Assembly (NCBI GenBank): GCA_033762595.1 | Contig: JANRLM010000010.1 | Coordinates: forward strand, 9,494-33,493 | Origin: Rickettsiales bacterium | GTDB taxonomy: Bacteria; Pseudomonadota; Alphaproteobacteria; Rickettsiales; UBA8987 | Reading direction: 5' to 3' | DNA: 24,000 nucleotides | Part shown: in pieces, positions 1 through 24,000 of the stretch | Numbering within the stretch: position 1 is the first letter of the stretch | Layout of the letters: every line of letters begins with the position of its first letter | Notes under the pieces: generated by a model | Told to the model about the DNA's origin: nothing | The model's database searches: none | Seen by the model: only the letters and a program-made list of their open reading frames with translations | Program-made: the position numbers and the translations under genes

Positions 1-344
1 GTTTTGCCAGTGCCGTTAACCCCAACAAACATAAGGCATAGGGGCTTTTTAGAAAAATCTAAACCATTATCAACCCCAGATTTACTTAGGATATTTAAGA
101 TTTCTTCAGAAAGGCTTTGCTTTATTTCTTCTTCAGTAACTTCTTTATCAAATTTCTTTTTTCTAATGCCTGCGATAATTTCAGCGGAAGTTTTAACCCC
201 CATATCAGCCATAATTAAAATTTCTTCTAGCTCATTAAGGGCTTCATCATCTAATTTTCTTTTGGTAAAAACGCTAGAAATTCCCTCGCTTATAGCCTTG
301 GAAGATTTGCTCAAACTCTCTTTTATTCTTCTAAATAAATTCAT
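1..344 (-). CDS. ftsY: Signal recognition particle receptor FtsY, N-terminal part (gene runs off the left edge of the window)
   Basis: Absent from the ORF track because there is no stop in the window. My minus-strand translation from the ATG at 344-342 reads MNLFRRIKESLSKSSKAISEGISSVFTKRKLDDEALNELEEILIMADMGVKTSAEIIAGIRKK...KKPLCLMFVGVNGTGKT. That is an FtsY-type N-domain followed by the GxxGxGKT P-loop. The plus-strand ORF 4..348 is its antisense shadow. Confidence 0.8.
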   Translation of the reverse strand, partial: MNLFRRIKESLSKSSKAISEGISSVFTKRKLDDEALNELEEILIMADMGVKTSAEIIAGIRKKKFDKEVTEEEIKQSLSEEILNILSKSGVDNGLDFSKKPLCLMFVGVNGTGK

Positions 345-348
345 TTAA

Positions 349-996
349 TTACGACTTCAAATAATTTACAAATTTCTCAAATGCTTTAGCACGATGAGAA
401 ATTTGATGCTTAAATTCTGGCTCAATTTCAGCAAAAGTTTTGTTATGCCCTTCCGCAATAAAAATTGGATCATAACCAAAGCCGGCATCTCCGCGGGGTG
501 GAAAGGTTAGCGTGCCAAAAACTTTACCTTCAAAAATTTTATATTCACCATTTGGAAAATACAAACATAAAGCACAAGTAAAATTTGCAGAAAGCAATTT
601 TTTGTTATAATCCGCGATATCTTGCCCTTCATATCTAGTATTTATCCCGTTTTCATTTAATGCATCTTCAACTTTTTGCATTGCAAGGTTGAAATCTTTT
701 TTAACACCACCCCATCTCGCAGAGTAAATCCCCGGCATATTATTTAGTGAATGAACTTCAATTCCAGAATCATCTGAAAGACATATTTTACCAGATTTTT
801 CAGAATAATATTTAGCTTTTATAAGGGCATTTTCAGCGAAGGAATCACCAGTTTCTTCAGGCTCATCTATATTGCCAAGAATTTCTGTTGATAGAATTTT
901 ATAATTAAAAGGCGTCAGCAAATCCTTTATTTCCTTAACTTTTCCTTTGTTATTACTTGCAATTAATATCTCTTTTATCAAATTTTTATTATTCAT
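349..996 (-). CDS. rdgB: Non-canonical purine NTP pyrophosphatase (dITP/XTP pyrophosphatase, Ham1/RdgB family)
   Basis: 215 aa. N-terminal ILIASNNKGKVKEI, then FGYDPIF and ISHRAKA near the C-terminus, which is the typical RdgB/Ham1 layout. Only 4 nt separate it from the ftsY start. Confidence 0.85.
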   Translation of the reverse strand: MNNKNLIKEILIASNNKGKVKEIKDLLTPFNYKILSTEILGNIDEPEETGDSFAENALIKAKYYSEKSGKICLSDDSGIEVHSLNNMPGIYSARWGGVKKDFNLAMQKVEDALNENGINTRYEGQDIADYNKKLLSANFTCALCLYFPNGEYKIFEGKVFGTLTFPPRGDAGFGYDPIFIAEGHNKTFAEIEPEFKHQISHRAKAFEKFVNYLKS

Positions 997-1005
997 TTTT
1001 CTAAA

Positions 1006-1917
1006 CTATAAAACTAAAGCTAATACACTTATTATAATTAGGCTAATTCCTAATTTTTCAAGGTTTTTTATTTTTTCCTTAAATATAATTCTAGTTGCAA
1101 GTAGTGAGAAAATCAACTCAACTTGCCCAACCGCATTTACAAGTGATGCTGTTTGAATTGAATAAGCACTATACCAAAAAATTGAGGTTACAACACCTAT
1201 GACACCTAATAAAATTAACTCTTTAAGAGAAGAATAATTTTTGAAATCTTCAATTATAATTAGATTTTTAATTTTTAGGTAAATGGTTAAAAATGTAGCT
1301 TGAATGAGCATCACAGAAAATAATGTTAAGCCCGCTGAAATTGTGAATTTTGATTCCAAGCTAAGAGAGGCCTCCCTAATAAAAATTGCGGTGAAAGCGT
1401 GGAATATTCCAAGCGTTAAGCCAATTAGAGAGGTTTTTGTTTTTAAGTTTTCAAAACTTAAACCTCCAGAATTTCCAAGTAAAGAGAGGATTATTACACC
1501 TGAAGAGCCAATAATGATTGCGAAAAATTCAAACAAACTAATTTTTTCAGCAAATAAAATATAAGCAAAAATCGCCGCTAAAATTGCCTCAGTTTTGCTA
1601 TATGCTATGCCTACTGCAAAATTTCTATCTCTTAAAAGTGAGGTTTGCATTATAGAGCCAACTATCTGTGAAAGTCCTGCTAAACTGCAATAAAATAAGA
1701 ATTCAAAAGAGATGCTTGGTAAATTAAAATGTGAAATTGTTAAAAAAATAAGATAGATAAAAGCGATAGGAACGCCAAATAAAAACCTTCCCCAAGTTAT
1801 AAAAATTGGTGAGTATTTTTTTGCTAAATCTTTTTGCAAGCACGTTCTGACTGATTGCGAAATTGCTGCCAAAACTGCTAAAATTATCCAAGTTTCTAAC
1901 ATTTTTTTATGTTGCAT
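1006..1917 (-). CDS. EamA/DMT-superfamily membrane transporter
   Basis: 303 aa and almost entirely hydrophobic, with about 10 helix-length segments in a two-half arrangement typical of drug/metabolite transporters. Substrate unknown. Confidence 0.7.
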   Translation of the reverse strand: MQHKKMLETWIILAVLAAISQSVRTCLQKDLAKKYSPIFITWGRFLFGVPIAFIYLIFLTISHFNLPSISFEFLFYCSLAGLSQIVGSIMQTSLLRDRNFAVGIAYSKTEAILAAIFAYILFAEKISLFEFFAIIIGSSGVIILSLLGNSGGLSFENLKTKTSLIGLTLGIFHAFTAIFIREASLSLESKFTISAGLTLFSVMLIQATFLTIYLKIKNLIIIEDFKNYSSLKELILLGVIGVVTSIFWYSAYSIQTASLVNAVGQVELIFSLLATRIIFKEKIKNLEKLGISLIIISVLALVL

Positions 1918-2032
1918 TTAGAATGCTTATATTGAGTTGCTGAGGATTTTCAAAATAATTGTAAATTTTTCTTGAAATAAGGTAAATTTTGGATATTAGT
2001 TCACTTTCTTACAGCAAAGACAGCTTCAATTT

Positions 2033-2107
2033 GGCCCCGTCGTCTAGCGGTTAGGACATCGCCCTTTCACGGCGGTAGCACGGGTTCGAGTCCCGTCGGG
2101 GTCACCA
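2033..2107 (+). tRNA. tRNA-Glu (anticodon UUC), CCA encoded
   Basis: 75 nt: GGCCCCGTCGTCTAGCGGTTAGGACATCGCCCTTTCACGGCGGTAGCACGGGTTCGAGTCCCGTCGGGGTCACCA. The 7-bp acceptor stem GGCCCCG/CGGGGTC has one G-U pair. The anticodon loop is CTTTCAC, and the T-arm is CACGGGTTCGAGTCCCGT. It aligns position by position with the E. coli tRNA-Glu architecture. Confidence 0.92.
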
Positions 2108-2198
2108 TCTTAAGTTATTGATTTACATATTATTTCTTAAATTTCTTATTTGCAAAATCTCTTCTAAAAATTTGATTTGGGTAATATTTGGGTAATAA
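2090..2198 (+). repeat. Direct repeat copy A: tRNA-Glu 3' end plus ~90 nt downstream (candidate attL-side)
   Basis: GTCCCGTCGGG (2090-2100) and TGATTTACATATTATTTCTTAAATTTCTTATTTGCAAAATCTCTTCTAAAAATTTGATTTGGGTAATATTTGGGTAATAA (2119-2198) recur at 6220-6314, at roughly four-fifths identity by eye. Confidence 0.65.
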
Positions 2199-2371
2199 GC
2201 CGATTGAAAAATTCGCTACTATAACCATATAAAAAACACCCCCTAGGGGAGATTTTGAAATTTTGATTAGGCTTTATAGTGGTGCTTATACAAGATAAAC
2301 ACTAATATTGTTTTGGTACAATTTATTAATGGGGGGGGTAGCCCCTTGCAAGGGTGGGGTATAATATAGAT

Positions 2372-2734
2372 GGGTAGAGGCGGTTACACACTTTAGAGTT
2401 AAGGAATGTTTATTTTGATTGTTAAAAAGCAAATGGGGCAATAAGATAAATCTTAATGAATCTTAAAACTTGTTTGACTAACCTGAAATAATCTATTAGC
2501 CTTTCTTTTGTGCAGGGAAATCTGCATTGGGTGTCGAAACCTATTCAAGAAGCGGTTTACAACATATACCGTATAAAAATATGCCCTTCCTAGTCTTCAT
2601 GGCTGGGAGGTGGTTATACATGTCCAAGCTGTAAGGCTAAAAATAGCCACAGTCGCACTTCTTGTCGGCTTTCGAACTCCCAGCTACCATGAAAATATCT
2701 AACTAACCTTAAGATAAACGCTTGGTAGCTTTTT
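2372..2734 (+). ncRNA. Candidate structured RNA or long structured leader (unclassified)
   Basis: An ORF-free stretch that is visibly GC-richer than its surroundings. A perfect TATAAT lies at 2360-2365. Local hairpins: TGCAG-GGAAAT-CTGCA at 2511-2526 and CTGT..GGCT-AAAAAT-AGCC..ACAG at 2629-2652. A 9-bp long-range helix pairs GGCTGGGAG (2601-2609) with CTCCCAGCT (2677-2685). A terminal hairpin GCTACCA (2683-2689)/TGGTAGC (2723-2729) is followed by TTTTT. I recognise no known RNA family. Confidence 0.2.
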
Positions 2735-2761
2735 ATTATAATTAATAAAAGGGAGCTTTCT

Positions 2762-2953
2762 ATGAAGTCTAAAATTCTAACAATAATAATTGCAACTGGC
2801 GTTTTTCTTTCTGTAAGCAGTGCATTTGCTCAAGGCTATCAAAGGGTGAATGGCTATTACAAAAACAACGGAACTTATGTTCAGCCTCACTTTAGAACTC
2901 GTGCAGATGGCAACCCATATAATAATTATGGCAGTAGCTTAAACGGCAATTAA
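2762..2953 (+). CDS. Small secreted protein (signal peptide plus Gly/Tyr/Asn-rich mature part), function unknown
   Basis: 63 aa. MKSKILTIIIATGVFLSVSSAFA-QG is a classical Sec signal with an AxA site. SD GGGAG sits 6 nt upstream of the ATG, a TATAAT lies at 2737-2742, and a strong terminator follows. Confidence 0.6.
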   Translation: MKSKILTIIIATGVFLSVSSAFAQGYQRVNGYYKNNGTYVQPHFRTRADGNPYNNYGSSLNGN

Positions 2954-2960
2954 TTTATTG

Positions 2961-2992
2961 GGCTAGTGATGAAAAGTTACTAGCCTTTTTTT
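2961..2992 (+). terminator. Rho-independent terminator after the small secreted-protein gene
   Basis: Stem GGCTAGT(GA)/(TT)ACTAGCC spans 2961-2985 and is followed by a run of 7 T (2986-2992). Confidence 0.65.
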
Positions 2993-3045
2993 ATGTTAGT
3001 TTTTTCTGCACTTCTCTTACTTTTCTTGGTCTTGATTGCTTATCT

Positions 3046-3101
3046 TATCTACTCCAGCATAAAAGGAATAGAAGATGATTTAGATGGGTATTGAAGATAA
3101 A
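3046..3101 (+). repeat. 56-bp direct repeat, copy a (inner boundary repeat of the quorum-sensing cassette)
   Basis: TATCTACTCCAGCATAAAAGGAATAGAAGATGATTTAGATGGGTATTGAAGATAAA. This is identical to 6044-6099 except for 3 substitutions and has no indel. Confidence 0.8.
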
Positions 3102-3191
3102 AAATTTAATGTTTTTGCATGTAAAATAAATTGCAAAACCCTATAAATATTGGTTGCTGCCATTCTATTAAAACTAATTAGTTTGCTGTTT

Positions 3192-3374
3192 TCAAAAATA
3201 AGAAAGCAGACCTTCCATAATTACATCTTCATCTTGTGCATCAAATTTATCTATAAAATTTTGATGATATTTTTCAGGATAGATAATATTATCTTTTGTA
3301 TGAAATAATTCAATTCTAGGTTTAAAATCCATTTTTAATTGACAATTAATGTTTTTATAGCTTAGGTAGAACAA
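3192..3374 (-). CDS. Hypothetical small protein divergent from the XRE gene (46-60 aa depending on start)
   Basis: The track ORF starts at a TTG (3374). An internal ATG at 3332-3330 would give 46 aa (MDFKPRIELFHTKDN...). Neither start has a clear SD and no motif is recognisable. Weak call. Confidence 0.25.
   Translation of the reverse strand: MFYLSYKNINCQLKMDFKPRIELFHTKDNIIYPEKYHQNFIDKFDAQDEDVIMEGLLSYF
3335..3349. promoter_or_regulatory. 15-bp perfect palindrome TTAATTG-A-CAATTAA overlapping a consensus -35 (TTGACA, 3339-3344); candidate operator/promoter of the xre-luxR operon
   Basis: Read directly from the sequence. It lies ~45 nt upstream of the XRE start codon, in the divergent intergenic region. 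The downstream -10 is only weak. Confidence 0.3.
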
Positions 3375-3392
3375 AATCCAAGTTGTTCAACC

Positions 3393-3743
3393 ATGAATAG
3401 CAAAATTTTAGAAATCAGAGAAAGTATTTCTAATAACTTAAAAGAGCTCAGATTATCAAAAGGGCTGAGTCAAAAAGATGCTGGAAATGTTCTTTCTATT
3501 TCTCCTCAACAATATCAAAAATATGAAAAAGGGCAAGATAGAATGTCTGCTGATTCATTAATTCATCTTCTAAATGAGTTAGATGTAGATGTTTCAGTTT
3601 TCATGAATGAAGTTTACAAAAATTGTAATAATAATGATAAAAAAGAATCCTCAGATTTGGAGTTAATTGGTCTATTCAGCAATATTTCAAAAGAAAATAA
3701 GGAATTTTTATTAACAATGATGAAAATTATGTCTGGTAAATAA
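3393..3743 (+). CDS. XRE-family helix-turn-helix transcriptional regulator
   Basis: 116 aa. LKELRLSKGLSQKDAGNVLSISPQQYQKYEKGQDRMSADSLIHLL is a canonical HTH_3/Cro-C1 motif. Its stop is 17 nt before the luxR-type gene, so the two are probably co-transcribed. Confidence 0.75.
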   Translation: MNSKILEIRESISNNLKELRLSKGLSQKDAGNVLSISPQQYQKYEKGQDRMSADSLIHLLNELDVDVSVFMNEVYKNCNNNDKKESSDLELIGLFSNISKENKEFLLTMMKIMSGK

Positions 3744-3760
3744 CCAAAATATTTTAGGCA

Positions 3761-4501
3761 ATGTCGATATTAGAGGAGTTCATATTAAAATCTAATAGAA
3801 TCAATAATATTGATGAGCTTTTTATTGAATATAGAAAAACCCTTGAATATTTCGGTTTTGATAAAGTTGTTTATAGTTTAATTACTGATCACTACAAAGC
3901 TGGTCTTCAGGCCGGTCATGCAATAATGGGTAATTACCCGCAAGATTTTTTAAAACATTATATGGAAAAGGGCTATCAAAAGCTTGATCCTGTTCCCAAG
4001 CAAGCATTTAAGAGCGTTAAGCCATTTGCTTGGAAATCCATCTCAGAAGAAAGAGAACTTAACAAAGATGAGTTGCTAGTTATGAATGAAGCAGATGATG
4101 CTAAACTTCTTAGCGGAGTTGGAATACCTCTTTATGGTGCAAATGGGGAAATAGCAGGGGTTGGAATTGCAAGCTCAGAAAGAGATTTAGATTTGAATAT
4201 TGATATTTTATCAATGTTAAGGGCTATTACGCATCAATTTCACTTAGTTTACTTGGATTTATGCAAACGCCCAAATAATGATAATAAAATTGCCTTAACT
4301 AATAGAGAAAGAGAAATATTGTTGTGGTATGCATCTGGCAAGAAAGATGGCGATATTGCAGATATTATTGGAATATCATATGATTCTGTAAGGTTTCACT
4401 CAAAGAATATATTTAAGAAATTAGATGTTAATGACAGGGTTTTTGCAGTCGTAAAAGCCATAAGACTTGGATTAATAACTCCGAATTATGTTTTCAACTA
4501 G
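3761..4501 (+). CDS. luxR: LuxR-family quorum-sensing regulator (N-terminal autoinducer-binding domain plus C-terminal GerE/LuxR HTH)
   Basis: 246 aa. The C-terminus LTNREREILLWYASGKKDGDIADIIGISYDSVRFHSKNIFKKLDVNDRVFAVVKAI is the LuxR-type HTH. The N-terminal ~170 aa has the length and the Y/W/D-containing pattern of autoinducer-binding domains. Confidence 0.85.
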   Translation: MSILEEFILKSNRINNIDELFIEYRKTLEYFGFDKVVYSLITDHYKAGLQAGHAIMGNYPQDFLKHYMEKGYQKLDPVPKQAFKSVKPFAWKSISEERELNKDELLVMNEADDAKLLSGVGIPLYGANGEIAGVGIASSERDLDLNIDILSMLRAITHQFHLVYLDLCKRPNNDNKIALTNREREILLWYASGKKDGDIADIIGISYDSVRFHSKNIFKKLDVNDRVFAVVKAIRLGLITPNYVFN

Positions 4502-4503
4502 AT

Positions 4504-4525
4504 ATCCTACCTACCTTGGTAGGAT
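4504..4525. promoter_or_regulatory. lux-box-like inverted repeat ATCCTACC-TACCTT-GGTAGGAT upstream of the luxI-type gene
   Basis: Perfect 8-bp arms with a 6-bp spacer. It contains CT-N12-AG, the minimal las/lux-box pattern. Its centre is ~60 nt upstream of the luxI ATG, which fits a position near -42 relative to a short-leader promoter. It starts 3 nt after the luxR stop, so a terminator-hairpin role cannot be excluded, although no T-run follows. Confidence 0.45.
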
Positions 4526-4573
4526 GAATTAACTTTTGCTTTAAGGCATTCTCCCAAAAAACAGGGAGAGTAT

Positions 4574-5227
4574 ATGACTATAGAATGCGTTACCTTAGAA
4601 ACCAATCATCTTTTTGATGGCAACCCAATAGCAGAACAGCATAAACTTAGATATAGAAGTATAATTCAAAGACAAGGCTGGGAAGTGCCAACAATAAGAA
4701 ATCTTGAATTTGATCAATATGACAACCCTGCAACCACTTACCTCATTTGGCGAGATTATAATGGAATTGCGAGAGGTGTTTCTCGTTTATATCCAACAGA
4801 TAGACCATATATGTTAAAGGAAGTTTTTCCAAAATTAGCTGAAAATGTTCCACTTCCATCATCAGTAGATATATGGGAAGGAACAAGATTCTGCGTAGAT
4901 AAAGGCTTAGATGCCCCTTTAAGAAAAAGAATTATTCAAGAAATTATCCTAGGTTATTTAGAATATGGCTTGCAAGCTGGAATTAAAAAATATGTTGGTA
5001 TTATGCTTCCAATCTATTGGAATAATATATTTGAAAAAAATGGCTGGAAAGTTAGCTATTGGAGTGATGTTATAACAATCGATAACGGCGATAGAATTCG
5101 CTCTGGCGAGGTTGAAGTTTCAGAGGAAAATCTCGCTTTAGTAAGAAAAAAAACCGGTATCAATGAGTCAATTATAAACTATGGTAAATATGAAGGTGAA
5201 TATGCAAACAACAGAAAAGCAATCTAA
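4574..5227 (+). CDS. luxI: LuxI-family acyl-homoserine-lactone synthase
   Basis: 217 aa. RYRSIIQRQGWEVP...EFDQYD, GVSRLYPTDRPYMLKEVF and WEGTRFCVDK match the conserved LuxI-family blocks (R..F..R..W, E.D.YD, RL.PT...ML, WE.SRF.V). SD GGGAGA lies upstream. Confidence 0.85.
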   Translation: MTIECVTLETNHLFDGNPIAEQHKLRYRSIIQRQGWEVPTIRNLEFDQYDNPATTYLIWRDYNGIARGVSRLYPTDRPYMLKEVFPKLAENVPLPSSVDIWEGTRFCVDKGLDAPLRKRIIQEIILGYLEYGLQAGIKKYVGIMLPIYWNNIFEKNGWKVSYWSDVITIDNGDRIRSGEVEVSEENLALVRKKTGINESIINYGKYEGEYANNRKAI

Positions 5228-5495
5228 AAAAGTTGATGTTTCTACATTTATTAGTGCATTATACTTTTTGGTATCTGAATCAAATAAAGCCGGCAGTAAA
5301 AGCATCACTAAAATTTTAGAAAAAGCTTATTTGGATATAATATCTACCGCCAAGGAAGATGAATCCCTCTCTTTCGGAGAAGATATGTTAACAATGATGA
5401 ATTTTATTGGTAAATATTGCCAAAAAAATGACTTTGAAAGAAACGAATTTCTAAATATTGCAGAAAAAATTAATGAATTAAAAGCTTTGAATTAA
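5202..5495 (+). CDS. Hypothetical ~97-aa helical protein overlapping the 3' end of luxI
   Basis: The track ORF runs 5181..5495. I prefer the ATG at 5202 because AGGTG sits just upstream. It overlaps the luxI stop by 26 nt, which suggests translational coupling. No motif is recognised. Confidence 0.45.
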   Translation: MQTTEKQSKKVDVSTFISALYFLVSESNKAGSKSITKILEKAYLDIISTAKEDESLSFGEDMLTMMNFIGKYCQKNDFERNEFLNIAEKINELKALN

Positions 5496-5545
5496 ATTTG
5501 GTAAAATCTTAAAGACAATTTAATTCGAATTTGCATCAATAATTT

Positions 5546-5842
5546 CTAAAGCCTTTTTCTGAGTTTGCAAATTTCATCAAAAATAAATTCAATTTCGTCA
5601 ATGAGATTATAAATTTCTTTATCAGATAAAAAATCAGTTTTGAAGATTTCTTTACTTTTTAGGTCAACTGACTTTTCAAGAAGAGCCTCAAGCCTTTTTT
5701 GAAGGGTTTCAGGCAGTTGGTTAATTCTAAAATGAAGCAAAGATTGCAAACTTGCGTTGAGCTTTTTTCTAAAATCAGGCTCTTCTTTTTCTAGATCTTC
5801 AATTGCGAGGGCAAAAGCGAAGTAAGATTCTTCAATATTCAT
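5546..5842 (-). CDS. Hypothetical 98-aa acidic helical protein
   Basis: The ORF has AAGG ~8 nt upstream of its ATG and converges on the luxI-linked ORF. No motif is recognised. Confidence 0.45.
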   Translation of the reverse strand: MNIEESYFAFALAIEDLEKEEPDFRKKLNASLQSLLHFRINQLPETLQKRLEALLEKSVDLKSKEIFKTDFLSDKEIYNLIDEIEFIFDEICKLRKRL

Positions 5843-5851
5843 AAACTTGCC

Positions 5852-6046
5852 TTAACTTGAAATATTTTTATGATTAGATTTATTGCCAAATTTTTCAAGA
5901 ATATAATCTATAACACCAACATTTCTAATTAAACCAATTAGTTGGTTATAGCTTCCTTTTACATAGAAATTTTTAGGGTCTGATACCCAATAATACTCTT
6001 TTAGGATAGATTTTAGGTCTATCAGAAGTAATTTTCGTGAACCTAT
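5852..6046 (-). pseudogene. 5'-truncated gene remnant ending 10 nt upstream of the 98-aa ORF
   Basis: A minus-strand frame is open for 64 codons (...LKEYYWVSDPKNFYVKGSYNQLIGLIRNVGVIDYILEKFGNKSNHKNISS*) with no ATG, GTG or TTG start. The frame closes (TAG) at the edge of repeat copy b (6044). That is consistent with truncation at an insertion junction. Confidence 0.25.
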
Positions 6047-6099
6047 CTACTCCAGCATCAAAGGAATAGAAGATGATTTAGGTGTGTATTGAAGATAAA
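6044..6099 (+). repeat. 56-bp direct repeat, copy b
   Basis: TATCTACTCCAGCATCAAAGGAATAGAAGATGATTTAGGTGTGTATTGAAGATAAA. Matches 3046-3101 at 53 of 56 positions. Confidence 0.8.
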
Positions 6100-6219
6100 T
6101 AGCAATCTAAATTAAACCTATAGACATTATAAAAAAACTTGGGGGTATTTTTGGGGGTATCAGTTAAAATGAGATGGCGGATTATCCCTATATATCAATT
6201 TCTTAATAAATTAAGGCGT

Positions 6220-6314
6220 GTCCCGTCGGGCACTGATTTATATCTTATTTATTAAATTTTTTGTTAGCAAAAGCTCTACTATAAAATTTGATTTTGGTAA
6301 TTTTTGGGTAATAA
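6220..6314 (+). repeat. Direct repeat copy B: degenerate tRNA-Glu 3' fragment plus downstream sequence (candidate attR-side)
   Basis: GTCCCGTCGGGCAC followed by TGATTTATATCTTATTTATTAAATTTTTTGTTAGCAAAAGCTCTACTATAAAATTTGATTTTGGTAATTTTTGGGTAATAA. It aligns with 2090-2198. It lacks the ACCA end and ~14 nt relative to copy A. Confidence 0.65.
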
Positions 6315-6422
6315 TATTTTTTTGAATTATAACTTCTTTAGCCATACTCAATCGCTTCAAATTTTCCGCTTGAGATATTAAAAAAACTCTGAAATAAAAG
6401 TTGAAAATTTTCTATTATTATA

Positions 6423-6929
6423 ATGAAAGATAAAAATATAGATTACGCAAAGCTCATAGATAAAGCCATGCATGATGTGGTTAAGTCTGTTTTAAGGCAA
6501 ATTACAAAAGATGGCTTGCCAGGGCAACATCATTTTTTCATCACCTTCAAAACTGATGCCCAAGGCGTTATGATGTCTGATGAATTACGCAAAAGATACC
6601 CAAAAGAGATGACTATTGTGCTTCAGCACCAATTTTATGATTTAGAAGTTGAAGATCAATATTTCTCAATAGTTTTGAGCTTTGATCATGTAAAACAAAA
6701 TATTACAATACCATTTTCTGCCCTTGTTTCTTTTGTTGATCCAAGTGTAAAATTCGGTTTGCAGTTCAATACGATAATGCTTGAAGATGCAGATTCTAAT
6801 GCGGAGCTTATCTCTGAGGGCAATAAAAAGCCTGCTTCAAAAAAGAATTCTTCCAAGCAAAGCAAAAAAATAGATGGTAATTCAGGCTCTAATGTTGTAA
6901 CCCTAGATTCATTTAGGAAAAAAGATTAA
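6423..6929 (+). CDS. sspB: ClpXP adaptor SspB (alphaproteobacterial type)
   Basis: 168 aa. HHFFITFKT..GV, YPKEMTIVLQHQFYDLEV, IPFSALVSFVDPSVKFGLQF, a disordered Lys/Ser-rich linker, and a C-terminal VVTLDSFRKK ClpX-binding-like tail. This matches my recollection of alpha-type SspB. Confidence 0.7.
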   Translation: MKDKNIDYAKLIDKAMHDVVKSVLRQITKDGLPGQHHFFITFKTDAQGVMMSDELRKRYPKEMTIVLQHQFYDLEVEDQYFSIVLSFDHVKQNITIPFSALVSFVDPSVKFGLQFNTIMLEDADSNAELISEGNKKPASKKNSSKQSKKIDGNSGSNVVTLDSFRKKD

Positions 6930-6939
6930 TGGAGGCAAA

Positions 6940-7203
6940 ATGGTTGATTCAATTAAAGATACTATAGATTCTCTGCCTAAAACTAAGGGCAAGGGAGAAT
7001 CTGTGGAGTTTATGAAAGATGAGCAATATATTGATTCTTGCCAAGAAATTATCAAAGAAGCCTTGCAGAAAGGCTATGATGTCATTCACATGGAAAACGG
7101 CGATATTATTACAACTGGCACAAAAGTTATTGTTACGCAATTCCGCTGGGATGCTGATAAACAAAAGATGGTAAAAGTTCTCAGCAAGCAAAAAGGTGAG
7201 TGA
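6940..7203 (+). CDS. Small conserved-looking hypothetical protein (87 aa)
   Basis: A strong SD (GGAGG) lies 5 nt upstream of the ATG and 10 nt after the sspB stop, and a clean terminator follows. No family is recognised. Confidence 0.6.
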   Translation: MVDSIKDTIDSLPKTKGKGESVEFMKDEQYIDSCQEIIKEALQKGYDVIHMENGDIITTGTKVIVTQFRWDADKQKMVKVLSKQKGE

Positions 7204-7231
7204 TTATTTAATAAATTATCCATAAATTTCT

Positions 7232-7259
7232 AAGCCCTTCTTTTGAAGGGCTTTTTTAT
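7232..7259 (+). terminator. Rho-independent terminator
   Basis: AAGCCCTTC-TTTT-GAAGGGCTT, a 9-bp stem, followed by TTTTATT. Confidence 0.75.
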
Positions 7260-7297
7260 TTCCGAAATTATAAAATATTTATTGCAAAATTGATTAA

Positions 7298-7346
7298 AAA
7301 ACCATATAATTCCATTTTATACCAAAAAATTCCAATTAATTCCATT
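7298..7346. promoter_or_regulatory. Five 10-bp-phased (A/T)CCA direct repeats upstream of mraZ; candidate MraZ operator array
   Basis: CCA occurs at 7302-04, 7312-14, 7322-24, 7332-34 and 7342-44, an exact 10-nt period. Three of the copies read AATTCCA. The array ends 11 nt before the mraZ GTG start. Confidence 0.4.
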
Positions 7347-7356
7347 TAAGGTTTTT

Positions 7357-7803
7357 GTGGGGATATTCATTTCAAATTACGAAAATAAGCTTGATGCGAA
7401 GGGTAGAATTTCTGTGCCGGCTCTATTTCGCGAGGCTTTGAAAAATGAGGATTTTAACGGAATTATTGCTTACCAATCTTTTATAAACCCATGCATTGAG
7501 GCGTGCGGAATGGAAAGAATTGAGAAGCTAGCAAACTCAATAGATAGCCTTGACCCTTACGCTGATGAGCGAGATGCCTTCGCAACCAGCATTCTAGGGG
7601 GAAGCAAACAAATTGCGATTGATAATGATGGCAGAATTATCTTGCCTGAAGAATTAATATCATTCGCAGGGCTTAAAGATAAGGCGATTTTTGTTGGTAA
7701 AGGTTTTACTTTTGAAATTTGGAATCCAGAAAAATTTGAAAAATATTTCAATAATTCTCGCGAAATTGCAAAAGTAAATCGTGGAAAGTTAAGGTTGGGT
7801 TAG
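7357..7803 (+). CDS. mraZ: Transcriptional regulator MraZ
   Basis: 148 aa with a GTG start. Two SpoVT/AbrB-like repeats are present (LDAKGRISVPALFREAL and IDNDGRIILPEELISFA). It is the first gene of the dcw block. Confidence 0.9.
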   Translation: MGIFISNYENKLDAKGRISVPALFREALKNEDFNGIIAYQSFINPCIEACGMERIEKLANSIDSLDPYADERDAFATSILGGSKQIAIDNDGRIILPEELISFAGLKDKAIFVGKGFTFEIWNPEKFEKYFNNSREIAKVNRGKLRLG

Positions 7804-7820
7804 GGTTTTCTGAAGATGTC

Positions 7821-7841
7821 ACCCCGCATTTATTGCGGGGT
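7821..7841. repeat. Palindromic element ACCCCGCA-TTTAT-TGCGGGGT (family copy between mraZ and rsmH)
   Basis: Perfect 8-bp stem with a 5-nt loop. The identical 21-mer occurs at 11016-11036, and related copies lie at 16203-16222 and 16292-16315. Confidence 0.8.
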
Positions 7842-7964
7842 AAAAATATTGCGTTAAAGAGAAAAAAACAAAAAATGAATTTGGAAAATTTACAGATATA
7901 TAGTTATAAGTTTGAAGATTTTTCTTATATTTTTGAACAAAATTATCGTAGAAAAATTACTTAT

Positions 7965-8921
7965 ATGCAAAGTGAAGAATCACATATTTCGGTATTACTA
8001 AAAGAAACTTTGGAGCAACTAAATCCGCAAGATGGAAAAACCTATCTTGATTGCACATTCGGGGCAGGGGGGCATTCAAGAGCCATTCTTGAGAGTGCGA
8101 ATTGCAGAGTTATTGCACTTGATAGAGATATTCACACCAAGCAATATGCAGAAGAATTGAAGCAAGAATTTGGTGATAGATTTATTTATTTGAACTCAAA
8201 ATTTTCTGATTTAGATGAAGCTTTGAGGTCAATAAATGTTAGTGAAGTTGATGGAATTTTGTTTGATATAGGCGTTTCTTCAATGCAAATTGATACGCCA
8301 AGGCGTGGTTTTTCCTTTCAGGAAGAAGGCCCACTTGATATGAGAATGAGCGATGATGGGCTTAGTGCCGAAGATTTTATCAATGAAGCAAAAGAGGAAG
8401 AAATTGCAGGTGTAATTTTTCGATATGGTGATGAAAGAAAATCTCGTCAAATTGCTTCGGCAATAATTCGTGAAAGAGCTAAAAAAAGAATTACAAAAAC
8501 TACGCAACTTGCGAATATAATTCTTTCAGTTTTAGGCAGGGGCAAAGATGGTATTCACCCTGCAACCCGCACTTTTCAAGCAATCCGTATTTATATTAAT
8601 GATGAACTTGATGAGTTAAAAATTGCCTTAAAAAAAGCAACGCAATTTATAAAAAATGAAGGAAGAATTTGCGTTATTACTTTTCACTCTGGTGAAGATA
8701 TAATCGTAAAAAATTTTTTCAGAGAAATTTCTGGCTATAATTCTGGCGTATCAAGATATTTGCCATCGCTTGAAACTCAAGCAAATCAACATTTTTCTGA
8801 GTTTGAGTTGGTAACAAGAAAGCCAATTTTACCAAGCGATTTTGAAATAAAAAATAATGTTAGAGCGAGATCAGCTAAATTAAGAGTTTTACAAAGAAAA
8901 AAAATGAGTTTAATAAATTAA
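7965..8921 (+). CDS. rsmH: 16S rRNA (cytosine1402-N4)-methyltransferase RsmH (MraW)
   Basis: HISVLLKETLEQL near the N-terminus, DCTFGAGGHSRAIL (SAM pocket), DIGVSSMQID, FHSGEDIIVK. I place the start at the ATG at 7965 (318 aa). The track start at 7833 would translate through the palindromic element and add 44 residues that do not look like RsmH. Confidence 0.88.
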   Translation: MQSEESHISVLLKETLEQLNPQDGKTYLDCTFGAGGHSRAILESANCRVIALDRDIHTKQYAEELKQEFGDRFIYLNSKFSDLDEALRSINVSEVDGILFDIGVSSMQIDTPRRGFSFQEEGPLDMRMSDDGLSAEDFINEAKEEEIAGVIFRYGDERKSRQIASAIIRERAKKRITKTTQLANIILSVLGRGKDGIHPATRTFQAIRIYINDELDELKIALKKATQFIKNEGRICVITFHSGEDIIVKNFFREISGYNSGVSRYLPSLETQANQHFSEFELVTRKPILPSDFEIKNNVRARSAKLRVLQRKKMSLIN

Positions 8922-8923
8922 GA

Positions 8924-9256
8924 ATGACAATGATAAACTCAAAAAAAATTATATATATTATTTCTTTCTTAGTGTTGGTTTTCCTAGTGTATTTCACTGA
9001 AAACCAAGTTGATTCTCTACGCAAAGAAATAAAAAAAACTAACTACAAAATGTCAAGTTATGAAGAAGAAATTCAGATTCTTGAAGCAGAATGGAGTTAT
9101 CAAAATAATCCAGAGAGGCTTAAAAACTTGGTTATGAGGCTCAGTTCAGAGGTTGTTATGCAATCACCAAAATATTTTCAATTCACTGATTTGAAAAATC
9201 TTCCTGAGACAAATATTTATTTTTCTACCAATACTAACTCACCTAGCTTGAGATAA
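8924..9256 (+). CDS. ftsL: Cell division protein FtsL (alpha-type)
   Basis: 110 aa. One N-terminal TM helix is followed by a coiled-coil with LEAEWSYQNNPERLKNL. It sits in the canonical position between rsmH and ftsI. Confidence 0.65.
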   Translation: MTMINSKKIIYIISFLVLVFLVYFTENQVDSLRKEIKKTNYKMSSYEEEIQILEAEWSYQNNPERLKNLVMRLSSEVVMQSPKYFQFTDLKNLPETNIYFSTNTNSPSLR

Positions 9257-9258
9257 AA

Positions 9259-10941
9259 TTGATGCGAAAGCCCGTTAAACTCAACCTTTCCCTAGATGGC
9301 TCAATTAGTAGCGTAATTGATAAAAGTAAAAATAGAATCATTTTATATTCTGTAATTGTTTTTCTAATTTATTTTGCAATCGCATTTAAGCTTATAAAGC
9401 TAACCTTCTTTTTGGAGCTGGAATATGAAGGTGCAAAATTTTATAACGAACAATTTGAAAAGGCTGAAAGGCTTCCTATCTATGATAGAAACGGCATCTT
9501 AATTGCAACAAATCTTAAGACAAATTCACTTTATGCAGATGCACGCAATTTGAAAAACCCAACAATGATTGCAAGGCAATTAAGAAAAATTTTTCCTGAA
9601 TTAAACGAGCAAGATTTGATAAAAAAACTTTCTTCTAAAAAAGCATTTGTGTGGATAAAAAGAAATCTTCACCCAATGGAAATGAAGGCAGTGAACGATC
9701 TTGGTATACCTTACCTAAATTTTGATGTTGAGGTAAAAAGAACTTATCCGCATCTAAATTTGTTCTCACATACGCTTGGAATGGTTGGGGTTGACGCACA
9801 AGGCTTAACAGGATTTGAAAAATATATTGATGGCATTGATGAGGCTGAGTTTGAAATTCATTCAGCAAATGGTAGGGTGGATACCTCTTTAGATGTCAGA
9901 ATACAAAGCCTTCTCCACACTGAGCTTCTAAATCAGATGAAAAAGCACGAGGCAAAATTTGCAAGCGGCCTTGTGATGGATGTTAATAGTGGGGAAATTT
10001 TAGCGCTAGTGAACTTGCCAGATTATGACCCAAACACCCCGCAATCTCTAACAATTTCAAACCAATTTAATAGCATAACGCTTGGAAATTATGAGATGGG
10101 TTCTACTTTTAAGCCAATTACATTCGCAATTGGTTTAGAAAAAAAATTAGTAAATCTTAAAACCGTGATTGATGCAAGCGAGCCAATTAAAATTGGTAGG
10201 TTCAAAATCTCAGATTACAAAGGTAAATTTAGGCCGCTCGCTCTGCCTGAAATTATGATGTACTCCTCAAATATAGGCACAGCTAAAATTGCGGAAATCA
10301 TAGGTGCAAGCACAATGCAGGAATATTATAAAAAGCTTGGTTTTTATGAAAAAGTGGGGATAGAAATTAAGGAAAAATCTATTCCAATGATGCCAAAAAA
10401 TTGGAATTTATCAACTACACTAACGGCTTCTTTTGGTCATGGGGTTTCAGTAACACCACTGCATGTTGCAATAGCAAATGCAACGCTTGTAAATGGTGGT
10501 ATGCTTGTTAAGCCAACAATTATTAAAAACCATAAAAGTAAAAACAACCCTAGAATTTTTAGTGAAGAAACTTCTGAAACAATGAGAAAATTATATAGGC
10601 TTGTTGTAACTGGTGGCTCTGGCAAAAGTGCGGAAGCTAAGGGATATTTTGTTGGCGGAAAAACTGGAACTTCTGAAAAAGTAGTTGATGGAAAATATGT
10701 TCCGGGCGTGGTTATTGCATCTTTTGTAGGAATGTTTCCAATGAATAAACCAAGATATTTAGTGCTTGCGATTTTTGATGAGCCAAAACCAACCCCTGAT
10801 ACTTACGGCTATGCAACTGGTGGCTGGGTTGCAGCCCCTGTTGTTTCAAGGGTGATTGAAGGAATGGCACCAATTCTAAAAATCAGCCCAATCAATTACG
10901 AAGATGAAACACTAATCAAAAGATTTGATTTGGGGTATTAG
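9259..10941 (+). CDS. ftsI: Peptidoglycan D,D-transpeptidase FtsI (PBP3)
   Basis: 560 aa. N-terminal TM anchor, then the transpeptidase motifs STFK (GSTFKPIT), SSN (YSSNIG) and KTG (GKTGTSE). The start is either TTG 9259 or ATG 9262. Confidence 0.88.
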   Translation: MMRKPVKLNLSLDGSISSVIDKSKNRIILYSVIVFLIYFAIAFKLIKLTFFLELEYEGAKFYNEQFEKAERLPIYDRNGILIATNLKTNSLYADARNLKNPTMIARQLRKIFPELNEQDLIKKLSSKKAFVWIKRNLHPMEMKAVNDLGIPYLNFDVEVKRTYPHLNLFSHTLGMVGVDAQGLTGFEKYIDGIDEAEFEIHSANGRVDTSLDVRIQSLLHTELLNQMKKHEAKFASGLVMDVNSGEILALVNLPDYDPNTPQSLTISNQFNSITLGNYEMGSTFKPITFAIGLEKKLVNLKTVIDASEPIKIGRFKISDYKGKFRPLALPEIMMYSSNIGTAKIAEIIGASTMQEYYKKLGFYEKVGIEIKEKSIPMMPKNWNLSTTLTASFGHGVSVTPLHVAIANATLVNGGMLVKPTIIKNHKSKNNPRIFSEETSETMRKLYRLVVTGGSGKSAEAKGYFVGGKTGTSEKVVDGKYVPGVVIASFVGMFPMNKPRYLVLAIFDEPKPTPDTYGYATGGWVAAPVVSRVIEGMAPILKISPINYEDETLIKRFDLGY

Positions 10942-10977
10942 AGATTAGAAGTCAGAGTTAAGTTATCGACATTGTTA

Positions 10978-11036
10978 GGCAAGTATATATTTAAGCTCCA
11001 TAACCTCCAATAGTCACCCCGCATTTATTGCGGGGT
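10978..11036 (+). repeat. ~59-bp repeat unit ending in the ACCCCGCATTTATTGCGGGGT hairpin
   Basis: GGCAAGTATATATTTAAGCTCCATAACCTCCAATAGTCACCCCGCATTTATTGCGGGGT. It aligns at ~80% by eye with the reverse complement of 16201-16260. A 5' fragment recurs at 15944-15967. Confidence 0.7.
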
Positions 11037-11087
11037 TAATTGTTGAAATTACTTATAAACCTTAGGTTATGAGCTTGTTTTATGGTT

Positions 11088-11134
11088 GACCCCGCAATAC
11101 TGAAGGCAGATGTTACTGCCTGAAGCTGGGGTGA
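11088..11134 (-). repeat. Extended-loop palindromic element (same family)
   Basis: GACCCCGCAATACTGAAGGCAGATGTTACTGCCTGAAGCTGGGGTGAT. Its reverse complement matches 15991-16040 almost base for base. Confidence 0.75.
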
Positions 11135-11207
11135 TACTAAAGAGAAAAAACTACAGAAATTAATTAAAATCTACCTTTACCTAACAATACCTAAAACTAA
11201 GATATAA

Positions 11208-13166
11208 CTAAATCCCCTCGCCAATTTTTGCACGGCTATATTCTTCATCAATAGGTTTAACGAGGTTTGCATCAATATATTCCATTAATTTTGCGACTGA
11301 TTCATCAACAGAATTTTTAGCGGTATCAATCACAACATCAGCATTTTCAGGAACATCAAATTTATCATTAATCCCAGTAAAATTCTTGATTTCTCCAGCA
11401 ATCGCCTTTTTATATAAACCTTTAGGATCTCTCTGTTTGCAGGTTTCTACATCAGCTTTGATGTAGATTGAATGATAGGAATCACCAGCTGCAACACGGG
11501 CTTTGTCTCTATCCTCTTTGTAAGGTGAAATAAACGCCGTGATAACTATAACGCCCGCTTGAGCAAAAAGTGCTGCAACTTCACCAACTCGGCGGATATT
11601 CTCGCTTCTGCCTTCCTTAGAGAAATCTAAATCCGCACTTAAACCGCCACGAATATTATCACCATCTAACACGAAAACCTGATAGCCTTTTTCAAAAAGT
11701 TTCTGCTGTAAAGCAAGTGCAATAGTTGTTTTACCTGAGCCTGAAAGTCCGCTAAACCAAAGCACGCCTCCCTTATGGCCATTCGCAATCGCCCTGCGAG
11801 TTGGATCAATGCGAGATTCAACTGGATAAAGATTATCTGATTTTGGTTGAGATTTAGTGCGTTGATCCGAAAATCCCTTCAAATCAATTATACCACCGCC
11901 TATTGTGCGATAATTCTCAACAATAACAAATCTGCCAGTTTTAGCGTTGTTTGCGAATTCATCAACGCAAGCAAGACCACGAATTCTAAATACTACTTCC
12001 GCAACGGAATTTTTCTGCACTTCATCTTTTTTGCCAGTGAAACTTAAATCTTCAGTATCAACAACTCTTTCTATTGCCTTAACTTCCGCCTGATATTCAG
12101 AGGTATTTATTTTGATTAAATATTTTTTGCCTTCCTTGATTGGCTCATCACCTAGCCAGAAAATTTTACCTCTAAAAATATTGGTTAAAATTGGTGCGTT
12201 TTCAAGATGGCTAACAACTTGCCCGCGTTCTGCGAAAATTTGTTCAGATAAAGTTATGCCGACTGATTGCCCTGCAAAAGCTTGAGTAACAGGCGTTTTA
12301 GCCGGTGGCCAAGTTTCAATAGAGTTTATTTTTACTTTGCGATTTGAAGGCGAGAAAACTATTTCATCGCCTACTTTTAGAGAGCCAGCCTCAATTCTAC
12401 CAGCGATAATGCGTCTTTCATCAAACTTATAAACATCTTGCACAGGCAAGCGAAGTGAGAGATTTTCAAGGCTAGGCTTAGGTGCAAAGCCATCTAACGC
12501 CTGCATAATTGAAGGGCCTTTATACCAAGCCATATTTGAGGATTTGCTTGTGATATTATCCCCCTCACGGCCAGAAATTGGAATTATAAAGGTTGGAGTA
12601 ACGCCAATTTCTGCCAAATATTCTGTGTATTGTTTTTCAATCTCACGGAATTTTTCTTCAGAATAATTAACTAAATCCATTTTATTTACTGCCACTGCAA
12701 TTTGAGAAACACCAAGCAGAGATAGCAAATAGCCATGACGGCGAGATTGCTCTTTCACGCCTTCTTTTGCATCAATTACTAGAATTGCAGCCTCAGAATT
12801 TGCCGCCCCAGACACCATATTTTTTAGGAATTCCTTATGCCCCGGCGCATCAATAATAACATAATTTCGCTTTTCAGTTTTGAACCATAATTGTGTTGTA
12901 TCAATGGTAATGCCTTGATCCCTCTCAGCTTGCAGGGCATCAAGCAAAAAGCTATATTCAAACGGCATTCCACGACGAACGCAAGAGGCTTTAATTTGCT
13001 CAACTTTCCCTTCTGGTAGGGAATCAGTGTCATAAAATAAACGCCCGATAAGCGTAGATTTTCCGTGATCAACATGTCCTACAATTACGATTTTTAATTG
13101 CTCCTTTGATTCCATGGTTGATGGTTGATGGTTAATAGTTGATGGTTTTATGTTTGTCTTAGTCAT
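11208..13166 (-). CDS. cysNC: Bifunctional CysN-like GTPase (sulfate adenylyltransferase subunit 1) / adenylylsulfate kinase CysC
   Basis: 652 aa. GTPase motifs [14 protein letters not shown] and NKMD, plus [16 protein letters not shown] (CysN-like). The C-terminal APS kinase has GLSGSGKTT and FVLDGDNIR. The start at 13166 is supported by SD AGGAA 6 nt upstream. Confidence 0.85.
13115..13146 (-). repeat. 32-bp perfect inverted repeat, left arm (inside cysNC codons 7-17)
   Basis: On the minus strand it reads ACCATCAACTATTAACCATCAACCATCAACCA, identical to 14170-14201 on the plus strand. It has heptamer periodicity (ACCATCA ACTATTA ACCATCA ACCATCA ACCA). Confidence 0.9.
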
Positions 13167-13203
13167 ATTTATTTCCTAGTTTGTGAATTATCTTTTATTA
13201 AAT

Positions 13204-13602
13204 TCATCTTGAAATTTTTGAGGTTTCTAAAGCAAAATTGAATTGTTTTGTAAAGAATTCTCTAATCATTTTTTTATCTTCATCAGTTATATTGTAAATT
13301 TTTCCTGAATCACCAATTTTTATATGGCCTATATTGAGTTTAGAATCTACGACTTCTAGCATAGATTTTTCAGTTAAATCTTCCGATTCAGAACTATTGA
13401 AAGTTTTTGCTAAATTTAAGGCAATAACTTTACAATGAGTTCTATTAAAAAATGCACCTGCAACTCTGGAAATAACATTTTTATTAAATGAAATTCTTTG
13501 CTCAGCGGTTAGCGAGTCTTTAGAATTAGCAGATCTAGCATTAGTAATTGTTTGAAAACTAATTCTTATTCCTCCACTTTCTAACTGAGTATCTGAACCC
13601 AT
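13204..13602 (-). CDS. Hypothetical protein (132 aa), upstream of and co-oriented with cysNC
   Basis: Good SD (AGGAA 6 nt upstream of the ATG). No TM segment, signal peptide or recognisable motif. Its stop is 37 nt before the cysNC start. Confidence 0.55.
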   Translation of the reverse strand: MGSDTQLESGGIRISFQTITNARSANSKDSLTAEQRISFNKNVISRVAGAFFNRTHCKVIALNLAKTFNSSESEDLTEKSMLEVVDSKLNIGHIKIGDSGKIYNITDEDKKMIREFFTKQFNFALETSKISR

Positions 13603-13765
13603 ATAATTTCCTTAATGATATATAAAAAGCCATTTATAAGGGTTTTTTGCGAAAAATAAAGGGGGAAATTTAGGCTGGGTATTCCAAAAAAACTAATAAT
13701 CTTGTTTTTTTGTAAAAAATCTTGTTTAAGTTAAACTTAAAACTGAACTCTAACAAACTAAAATT

Positions 13766-15064
13766 ATGCCTAAAGAAATATTAATGCCAGCACTTTCGCC
13801 AACAATGACAGAAGGTAACCTTGCTAAATGGACGAAAAAAGAGGGTGATAAAATAAAAGCTGGTGATGTAATTGCTGAAATTGAAACAGATAAAGCTACA
13901 ATGGAAGTTGAGGCTGTAGATGAGGGAATTCTTGGAAAAATCATCATTCAGCAAGGCACAAACCAAGTGAAAGTGAATCAAGTAATCGCATTAATTTTGG
14001 AAGATGGCGAAGATAAAAAAGCTCTTGATGCTTACCAAATCAAGCAACCAGAAGCCCCTAAGAAGGAAGAAGTCGCTAACCAGAATTCTAGTATCAGTGC
14101 AAGCGTTAGTAAAGCTCCGAGCATCGCTCCGCAGATTACTGCCGCCCCAAGAATTGCCCCACAAATTGCACCATCAACTATTAACCATCAACCATCAACC
14201 AATACTAAAGCTAGCCCCCTAGCTAAAAAAGTGGCACAAAATAGCGGTGTTGATTTATCTTCAGTGAAGGGAACAGGGCCAAAGGGCAGGGTGGTTAAGG
14301 GTGATGTTGAAGATTTCCTTGCAAATGGTGGCGGTTCTAATGTTATCCGCAGAAATCCAGTAGCGTTTGAGAGTTTTCCAAATTCAAATATCCGCCAAGT
14401 TATTGCCAGAAGGCTTCTTGAATCTAAACAACAAGTTCCGCATTTTTACCTAACGATTGATTTGGATGTTGATAATCTGCTTGAAACTCGTCGCCAAATT
14501 AATGACTTAGCACCAGTTTCAGAAGATGGCAAACCGCTCTACAAAATCTCCGTAAATGATTTGGTTATCAAGGCTTCAGCCCTTGCCCTCAGGGATGTTC
14601 CAGCGGCAAATTCAAGCTGGTATGATGACGCAATTGTGCAATATAATAATGTTGATATTTCGGTTGCGGTGGCGACCGATGGCGGTTTGATTACGCCAAT
14701 CATCTTCAATGCGGATCAAAAATCTGTAATTGCAATTTCAAACGAAATGAAAACACTTGCGAAGAAAGCTCGTGAAAACAAGCTTAAACCTGAAGAATTC
14801 CAAGGCGGTGGTTTTTCAATTTCAAATCTTGGAATGTATGGAATTAAAACTTTCTCAGCGATTATAAACCCGCCACAATCTTGCATTTTAGCGGTTGGCG
14901 CATCTGAGGAAAAACCAGTTGTGAAAAACGGCCAAATCAAAACTGCAAATATTATGAGCGTTACACTTTCCGTAGATCACCGCTCGGTTGATGGTGCAGT
15001 TGGTGCAGAATTCCTCCAATCCTTCAAAAAATATATTGAGAATCCCGCAGGATTGTTGGTGTGA
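13766..15064 (+). CDS. pdhC: Pyruvate dehydrogenase complex E2, dihydrolipoyllysine-residue acetyltransferase
   Basis: 432 aa. One lipoyl domain ([15 protein letters not shown]), an Ala/Pro-rich linker, a peripheral-subunit-binding domain ([33 protein letters not shown]), and a catalytic domain with DHRSVDGA. Confidence 0.9.
14170..14201 (+). repeat. 32-bp perfect inverted repeat, right arm (inside the pdhC linker)
   Basis: ACCATCAACTATTAACCATCAACCATCAACCA, read CCA TCA ACT ATT AAC CAT CAA CCA TCA ACC = [10 protein letters not shown]. The frame and peptide are the same as in cysNC. Confidence 0.9.
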
Positions 15065-15067
15065 GAT

Positions 15068-15886
15068 ATGCTTGATGTTAAACTTTTCAAATTCATTAAT
15101 GACAAAACTCTTGAAATAAAGGAAGATTTTTCAGGAAATGAAAAATCAATTCAAAAAATATTTGAGAGTAATTTGGAAAGCTTGCTTAATATATATTTTC
15201 TTGAAACTGAATTCAGCACTGGATATCATCACGGCGGAAGAATAGATACATTAGGGCTTGATGCTAACAACTGCCCTGTAGTTATTGAGTATAAAAAAAA
15301 TTCAGATGCTAATGTTATTACACAAGGTTTATATTACCTAGATTGGCTTTTTGATCATCAATCAGATTTTAGAGATTTAGTAAAACATAAACTTGGAGAA
15401 GAAAAGGCAAATTATATAAATTTTGCTCAATCAAGGCTTATATGTATTTCAAGGGAGTTTAATAAGTTTGATTTTTCTGCAATTCAGCACATTAACAAAA
15501 ATATTGATTTAATTAAGTATAGAAAATTTCAAGATAATGTTTTTTACATTGAAACCATAGACCCTAAAAACATCATTAGAAAGCCAATTAAAGTGCTTCA
15601 TAACAATAAGGTAAATAATAAAATAACCATTCAGAAAAATGAGGCGGAACAAGAGGAAAAGAGCAGATTTGAAAATAAAGTTGCTAAGTTGTTAAATTGG
15701 ATTGAAAAACAAGGCGGGTTAGTTGATAAAACAAAAATGTTACAGAATTTCGGCAAGCATTTTGACAATAGGAGAGAAAGAGAAGAAGCAATACAGGAAT
15801 TAATTGAAAGGGAAGCAATAGAAGCTATTAATATTGGTGAAGCAGGAAGAAAGAAAACAGGCTATAAAATAAAAATTCCCACTTAA
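15068..15886 (+). CDS. NucS/DUF91-like PD-(D/E)xK nuclease-fold protein with a charged, probably winged-helix C-terminal region
   Basis: 272 aa. FLETEF...GGRIDTLGLDANNCPVVIEYKKNSDANVITQGLYYLDWL parallels the NucS C-terminal nuclease core (E...G.ID..G.D......VV.E.K.......Q...Y). The start lies 3 nt after the pdhC stop. Confidence 0.55.
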   Translation: MLDVKLFKFINDKTLEIKEDFSGNEKSIQKIFESNLESLLNIYFLETEFSTGYHHGGRIDTLGLDANNCPVVIEYKKNSDANVITQGLYYLDWLFDHQSDFRDLVKHKLGEEKANYINFAQSRLICISREFNKFDFSAIQHINKNIDLIKYRKFQDNVFYIETIDPKNIIRKPIKVLHNNKVNNKITIQKNEAEQEEKSRFENKVAKLLNWIEKQGGLVDKTKMLQNFGKHFDNRREREEAIQELIEREAIEAINIGEAGRKKTGYKIKIPT

Positions 15887-15942
15887 AGATAGTTAAAGTA
15901 AAAAAATAATTATGTTCACTAAGTATATTTTTTGGTATTTAT

Positions 15943-16315
15943 AGGTAAGTATAGATTTTATTAAATTATCTGCTGTTTTTCTTCTATAATATCACCCCCG
16001 CTTCAGGCAGTAACATCTGCCTTCAGTATTGCGGGGGTTAAAGAGATTGTTAGTAATATAAGACTTCATTCCCGCCCCGTGTTAAGCACGGGGTAAACTC
16101 CAGCGGGAATCCATAAAATACACTGGATACCCGCTTTCGTGGGTATGAATAGAAAAGGTTGAATAATTCCAGCGAGTTGCTTTATGCTTAACCCCTATAA
16201 ATACCCGCAATAAATGCGGGGTAACAATTGTTGGCTATTGAGCTTAAATCTATACCTACCGAAACTAAGGGGTAGAAACACCTCAACTTTCGCCCAGCAA
16301 TAAATGCGGGGTGAT
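15943..16315. repeat. Cluster of at least five palindromic (REP/RPE-like) elements in an ORF-free spacer
   Basis: Elements:
- 15991-16040: ACCCCCGC...GCGGGGGT stem with a 29-nt insert.
- 16068-16110: nested ATTCCCGC/GCGGGAAT around CCCGTG-TTAAG-CACGGG.
- 16127-16146: ATACCC...GGGTAT.
- 16203-16222 and 16292-16315: CCCGCAATAAATGCGGGG-type copies in reverse orientation. Confidence 0.8.
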
Positions 16316-16374
16316 AAATTTTTGAGTTAGTTTATATTAAAATAACTTTGGTAAATTTTAATTCCAAAACCGCC

Positions 16375-16818
16375 CTAACTCTCCTCCCAGCTGCCTTTTT
16401 CATTCTGTTTGAAGAATTTTAGTATAAGGTTTTCGTTTGATTTTAGGGCTTTCCAGAGTTTTCTTGCATTGTCGGTTTCTTGTTTATCTGCTTGGTTGAA
16501 AATTACTAAAGTTCTCTCAAAATTTTGGTAAAAATCATCATCTAAAATACCAATATTAACCAAAAACTTTGCACCATTTGGGTTATCATTTGCGGAAGTT
16601 AAATAGATTGGTTGCTCTGCCTTAAAATCCTCATCTTCAGTGCCGTGCGGTAAAAATCTTGTGCCACCAACTGCCCAAAGTGATTTATCAAGTTCTTTTA
16701 GTAAATCTTTGTTTTTGCAGAGTAAAACCGCACGATTGCCAGTGCTTAAAATTTTTTCTAACAACACTGGCAAGGCTTGCTCTATCGGGCTTGAACTTAA
16801 TTGATAAAATGAGATCAT
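16375..16818 (-). CDS. holC: DNA polymerase III chi subunit
   Basis: 147 aa. FYQLSSSPIEQALPVLLEKILSTGNRAVLLC...LDKSLW...FLPHG matches the HolC N-terminal pattern, and the size fits. Confidence 0.8.
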   Translation of the reverse strand: MISFYQLSSSPIEQALPVLLEKILSTGNRAVLLCKNKDLLKELDKSLWAVGGTRFLPHGTEDEDFKAEQPIYLTSANDNPNGAKFLVNIGILDDDFYQNFERTLVIFNQADKQETDNARKLWKALKSNENLILKFFKQNEKGSWEES

Positions 16819-16820
16819 TT

Positions 16821-18131
16821 CTACTCTCCGAAAACGCGTTTGAAAATATAATCAACATTTTTTACATGGTAGGTATCATCAAAGCAATCTTCTAATTCTT
16901 GCTCAGACATTTTGGATTTTATTTCAGCGTCTGATTTCAATTCCTCAAGGAAAACCTTACCTTCTTGCCAAACCTTCATAGCGTTTCTTTGCACGATTGC
17001 GTAAGCATCTTCACGCAAAAACCCTTTTTGAGTTAGTGCGAGAAGAACCCTTTGAGAATTATGCAAACCACCAAGCCTATCCATATTTTTTTGCATATTA
17101 TCTGGATATACAACAAGATTTTTTATCAAGCCTTCCAACCTTGCAAGTGCGAAATCTAAGGTAACGCAAGCATCTGGGGCGATCATCCTTTCAACTGATG
17201 AGTGGGAAATATCCCTCTCGTGCCATAACGCAACATTCTCTAAAGCAGGGATTGCATAACCTCGCACAAGCCTTGCAAGACCTGTTATATTCTCACTCAG
17301 AACAGGGTTTCTTTTATGTGGCATCGCTGATGAGCCTTTTTGGCCTTTTGAGAAAAATTCTTCCGCTTCTAAAACTTCAGTGCGTTGCAAGTGGCGGATT
17401 TCAACAGCAAAACGCTCTATTGAACTTGCGATAACCGCAAGTGTTACAAAAAATTCTGCGTGCCTATCTCTTGGAATTACTTGCGTTGAGATGGGTTCAG
17501 GCTGAAGCCCTAATTTTTTCGCAACATATTCCTCAACGAATGGATTAATATTGGCAAATGTTCCAACCGCACCAGAAATCGCACAGGTTGAAATATCAGT
17601 AATTGCAGATTTTAAGCGGTTTTTATTTCGCTCAAACTCAGCGTAAAAGCCAGCCATTTTGAGGCCGAAAGTTACAGGCTCTGCGTGGATTCCGTGGCTT
17701 CTGCCAATAGTTATAGTGTATTTATGCTCAAAAGATTTTTCTTTTAGTGCCACCAAAACTTTTTCTAAATCCTCTAAAAGTAGCAGGCCTGCTTGCTTTA
17801 ACTGAACGCTTAGGCAAGTATCAAGCACATCACTTGAGGTCATTCCTTGATGCACAAAGCGGGAATCATCACCGATAAAACTGGCTAAATGCGTCAGGAA
17901 TGCGATAACATCGTGCTTTGTAACTTGCTCAATTTCATCGATTTTATTAATATCTTCTTGGCTAAACTTTGTAGGAGAATTTTTACTGATATTTTCCGCT
18001 GATTTTTTTGGAATAACACCAAGCTCAGCCATTGCTTCACAGGCAAAAACCTCAATATCTCGCCAGATTTTAAGGCGATTTTCCGGCTGCCAAATATCAG
18101 CCATTATTTTTCTAGTATATCTTGGGATCAT
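16821..18131 (-). CDS. purB: Adenylosuccinate lyase
   Basis: 436 aa. MIPRYTR...IW start, TSSDVLDT, and the fumarate-lyase signature GSSAMPHKRNP. Confidence 0.92.
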   Translation of the reverse strand: MIPRYTRKIMADIWQPENRLKIWRDIEVFACEAMAELGVIPKKSAENISKNSPTKFSQEDINKIDEIEQVTKHDVIAFLTHLASFIGDDSRFVHQGMTSSDVLDTCLSVQLKQAGLLLLEDLEKVLVALKEKSFEHKYTITIGRSHGIHAEPVTFGLKMAGFYAEFERNKNRLKSAITDISTCAISGAVGTFANINPFVEEYVAKKLGLQPEPISTQVIPRDRHAEFFVTLAVIASSIERFAVEIRHLQRTEVLEAEEFFSKGQKGSSAMPHKRNPVLSENITGLARLVRGYAIPALENVALWHERDISHSSVERMIAPDACVTLDFALARLEGLIKNLVVYPDNMQKNMDRLGGLHNSQRVLLALTQKGFLREDAYAIVQRNAMKVWQEGKVFLEELKSDAEIKSKMSEQELEDCFDDTYHVKNVDYIFKRVFGE

Positions 18132-18228
18132 AGGGTTAACCTAATTTAGTATTGCTTTTTGTAAAAAGTAACTTATCAATTTTTTAGAATTATTGGTTGA
18201 AAATACTTTTTTATTTTGAAAGGGCAAT

Positions 18229-19125
18229 ATGGAATATATAAAATCAAATTTATCTGAACCTTTAGCAAAGAAAATTATAGGTAAAAAAGAAAATGCAGAG
18301 AAATATCTTTTAATGTTTAACGATATTAGGCCAATAAAAGATATAAAATTTAAAAATATTTCTAAGGGAAAAAACTCAGGCAATTTAATATTAGATGAGT
18401 CAAATGAAATTTGGAAATTAATTGTTGACAATTGGGATTATGAAGTCAGTAAAAAAATAATTAGAGAAATATTTAAAACTACTAACAAATATAAAAGTGG
18501 AAAGGTAGCGAATGATGCGATGGTTTTACTAATTGAGGAGTGGAATAATTTAAATCTTGGTAAAATTCAATGGCCTTTTTCACAGGGTGCATTTGATGAA
18601 TTTGTTCAGAGGGTTAATAGGGGAGAAGAGCTTGGTCAATATAAAGATGAAAAAGTAAAGTTAGCAGCCGTTCAGTATAGAAGAATAAAAGAAATTAACA
18701 CAGTAAGAAATGACTTTATAGAAACTTTAATTTTTGAGAAGAATGAAAATATACTTCCTACTCTTAACCATAGACGAGGAGTTGATTATTTCATAAATGG
18801 TTTTTCTTACGACCAAAAAGTAGCAAAAAGTCCAACAAATGAATTCAAAAAACACTACGGAGATAATTGGAGGGAAAAAGCCATCCAAGAACCCGCCCTA
18901 GTTGCAAAATATCTTTATCAATATCAAGATGAGGGAAGATTTGGGAGTGATCCAAGATTATTAGTTGTTTATTTAGACGAAGATGTTTCTATAGAAAAAA
19001 TTAGAGAAATAATTAATAAAACCGATTTAAGCAACCCTATTGAAATAAATTTTTCTTTTAAGCATAAGAATCAAGGCGAGGTGAGCTATAAAGTAAGTTG
19101 TTTTATAATTTTATTATATAACTGA
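18229..19125 (+). CDS. Unknown protein; candidate type II restriction endonuclease partner of the adjacent methyltransferase
   Basis: 298 aa with SD AAAGGG upstream. Its stop is 3 nt before the methyltransferase start. The only hint of a nuclease is a possible D...(D/E)xK arrangement (RGVDYFINGFSYDQKVAK). The assignment rests mainly on gene context. Confidence 0.4.
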   Translation: MEYIKSNLSEPLAKKIIGKKENAEKYLLMFNDIRPIKDIKFKNISKGKNSGNLILDESNEIWKLIVDNWDYEVSKKIIREIFKTTNKYKSGKVANDAMVLLIEEWNNLNLGKIQWPFSQGAFDEFVQRVNRGEELGQYKDEKVKLAAVQYRRIKEINTVRNDFIETLIFEKNENILPTLNHRRGVDYFINGFSYDQKVAKSPTNEFKKHYGDNWREKAIQEPALVAKYLYQYQDEGRFGSDPRLLVVYLDEDVSIEKIREIINKTDLSNPIEINFSFKHKNQGEVSYKVSCFIILLYN

Positions 19126-19128
19126 TAT

Positions 19129-20196
19129 ATGAACTATATAGGTAGCAAATTATCACTTTTGGGCTTCTTAGAAGAATCAATAAATAAAGTGGTTGATGAT
19201 AATTGTGCTGTATTTTGTGATTTATTTGCAGGAACAGGAATAGTGGGTAGCTATTTTAAAAAAAGAGGTTATAAAATAATTGCAAATGATATTCAATATT
19301 ACAGCTATGTCTTAAATAAGCATTACATTTCTAACGTAGGTGAATTAGAATTTATTAAATTATCTGGGGAAATTAATCAACTAAAAGACATAAAGATACC
19401 TTATAGAAAATATTTTGTATGTAGTTATTTGTCAAAACTAAACGGAGTAAAGGGGTTTATCTATGATAATTATTGTTTGGGCGGAACTATAAATAGTAAC
19501 TCTCCTAGGCAATATTTTTCTGATTTAAATGGGATGAGATGCGATGCAATCCGTCAAAAAATTGAATTTTGGAAAGAAAAAGGGTTATTATTAGAAAATG
19601 AATATTTTTTTTTAATAGCTAGCCTTATAGAGTCTGTTGATAAACACGCAAACACGGCTTCTGTTTATGGAGCTTTTCTTAAAAATCTAAAAAAATCAGC
19701 ACAAAAAGATTTTATTTTGAAGCCAGCAGAAATAATTATAAATGATAAACAGCACAATGTTTTTAATGATGATATTAATAGAATATTAGAAAGAGTAAGT
19801 GGCGATATTTTTTATTTAGATCCCCCATACAATCATCGCCAATATGCTACAAATTACCATATTTTAGAAACTATATCCAAGTATGACGCACCTAAAATTA
19901 AAGGAAAAACTGGACTGAGAGAATACCATAATCAAAAATCTAACTATTGCTCTAGATCTAAAGTAATAGACACCTTCAAAGAAACAATAATTAAATCTAA
20001 GGCGAAATATATATTTCTTAGTTACAATAACGAAGGGTTAATGAATTTTAATGATATAAAAGAGATTATGAGCTTACGAGGTAAGTATGGGTATTTTGTT
20101 AAAGAATACAATCGCTTTAAATCTGATAAATCTGAAAATAGAAATTATATTTCATCTAAAACACAAGAGTATTTGCACTATGTTGTTTGTAATTAG
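19129..20196 (+). CDS. Dam-family (D12 class, alpha-type) N6-adenine DNA methyltransferase
   Basis: 355 aa. N-terminal YIGSK, the SAM motif DLFAGTGIVG followed by ANDI, and the catalytic FYLDPPY. The motif order FxGxG ... DPPY is that of alpha-class enzymes. Confidence 0.8.
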   Translation: MNYIGSKLSLLGFLEESINKVVDDNCAVFCDLFAGTGIVGSYFKKRGYKIIANDIQYYSYVLNKHYISNVGELEFIKLSGEINQLKDIKIPYRKYFVCSYLSKLNGVKGFIYDNYCLGGTINSNSPRQYFSDLNGMRCDAIRQKIEFWKEKGLLLENEYFFLIASLIESVDKHANTASVYGAFLKNLKKSAQKDFILKPAEIIINDKQHNVFNDDINRILERVSGDIFYLDPPYNHRQYATNYHILETISKYDAPKIKGKTGLREYHNQKSNYCSRSKVIDTFKETIIKSKAKYIFLSYNNEGLMNFNDIKEIMSLRGKYGYFVKEYNRFKSDKSENRNYISSKTQEYLHYVVCN

Positions 20197-20201
20197 TTAA
20201 A

Positions 20202-20843
20202 TTACCTAGTTGTTATAATTATTATAAGTAAAATTAGTGTGGTGAGGAAAAAATAAGTTTGATACTTAAATTTTTTCTTCTCCCAATCTTCGCTGTAAGC
20301 CTTGTTGTAAACCACTATTGAGTTTGCGATTTTATCGTGAAGGCCTTGCTTTTTCTTGGTGAACATTATCATTGTAAAACCAAACATAAAGGGAATTATT
20401 GAAATAAAATACCCAAAAAATCTTAATATTGATTGCATTGTTGAGAGTGGTTTTAAGCTAGTTGCATCAATAATTTTGAGGTTAAGCAAGCCTTTGCCGG
20501 GGCTGGTGCTTTTATATTTCCAAAGAATAATAAAAATTACGCCAACAATTGCTAATTGAATTATAAAATAAGTTAGTAAATTTGGCAGAAAATCATTTAT
20601 CAGATAAGGTGCGGCAATGTTTGTAAGTTCTTCATCAGAAATCTGGTTTTGAGAATGCATTTCATAAGCCTCAACAATTTCAGGTGGCATATCATTTTTT
20701 GCATTTGGTAGAAAATATCCCAGCGGAATAAATAAAATCATTATGAAAATTGAATCAATAATTTGAGCCAAAAACCTAATGCTAAAGCCTGCATAATGAA
20801 TTTTTGAATAATCTATTTGATTATCATTTGAAGGTTCATTCAT
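20202..20843 (-). CDS. RDD-family membrane protein
   Basis: 213 aa. YAGFSIRFLAQIIDSIF (R..ID), several TM helices, and a C-terminal GLHDKIANSIVV, as in the RDD family. It overlaps the bioD stop by 4 nt. Confidence 0.75.
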   Translation of the reverse strand: MNEPSNDNQIDYSKIHYAGFSIRFLAQIIDSIFIMILFIPLGYFLPNAKNDMPPEIVEAYEMHSQNQISDEELTNIAAPYLINDFLPNLLTYFIIQLAIVGVIFIILWKYKSTSPGKGLLNLKIIDATSLKPLSTMQSILRFFGYFISIIPFMFGFTMIMFTKKKQGLHDKIANSIVVYNKAYSEDWEKKKFKYQTYFFLTTLILLIIIITTR

Positions 20844-21526
20844 AGTATATATTCATCAATGATTTTTTGATTTTTTTGAGAAAATTTTTTATTTTTTCCA
20901 ACTGAAATAATAGGAATATCTATAAAATTTTCTAGCGATTTTATGGTTTCGGATTCCTTAATAAAAAGCTCATTTTTTGCATCTAAATTTTGAGAAATAA
21001 TTATTAAATCTGGCTGAATATTTAGTGTTTTCATCGCGTGAACGCAAGAGATTGTATGGCTTAGAGAGCCAAGATAACTGCCTACCACAAGCACAATTTT
21101 TTCTGCGGTTTTTGCAATTAAGTCAGAGGTGTTTTCAGTTTTATTTATAGGCACAAAAGCCCCGCCTGCGCCTTCAATAATTAAATAATCATTTTTTTCT
21201 TCTGCTTCAATTTTTTGGATAAATTTAATAATTTCATCAATTTTTGCTTCTTCAATATTTGAAATTCTCGCAGCCATATCTGGTGAAAGGGGTTTTTCAA
21301 AAAAGTAACGAGTGATTTTTTTTAGGTTATTTTTTGAATATTTTAGCCCTAAAGAATTGCATAAATTATATAAATCATTGGGGGTTTCCTCAAATTTGAA
21401 GCCGCTTATAATTGGCTTTATTGCATGGATTTTTTGTTGTTTTATATTTTTTATATAATCAATTAACAGGCAGGAAATATAAGTTTTGCCGATATTCGTG
21501 CCAGTAGATGTAATAAAAATCTTCAT
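20840..21526 (-). CDS. bioD: ATP-dependent dethiobiotin synthetase
   Basis: 228 aa. MKIFITSTGTNIGKTYIS (P-loop variant GT..GKT), IIEGAGG, and a typical length. Confidence 0.85.
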   Translation of the reverse strand: MKIFITSTGTNIGKTYISCLLIDYIKNIKQQKIHAIKPIISGFKFEETPNDLYNLCNSLGLKYSKNNLKKITRYFFEKPLSPDMAARISNIEEAKIDEIIKFIQKIEAEEKNDYLIIEGAGGAFVPINKTENTSDLIAKTAEKIVLVVGSYLGSLSHTISCVHAMKTLNIQPDLIIISQNLDAKNELFIKESETIKSLENFIDIPIISVGKNKKFSQKNQKIIDEYIL

Positions 21527-21532
21527 TATTTT

Positions 21533-22282
21533 TTATAATATTTTCTTCGCTATTATATAATAAATTTCCCAAGTGGTGGGGAATTTATTTGAATAATTTT
21601 CTATATAAATTTTCTCAATATTTTTAATCTGTGATTTAGTTAGGCTTTTTTTACTTTCATCTAAATTAACCCCTGCACCTATTGATTTCATAGAGTTTAG
21701 CATCGCAAGCAAACTTTTATATTCTATAATATTATTTTCAATTTTACTTGAAATTATTTCAAAATTATTTTTTTCTAAAGCGGAAATAATTTTTTCTAAA
21801 GAGTGGAAATTATTATTGCTTTTTATATCTAATTTTTCACTGCAAAATTTAAGCTCTTGAAGGGTTTTCTGTCCAAAAATTGAGAAAACAAAAACGCCAT
21901 TTTGAATAATAATTTTTTGAATTTCTACGAAGGTTTTTTCAATATCCAACGACCATTGCAAAGCTAAAGATGAAGTTACAAAATCAAAAGAATTTTTTTG
22001 AAAGGGCAGGGCATCAAAATCTGCCACGATAGATTTTCCAAATTTTTTATTAATATTGCACATTTCAAAAGAAAAATCTGACTGGATAATATTAAATTCC
22101 CCTAGAAACTCAGCAATAAAGCCAGTGCCAGAGCCTATATCAAGAATTTTTGAGTTTTGAGATAATTCAGCCTTAATTAAATTTGCTAAATTTTCAGCGA
22201 CTTTTTTCTGCAAAATAGCATTTTGATTGTAGCTTTCTGCATATTTTGAAAACTCATCTGCGATTTTTTGTTTGATATTCAT
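21533..22282 (-). CDS. bioC: Malonyl-[ACP] O-methyltransferase BioC (class I SAM methyltransferase)
   Basis: 249 aa. F..YA..Y...A.LQ start, ILDIGSGTGF SAM motif, LALQW, MKSIGAG, LTKSQI. These are collinear with E. coli BioC blocks, and the gene is adjacent to bioD. Confidence 0.75.
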   Translation of the reverse strand: MNIKQKIADEFSKYAESYNQNAILQKKVAENLANLIKAELSQNSKILDIGSGTGFIAEFLGEFNIIQSDFSFEMCNINKKFGKSIVADFDALPFQKNSFDFVTSSLALQWSLDIEKTFVEIQKIIIQNGVFVFSIFGQKTLQELKFCSEKLDIKSNNNFHSLEKIISALEKNNFEIISSKIENNIIEYKSLLAMLNSMKSIGAGVNLDESKKSLTKSQIKNIEKIYIENYSNKFPTTWEIYYIIAKKIL

Positions 22283-23676
22283 TTAGATATAGCAACCCCA
22301 ACTAAGGCTCTTTCCTTCGCTTCTTTGATTTCCACTTCAACAATCTTATTCATAAATTCTGGGTGGTTTTCAATGATTACTGGCTGATAATATTCAGTAA
22401 AGCCAACCAAATGATTTTCAAACTTACCTTTGCGAGTGAATAAAACCTTCATTTTTCTGTCAACTTTATCGGCAAGCCTTTCAAACATTTGTTTATCAAT
22501 AAGGGCTTGAAGTTCATTTAAGCGTTCTTTTTTAACTGAAGCTGGGGTTGCATCTTCCAGATTCGCACCCGGTGTTCCCGGCCTTGCGCTATATATAAAT
22601 GAATATGAAAGGGTAAAATTTACATCATTTATAAGTTTAAGAGTATCTCTAAAATCCTCCTCAGTTTCACCGGGGAAGCCGATTATGAAGTCAGAAGAAA
22701 ATTCAATATCTGGGCGAACATTTCTAAATTTATCAATTATTCTGCGGTAATCATCAGCTGTATGCTTGCGATTCATCGCTTTCAAAATTTTATCCGAACC
22801 ACTTTGAATTGGCAAATGCACAAACGGCATCAGCTTTGGAAAATCGCGATGTGCATTAATCAAATCATCTTCCATGTCTCTTGGGTGCGATGTAGTGTAG
22901 CGGATTCTCTGGATTTGCGGAATATTTGAGAGTTTCTCAATAAGTTTTGCAAGCGACCAAGTTGAATTATCAGGGGCTTTTCCATGATATGCATTCACAT
23001 TTTGCCCAAGCAGATTAAGCTCCAAAGTGCCTCTTTCTGCCAGTAACAACGCTTCACGATAAATTTGATTCACATCACGCGAAACCTCAGCACCACGAGT
23101 ATATGGCACAACGCAGAAGGTGCAGAATTTATCACAACCCTCTTGAATTGTTAAGAAAGCTGAGGATTTTACATCGTGAATATCTTTCGGGGCTTTTTCA
23201 TTTTCAATTTCCTCAAGAAGAAAATCAAATTTGTCAATCGTTGAAAAATCAAGCTCAACATTGCCTTTTGCACCTGCCTCAGCGTTTTTTACAAGCATTG
23301 GCAGGCGTTGATAGCTTTGAGGGCCAACAACTATATCAACATAAGGTGCGCGGGATTTTATTTCCGAGCCTTCCGCTTGTGCCACACAACCAGCCACGGC
23401 AACGATTGTTGGCTTGCCTTCAGCTTTGCGTTTATCCTTAAATTTTTTAATTCGGCCGAGGTCAGAATACATTTTCTCTGAGGCTTTTTCACGAATATGA
23501 CAAGTATTAAGAACAATTAAATCGCATTCATCAGAGATTTCTTTTTCAAGCTGGAAGCCGTGATTGCCCATTGTTCCGCCCATTTTTTCAGAGTCATAAA
23601 AATTCATCTGACAACCATAAGTTTTGATGAACATTTTTTTCTGATTAGCGTCGCTATGTAAATCAGTTTGTTGCAT
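22279..23676 (-). CDS. miaB: tRNA-i6A37 methylthiotransferase MiaB
   Basis: 465 aa. FIKTYGCQMN (N-terminal cluster), the radical-SAM motif CDKFCTFCVVP, and a TRAM-like C-terminus. An alternative start at Met15 is possible. Confidence 0.9.
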   Translation of the reverse strand: MQQTDLHSDANQKKMFIKTYGCQMNFYDSEKMGGTMGNHGFQLEKEISDECDLIVLNTCHIREKASEKMYSDLGRIKKFKDKRKAEGKPTIVAVAGCVAQAEGSEIKSRAPYVDIVVGPQSYQRLPMLVKNAEAGAKGNVELDFSTIDKFDFLLEEIENEKAPKDIHDVKSSAFLTIQEGCDKFCTFCVVPYTRGAEVSRDVNQIYREALLLAERGTLELNLLGQNVNAYHGKAPDNSTWSLAKLIEKLSNIPQIQRIRYTTSHPRDMEDDLINAHRDFPKLMPFVHLPIQSGSDKILKAMNRKHTADDYRRIIDKFRNVRPDIEFSSDFIIGFPGETEEDFRDTLKLINDVNFTLSYSFIYSARPGTPGANLEDATPASVKKERLNELQALIDKQMFERLADKVDRKMKVLFTRKGKFENHLVGFTEYYQPVIIENHPEFMNKIVEVEIKEAKERALVGVAISK

Positions 23677-23687
23677 TGTGAATTATA

Positions 23688-24000
23688 CTAAACCTTCATA
23701 GTTTTCTTAACTTTTTCAACCTTTTTAACAATCATATCTCTTTTCATTTTTGAGATGTAATCCACGAAAACTATGCCGTTAAGATGGTCAATTTCGTGTT
23801 GAATGCATACTGAAGCGAGGCCCTCAAACTCTTGTGTTCTCTCTTTACCGAAAGAATCTAAATATTTTACGATTACTTTTTTTGGTCTTTCAACTTCTGC
23901 AAATTGCGTTGGGAAGGAAAGGCAACCTTCTTCAAAAACGAATTTTTCTTCAGATGAAAAAATAATTTCTGGATTGATAAGGAATATTGGATCTGGCGAT
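23688..24000 (-). CDS. def: Peptide deformylase, C-terminal part (gene runs off the right edge of the window)
   Basis: Absent from the ORF track. My minus-strand translation reads ...FVFEEGCLSFPTQFAEVERPKKV...SVCIQHEIDHLNGIVFVDYISKMKRDMIVKKVEKVKKTMKV*. It contains the EGCLS and HEIDHL metal-binding motifs. Confidence 0.88.
   Translation of the reverse strand, partial: SPDPIFLINPEIIFSSEEKFVFEEGCLSFPTQFAEVERPKKVIVKYLDSFGKERTQEFEGLASVCIQHEIDHLNGIVFVDYISKMKRDMIVKKVEKVKKTMKV

Follow-up and report, generated by a model that had tools for sequence, protein, structure and literature searches.

The 3' ends of tRNA genes are the insertion sites of islands of the P4 and CP4-57 type, which have a tyrosine integrase together with an AlpA regulator. 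CIMEs (cis-mobilizable elements) and tandem accretion, in which integration, decay, and a second integration follow each other at one site, were first described for the ICESt1-related elements of Streptococcus thermophilus (reviewed in PMC5704250). A LuxR/LuxI-type quorum-sensing system activates excision of the 502-kb conjugative symbiosis island ICEMlSymR7A of Mesorhizobium, as was shown experimentally (PMC4755241). We analyzed a stretch of 24 kb (the window) from an uncultured, AT-rich alphaproteobacterium, in which the islet at 2108–6314 is likely what decay has left of site-specific integrations at a tRNA-Glu 3' end by small tyrosine-integrase/AlpA elements, of a family found in AT-rich Rickettsiales-like bacteria.

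The integration target is an intact tRNA-Glu(UUC) gene at 2033–2107 (ARAGORN; Rfam tRNA, 62.6 bits), the final 21 nt of which (2087–2107) represent copy A of the att core; the genes, repeats, arms, and site pairs described lie on the forward strand unless stated otherwise. In blastn comparisons, the homology to the closest relative, L001, breaks off at the 3' end of this gene (window position 2107, L001 position 7027), and 2108–6359 has no match in L001. The content of the interval between tRNA-Glu and mraZ is wholly different in the two genomes, with the variable part extending to approximately 7270. An integrase or a fragment of one is found at the same tRNA-Glu in two relatives: L001 encodes a DUF6538 integrase fragment directly after it, and L004 a complete integrase followed by an HTH_17 gene and restriction–modification genes. 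None of the relatives available, the nearest of which has 80% identity in SspB, shows an empty site; the sequence-only reading had named a gene order shared by the relatives without an empty site as evidence against an insertion, and the gene order of the window is not common to them. The integrase-type footprint which that reading had proposed at the tRNA-Glu is supported by the sharp boundary with L001, the integrases at the same tRNA in L001 and L004, and the motif and architecture found in two further sequences, L014 and L054 (see below).

Gapped local alignment placed the extent of the outer repeat, consisting of the tRNA-Glu 3' end and approximately 80 nt beyond it, at 2087–2198 and 6217–6314. 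The alignment pairs CGAGTCCCGTCGGG with CGTGTCCCGTCGGG (13/14 identical), followed by CAC between gaps of 2 nt and 13 nt, and then a block of 81 columns with 70 identities (~86%), where four-fifths had been estimated by eye. Its score of 59.5 compares with a mean of 13.3 for 500 shuffles (sd 2.3, max 23.5), and no other 151-nt segment of the 24 kb comes near it. The 11-mer GTCCCGTCGGG of the tRNA 3' end, correctly noted before as recurring, is restricted to 2090–2100 and 6220–6230 within the 24 kb even with one mismatch allowed (chance expectation 0.02). The outer repeat has two copies only in the 24 kb, in direct orientation and bracketing accessory genes, and does not appear as the generic dispersed repeat that had been considered as a possible objection. 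Copy B of the core (6217–6233, CGTGTCCCGTCGGG--CAC; local alignment and 11-mer count) is a decayed tRNA-Glu 3' end, which starts in the T-loop, has no 5' tRNA remnant upstream, and carries one substitution and two deletions adjoining the identity block. A scan flagged a terminator-like 6-bp hairpin at 6218–6233 in this copy.

The arm following copy A (2108–2198; alignment and L014 match) is of the P' type and ends in the tandem TTTGGGTAAT-A-TTTGGGTAAT at 2176–2196; the arm following copy B (6234–6314), approximately 86% identical to 2120–2198, ends in TTTTGGTAAT-T-TTTGGGTAAT at 6292–6312, reading TTT(T/G)GGTAAT twice, and both tandems have an 11-nt period, confirming the motif first described at the end of both copies. 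A promoter-like TTGATT-16-AATAAT, found by scanning, overlaps the latter tandem at 6288–6315. The related tandem that had been reported at 6139–6160 is also present (TTGGGGGTAT twice, with a 12-nt period); its sequence and the analogy to the integrase-proximal tandem of L054 make it a candidate pair of P-arm sites, separated by 56 nt from core copy B, which lies downstream. It should be noted that TTGGGGGTAT differs from the P'-arm motif at 3/10 positions, unlike in L054, where both arms share one motif.

Parts of the arm were found again in L014, the sole relevant motif match in a search that covered 185,579 species with a single genome per species. In this distant Rickettsiales MAG, much further off than L001 (FtsI ~46% identical by tblastx), tRNA-Glu is followed by 69 nt, an identical TTTGGGTAATATTTGGGTAAT, and a convergent AlpA gene (PF05930, E=7e-21); shared with the window are 2108–2134, the first 27 nt past the tRNA end, and the 22-nt tandem, which is identical and lies equally far from tRNA-Glu. 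An intact integrative element at tRNA-Glu was found in L054, a contig of 10.2 kb (Logan SRR13608703), the ends of which each reach 30 nt into one 44-nt tRNA-Glu 3' segment, overlapping by 16 nt. Its arms carry tandem motifs with an 11-nt period on both sides of the tRNA-Glu-derived core, and CCGTAATATATCCGTAATAT occurs exactly twice, with one copy 59 nt past the core and the other directly adjoining the ATG of the integrase gene. The integrase has matches to PF00589 and PF14659 (Phage_integrase and Phage_int_SAM_3) and none to Arm-DNA-bind_3, a domain of the L004 integrase, and the AlpA proteins of L054 and L014 share 75% identity. The window shares with L054 the tRNA-Glu target, the 11-nt-period tandem approximately 60–70 nt after the core with the common core GTAATAT (the motif being CCGTAATAT in L054 and TTTGGGTAAT in the window), and a second tandem pair on the other arm, for which 6139–6160 is the candidate in the window. 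The earlier suggestion that the tandem motifs are arm-type recombinase sites gains support from the tandem pairs of L054 and the motif of L014, and they may bind the integrase or an AlpA-type directionality factor. In contrast to the window, L054 has genes for an integrase, AlpA, DUF736, and a protein that weakly matches Rep_trans, and carries defense genes (restriction–modification, Vsr, GmrSD) but no quorum-sensing genes. Its identity block comprises 44 nt from the anticodon loop, whereas the similarity in the window comprises approximately 21 nt from the T-loop; the sublocation of the crossover may therefore differ.

Annotation confirmed that accessory cargo lies between the two copies. An ORF-poor stretch (2199–2761, no ORF >51 aa) includes a stable, hairpin-rich element at 2601–2693 (fold z-score –4.05), which is weakly sRNA-Xcc1-like (RF02221, 30.1 bits where the gathering score is 53, E=0.024 for 4.4 kb). 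After this stretch come a 63-aa ORF without family match, the N-terminus of which resembles a signal peptide (2762–2953), a terminator-like hairpin (2960–2986), and a 33-aa hydrophobic small ORF (MLVFSALLLLFLVLIAYLIYSSIKGIEDDLDGY, 2993–3094). The quorum-sensing cassette (3393–5495), assigned by Pfam, consists of XRE (3393–3743), LuxR with Autoind_bind and GerE domains (3761–4501), LuxI with an Autoind_synth domain (4574–5227), and a 104-aa ORF (5181–5495), with a palindrome between LuxR and LuxI at 4503–4526; the LuxR–LuxI–small-ORF module also occurs in two other genomes, L042 and L043 (LuxI ~60%, LuxR ~46% identical). A 98-aa helical ORF without family match lies on the reverse strand at 5546–5842. 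Apart from the outer repeat, the cassette is bracketed by an inner direct repeat of 56 nt that had escaped the earlier note, with sharp edges and 95% identity between its left copy (3046–3101), formed by the 3' end of the 33-aa ORF, and its right copy (6044–6099), a 3' fragment of a homolog of this ORF (…IYSSIKGIEDDLGVY*) with the 5' part absent (score 50, compared with 10.7±1.9 for shuffles). This duplicated ORF 3' end points to a separate, Campbell-type recombination for the cassette. Another dispersed palindromic repeat family is present in the window. A comparison of the islet with its flanks, as suggested earlier, showed no contrast, composition and GC3 being indistinguishable. The whole 24 kb yielded no recombinase ORF, in agreement with the integrase, excisionase, and transposase ORFs having been described as absent, and tblastn detected no integrase or AlpA remnant in the window; only the non-coding architecture therefore links it to the family of L054 and L014.

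The genes after copy B are housekeeping genes, as the sequence-only reading had stated, but among them sspB–DUF2671 is a displaced block. Homology to the sspB upstream region of L001 begins at 6360, and the rearrangement junction that separates this native upstream sequence from arm copy B falls at 6315–6359. The sspB–DUF2671 block (6360–7203; SspB at 6423–6929, Pfam) is orthologous to L001 with 77.7% nucleotide identity, and the order ftsY-(x)-sspB-DUF2671 is found in five relatives (L001, L004, L039, L040, and L041); judged from these gene orders, the block is relocated and inverted with respect to its ancestral place after ftsY.

A single integration would make copy A attL and copy B attR; the 80 nt following copy B would be the original chromosomal flank, carried by attP, for instance owing to a previous imprecise excision, with no second element ever involved. 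The presence of only two direct copies around accessory genes, and of no recognizable second element to the right of copy B, fits this scenario, but nothing of the kind follows tRNA-Glu in L001, the equivalent position in L054 is an element arm, and the far more distant L014 carries the tandem, along with the initial 27 nt, beside its AlpA gene, and we consider it improbable. Because the distant L014 shares the arm while the closest relative L001 does not, the arm travels with an element and not with the chromosome, and the 80-nt segment thus behaves as element DNA; with the shared 80 nt being element arm and not chromosomal flank, two successive (tandem) integrations are implied. Of the earlier interpretation, the integrase footprint stands, and the structure is best read as tandem accretion with the ~80 nt as the P' arm, in preference to a simple attL/attR pair. 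Even less likely is a segmental duplication without site-specific recombination, in which a second tRNA-Glu was copied with its downstream sequence, lost its 5' part, and had accessory genes accumulate in between: tandem tRNA-Glu genes are known elsewhere, such as in L047, and the deletions in copy B fit neutral decay, yet the 5' two-thirds of the tRNA leave no trace upstream of 6217, the repeat starts inside the T-loop as in att cores, and the tandem pair upstream of copy B resembles an attP-type arm, with the motif linked to AlpA in L014 and to an integrase in L054.

It is very unlikely that the 80-nt segment is a regulatory or dispersed repeat of the host (a promoter/operator or REP/MITE-like sequence), with the 11-mer of copy B as a terminator stem. 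The flagged hairpin at 6218–6233, the promoter-like sequence over the tandem motif, and the other palindromic family in the window would agree with it; against it, there are two copies only in 24 kb, the tandem motif was found in relatives only at the homologous tRNA-Glu position of L014, and the similarity to the tRNA (13/14 plus CAC) outruns the hairpin. It is similarly hard to credit that the islet is alive, that is, cis- or trans-mobilizable, with a cognate integrase from another part of the genome still using its att sites. The islet has kept both arms and a perfectly identical stretch of 11 nt in the core, and related elements can mobilize CIMEs (PMC5704250), but core copy B is damaged directly beside the identity block, the composition is fully host-like, the right-hand side is rearranged, and no integrase is encoded in the 24 kb. 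Of the two states left open by the sequence-only reading, an element decayed and fixed or one dependent on a recombinase elsewhere, we favor the decayed and probably fixed state.

The intact plan of the family, as represented by L054, comprises a tRNA-Glu-derived core and two arms, each with tandem ~10-nt sites one helical turn apart, one pair abutting the integrase start codon and the other, on the alpA side, following the core at a distance of approximately 60–70 nt. Under the preferred reading of successive integrations, copy A (2087–2198) would be the tRNA core and alpA-side arm of the most recent element, with 6139–6160 as its candidate integrase-side arm, and copy B (6217–6314) the displaced core and alpA-side arm of an older resident of the same family, a signature of tandem accretion. 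Later deletions would account for the loss of the integrase, of alpA, and of whatever transfer genes there were, leaving as cargo the small secreted peptide, the 33-aa membrane peptide, and the XRE–LuxR–LuxI acyl-homoserine-lactone cassette. A subsequent rearrangement would have truncated the older element approximately 45 nt beyond its tandem sites and placed the sspB–DUF2671 block there. We infer this order of integration, deletion, and rearrangement events from the present arrangement.

The locus thus resembles the P4 and CP4-57 islands in the tRNA 3' end serving as direct repeat, the tandem direct repeats in the arms and, in the related L014 and L054, the presence of an AlpA-family gene beside att, although the element in the window itself has neither integrase nor AlpA. 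With ICEMlSymR7A it shares a LuxR/LuxI pair and an HTH regulator on a tRNA-integrated element; unlike in that island, nothing ties the cassette in the window to excision, and the cassette has flanking repeats of its own. The closest correspondence is with the CIMEs: the islet has att-type flanking repeats without integration and transfer genes and, at the 3' end of its target, forms a tandem with what remains of a related element, a state it would have reached by the same evolutionary route. It differs from those described in its uncultured AT-rich alphaproteobacterial host, its degenerate distal core, and a second element cut to approximately 100 nt. We conclude that the islet is an old, probably fixed, CIME-like remnant, which would now be immobile, and that such a remnant is an ordinary, already known kind of genome scar.

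An intact tRNA-Glu(UUC) gene is found at positions 2033-2107 of the window (ARAGORN and Rfam), and its 3' end recurs at the far end of the islet that follows it (2108-6314). Gapped local alignment pairs 2087-2198 (copy A) with 6217-6314 (copy B), with 13 of 14 identities in the T-loop/acceptor segment and 70 of 81 in the later block; copy B differs by two small deletions of 2 and 13 nt. The segment 6217-6233, at the distal boundary, repeats in direct orientation the tRNA 3' segment 2087-2107 (13/14 plus CAC, with two small deletions), and the 11-mer GTCCCGTCGGG has no occurrence in the window other than those at 2090 and 6220 (0.02 expected by chance). The alignment scores 59.5, compared with 13.3±2.3 for shuffles, and nothing comparable exists in the rest of the window; the repetition of the tRNA 3' end together with the roughly 80 nt after each copy, as proposed in a sequence-only reading of this DNA, is thereby confirmed. 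Each copy terminates in two tandem TTTGGGTAAT units with a period of 11 nt (2176-2196 and 6292-6312), and two related TTGGGGGTAT units, with a period of 12 nt, are located at 6139-6160, as determined by motif scan and reading of the sequence. It should be noted that 10 of the 18 occurrences of the shorter word GGGTA(A)T fall in the 4.2-kb islet and 8 in the other 19.8 kb, with sites including 2357, 3086 and 5983 (minus strand), a distribution not taken as evidence. An Rfam match to HPnc0260 (2070-2220, minus strand; 48 bits against a gathering score of 59) was rejected, as it is accounted for by the tRNA-antisense 3' part of that model.

To place the islet in the context of its relatives, of which the nearest shows 80% SspB identity, five related loci were compared (L001, L004, L039, L040, and L041). 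The blastn comparison with L001, the closest of them, gave three colinear blocks: 1-2107 (ftsY-ham1-eamA-tRNA-Glu), where homology ends exactly at the tRNA 3' end, 6360-7201 (sspB-DUF2671), and 7271-8920 (mraZ-rsmH); 2108-6359 has no blastn match to L001. Between tRNA-Glu and mraZ, L001 carries unrelated accessory DNA, comprising a DUF6538 integrase fragment directly 3' of the tRNA, toxin-antitoxin genes, and thiC. The DNA 3' of tRNA-Glu in L004 encodes a complete integrase, an HTH_17 protein, and a pair of restriction-modification genes. The presence of different integrase-bearing DNA after tRNA-Glu in L001 and L004 indicates that the 3' side of this gene is a recurrent integration site in the group, and documents tRNA-Glu as a hotspot of recombination among uncultured, AT-rich Rickettsiales-like bacteria. 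The relatives yielded no empty site, L001 and L004 carrying different islands at tRNA-Glu at this evolutionary distance, and no second att copy longer than 15 nt was found in either. The earlier proposal of an integrase-type footprint at tRNA-Glu was essentially right, given the intact tRNA, the break in L001 homology at 2107, and the distal repeat of the tRNA 3' end.

To interrogate the distribution of the tandem motif, we scanned one genome per species for 185,579 species, which returned 26 loci, none with two motif copies 4.1 kb apart. Besides the two copies in the window, the only relevant match among these species representatives is at the homologous tRNA-Glu position of L014, an uncultured Rickettsiales MAG; its contig holds a partial tRNA-Glu at the contig end, 69 nt, an identical TTTGGGTAATATTTGGGTAAT, and a convergent 81-aa ORF matching Phage_AlpA (E=7e-21). 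The tandem pair is identical to that of the window and at the same offset from the tRNA, and the first 27 nt after the tRNA are common to both (87% identity across 83 nt, the tRNA part included). By tblastx, FtsI identity is about 46%, which places the two organisms far apart. As the segment after the tRNA is present in the distant L014 and absent from the much closer L001, it behaves as horizontally carried element DNA and not as chromosomal flank.

Among homologs of the L014 AlpA, only P0242 is close (75% identity); it is located on L054, a Logan contig of 10,214 nt with 32.7% GC. At each end of this contig, exactly 30 nt belong to a single 44-nt segment of tRNA-Glu, which spans the anticodon loop to the discriminator end, and the two stretches overlap by 16 nt. 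Logan assemblies use k=31, so that 30 nt is the k-1 overhang expected for a unitig bounded by a repeat. In tRNA orientation, the core is followed by 59 nt, CCGTAATATATCCGTAATAT, orf68, alpA (reverse), GmrSD, restriction-modification genes, Vsr, a weak Rep_trans match, DUF736, an integrase (reverse; PF00589 and PF14659) with its ATG abutting a second CCGTAATATATCCGTAATAT, about 110 nt, and the core again. CCGTAATATATCCGTAATAT is found in L054 at those two places only; its 11-nt period is that of the window motif, with GTAATAT in common. Judged by its sequence, this layout is that of a core flanked by arm-type sites, that is, sites in the element DNA beside the att core. The suggestion that the tandem motifs are arm-type recombinase sites holds insofar as repeated sites surround the core in the window and are matched in L014 and by analogous pairs in both arms of L054; the integrase and AlpA are the candidate proteins that would read them. 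L054 (1-10214) itself appears to be a complete 10-kb tRNA-Glu integrative element bounded by the 44-nt tRNA-derived repeat, a compact defence-gene island with further Pfam matches to DNA methylase, NmeDI_C, and GmrSD_N.

A metagenome scan with the tRNA-anchored pattern gave ten matches, none with a tandem motif after tRNA-Glu of the window type, and none of seven matches among viral contigs had a tRNA 3' end within 110 nt upstream of the motif. Tandem TTTGGGTAAT-N-TTTGGGTAAT pairs were also observed 30-60 nt downstream of tyrosine-integrase genes in three Clostridia contigs (L011, L016, and L028) and 40-60 nt after tRNA-Val in two Saccharibacteria genomes (L006 and L025); these may represent an arm-site motif recurrent across phyla, or coincidence.

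By comparison with L054, copy A would correspond to the core plus the alpA-side arm, the pair at 6139-6160 (56 nt upstream of core copy B) to a candidate integrase-side arm, and copy B to a core remnant followed again by an alpA-side arm. Chromosomal DNA is expected past the distal core of a simple attL/attR pair. The finding of a second arm after copy B instead leads to tandem accretion as the simplest account of the arrangement: a newer element would have integrated into tRNA-Glu and pushed outward the core and arm of an older member of its family already resident there, and the decay of copy B is that expected of a core which no longer forms part of a functional tRNA. Such a route has been described for cis-mobilizable elements (CIMEs) and integrative mobilizable elements (PMC5704250).

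We considered several alternatives to this accretion. A single integration, with an attP that had captured chromosomal flank, is disfavored by the same distribution that marks the segment as element DNA, namely its absence from the closer L001 and its presence in L014. The repeat could otherwise be the remainder of a decayed duplicate tRNA-Glu gene, which is likewise disfavored, as copy B retains no 5' tRNA remnant and the motifs are linked to elements. A host dispersed repeat would predict many copies at unrelated loci, and a promoter module is a related reading; two copies exist in the window, and no dispersal was seen in the relatives.

In all five relatives the order, taken as ancestral, is ham1-ftsY-(x)-sspB-DUF2671, with the genes co-directional; in the window, the sspB-DUF2671 pair (6360-7203) is inverted and lies between arm copy B and mraZ, with the same divergence from L001 as the flanks. 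The window begins inside ftsY, and any second copy of the pair after this gene would lie beyond its edge. The block junctions are at 6315-6359, just past the tandem sites, and at 7204-7270, and the location of the former indicates that the older element was truncated by the sspB-DUF2671 rearrangement. The expectation that housekeeping genes resume after copy B is correct in that sspB follows, but the pair is displaced, and the variable interval measured against L001 extends from 2108 to about 7270. A housekeeping pair can thus come to adjoin an att scar by rearrangement, and the boundary would be set wrongly if the island were simply taken to stop at the first housekeeping gene.

Between the two copies, the islet encodes a 63-aa signal-peptide ORF, a 33-aa hydrophobic ORF, XRE, LuxR, LuxI, and two small unknown ORFs. 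LuxI matches PF00765 (Autoind_synth, E=7e-24), and LuxR matches PF03472 (Autoind_bind, E=1e-25) and PF00196 (GerE, E=3e-15), a domain content that predicts an acyl-homoserine-lactone synthase and receptor pair. Of 284 LuxI homologs found, the closest non-self sequence is about 60% identical; the LuxR-LuxI-small-ORF module is kept in unrelated contexts of two higher-GC genomes, L042 (1214-3889) and L043 (6273-9326), with LuxI about 60% identical and a 103-aa ORF downstream that is homologous to the 104-aa ORF of the window (26% identity, E=1e-5). In L043 the module adjoins a serine-recombinase fragment. Between the luxR stop and the luxI start, a perfect inverted repeat with 8-bp arms spaced by 6 nt (ATCCTACC-TACCTT-GGTAGGAT, 4503-4526) may serve as a LuxR site of the lux-box type or as the terminator of luxR. 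A stable multi-hairpin element (2601-2693, plus strand; fold z-score -4.05) precedes the 63-aa secreted-peptide ORF by about 70 nt; it gives a full-length but sub-threshold match to sRNA-Xcc1 (30.1 bits vs. a gathering score of 53), an sRNA family reported from integrons, transposons, plasmids, a genomic island, and APSE phages.

A 56-nt direct repeat with sharp edges and 95% identity (3046-3101 and 6044-6099) encloses the 3-kb XRE-LuxR-LuxI-ORF-ORF segment, and the GGGTA(A)T site at 3086 falls within it. The intact hydrophobic ORF of 33 aa (2993-3094) has its 3' end in the left copy, and a 5'-truncated homolog of it makes up the right one. This inner repeat may be the Campbell-type footprint of a separate recombination, or reflect a mosaic of two related elements; we favor neither. 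A minus-strand open frame of 64 codons (5855-6046), which borders the inner repeat, has no family match, retrieved only repeat-type matches in giant proteins in a search of representatives, and is possibly due to chance.

No recombination or transfer genes were found in the islet. In line with the sequence-only reading, the whole 24 kb lacks a recombinase gene: the Pfam integrase domain is absent from all tested window ORFs, and tblastn with the L004, L001, and L054 integrases revealed no integrase pseudogene in 2108-6359. The L054 AlpA gave no tblastn match in the window at E≤5, and the islet ORFs have no AlpA/HTH_17 family match. A contrast in composition between islet and flanks, which had been put forward as a check, was not observed; the trinucleotide distance of the islet (0.137) lies within the window range of 0.05-0.19 and its GC3 is similar to that of the housekeeping genes, so composition gives no support for a recent foreign origin. 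With the recombination genes gone and composition and GC3 host-like, the remnant is probably old and fixed.

A CIME is defined by the retention of attL and attR and the lack of integration and transfer genes (PMC5704250). The islet resembles this in keeping att-type repeats with arms without recombination or transfer genes, although core copy B is degenerate. Our refined reading is that the islet would be a CIME-like remnant, lacking an integrase and formed by tandem accretion, of an integrase/AlpA element family specific to tRNA-Glu, with a nested quorum-sensing cassette and the displaced housekeeping pair adjoining it. Mobility persisting in trans is unlikely in view of the degenerate core copy, the host-like composition, and the rearranged right side. 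We consider it very improbable that the islet is a still mobilizable CIME, with an L054-type integrase encoded elsewhere acting on the TTTGGGTAAT sites and XRE-LuxR-LuxI serving not as passive cargo but as its own quorum-sensing switch of excision, as in ICEMlSymR7A; if true, it would be the first mobile element under quorum-sensing control in a Rickettsiales-like lineage.

Other repeats and islets were observed in the window. A dispersed family of palindromic repeats, GTCACCCCGCATTTATTGCGGGGTAAA and variants, occupies intergenic positions at 7818-7844, 11013-11039, 16071-16097, 16199-16225, and 16289-16315, and a similar CCCCGC…GCGGGG hairpin is found in L001 near 6560-6600. A low-GC (0.28) pair at 18229-20196, a 298-aa ORF of unknown family and a D12-class N6-adenine DNA methyltransferase, may be a small restriction-modification islet; across the 24 kb, trinucleotide deviation peaks (0.19) in the 4.2-kb windows that cover this pair.

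The islet is an island of a well-known kind and does not change the current understanding of how such islands form. The most useful product of the analysis is the arm-motif signature together with L054 as an intact reference element: they describe a small element family with recognizable arm motifs (nnGTAATAT, 11-nt period), which could be used to find further islands in MAGs that have lost the integrases. The islet also illustrates how such a genome came to carry an acyl-homoserine-lactone quorum-sensing cassette.

Follow-up and report, generated by a model that had tools for sequence, protein, structure and literature searches.

Organization of the locus

The analysed stretch of 24,000 nucleotides (the window) contains a tRNA-Glu gene (UUC; 2033-2107, forward strand; identified by ARAGORN, and with 62.6 bits to the Rfam tRNA model) that anchors a genomic islet. 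The end of its T-arm and about 90 nt of downstream sequence (2090-2198, forward) form the first copy of an outer repeat, and the alignment places a second copy at 6216-6314 (forward), where a decayed tRNA-Glu 3' end and its downstream sequence mark the end of the islet. The two are 86% identical over 81 nt (6234-6314 in the second copy), and an 11-nt piece of the T-arm is also shared with 6221-6231. In each of the three congeneric genomes the tRNA-Glu locus is a hotspot for integration, and in one of them, G002, it carries an intact integrase of 434 aa.

Within this islet lies a conserved module (2522-3092) that includes a structured RNA resembling sRNA-Xcc1 (2601-2693, forward; RF02221, 30 bits, which is under the gathering score). 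This RNA is 100% identical in the sister genome G001, and compensatory changes are found in 9 of its 27 pairs across three genomes. Next comes p63 (2762-2953, forward), encoding a small secreted peptide of a phrog_29674-like family (PHROG match, 3e-10), which is identical to its G001 ortholog at 174 of 192 nt and whose distant homologs are found on phage-like contigs, where a p33-like neighbour is absent. An intrinsic-terminator-like hairpin with an 11-pair stem and a T-run (2960-2986, forward) stands immediately 5' of the ATG of p33 (2993-3094, forward), a 33-codon gene for a predicted membrane peptide with a hydrophobic helix followed by an acidic tail. As G001 contains an intact ortholog of the same 33 codons without indels, and as second codon positions are kept (identity of 6, 15 and 9 of 18 at codon positions 1, 2 and 3 over codons 1-18, the hydrophobic half), p33 is probably a genuine gene with a coding-type substitution pattern. 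No other credible p33 gene emerged when 301 genomes of the order were searched in six frames, and exact-sequence look-ups of p33, p63, LuxI and the orphan ORF p98m (described below) in public assemblies returned no record.

Downstream of p33, an XRE-type HTH regulator (3393-3743, forward; PF01381, 1.5e-10) and a divergent small ORF without family match, p60m (3192-3374, reverse), are followed by a LuxR-type receptor (3761-4501, forward; PF03472, 1.3e-25; PF00196, 3.4e-15), a LuxI-type acyl-HSL synthase (4574-5227, forward; PF00765, 7e-24) and p104 (5181-5495, forward), a small protein that is the last gene of the conserved quorum-sensing module. PF00765, PF03472 and PF00196 all exceed their cut-offs, which is the domain content of a LuxI/LuxR acyl-HSL quorum-sensing pair. 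Of the 301 genomes of the order, 22 encode LuxI, and the two congeners do not. The XRE-LuxR-LuxI-small-protein unit also occurs in a genome of another genus (G012), between rplT and rpoH, where no direct repeats flank it. There the same-position XRE gene has 37% identity, the counterpart of p104 is weakly homologous (24% over 71 aa, pairwise E 1e-4), and homology of p60m to the ORF at its position is not demonstrable.

The region between p104 and the end of the insert holds the remains of another gene on the reverse strand. A 64-codon frame without start codon, rem64 (5852-6046), is cut at the edge of the downstream copy of the 56-bp repeat described below, and its upstream bound is a TAG whose complement (6047-6049) lies within that copy. 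It shares its frame with p98m (5546-5842, reverse), separated by a single TAA, and the two are probably one decayed gene without its 5' end. Neither rem64 alone nor its read-through with p98m gave a credible match in Pfam, NCBIfam, PHROGs or PADLOC, and no homolog was found among 1.84 billion representative proteins, where p98m matched, besides itself, one marginal repetitive sequence (E 8.8e-4). Weak six-frame matches to the remnant within the order could be assigned to RimM or unrelated ORFs, and further ones at contig ends of G050 were repetitive and contained stops. An earlier sequence-only reading of this DNA had described the startless frame correctly; the homology search that it suggested for the disrupted gene gave no identification.

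The end of p33 is repeated on both sides of the insert

The end of p33 (copy a, 3046-3101, forward) recurs 2,998 nt further on, measured start to start (copy b, 6044-6099, forward). As the sequence-only reading had stated, the copies match at 53 of 56 positions without indels (95% identity in the repeat search), with longest exact runs of 15, 22, 2 and 14 nt. In a BLAST search of the islet against the entire 1.67-Mb assembly the pair had an E value of 2.7e-17 and a third copy was absent; the 56-mer was likewise placed at only two sites of this genome by a DNA search and by a scan with a 38-nt pattern that tolerated up to three mismatches. The attL-like copy a does form the 3' end of the 33-aa ORF, contributing 15 full codons (not 16, as first counted), the stop and 9 nt beyond it. 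The attR-like copy b retains the p33 frame (ending in IYSSIKGIEDDLGVY and the stop) without the N-terminus, as had been noted: the frame is open back to 5994 only and lacks a start codon. Copy a has one change of its own, ATA vs ATC, which is silent, whereas both changes found only in copy b alter the encoded amino acid (D to G, G to V). With 5% divergence between the copies, the insertion event would be old.

Homology extending past the 56-mer was not detected above shuffled controls, and the fold of the 56-mer did not exceed that of shuffled controls either (z 0.0 to 0.95). The 56-mer contains no GTT triplet, and a dif-like 11-6-11 dyad is not evident in it on inspection; the fold result counts against such a dyad too. 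No terminal inverted repeats were found at the ends of the insert, and no recombinase or transposase domain was detected within 3102-6043 (Pfam). The genome (G000) encodes only three tyrosine recombinases, two on contigs C88 and C34 and one of 436 aa on C49 that adjoins tRNA-Pro and tRNA-Thr, and none of them is linked to p33.

Between the copies lie 2,942 bp (3102-6043). This insert is accessory DNA: both congeners (G001, G002) lack it, and its quorum-sensing core, which also forms a unit in a different genus, is portable. The repeat had been proposed to bracket the quorum-sensing cassette exactly, which does not hold since about 0.5-0.55 kb (5546-6046) of decayed orphan gene, unrelated to the module, is also enclosed. 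The outer repeat does bear out the proposed nesting of the module, and of the entire 56-bp-repeat structure, in a tRNA-linked islet.

Copies of the repeat in related genomes

The possibility that the 56-mer is a dispersed repeat, which the sequence-only reading had named as one of two alternatives, can be ruled out: two copies are found in this genome and two in G001, and none in the other collections searched. It is absent from 16 other genomes of the family and from GTDB species representatives, and was not found in JGI metagenome contigs (as an exact or codon-degenerate pattern) or in IMG/VR, so that only two genomes in all collections searched carry the sequence. A match of 3082-3110 on contig C10 of G002 falls within a gene for a UvrD-like helicase and is due to chance.

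One of the G001 copies belongs to its p33 ortholog (contig C3), where the block is present once and the cassette is absent. The proposed search for an empty site in relatives thereby found a single-copy p33 without cassette, yet not a clean empty site, because the context differs and the downstream flank is unrelated to the sequence from 6100 onward. The other G001 copy (contig C2) is an isolated, startless fragment of the p33 end whose left edge lies 8 nt from that of copy b, and which adjoins a truncated tyrosine recombinase gene where two segments of a composite island at tRNA-Asn meet; G001 also has an integrase of 396 aa at tRNA-Asn. Over 55 positions the fragment shows 3 differences from the G000 allele and 6 from the p33 of its own genome. 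Its location in the tRNA-Asn island and its closer similarity to the G000 allele suggest that the p33-end fragment travels with mobile DNA. The flanks of the four known copies are mutually unrelated, except for the upstream flank common to copy a and the G001 ortholog, so that homology ends abruptly at the gene end.

Full-length homologs of the truncated G001 recombinase (seven were extracted) have 357-368 aa and are often directly followed by methylase/restriction cargo. No C-terminal piece of the truncated enzyme survives nearby. It is unlikely to be the cognate enzyme of the repeat, as the islands of its family, at two of the seven loci examined, are bounded by 47-51-nt repeats of tRNA 3' ends.

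Possible origins of the repeat

The direct repeats flank the insert, with copy a supplying the end of an intact target gene and copy b being non-functional, all of which would be expected of attL and attR; a recombinase in or next to the element, or a known cognate acting in trans, was not found. We tentatively favour, at somewhat less than even confidence, that site-specific recombination placed the insert in the p33 end and left the repeat as an attL/attR-like scar, the recombinase having acted in trans or having been lost afterwards. An incoming circular molecule would have carried its own copy of the last ~56 nt of p33 and recombined with the resident p33 end, leaving p33 intact on the left (copy a) and, on the right (copy b), a dead remnant without start codon, and placing between them the 2,942 bp of cargo, namely the XRE-LuxR-LuxI-p104 module and the decayed orphan gene. 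The outcome would be a CIME-like, non-autonomous islet nested in the tRNA-Glu islet. The proposal of an insertion that regenerates the 3' end of its target is thus supported in part, by the intact left gene, the dead right copy and the accessory insert, and not by any recombinase within the insert. Integrative islands in the order normally have identity blocks of 47-51 nt, which speaks for such an origin, as does the tRNA-Glu hotspot around the repeat. Speaking against it, both isolated fragments abut truncated genes (rem64 here and the recombinase in G001), which look more like illegitimate joints than like the clean arms of an attP. The lack of a recombinase, of a clean empty site, of terminal inverted repeats and of a fold above shuffled controls also counts against it, as do the presence of the sequence in only two genomes and the 5% divergence of the copies.

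Alternatively, the same topology could have arisen without a dedicated recombinase, if a circle formed by illegitimate excision beside p33 in a related strain had been inserted, in the manner of Campbell, by a RecA-type single crossover through the 56 bp of homology. The junction of rem64 and the 56-mer would then be the closing joint of the circle, which fits the startless, truncated rem64 that abuts copy b, the insert free of recombinase genes, and the G001 fragment that likewise adjoins a truncated gene. The 9 nt past the stop, common to copies a and b and absent from the G001 copies, suggest in addition that the circle came from a closely related strain in which p33 ended in the same way. 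We nevertheless consider this course unlikely: a homology of 56 bp is close to the minimum over which RecA recombines efficiently, it would be fortuitous for two independent illegitimate breaks in p33 to fall within 8 nt of each other (3038 and 3046), and the donor arrangement was not found.

Less likely again is that the quorum-sensing cassette already lay downstream of p33 and that a tandem duplication of 3046-6043, with a novel joint 6043/3046, was followed by a deletion that removed all of the second copy but its first 56 nt. A recombinase would be unnecessary, and the joint between rem64 and copy b, where an internal point of one gene is fused to an internal point of p33, is of the kind a duplication would leave. 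Two separate events are required, however, and neither the arrival beside p33 of a cassette that is absent from both congeners nor the second isolated fragment with near-identical edges on another contig of G001 would be explained.

Perhaps the last ~55 nt of p33 could even serve as a dedicated docking or exchange site for a recombinase yet to be found, similar in function to attC or pdif and located inside a coding sequence. Isolated copies with nearly the same edges at the borders of unrelated gene blocks in two genomes would agree with this, as would the differing cargo (quorum sensing here, type I restriction-modification in G001). With only four known copies in two genomes, no attC-like hairpin, GTT core or fold above shuffles in the 56-mer, and no associated recombinase found, such a function appears improbable, and it is very improbable that a p33-end docking site swaps cargo between islands of Rickettsiales-like bacteria as a system apart from integrons and Xer/pdif modules. 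Chance similarity or an artefact of the 124-contig assembly, which is probably metagenome-assembled as that of G001 is, can be dismissed as extremely improbable given the E value of the pair against the whole genome, the conservation of the block in a second genome, and exact shared runs of no more than 22 nt, which seem too short for a mis-join at usual assembly k-mer sizes.

Comparison with known mobile elements

Elements that keep attL and attR without an integrase form a described class, CIMEs (PMC5704250). The islet resembles them in its direct repeats around cargo, one of which completes the 3' end of a target gene, in the lack of integrase or transfer genes inside, and in its nesting in a larger island, which fits stepwise accretion. 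It differs in having no known cognate integrase or parental element, in the truncated gene that abuts the attR-like copy, and in its target, which is neither a housekeeping nor a tRNA gene but a peptide gene of 33 codons confined to the genus. Islands of tRNA-targeting tyrosine integrases, including the P4-type ones of the congeners at tRNA-Glu and tRNA-Asn, also regenerate the 3' end of their target, carry accessory cargo and have identity blocks of comparable size (47-51 nt in the tRNA-end repeats of this order), whereas here the target is the end of a protein-coding gene and an integrase is absent.

Integrons with attC sites and Xer elements (dif/pdif, IMEX) likewise consist of recombinase-less cargo modules bounded by short repeated sites, but the 56-mer has neither a fold above shuffles nor a GTT core nor an evident 11-6-11 dyad, and no IntI is encoded at the locus, all three tyrosine recombinases of the genome being on other contigs. 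An integron cassette was rejected on these grounds. A transposon with target-site duplication was rejected as well, there being no inverted repeats at the insert ends and no transposase domain; a target-site duplication of 56 bp would also be far longer than usual ones.

The cargo itself recalls the QseM/QseC-TraR-TraI quorum-sensing switch of alphaproteobacterial ICEs (PMC8789080), as an HTH regulator and a divergent small gene stand beside LuxR/LuxI genes on mobile DNA. This resemblance is architectural only, since p60m is without family match and homology to QseM is not demonstrable, and conjugation, excision or RDF genes are lacking here.

Implications

An integrase-less insert between att-like repeats looks like a familiar type of decayed island, and this locus like an ordinary genomic islet. 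Even so, it indicates that a complete LuxI/LuxR module can be a discrete acquired islet in the small genome of an uncultured Rickettsiales-like bacterium, and that the end of a tiny peptide gene is a recurrent junction for mobile DNA in the genus. Should the repeats still be able to recombine, the whole cassette might be lost or mobilised in one piece.

Structure of the gene-end repeat

The 56-nt direct repeat proposed by the sequence-only reading is real: a repeat search recovered 3046-3101 (copy a) and 6044-6099 (copy b) as a two-copy family with 95% identity and a start-to-start spacing of 2998 nt. When the islet was compared by BLAST with the complete assembly (1.67 Mb, 124 contigs; the window is C10:9494-33493), the pair matched at E 2.7e-17 and no third copy appeared. 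Exactly two genomic sites were also returned by a nucleotide search and by a 38-nt pattern tolerating 3 mismatches, so that the sequence does not behave as a dispersed repeat. Only two genomes have the 56-nt sequence. As the longest exact runs common to both copies are only 15, 22, 2 and 14 nt, an assembly mis-join at the repeat is unlikely, and their 5% divergence says that the underlying event is old. The single change specific to copy a is synonymous; the two specific to copy b are non-synonymous.

Copy a closes a 33-codon membrane-peptide ORF (p33, 2993-3094), as had been read, although it supplies 15 rather than 16 codons, together with the stop codon and the 9 nt that come after it. The same frame does persist in copy b, where it is open back to 5994 only and lacks a start codon. 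p33 is probably a true gene. Its ortholog in G001, a metagenome-assembled genome of the same genus, also has 33 codons and aligns without indels, with 42 of 48 nt identical in the tail and 30 of 54 nt in codons 1-18. Identity within these 18 codons amounts to 6, 15 and 9 of 18 for codon positions 1, 2 and 3, indicating that second positions specifying hydrophobic residues have been kept. Against p33 as a gene stand a strong terminator-like hairpin just upstream (within 2960-2992; 11 pairs plus a T-run), with its 3' end 7 nt short of the ATG, and the lack of an evident Shine-Dalgarno sequence. No further p33 was found among 301 genomes of the order. The spacer separating p33 from the preceding small ORF, p63, measures 39 nt in the window; in G001 it is 92 nt long and of unrelated sequence.

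Cargo between the copies

Between the copies lie genes assigned by Pfam to XRE (3393-3743), LuxR (3761-4501) and LuxI (4574-5227). The XRE protein also gives weak matches to restriction-modification control-protein models. LuxI occurs in 22 of the 301 genomes but in neither of the two congeners (G001 and G002), and no DNA counterpart of 3095-6240 beyond the 56-mer itself was found in either. In G012, from another genus of the family, a corresponding set of XRE, LuxR, LuxI and, after LuxI, a small protein of weak homology, with a divergent small ORF at the position of the window's p60m, is located between rplT and rpoH; the portable quorum-sensing unit is therefore about 3192-5495.

The repeat is thus not the exact bracket of the quorum-sensing cassette that it was first taken for, because an unrelated orphan region (5546-6046) is also enclosed. 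This region includes the 64-codon startless frame described on the opposite strand at the edge of copy b (rem64, 5852-6046, minus strand), whose boundary is indeed a TAG with its complement inside copy b. The same frame continues past a single TAA into the ORF at 5546-5842 (p98m), and the two are probably one decayed gene without its 5' end. The remnant did not reveal the identity of the disrupted gene: 5546-6046 has no family match and, itself aside, a single marginal, repetitive match (E 8.8e-4) among 1.84 billion representative proteins.

Copies of the block in a sister genome

G001 contains two copies of the repeat block. On contig C3 the block closes the p33 ortholog, which is intact, directly follows p63 and lies ~300 nt from tRNA-Cys; the cassette is absent. 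This site shares its upstream flank with copy a, its downstream flank is unrelated to 6100 onward, and it is not the clean empty site anticipated in relatives. On contig C2 the block stands alone, as a startless fragment corresponding to 3038-3092. The left edge of this fragment falls 8 nt from that of copy b. Immediately next to it lies the stop codon of a tyrosine recombinase that is cut short at residue 236 (match to Pfam PF00589 over positions 12-85 of 172; full-length homologs 357-368 aa, seven extracted), with an AlpA-like gene upstream of the recombinase and hsdM-hsdS-hsdR downstream. The surrounding 12-kb stretch (G001:C2:488180-500410; loci L037/L018) is absent from the window's genome and starts at a tRNA-Asn with a full 396-aa P4-type integrase; thus, the fragment resides inside a composite island, at the joint with a truncated gene. 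The integrase is followed by type I restriction-modification genes with a trypsin-like protease gene and then by the p33 fragment, past which a remnant element (AlpA, HTH protein, cut recombinase) adjoins thiE. At this island, the tRNA-Asn end was not found a second time. Over 55 positions the fragment has 3 differences from the window allele and 6 from the p33 of G001 itself, which suggests that it arrived with mobile DNA.

Smith-Waterman comparisons with shuffles detected no similarity beyond the block among the four copies, except between the upstream flanks of copy a and the C3 ortholog, so in each setting homology ends abruptly where the gene does.

Possible mechanisms of insertion

The gene to the left is intact and the 3'-end fragment to the right is dead; accessory DNA separates them, and the flanks are unrelated. 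This is the topology of insertion via recombination between a gene end and its copy on incoming DNA. The incoming DNA would have carried its own copy of the p33 end and recombined with that of the resident gene. An inner integration that regenerates the 3' end of its target, as the sequence-only reading had it, accordingly fits the arrangement of parts, but a linked recombinase is missing.

A site-specific event at the p33 end, with subsequent loss of the recombinase, may tentatively be preferred, as two independent isolated fragments with nearly the same edges argue for a defined site. This reading is weakened by the fact that no recombinase is linked to p33, that both isolated fragments (copy b and G001 C2) abut truncated genes, and that neither a notable fold of the 56-mer nor inverted repeats at the insert ends were found. 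The same points favour two other models: a circle produced by illegitimate excision could have been inserted through homology, which nevertheless appears rather unlikely, or a tandem duplication could have been followed by deletion, which is improbable. That the p33 end serves as a dedicated cargo-docking site is slightly less likely still.

The family of the cut recombinase (~360 aa; 54 of 301 genomes of the order) probably does not recognise p33, since two of seven loci examined (L100-L106, from G013, G023, G091, G029, G045, G242 and G026) lie in islands bounded by tRNA 3'-end repeats of 47 and 51 nt. Identity blocks of ~50 nt are, as these repeats do show, nothing unusual among the islands of this order. 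Homologs of the recombinase are often directly followed by methylase or restriction cargo, as at several of the seven loci.

The surrounding tRNA-Glu islet

A piece of the T-arm of tRNA-Glu (tRNA at 2033-2107) recurs with ~90 nt of downstream sequence at 6216-6314, as the second copy of an outer repeat, which makes 2108-6314 a tRNA-linked islet. Both congeners carry island DNA at the same tRNA-Glu: in G002 a P4-type integrase of 434 aa, still intact, precedes AlpA-like and cytosine-methylase genes (L099 2034-3648), and in G001 an apparent truncated integrase N-terminus is followed by other cargo (L019 7856-8307). The tRNA is a hotspot for islands in each of the three congeners, and the G001 cargo includes a 668-aa ORF named ThiC-like by eye. 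The sspB-p87 segment, downstream of the islet in the window (6360-7201), has the inverse orientation in G001 (L019 4149-5037) and G002 (L099 3-113) and sits there across the rdgB/tRNA-Glu block, on its opposite side; local rearrangement therefore accompanies the islet. Just past the outer repeat, a GC-richer segment (2229-2415) has two more partial copies in the genome, C67:105-288 at 93% identity and C49:38704-38814 at 87%; the three have a common left edge at 2229-2231, and the segment is absent from G001. Elsewhere in the window, ~225-nt inverted repeats (10975-11199 and 15926-16263; three adjoining arm pairs, 79-90% complementary) surround ~4.7 kb, and a separate perfect 32-nt inverted repeat occupies 13115-13146 and 14170-14201.

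Within the islet, module M (2522-3092) comprises a structured RNA, p63 and p33 and is 91% identical to G001 contig C3, against ~75-80% for neighbouring core genes. p63 encodes a small secreted peptide whose family also occurs on phage-like contigs. The RNA (2601-2693, plus strand) resembles sRNA-Xcc1 at 30-35 bits, short of the 53 bits that Rfam sets as its gathering score. The RNA sequences of the window and G001 (C3, L017) are 100% identical, where core genes reach ~75-80%; divergent copies occur in two other families of the order (L108 1501-1596; L109 155-241, minus strand). Compensatory changes, seen in two other genomes, affect 9 of 27 predicted pairs.

Relation to known elements

In alphaproteobacteria, the QseM/QseC-TraR-TraI switch controls excision of integrative and conjugative elements (PMC8789080). 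The window resembles it in layout only, with an HTH regulator and a divergent small gene beside luxR/luxI (3192-5495). Integrase-less remnants that keep attL and attR form a described class, the CIMEs (PMC5704250). With copy a as the attL-like and copy b as the attR-like end, this locus comes closest, among described categories, to a decayed, CIME-like integrative element lying within a tRNA island.

Follow-up and report, generated by a model that had tools for sequence, protein, structure and literature searches.

LuxR/LuxI circuits of AHL quorum sensing (QS) are usually treated as two-gene units. In phage ARM81ld, an XRE regulator and LuxR-AHL jointly activate a counter-oriented small ORF (PMC9894119, PMC10432266; Silpe et al.), and the small ORFs of phages have been described as mutually dissimilar (PMC9894119, PMC10432266). 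In Roseobacter prophages, the switch consists of four genes, arranged as hth <- -> xre-luxR-luxI (Bunsick et al., bioRxiv 2026; PMC13345283), and QS modules of this type are exchanged as cassettes, and prophages that have degraded can still carry them (PMC13345283). CinS of Rhizobium leguminosarum (cinR-cinI-cinS) and MmaP of Methylobacterium (mmaR-mmaI-mmaP), both of which are co-transcribed with luxI genes, bind the XRE-type regulator PraR (PMC4149787, PMC10790750).

Here we analysed a 24,000-nucleotide stretch of DNA, hereafter called the window, in which the elements of a QS locus (Table 1) were read in the order 46-aa small ORF <- -> xre-luxR, lux box, luxI-F97, where F97 is a small protein encoded by an ORF overlapping the 3' end of luxI. 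In a Pfam profile search, the XRE, LuxR and LuxI proteins all scored far over their thresholds (for LuxR, Autoind_bind (PF03472) = 1.3e-25, 90 bits, and GerE (PF00196) = 3.4e-15, 56 bits). The identities proposed by the first-pass annotation were thereby borne out, those of the luxR and luxI genes by PF00765, PF03472 and PF00196 and that of XRE by the HTH_3 match, and so was its geometry, i.e. a gap of 17 nt between xre and luxR, luxI followed by a 3'-overlapping ORF, and a convergent 98-aa ORF. The co-directional luxR and luxI are separated by 72 nt, and xre and luxR apparently form one operon, as had been suggested. The region delineated by the annotation started at position 3192, where a counter-oriented small ORF that it did not mention ends. 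We consider that positions 3046–6099 of the window are probably a horizontally acquired, self-contained AHL quorum-sensing cassette, which belongs to a conserved and uncharacterised family of modules.

Table 1. Features of the QS cassette and of its surroundings in the window.
Feature	Position	Strand	Remarks
tRNA-Glu(UUC)	2033..2107	+	ARAGORN; Rfam tRNA 62.6 bits; left boundary of islet
Flank 3' of tRNA, att-like left copy	2118..2199	+	~85% identical to 6234-6316 (alignment A3)
56-nt direct repeat, left copy	3046..3101	+	brackets module; also the 3' end of a hydrophobic ORF of 33 aa (2993-3094)
46-aa small ORF, MDFKPRIELF...DEDVIMEGLLSYF	3195..3332	-	conserved core; listed ORF 3192-3374
Divergent control region, 60 bp, between small ORF and xre	3333..3392	.	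palindrome TTAATTGACAATTAA, read from sequence
XRE-family HTH regulator, 116 aa	3393..3743	+	Pfam HTH_3 1.5e-10, 41 bits, cut-off 23
LuxR-type AHL receptor, 246 aa	3761..4501	+	Pfam Autoind_bind and GerE
lux box, ATCCTACC-TACCTT-GGTAGGAT	4503..4524	+	22-bp palindrome, CT-N12-AG type; predicted site
LuxI-type acyl-HSL synthase, 217 aa	4574..5227	+	Pfam Autoind_synth (PF00765) 7e-24, 84.8 bits, cut-off 24
F97 small protein, 97 aa	5202..5495	+	four predicted helices; start within luxI 3' end
98-aa acidic helical orphan ORF	5546..5842	-	inside repeat-bounded unit
56-nt direct repeat, right copy	6044..6099	+	re-creates 3' end of 33-aa ORF (…IYSSIKGIEDDLGVY*)
Degenerate tRNA-Glu 3' end (GTCCCGTCGGGCAC) and flank	6218..6316	+	att-like right boundary (alignment A3)

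Alignment of LuxI with LasI (1RO5) and TofI (3P2F) showed that the R, W, ExDxxD, R and ExTR motifs are kept (as KLR, GW, EFDQYD, SRL and WEGTRF, respectively), with Ile at the position of LasI F27, and the gene is preceded by the Shine-Dalgarno sequence GGAGAG. Among its 284 homologues, the best were 60–64% identical; since the best match reached only 64% even though the same database includes a relative with proteins at least 90% identical, this result was counted toward the status of the locus as an islet. LuxR aligned over its full length with LasR, RhlR and TraR in the PDB, and five of the six LasR signature residues are retained in its pocket (Y56, Y64, D73, P74 and W88), the sixth, W60, being replaced by Phe. 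This Phe was found in the LuxR of the window alone (1/35; the other 34 members of the clade have Trp), and the replacement, lying at a ligand-contacting site, may reflect either altered specificity or decay. Regarding the lux box, it occurs only once in the window, and a palindrome of the form A[CT]CCTAC[CG]-N6-[CG]GTAGG[GA]T follows immediately on the stop codon of luxR in L002, L003, L005, L006, L008, L040, L044 and L045, so that at least eight related loci have kept it in the corresponding place, and it is common to two phyla, Alphaproteobacteria and Acidobacteriota. A search for further lux boxes around xre and the 46-aa ORF gave none.

The ORF overlapping luxI was not an orphan but a member of an unannotated family of ~100-aa proteins. 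An iterative profile of this family converged on 36 ORFs, every one of which lies directly 3' of luxI, and the leave-one-out profile score of F97 was 33.2 bits (E = 4e-8), compared to 17.6 bits for the best of 2000 shuffles. In most loci, the start of the family member overlaps the luxI stop by 23–53 nt; in the window, ATG 5202 is the most likely start of F97, with the Shine-Dalgarno sequence GAAGGTGA before it and a resulting overlap of 26 nt. Sequence and profile searches of F97 gave no match in Pfam or the PDB, TraM was absent from its PDB profile search, and its fold search by Foldseek returned generic helical bundles only, with E above 0.6. The first-pass annotation had named conservation beside homologous luxI genes as a test for its small ORFs. 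Of the 35 related loci, 32 have a member of the F97 family immediately behind luxI, whereas the 98-aa ORF matched only itself in 5.8 billion protein clusters and had no homologue in the related loci; its AF2 model comprised four helices (pLDDT = 76.6), and its fold search likewise returned generic helical bundles only. This ORF is probably cargo specific to the lineage, without a demonstrable link to the circuit. Thus, the proposal that the XRE, the ~97-aa ORF and the 98-aa ORF are candidate novel modulators is supported for the first two, which are good candidates because their conserved association with this clade of luxR-luxI is genuine, and is not supported for the third. As had also been noted there, none of TraM, RsaM and RsaL could be recognised among the small proteins by Pfam, NCBIfam, PDB sequence and fold searches, Pfam and NCBIfam giving no match to them with E at or under 1.

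The XRE protein is composed of an HTH at residues 16–69 followed by a C-terminal helical extension of ~45 aa, which is kept in the family. The XREs linked to the module have an invariant QQxQKYE...R core (alignment A2), and we take this TFQQIQKYE...NRI core and the C-terminal helix to resemble those of PhrR/PraR-type proteins. In 17 of 20 loci, an XRE gene was linked to luxR-luxI-F97 at a distance of no more than 4.5 kb, at positions that varied among upstream co-directional, divergent and downstream convergent; in L032, no xre was present inside 4.5 kb of the module. Because the linkage is kept while the position of the XRE gene is shuffled, its association with the module appears functional, not accidental. 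The profiles of F97 and XRE share no similarity (hhalign probability of 0.3%), and therefore SinI-like mimicry of XRE by F97 is unsupported. It is also highly unlikely that we are dealing with an ordinary chromosomal luxR-luxI pair, of which xre and the small ORFs are unrelated or spurious neighbours: even though the small ORFs have no annotated domains, the 98-aa ORF is an orphan and XRE genes are very common, the linkage of XRE and F97 to the module extends over two phyla, the F97 profile is significant, the overlap of F97 with luxI is kept, and so are the termini of the 46-aa ORF.

In this 46-aa ORF, an acidic region precedes a C-terminus of the form GLL[TS]x[YF], and both ends of the ORF are kept across five distinct alphaproteobacterial modules. 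When the motif [GS][LV][LI][TS]x[YF] after an acidic run was searched for in 16,917 ORFs, only 11 were found, eight of which adjoin this type of module (L031, L032, L033/34 and L006-8). The ORF is also divergent from xre in L033 and L006-8, whereas L031 and L032 have it 3' of the module, not divergent from xre; in L009 it could not be found, nor confidently in Acidobacteriota. It had no match in Pfam, NCBIfam or PHROG and no clear Shine-Dalgarno sequence. The ORF is a candidate smORF-type effector, the C-terminus of which resembles a sliding-clamp-binding motif (QL[SD]LF-like: LLTLY, LITIF, LLSYF). No operator motif common to the loci was found in the divergent region between this ORF and xre. 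XRE antitoxins are common, the XRE here gave weak NCBIfam matches to MqsA, HipB and PezA-type HTHs, and a relative has BrnT/BrnA and ParE modules in its island at the same tRNA, which raises the idea that xre and the counter-oriented small ORF (or the 98-aa ORF) are a toxin-antitoxin or addiction pair stabilising the islet independently of QS. We find this most improbable, since neither ORF matches a toxin family in Pfam, NCBIfam or PHROGs, the small ORF is apart from xre in L031 and L032, the latter being without xre inside 4.5 kb, and xre is in an operon with luxR.

The 56-nt direct repeats that bracket the module are 95% identical at a spacing of 2998 nt and are the only two copies in the window; no match was seen in 100 shuffles. 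Another repeat family, D2, spans 2167–2198 and 6283–6314. Synteny with the relative L080 stops exactly at tRNA-Glu, which is an integration hotspot, and its homology resumes at position 6360 of the window; at the tRNA, L080 has a different island, containing the TA modules BrnT/BrnA and ParE and an integrase-associated DUF6538 fragment. The islet of the window measures 4.25 kb, with the cassette of ~3 kb within it, and the closest sequenced relative lacks this islet. The tRNA-Glu, the 56-nt repeats, the duplicated tRNA 3' end with its flank and this absence together support the mobile islet of the first-pass annotation. Alternatively, the cassette might be a leftover lysis-lysogeny or transfer switch of a prophage or integrative element, stranded in a decayed tRNA-Glu island with no role in the host or, at most, interfering with incoming elements. 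The tRNA hotspot and att-like repeats, in an islet with no integrase or phage structural genes, would fit such a remnant, as would the different island of the relative at the same tRNA, a 63-aa peptide beside the cassette that matches phrog_29674 (3e-10), a sub-threshold match to sRNA-Xcc1, which is associated with integron cassettes, the W-to-F replacement restricted to the LuxR of the window, and a serine-recombinase fragment 5' of the module in L032. QS modules are, moreover, kept in degraded prophages and swapped as cassettes (PMC13345283). However, all six ORFs of the cassette are intact, and the Shine-Dalgarno sequences of luxI and F97 are strong; no relatives of the LuxI clade were found in IMG/VR, and GenBank phages and plasmids gave LuxI matches of at most 37% identity; in L033, a Rhodospirillales MAG, the same module sits among housekeeping genes; the lux box precedes luxI, not xre as in the phage PLysogeny design; and the counter-oriented gene does not encode an HTH protein. 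We therefore regard the leftover switch as unlikely, though with a real chance of being right, and retain the self-contained cassette as our reading.

As for the host genome, the window has ~30% GC and contains a DUF2671 gene, a family largely restricted to Rickettsiales. Since the window encodes CysNC, PurB, BioC/BioD and PDH-E2, and the relative has ThiC and MotB, the genome is not strongly reduced. To our knowledge, AHL signalling is not established in such Rickettsiales-like lineages, and no LuxI/LuxR system encoded by Rickettsiales was described in the literature searched. What the window documents is an apparently intact AHL system, carried by a 3-kb cassette between repeats, in a genome that is AT-rich and has a Rickettsiales-associated marker gene.

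In the circuit that we propose, LuxI, whose catalytic motifs are intact, would make an AHL, and LuxR-AHL would bind the palindrome at 4503–4524, a site obtained by phylogenetic footprinting, and presumably activate luxI along with the F97 gene coupled to it in translation, which would lead to autoinduction and to a density-dependent output of F97. F97 could be a small helical adaptor that binds and modulates a regulator, and by analogy with CinS and MmaP, which bind PraR, its target would most likely be the co-inherited XRE. The layout suggests that XRE, alone or with LuxR as in phage ARM81ld, may govern the 60-bp divergent region and hence both the operon of which xre is part and the 46-aa ORF facing away from it, which would be the output effector of the circuit. 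Such regulatory roles of the small proteins are what we infer, and F97-XRE as well as the small ORF with XRE or LuxR are concrete pairs that can be tested, with the lux box defined. A more far-reaching reading, which we hold to be rather doubtful, sees two new classes of QS accessory proteins in the F97 family and in the 46-aa acidic/GLL[TS]x[YF] peptide. With the dedicated XRE, they would make LuxR/LuxI a portable five-component switch, F97 being a density-induced anti-XRE factor and the peptide an effector, and this cassette would cross phyla independently of phages and would have been captured by an AT-rich Rickettsiales-like bacterium. If so, the 46-aa peptide, given the likeness of its C-terminus to a sliding-clamp-binding motif, might link population density to replication or growth arrest.

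Compared to the known systems, TraM, RsaM and RsaL are likewise small, have their genes in luxR/luxI loci or next to them, and tune the circuit, but no similarity of sequence or fold was found between them and F97, the 98-aa ORF or the 46-aa ORF. In addition, rsaL is located between the R and I genes, whereas the XRE gene of the window lies 5' of luxR, and its 116-aa product has a distinct C-terminal domain. The topology had been called unusual in the first-pass annotation, for which published precedents exist (PMC9894119, PMC13345283, PMC4149787, PMC10790750). With phage ARM81ld, the locus shares the layout of a counter-oriented small ORF immediately 5' of xre-luxR; however, the phage is without luxI and listens to the signal of its host, no F97-type gene has been reported in it, and the window shows no clear phage context. 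With the Roseobacter switch, it shares the order and orientation of xre-luxR-luxI and a counter-oriented gene upstream, but this gene encodes an HTH protein there and a 46-aa non-HTH peptide here, and LuxR activates a promoter 5' of xre there, whereas the lux box of the window is between luxR and luxI. No luxI-coupled F97 has been described for the Roseobacter switch, and those modules have been reported only in the Roseobacter clade, whereas the relatives of the module described here are in Rhodospirillales, unclassified Alphaproteobacteria and Acidobacteriota MAGs. With CinS and MmaP, F97 has in common that a small protein without domains is encoded directly after the AHL synthase and co-expressed with it, and the target of those proteins, PraR, is an XRE/HipB-family HTH regulator with a C-terminal extension; F97 (~100 aa) is longer than CinS (67 aa) and MmaP (59 aa), as compared by description, and PraR is encoded elsewhere in its genomes, whereas the XRE of the window travels with the module. 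The family of cassettes of which the module is a member is widespread but unstudied, and its layout resembles that of QS switches recently described in phages; this LuxR/LuxI clade is consistently inherited with an XRE and with a ~100-aa protein coupled to luxI, to which Alphaproteobacteria add a 46-aa peptide. This extends the phage xre-luxR(-luxI) switches and the CinS/MmaP-PraR logic past their original hosts, and the two may represent different sides of a single modular design, the target XRE travelling along with the small protein that is coupled to the synthase.

Pfam searches confirmed the three domain genes proposed in the first-pass annotation, the XRE, LuxR and LuxI products scoring far over the curated cut-offs in every case (Table), and NCBIfam was concordant, giving TraR/TraI-like matches under equivalog level. 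The geometry was likewise as first read: xre and luxR are separated by 17 nt, luxI follows luxR after 72 nt, an ORF (orf97) overlaps the luxI 3' end, and a 98-aa ORF (orf98) converges on it. The catalytic motifs of the AHL synthase family are kept in LuxI (alignment to LasI and TofI), and the alignment of LuxR with LasR, RhlR and TraR spans its whole length. At the position of LasR Trp60, LuxR of the window has Phe, alone among 35 clade members, the others bearing the conserved ligand-contacting Trp.

Table. Features of the islet and small ORFs beside related modules (window positions)
Feature	Position	Strand	Remarks
tRNA-Glu	2033-2107		precedes the module region
sRNA-Xcc1-like element	2601-2693	+	Rfam, full-length but sub-threshold: 30.1 bits vs gathering 53, E 0.006
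63-aa secreted peptide	2762-2953	+	signal-peptide-like N-terminus, Y/N/G-rich tail; phrog_29674, E 3e-10, unknown function
Terminator-like hairpin	2960-2986		follows the 63-aa peptide gene
33-aa hydrophobic ORF	2993-3094	+	MLVFSALLLLFLVLIAYLIYSSIKGIEDDLDGY; its 3' end is the 56-nt repeat
56-nt direct repeats	3046-3101 and 6044-6099		95% identity
Small ORF	3192-3374 as listed	-	46-aa core MDFKPRIELF…DAQDEDVIMEGLLSYF
xre	3393-3743		Pfam HTH_3, 1.5e-10
luxR	3761-4501		Pfam Autoind_bind 1.3e-25, GerE 3.4e-15
Predicted lux box	4503-4524		ATCCTACC-TACCTT-GGTAGGAT
luxI	4574-5227		Pfam Autoind_synth 7e-24
orf97 (F97 family)	5202-5495	+	97 aa
orf98	5546-5842	-	98 aa
Degenerate copy of tRNA-Glu 3' end and ~82 nt of flank	6218-6316
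Small ORF, L033			…DDDSDFVPGGLLTFY; divergent from xre
Small ORF, L006-8			…SGLITIF; divergent from xre
Small ORF, L031			…DFLSGLLTLY; downstream, convergent
Small ORF, L032			…DFLSGLITLY; downstream, convergent

The most plausible start of orf97 is the ATG at 5202, with GAAGGTGA just before it. Only a self match was obtained in single-sequence searches (word-index search of 5.8 billion protein clusters, phmmer against 1.84 billion representatives), and family membership was revealed only by positional comparison and profiles. In their genomic contexts, the closest LuxI homologues (58–60% identity) have a ~103-aa ORF without Pfam match 3' of luxI. In L033 (a Rhodospirillales MAG locus) this ORF comes next after luxI, and in the related loci L031 and L032 one more overlapping ORF intervenes; by BLASTP, orf97 is 26% identical to these ORFs over 101 residues. 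When an HMM was iterated over six-frame ORFs from 80 sequence sources, it converged on 36 ORFs, each on the same strand as luxI and shortly 3' of it; nearly all of them follow the gene directly or overlap it. When the window sequence was left out of the profile, orf97 still scored 33.2 bits (E 4e-8), and the highest score among 2000 shuffles was 17.6 bits. Members of this family, F97, are predicted to form four helices and have in common the N-terminal motif a-L-x-[YF]-L-x-x-E-[SA]-x-x-x-G; in most cases their start overlaps the luxI stop by 23–53 nt. Conservation beside luxI had been named as a check on the small ORFs, and F97 is kept there in 32 of the 35 loci with enough downstream sequence.

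F97 had no match in Pfam, PDB or fold space, the fold search carrying little weight as it started from a weak AF2 single-sequence model (pLDDT 61.6). An identity of the small proteins with TraM, RsaM or RsaL, none of which had been recognisable at first reading, was rejected by domain, PDB and fold searches, with the same low weight for the fold part of orf97. SinI-like mimicry was also considered, from the resemblance of the XRE C-terminus (EFLLTMMKIM) to a segment of orf97 (EDMLTMMNFI) within a 29-nt stretch of 79% identity (repeat D3), and was ascribed to chance, hhalign of the two family profiles giving a probability of 0.3%. The extra ORF between luxI and the F97-family gene in L031 (3195-3584, 129 aa) and L032 (6596-7021, 141 aa) overlaps both neighbours, with 42% mutual identity; it resembles F97 by eye ('A-x-K…E-[IL]-x-x-[LM]…I-x-D-x-x-x-W') and was missed by the F97 family profile.

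Searching with a profile of three XREs (window, L031, L033), we found a homologue no more than 4.5 kb from luxI at 17 of the 20 loci with adequate flanks. Where it sits differs among the loci: in the window, L033 and L009 it is upstream on the same strand, in L006-8 it is upstream at a greater distance, in L031 it diverges from luxR, and in the Acidobacteriota loci it is convergent and comes immediately after F97. In the family alignment the QQxQKYE...R core is invariant, and a helical segment at the C-terminus is conserved. Since the linkage has outlasted rearrangement across two phyla despite this shifting position, it argues for a functional tie between XRE and the module. Separately, in L011 (a Terriglobia MAG; 10399-14475) a ~4-kb insertion splits the module luxI, and F97 and XRE remain beyond the insertion.

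A palindrome that occurs once in the window and fits the CT-N12-AG lux-box pattern lies between luxR and luxI, and it recurs in the form A[CT]CCTAC[CG]-N6-[CG]GTAGG[GA]T directly 3' of the luxR stop codon in both alphaproteobacterial and acidobacterial loci. This location places luxI-F97 under predicted LuxR control. No lux-box-like site was found upstream of xre in the window. A conserved XRE operator or second lux box was sought in the divergent region and none was found, only the half-site-like CTTAGGTAGAA (~3361-3371), which is not conserved in L033/L006.

The divergent region is faced by a gene on which the first-pass annotation was silent, a 46-aa small ORF oriented away from xre. Its relatives beside the module are 46–58 aa long; their N-terminus is β-strand-like, and a stretch of acidic residues precedes a C-terminus of the form [GS]-L-[LI]-[TS]-x-[YF]. 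The strict motif was found in 11 of 16,917 ORFs, none of them outside the loci of this LuxI clade. Three Acidobacteriota matches (…SVLTLF) were set aside as unreliable, lying 2–6 kb off within another conserved mobile element, in GC-rich DNA where ORFs overlap.

orf98, proposed as a further quorum-sensing modulator, fared differently: it matched only itself in the single-sequence searches described for orf97, the 5.8 billion clusters included, and had no relative in any of the loci fetched. Its AF2 model is a four-helix bundle (pLDDT 76.6), for which the fold search returned generic helical matches only. It is probably a real gene, but nothing links it to quorum sensing.

With gene identities, their conservation, the F97-luxI coupling and the lux-box site as observations, we infer all interactions as follows. 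In the best-supported model, LuxI would make an AHL, and LuxR-AHL would act at the lux box and drive luxI-F97, resulting in autoinduction. F97, by analogy, may modulate the co-inherited XRE, and XRE, possibly with LuxR, would control the 60-bp divergent region, with the 46-aa ORF as output.

The cassette lies in a 4.25-kb islet linked to tRNA-Glu, and its mobile nature, suspected at first reading, is supported by the tRNA gene, the degenerate duplication of the tRNA 3' end, the direct repeats and absence from the closest sequenced relative. The 56-nt repeats exactly bracket the six quorum-sensing-associated ORFs, and at 6044-6096 the right copy restores the frame of the 33-aa ORF (…IYSSIKGIEDDLGVY*). 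Because the distal repeat keeps the reading frame, this suggests that the cassette either went in at the end of the 33-aa ORF gene or duplicated that end. An attC/integron reading of the repeat was set aside, no GTTRRRY / RYYYAAC core being seen by eye. Alignment with the relative (GCA_964445765.1, locus L080; ~78% nucleotide identity) runs as far as the tRNA and resumes at 6360, and 2108-6359 has no counterpart there; since the best LuxI homologue anywhere is only 64% identical, L080 is without the module. Following the same tRNA-Glu, L080 carries a different island (its positions 1796-6480: DUF6538 fragment, BrnT/BrnA, ParE and ThiC); its EamA-Ham1 block has the opposite orientation with respect to sspB, and mraZ-rsmH is elsewhere. 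The region around this tRNA is a rearrangement and integration hotspot. No integrase was found in the islet. A phage or plasmid origin gained no support: no close LuxI was found in IMG/VR, GenBank phages or PLSDB, the LuxI clade being absent from IMG/VR and only distant hits occurring in phages and plasmids. These islet data are compatible with the main rival reading, by which a mobile-element switch left the cassette behind as a stranded remnant; such an origin would not preclude use of the circuit by the host.

Elsewhere in the islet, the sRNA-Xcc1-like element lies in a relatively GC-rich stretch (2200-2740; fold z-score −2.4); the sRNA-Xcc1 family is associated with integron cassettes. At 2230-2360, G/C-rich palindromes (AACACCCCCTAGGGGAG; GGGGGGGGTAGCCCCTTGCAAGGGTGGGG) stand amid AT-rich DNA and may be the palindromic repeats remarked on earlier.

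The window is ~30% GC and encodes DUF2671. The 'endosymbiont-like' label is putative, as the window also encodes CysNC, PurB, PDH-E2 and BioC/BioD, and the relative L080 has ThiC and MotB. At 18229-20196 (+; ~28% GC), a 298-aa ORF without annotation precedes the gene of a D12-class N6-adenine DNA methyltransferase; lying between purB and the biotin genes, the pair may be a restriction-modification islet. Orphan LuxI homologues without adjacent luxR, ~36% identical to LuxI of the window, were found in AT-rich MAGs labelled 'Rickettsia typhi' (L013, 9986-10624, between gpmI and virB11; L027), showing that AHL-synthase-like genes occur in Rickettsiales-labelled MAGs; L065-L076 are similar AT-rich freshwater metagenome loci.

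What makes the locus interesting is that two of its accessory proteins are conserved yet unannotated, and that its circuit is well defined and can be tested. Of the initial interpretation, XRE and F97 stand as conserved module partners and orf98 does not, while xre-luxR(-luxI) layouts have already been published. In phage ARM81ld, xre-luxR faces a small ORF that both regulators jointly activate (PMC9894119). In Roseobacter prophages, hth <- -> xre-luxR-luxI modules serve as lysis-lysogeny switches; they are exchanged in cassette form, remain in prophages that have decayed, and were reported only in the Roseobacter clade (PMC13345283). In other systems cinI and mmaI are each co-transcribed with the gene of a small protein, CinS and MmaP respectively, that binds the XRE/HipB-type PraR (PMC4149787, PMC10790750); from these published descriptions, F97 may be likened to CinS and MmaP, and XRE to PraR. 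The window joins features of all these systems: a small ORF faces xre-luxR-luxI, another small protein is coupled to the synthase, and an XRE travels with it. Unlike in the phage modules, its counter-oriented gene does not encode an HTH protein, its lux box precedes luxI and not xre, it has no recognisable phage context, and F97 is an additional conserved component.

Follow-up and report, generated by a model that had tools for sequence, protein, structure and literature searches.

Why two unrelated genes, cysNC and pdhC, should carry within their coding sequences the same 32 nucleotides in inverted arrangement is the question raised by this locus of an uncultured alphaproteobacterium (genome G000; 1.67 Mb, 34% GC). 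Within the 24,000-nt stretch of DNA analyzed (the window), the 32-mer ACCATCAACTATTAACCATCAACCATCAACCA occurs exactly twice, once in each gene and on opposite strands (Table 1), with 0 mismatches (32/32), as had been claimed in an earlier reading of this DNA made from its letters (the sequence-only reading). In shuffled windows (100 shuffles), 0 copies are expected.

Table 1. Features of the cysNC-pdhC locus (positions are those of the window).
Feature	Position	Strand	Description
cysNC	11208..13166	-	652 aa; sulfate adenylyltransferase GTPase subunit fused to APS kinase
(ACCATCA)n-family tract in cysNC	13115..13146	-	codons 7-18; variable N-terminal tail preceding a conserved 19-residue segment
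orf132	13204..13602	-	small orphan, fast-evolving ORF between the two tracts
pdhC	13766..15064	+	432 aa; dihydrolipoamide acetyltransferase E2 with lipoyl, linker, E3-binding and catalytic domains
identical tract in pdhC	14170..14201	+	codons 135-146; end of the Ala/Pro-rich linker
272-aa ORF	15068-15886		no Pfam family

The repeat, its frame and its host genes

Each copy is contained in a long ORF, one coding for a CysN-CysC fusion and the other for a PDH-type E2. The 32-mer consists of the heptamer units ACCATCA ACTATTA ACCATCA ACCATCA ACCA, and TRF run on both tracts returned a period of 7 with 4.6-4.9 copies, which confirms the earlier statement that the period is not a multiple of three. 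The tract ends are the exact limits of identity, the sequences flanking the two copies being unrelated. Compared with (ACCATCA)n, the 32-mer shows two C-to-T changes only, both synonymous in the frame used (ACC to ACT, ATC to ATT). In both genes the codons are CCA TCA ACT ATT AAC CAT CAA CCA TCA ACC, and the same 10-residue peptide is encoded.

That both copies are sense-oriented and share a frame had been presented as a notable coincidence; the description is right, but the coincidence is nearly forced by stop codons. Direct computation shows that two of the six frames of the 32-mer are open. No frame of the complement, (TGATGGT)n, is free of stops, and in the 32-mer variant one of the sense frames is interrupted by TAA. 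As all three antisense frames contain stops, coding copies must be sense, and as the two genes are divergent and both copies are sense, the copies stand in inverted arrangement. Sharing the same frame has then a chance of 1 in 2.

CysNC matches the Pfam families GTP_EFTU (1.7e-45) and APS_kinase (1.6e-61), and its start at 13166 is backed by the conserved MxK(T/P)N N-terminus of relatives and by an AGGAA sequence located 9 nt upstream. Its N-terminal tail varies in length and sequence in 23 of the 23 orthologues listed. PdhC matches 2-oxoacid_dh (2.4e-87), Biotin_lipoyl (5.8e-19) and E3_binding (4.5e-15). Placed by the Pfam domain limits (lipoyl 4-77, E3-binding 148-182) and by alignment of the linker across relatives, the pdhC tract immediately precedes the E3-binding domain (KASPLAKK). 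A database look-up found no other assembly encoding the exact PdhC sequence.

A dispersed heptamer family

The exact 32-mer has no further copy in the whole 1.67-Mb genome and is absent from the metagenome contigs searched; the heptamer is dispersed in dozens of copies. Arrays of two or more ACCATCA units are found at 13 sites genome-wide, against about 0.01 expected by our own base-composition estimate. Exact repeats of three or more units number 11 for period 7 and 3, 1 and 0 for periods 6, 8 and 9, respectively, and the shuffled genome has 0 of period 7. For degenerate tracts the excess is similar in kind (42 for period 7, against 0-8 for periods 4-13). The ACCATCA family amounts to about 45 tracts in G000.

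Most of these tracts are non-coding: ORFs of 90 aa or more cover 90% of the genome, yet 26 of the 42 period-7 tracts fall outside them. Intergenic tracts adjoin stop or start codons, and most have an inverted partner with which they form hairpins (MFE -40 to -56 kcal/mol). The remainder include in-frame STINHQP-type peptides in at least 13 proteins, all sense-oriented. In SucB a 14-residue family peptide occupies the corresponding place in the linker, the essential genes dnaE and purM are among those with family tracts, and the cysH-like, cysD-like and cysNC genes each have one. Such coding tracts would act as harmless Pro/Ser/Thr/Asn/Gln-rich spacers in disordered segments, which at this locus would be the N-terminal tail of CysNC, variable among orthologues, and the linker between the PdhC domains.

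Within such a family, 32 exact bases are no outlier. Among 990 tract pairs, the longest exact shared strings measure 52, 32, 31, 31, 29, 29, 28, 27 and so on, the cysNC/pdhC pair standing at the upper end of a continuous distribution.

Comparison with known repeats

The sequence-only reading had suggested a mini-insertion tolerating in-frame residence, of the kind of the Rickettsia palindromic elements, and by analogy our data favor it. Those elements are reportedly palindromes of about 100-150 bp with a family consensus. Compared by description, both are dispersed repeats found in frame in essential genes as well as between genes, and both appear to insert a short peptide where the protein is surface-exposed or tolerant, with function preserved. 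The ACCATCA copies differ in being 21-35-nt heptamer arrays, and the 32-mer is neither palindromic nor structured as RNA.

A closer counterpart is provided by the heptanucleotide STRR sequences of the cyanobacteria Calothrix and Nostoc (Mazel et al., 1990, as cited in PMC4692102) and by the GGGAATC repeats of Xanthomonas and GGGGAYT repeats of Nostoc (Rehm et al., 2015, PMC4692102). Like these, the ACCATCA family is built of 7-nt units, arranged in short tandem arrays (2-6 units) that are scattered through the genome in dozens of copies; a strong period-7 excess and enrichment in non-coding DNA near ORF ends are likewise shared. The present host differs in being a small-genome (1.67 Mb), 34% GC uncultured alphaproteobacterium, and the unit is C/A-rich, not G-rich, and hence devoid of G-quadruplex potential. 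Moreover, many ACCATCA copies are inverted pairs forming hairpins, and at least 13 are in frame in housekeeping proteins. The pair is an ordinary case of a known, poorly understood repeat type. We consider it likely, for our explanation as a whole, that the two 32-mers are resident copies of a dispersed STRR-type ACCATCA family.

Age of the tracts and identity of the two copies

The closest relative, sister species G001 (85-87% nucleotide identity; PdhC 94% identical), has tracts at both sites. Its CysNC tract KIATINNQPSTM shows 5/32 differences from the 32-mer and its PdhC tract TPSTINHQLSAN 2/32; the two differ from one another at 7/32 positions, and ACTATTAAC is retained in both. G002, of the same genus, is without a tract at either site and without the family genome-wide. 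The orthologue alignment places both tracts already in the common ancestor of G000 and G001. When a 21-mer was searched at 2 or fewer mismatches, 55 windows were obtained in G000 and 21 in G001, and only 1 of 400 other Alphaproteobacteria gave a match, a single one. In other genera, different heptamer units occupy the same tolerant sites, i.e., the CysNC tail (G017, G018) and the PdhC linker (G013, G018, G008).

Identity of the copies had been taken to imply recent insertion, gene conversion or selection at the nucleic-acid level. This stands, with the qualification that the pair is older than the species split and identical in G000 only. Of the outcomes that the sequence-only reading had named as refuting it, part was obtained: similar peptides are encoded by diverged DNA in orthologues, and the heptamer microsatellite is dispersed in dozens of copies.

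We assigned changes in the cysNC and pdhC genes to branches with G002 as outgroup, and counted 138 unique changes on the G000 branch and 99 on the G001 branch. By a simple equal-rates argument on 7 sites, p is about 0.42^7 = 0.002 for all 7 tract differences to lie on that of G001. Later non-reciprocal homogenization in the G000 lineage is the most likely origin of the perfect identity, and the event that this pattern favors is probably gene conversion between the nearby inverted copies with pdhC as donor and cysNC as recipient. Such a conversion would belong to a family-wide concerted evolution. As regards this step, the pattern fits equally with a faster decay of the tracts in G001 or with a third copy having re-templated them.

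Two other accounts of the identity were weighed. It is unlikely, in our judgment, that no conversion took place and that both copies are simply near-consensus members left unchanged in the G000 lineage by chance or weak constraint. Unlinked family tracts do share 25-31 exact bases, variant units included, and ACTATTA is not exceptional among the variants, accounting for 6 of about 190 units where single-site frequencies predict about 3; the ACT ATT state recurs in TruB-like C40, G001 purM and G001 sucB, and third-position C-to-T changes are favored because the genome has 34% GC. Nevertheless, this account needs all 7 differences to fall on the G001 branch when the G000 branch is slightly longer, and it leaves the identical copies only 1 kb apart, an unlikely distance for an unrelated pair among 45 tracts in 1.67 Mb. 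Equally doubtful is that a third source copy re-templated both sites after the species split, either by copying linked to PF05635 and heptamer arrays or by ectopic conversion (e.g., from the sucB linker copy). G001 sucB holds 31/32 bases of the 32-mer, and so does, in frame in uvrC, a contig from an unrelated 56% GC organism. A 24-nt tract of the UbiG-like methyltransferase is perfect and unchanged between G000 and G001 against a background identity of 82%; the intergenic hairpin site C20, missing in G002, has a perfect (ACCATCA)5 arm in G000 and degenerate arms in G001, and the PF05635 gene has on its flanks arrays from this unit family, ACTATTA included. Against re-templating, there is no known enzyme or mechanism, the sucB copy of G000 is pure consensus with 3 differences from the 32-mer, and the genome holds no further exact 32-mer. 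Conversion from pdhC to cysNC is the account that we favor. The match in uvrC hints, however, that this form of the 32-mer may itself be preferred or act as a source, and may not owe its presence here to local conversion alone.

Switch, regulatory and slippage readings

The sequence-only reading had also pointed out that the pair might serve as recombination arms, inversion of the 1-kb segment exchanging the normal genes for a lipoyl-CysNC chimera and a lipoyl-less E2. The arithmetic is right, as the shared frame would leave the chimeras in frame; the two arms match perfectly in inverted orientation over 32 bp, roughly the shortest length at which RecA-dependent exchange operates in E. coli. 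Yet orientation and frame are already imposed by stop codons, and G001 keeps the same gene order with arms differing at 7/32 positions, so that the repeats are not conserved as arms between the relatives. Neither protein is truncated, and orthologues in 20 or more genomes are colinear with them. The inversion would produce an E2 lacking its lipoyl domain and, by established PDH biochemistry, unable to perform the acetyl-transfer cycle. No recombinase domain was found in cysNC, pdhC or the scanned neighbors, orf132 and the 272-aa ORF. We regard a switch of this kind as barely credible.

It is very improbable, too, that cysNC and pdhC share the tract as a cis-acting RNA element co-regulating sulfate activation and PDH, whether as a CA-rich enhancer of translation or as a target of an sRNA or a protein. 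The cysNC copy is CA-rich, unstructured and located soon after the start codon, and tracts are common to the cysH-like, cysD-like and cysNC genes; but the pdhC copy, at codon 135, is distant from any initiation region, both copies drifted in G001, and the tract also recurs in dozens of intergenic hairpins and in 11 or more further unrelated proteins. An Rfam search of the tract gave no match, and local RNA structure was not significant at the cysNC and pdhC copies (z +0.84 and -1.42, respectively). The cysH and cysD tracts are accounted for otherwise, since a PF05635 element is inserted between those genes.

The remaining suggestion was a slippage-prone tract, the cysNC copy acting as a contingency locus in which a change of one unit would shift the frame at about codon 10 and turn sulfate activation off or on. 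The period is not divisible by 3 and the tract is near the 5′ end of the gene, as are the heptanucleotide repeats of Haemophilus influenzae hmw1A, where a one-unit change would shift the frame or affect expression and HMW1A undergoes phase variation (PMC8262952); heptamer copy number also varies beside the Coxiella IVS ORF (PMC4990558). In contrast to the long perfect arrays with length polymorphism of such loci, the cysNC tract has two perfect adjacent units only. Tract length is equal in G000 and G001 at the five coding sites compared (cysNC, pdhC, sucB, purM and the UbiG-like gene) despite 13-18% nucleotide divergence, and the hosts are housekeeping genes, cysNC as well as the essential dnaE and purM. 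A contingency locus is accordingly highly unlikely. The cysNC/pdhC pair would have no dedicated function, neither as a switch nor as a regulatory site.

Association with PF05635 elements

The genome has a single PF05635 (23S-rRNA-intervening-sequence/Avd-like) gene, on a separate contig (C112:4488-4941), between the cysH-like and cysD-like genes. It is bracketed by inverted arrays of ACAATCA, ACAATTA, ACCATCA, ACCATTA and ACTATTA units, i.e., of the same heptamer unit family. Inverted repeats bracket 26 of the 26 PF05635 genes examined in G000 and relatives, with scores of 13-30 (control median 10, maximum 14). The ACCATCA family is thus associated with PF05635 elements bracketed by inverted heptamer arrays, and the tie may be a causal one.

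Between the two copies of the cysNC/pdhC pair there is no PF05635 gene; the arms are separated by 1 kb that includes part of a host gene. The ORF lying there, orf132, has no Pfam family and, with E allowed up to 10, no hit to PF05635, shows no similarity to the PF05635 protein of the genome and, among 5.8 billion proteins, hits only itself; with a 123-aa ORF at the equivalent place in G001 it shares 27% identity (E 1e-5). It is neither a PF05635 gene nor part of the repeat family.

A comparable arrangement is that of the Coxiella burnetii 23S rRNA IVS, which has an S23p/PF05635 ORF and adjacent tandem heptamers (PMC4990558); PF05635 is related to the DGR accessory protein Avd (PMC10053308). 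In both cases a small gene for a PF05635 four-helix bundle is bracketed by inverted repeats and accompanied by tandem heptamers, whose number varies in Coxiella; in G000, however, the gene lies between the cysH-like and cysD-like genes and not in 23S rRNA. We tentatively put forward, as a possibility that we do not favor, that heptamer arrays in this lineage serve as inverted arms at the termini of small mobile PF05635 elements, from which the many hairpins without a gene and the solo in-frame tracts, the cysNC/pdhC pair among them, would derive, an active and sequence-specific copying or conversion keeping them homogeneous.

Significance

For the cysNC/pdhC pair itself, these results are of very little importance: the tempting accounts of a 1-kb inversion switch yielding lipoyl-CysNC chimeras and of sulfur/PDH co-regulation are set aside as unsupported. 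The wider interest lies in the family. Heptanucleotide repeats of bacteria, on record since 1990, are still unexplained. G000 offers a clean, small system in which one unit family occurs in hairpins, in at least 13 housekeeping proteins and in PF05635 arms, and in which orthologous tracts appear to evolve concertedly and in a non-clock-like manner, while across genera different units are placed at the same tolerant protein sites. Taken together, these roles of a single unit family, the concerted evolution and the shared sites make the association of heptamer arrays with PF05635/Avd-like genes testable. If the arms hypothesis were true, the long-unexplained bacterial heptamer repeats (STRR and similar) would gain an identifiable genetic agent, and housekeeping proteins would recurrently receive "coding-compatible" peptide insertions from PF05635 elements.

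A 32-nt Sequence in cysNC and pdhC Belongs to a Genome-Wide Heptamer Family

The 32-mer ACCATCAACTATTAACCATCAACCATCAACCA is present in both cysNC, which encodes a CysN-CysC fusion, and pdhC, which encodes a PDH-type E2. The plus/minus placement claimed in the sequence-only reading is borne out: the two copies show 0 mismatches and are both read CCA TCA ACT ATT AAC CAT CAA CCA TCA ACC. No further site within three mismatches of the 32-mer was found in the window (none was expected from shuffled controls), and the same two copies are the only exact ones in the genome (1.67 Mb, 124 contigs, 34% GC). In cysNC, the tract corresponds to codons 7-18, in a tail ahead of a conserved 19-residue segment; the real start of this gene is the upstream ATG, because relatives share the MxK(T/P)N N-terminus and AGGAA lies 9 nt upstream. 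In PdhC, the tract forms the end of the Ala/Pro-rich linker, immediately N-terminal to the E3-binding domain. Identity between the copies ends precisely at the tract boundaries. An assembler artefact is an unlikely source of this identity, because the unique flanks fall within any k above 32. The exact 32-mer gave 0 matches in JGI metagenome contigs, and no other assembly has the exact PdhC protein on record. Features are listed below; ORFs were called by length alone.

Coordinates of the features discussed (window positions unless a contig, C, or a locus, L, is named; G000 is the genome holding the window, G001 its sister species, and G018 and G024 belong to other families of the order)
Feature	Position	Strand	Remarks
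32-mer, cysNC copy	13115-13146	-	
32-mer, pdhC copy	14170-14201	+	
cysNC	11208-13166	-	652 aa; GTP_EFTU and APS_kinase domains
pdhC	13766-15064	+	432 aa; lipoyl, E3-binding and catalytic domains
orf132	13204-13602	-	small ORF between the tracts
272-aa ORF	15068-15886		neighbouring ORF
tRNA (Rfam)	2033-2104		
G001 counterpart of orf132	L054:2480-2851	-	123 aa
UbiG-like gene tract	C3:7354-7393		G001 locus L161
PF05635 gene	C112:4535-4918		23S_rRNA_IVP, 124 bits; weaker bAvd
PF05635 element with arrays	C112:4488-4941 (L165:1420-1874)		inverted arrays of the ACCATCA unit family bracket the gene
cysH-like ORF	C112:4957-5922		
cysH-IVP-cysD, then cysNC, G018	L182, C72:3601-5980		
cysH-IVP-cysD, then cysNC, G024	L168, C23:2425-5739		
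52-nt direct duplication	C57:16965 and C57:17243		copies about 280 nt apart
GC-rich palindrome sites	C3:3245-3295; C30:8640-8760; C106:3090-3210		

The 32-mer is a member of a genome-wide heptamer family. Two or more consecutive ACCATCA units occur at 13 sites in the genome, and a unit-wise scan yielded 45 ACCATCA-family tracts (ACCATCA, 75 units; ACTATCA, 19; ACCATAA, 12; ACAATCA, 11; ACCATTA, 6; ACTATTA, 6). Exact repeats of at least three units number 11 for period 7, as against 3, 1, and 0 for periods 6, 8, and 9, and the shuffled genome contains 0 such period-7 repeats. With a tolerant lag-match criterion, 42 period-7 tracts were obtained versus 0-8 for periods 4-13; 26 of the 42 lie outside ORFs of at least 90 aa, which make up 90% of the genome. 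Most intergenic tracts are faced by an inverted partner at a distance of a few bases up to some tens, with which they fold into long hairpins of MFE -40 to -56 kcal/mol; these often span the gap between co-directional genes. Additional unit families are AACGATT, AACTCCC, AACCTAG, and AACTACC. We considered ACTATTA as the mark of a special master sequence; within this genome it is only about twofold over the single-site-frequency expectation, and such a role was not established.

Several other repeats were observed. Contig C57 carries a 52-nt exact direct duplication with an ACCATCA-family tract. A GC-rich palindrome of the type CCTCCCCC-GTAAACA-GGGGGAGG makes up a second repeat family; it is found together with heptamer tracts, some of which sit in its loop, and is read in frame (…LTSPRKQGEDYF…) within the cysH-like gene. 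In JGI data, the 23-mer core of the 32-mer has 16 matches in unrelated metagenome contigs of 34-62% GC, some as arrays or hairpins, which bears on the spread of the unit and not on the cysNC/pdhC locus. In an unrelated organism (L141 and L152, metagenome, 56% GC), 31 of the 32 bases (CCATCAACTATTAACCATCAACCATCAACCA) lie in frame in uvrC.

In-Frame Tracts in Proteins and Relatives

Since the 7-nt unit shares no factor with the codon length of 3, each sense frame of (ACCATCA)n reads as one and the same cyclic peptide, TINHQPS, and each of the three frames of its complement (TGATGGT)n contains TGA. The 32-mer variant has two of six frames open (two 10-residue peptides), the third sense frame containing TAA. 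Any tract surviving within a gene must therefore be sense, as are all 13 in-ORF ACCATCA-family tracts of this genome; in divergent genes an inverted repeat is then necessary, and the same frame is expected by chance in 1 of 2 cases. The shared orientation and frame of the two copies are thus forced and uninformative.

STINHQP-type peptides occur in at least 13 proteins. Besides CysNC and PdhC, the carriers include a class I aminoacyl-tRNA synthetase, a UbiG-like methyltransferase, PurM, SucB, PyrF, DnaE, a TruB-like protein, a glycosyltransferase, and the products of the cysH-like and cysD-like genes. In the paralogous E2, SucB, a 14-residue peptide occupies the equivalent site, immediately before the E3-binding domain. 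This in-frame residence supports the proposed resemblance to Rickettsia palindromic elements (RPE) as an analogy; in contrast to members of that family, the 32-mer copies are short, non-palindromic arrays. All coding copies are solo tracts.

The source organism is an uncultured alphaproteobacterium within a MAG group mostly labelled Rickettsiales. Its sister species, G001 (PdhC 94% identical in amino acids; nucleotide identity 85-87%), has the same cysNC, small ORF, and pdhC arrangement. The G001 cysNC tract, AATAGCAACTATTAACAATCAACCATCAACAA (KIATINNQPST), differs from the 32-mer at 5 of 32 positions and its pdhC tract, ACCATCAACTATTAACCATCAACTATCAGCCA (PSTINHQLSA), at 2 of 32, the two G001 tracts differing from each other at 7. 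Both retain ACTATTAAC, and the tract pair is therefore older than the split of the two species. In G002, of the same genus, unrelated sequence occupies both sites and the whole genome contains no ACCATCA tract. Windows matching the 21-mer with at most two mismatches number 55 in G000, 21 in G001, and 11 in G008, with a few in G003 and G018; they are absent from most other relatives, and one of 400 other Alphaproteobacteria gave a single match. The ACCATCA family is, on these counts, lineage-restricted.

Other genera carry other heptamers in the same proteins: (CTCAACT)n in G017 and (CTAGCCA)n in G018 in the CysNC tail, and (CAACTGA)n in G013 and (AGAAGCC)n and (GGAATCG)n in G018 in the PdhC linker. 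The linker of G008 contains (ACCATCA)n, but elsewhere along its length. As different heptamers occupy the same tolerant places, the CysNC tail and the E2 linker are places where such repeats recurrently land or expand, the relatives compared being non-independent samples. Comparison with G002 did not reveal a precise 21-nt insertion: the difference is 3 codons in the CysNC tail, 0 in the PdhC linker, and 4 in the UbiG-like gene, where G002 is the shorter and has only CCATTAAC at the tract site. For this reason the tracts look like replacement or expansion inside already variable segments, and not simple cut-and-paste insertions.

Identity between the Two Copies

When the family tracts were compared in all 990 pairings, the longest exact matches measured 52, 32, 31, 31, 29, 29, 28, 27, and 27 nt, and so on downward; 52 is the local duplication on C57, 32 is the cysNC/pdhC pair, and several of the others join unlinked tracts with variant units. 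The lengths thus form a continuum, with 32 at its top. The two non-consensus bases of the 32-mer (ACC to ACT, ATC to ATT) are synonymous in the frame used, and the ACT/ATT state recurs in the TruB-like gene on C40 and in G001 purM and sucB, the G001 sucB copy being 31/32 identical to the 32-mer. Simple retention of ancestral identical copies in G000 is unlikely: with G002 as outgroup, cysNC and pdhC together have 138 unique substitutions on the G000 branch and 99 on the G001 branch, and retention requires all 7 tract differences to fall on the latter (p about 0.42^7 = 0.002; 7 sites, equal-rates model). These comparisons are most economically read as homogenisation of the two tracts in the G000 lineage, probably by gene conversion, with the pdhC copy as the probable donor, since G001 pdhC has 2 differences from the 32-mer versus 5 in G001 cysNC. 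Two other cases show concerted behaviour elsewhere. The UbiG-like gene contains a perfect 24-nt (ACCATCA)3+ just before its LDIGCG motif, identical in G000 and G001 against a background identity of 82%, and one orthologous intergenic hairpin, not present in G002, has a perfect (ACCATCA)5 arm in G000 but only degenerate arms in G001.

The pair had also been read as the arms of an invertible segment. At 32 bp the repeat is close to the shortest that supports homologous exchange, and inversion would indeed yield in-frame chimeras; however, G001 retains the gene order although its arms differ at 7/32 positions, CysNC and PdhC are colinear with their orthologues in at least 20 genomes, the product would include an E2 without a lipoyl domain, and no recombinase domain was found in the two unassigned neighbouring ORFs that were scanned (orf132 and the 272-aa ORF). 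A shared regulatory RNA element is unsupported: folding around either copy gave no significant structure (z +0.84 and -1.42), Rfam families across the window comprise the tRNA and nothing else, family tracts reside in many other proteins, and the G001 copies have diverged. Slippage, which had also been suggested, is unlikely: the tract has just two perfect adjacent units, and lengths are equal between the two species at 5/5 coding sites compared.

Inverted Repeats Bracket PF05635 Genes

G000 has a single gene of the PF05635 (23S-rRNA-IVS/Avd-like) family, located between cysH-like and cysD-like PAPS_reduct genes. The cysD-like gene, likely the missing partner of the window cysNC, has its codons 2-15 (MLQSTINNQQLTINQ) supplied by the left array of this element; the right array reads ACCATTA ACAATTA ACCATTA ACTATTA ACAATT. 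The same order is found in G018 and G024, with 4-nt start/stop overlaps. Its recurrence in two other families indicates that the PF05635 gene has either long resided in the sulfate-assimilation operon or entered it repeatedly.

PF05635 genes were detected in 17 genomes (G000 and 30 relatives surveyed), with up to 10 copies (G011). Inverted repeats bracket 26/26 of those examined (L165-L194; G000 and 16 relatives), with local scores of 13-30 (median 21.5) versus a median of 10 and a maximum of 14 in 96 shifted controls. Most arms are 7-periodic, with a unit specific to each copy; one G018 element uses CTAGCCA, the unit also found in the CysNC tail of G018. In the Coxiella 23S IVS, variable-number tandem heptamers adjoin the S23p ORF (PMC4990558), and PF05635 is related to the DGR protein Avd (PMC10053308).

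We considered whether the cysNC/pdhC pair are arms of such an element and rejected it, as the pdhC lipoyl domain lies between them and orf132 is unrelated to PF05635 (no Pfam match, no similarity to the G000 PF05635 protein). This ORF is an orphan, matching only itself among 5.8 billion proteins. G001 has an ORF at the same place with 27% identity; the flanking genes are 94-95% identical between the two species, and no part of the intergenic DNA can be aligned.

Heptameric SSRs are an over-represented class, documented yet unexplained, whose general excess was noted in 2007; examples are STRR in Calothrix/Nostoc and GGGAATC in Xanthomonas (PMC4692102). The tracts described here extend this class to another host and another unit, with an RPE-like in-frame habit, and PF05635 elements may be the agents behind the heptamer arrays and their in-frame derivatives.
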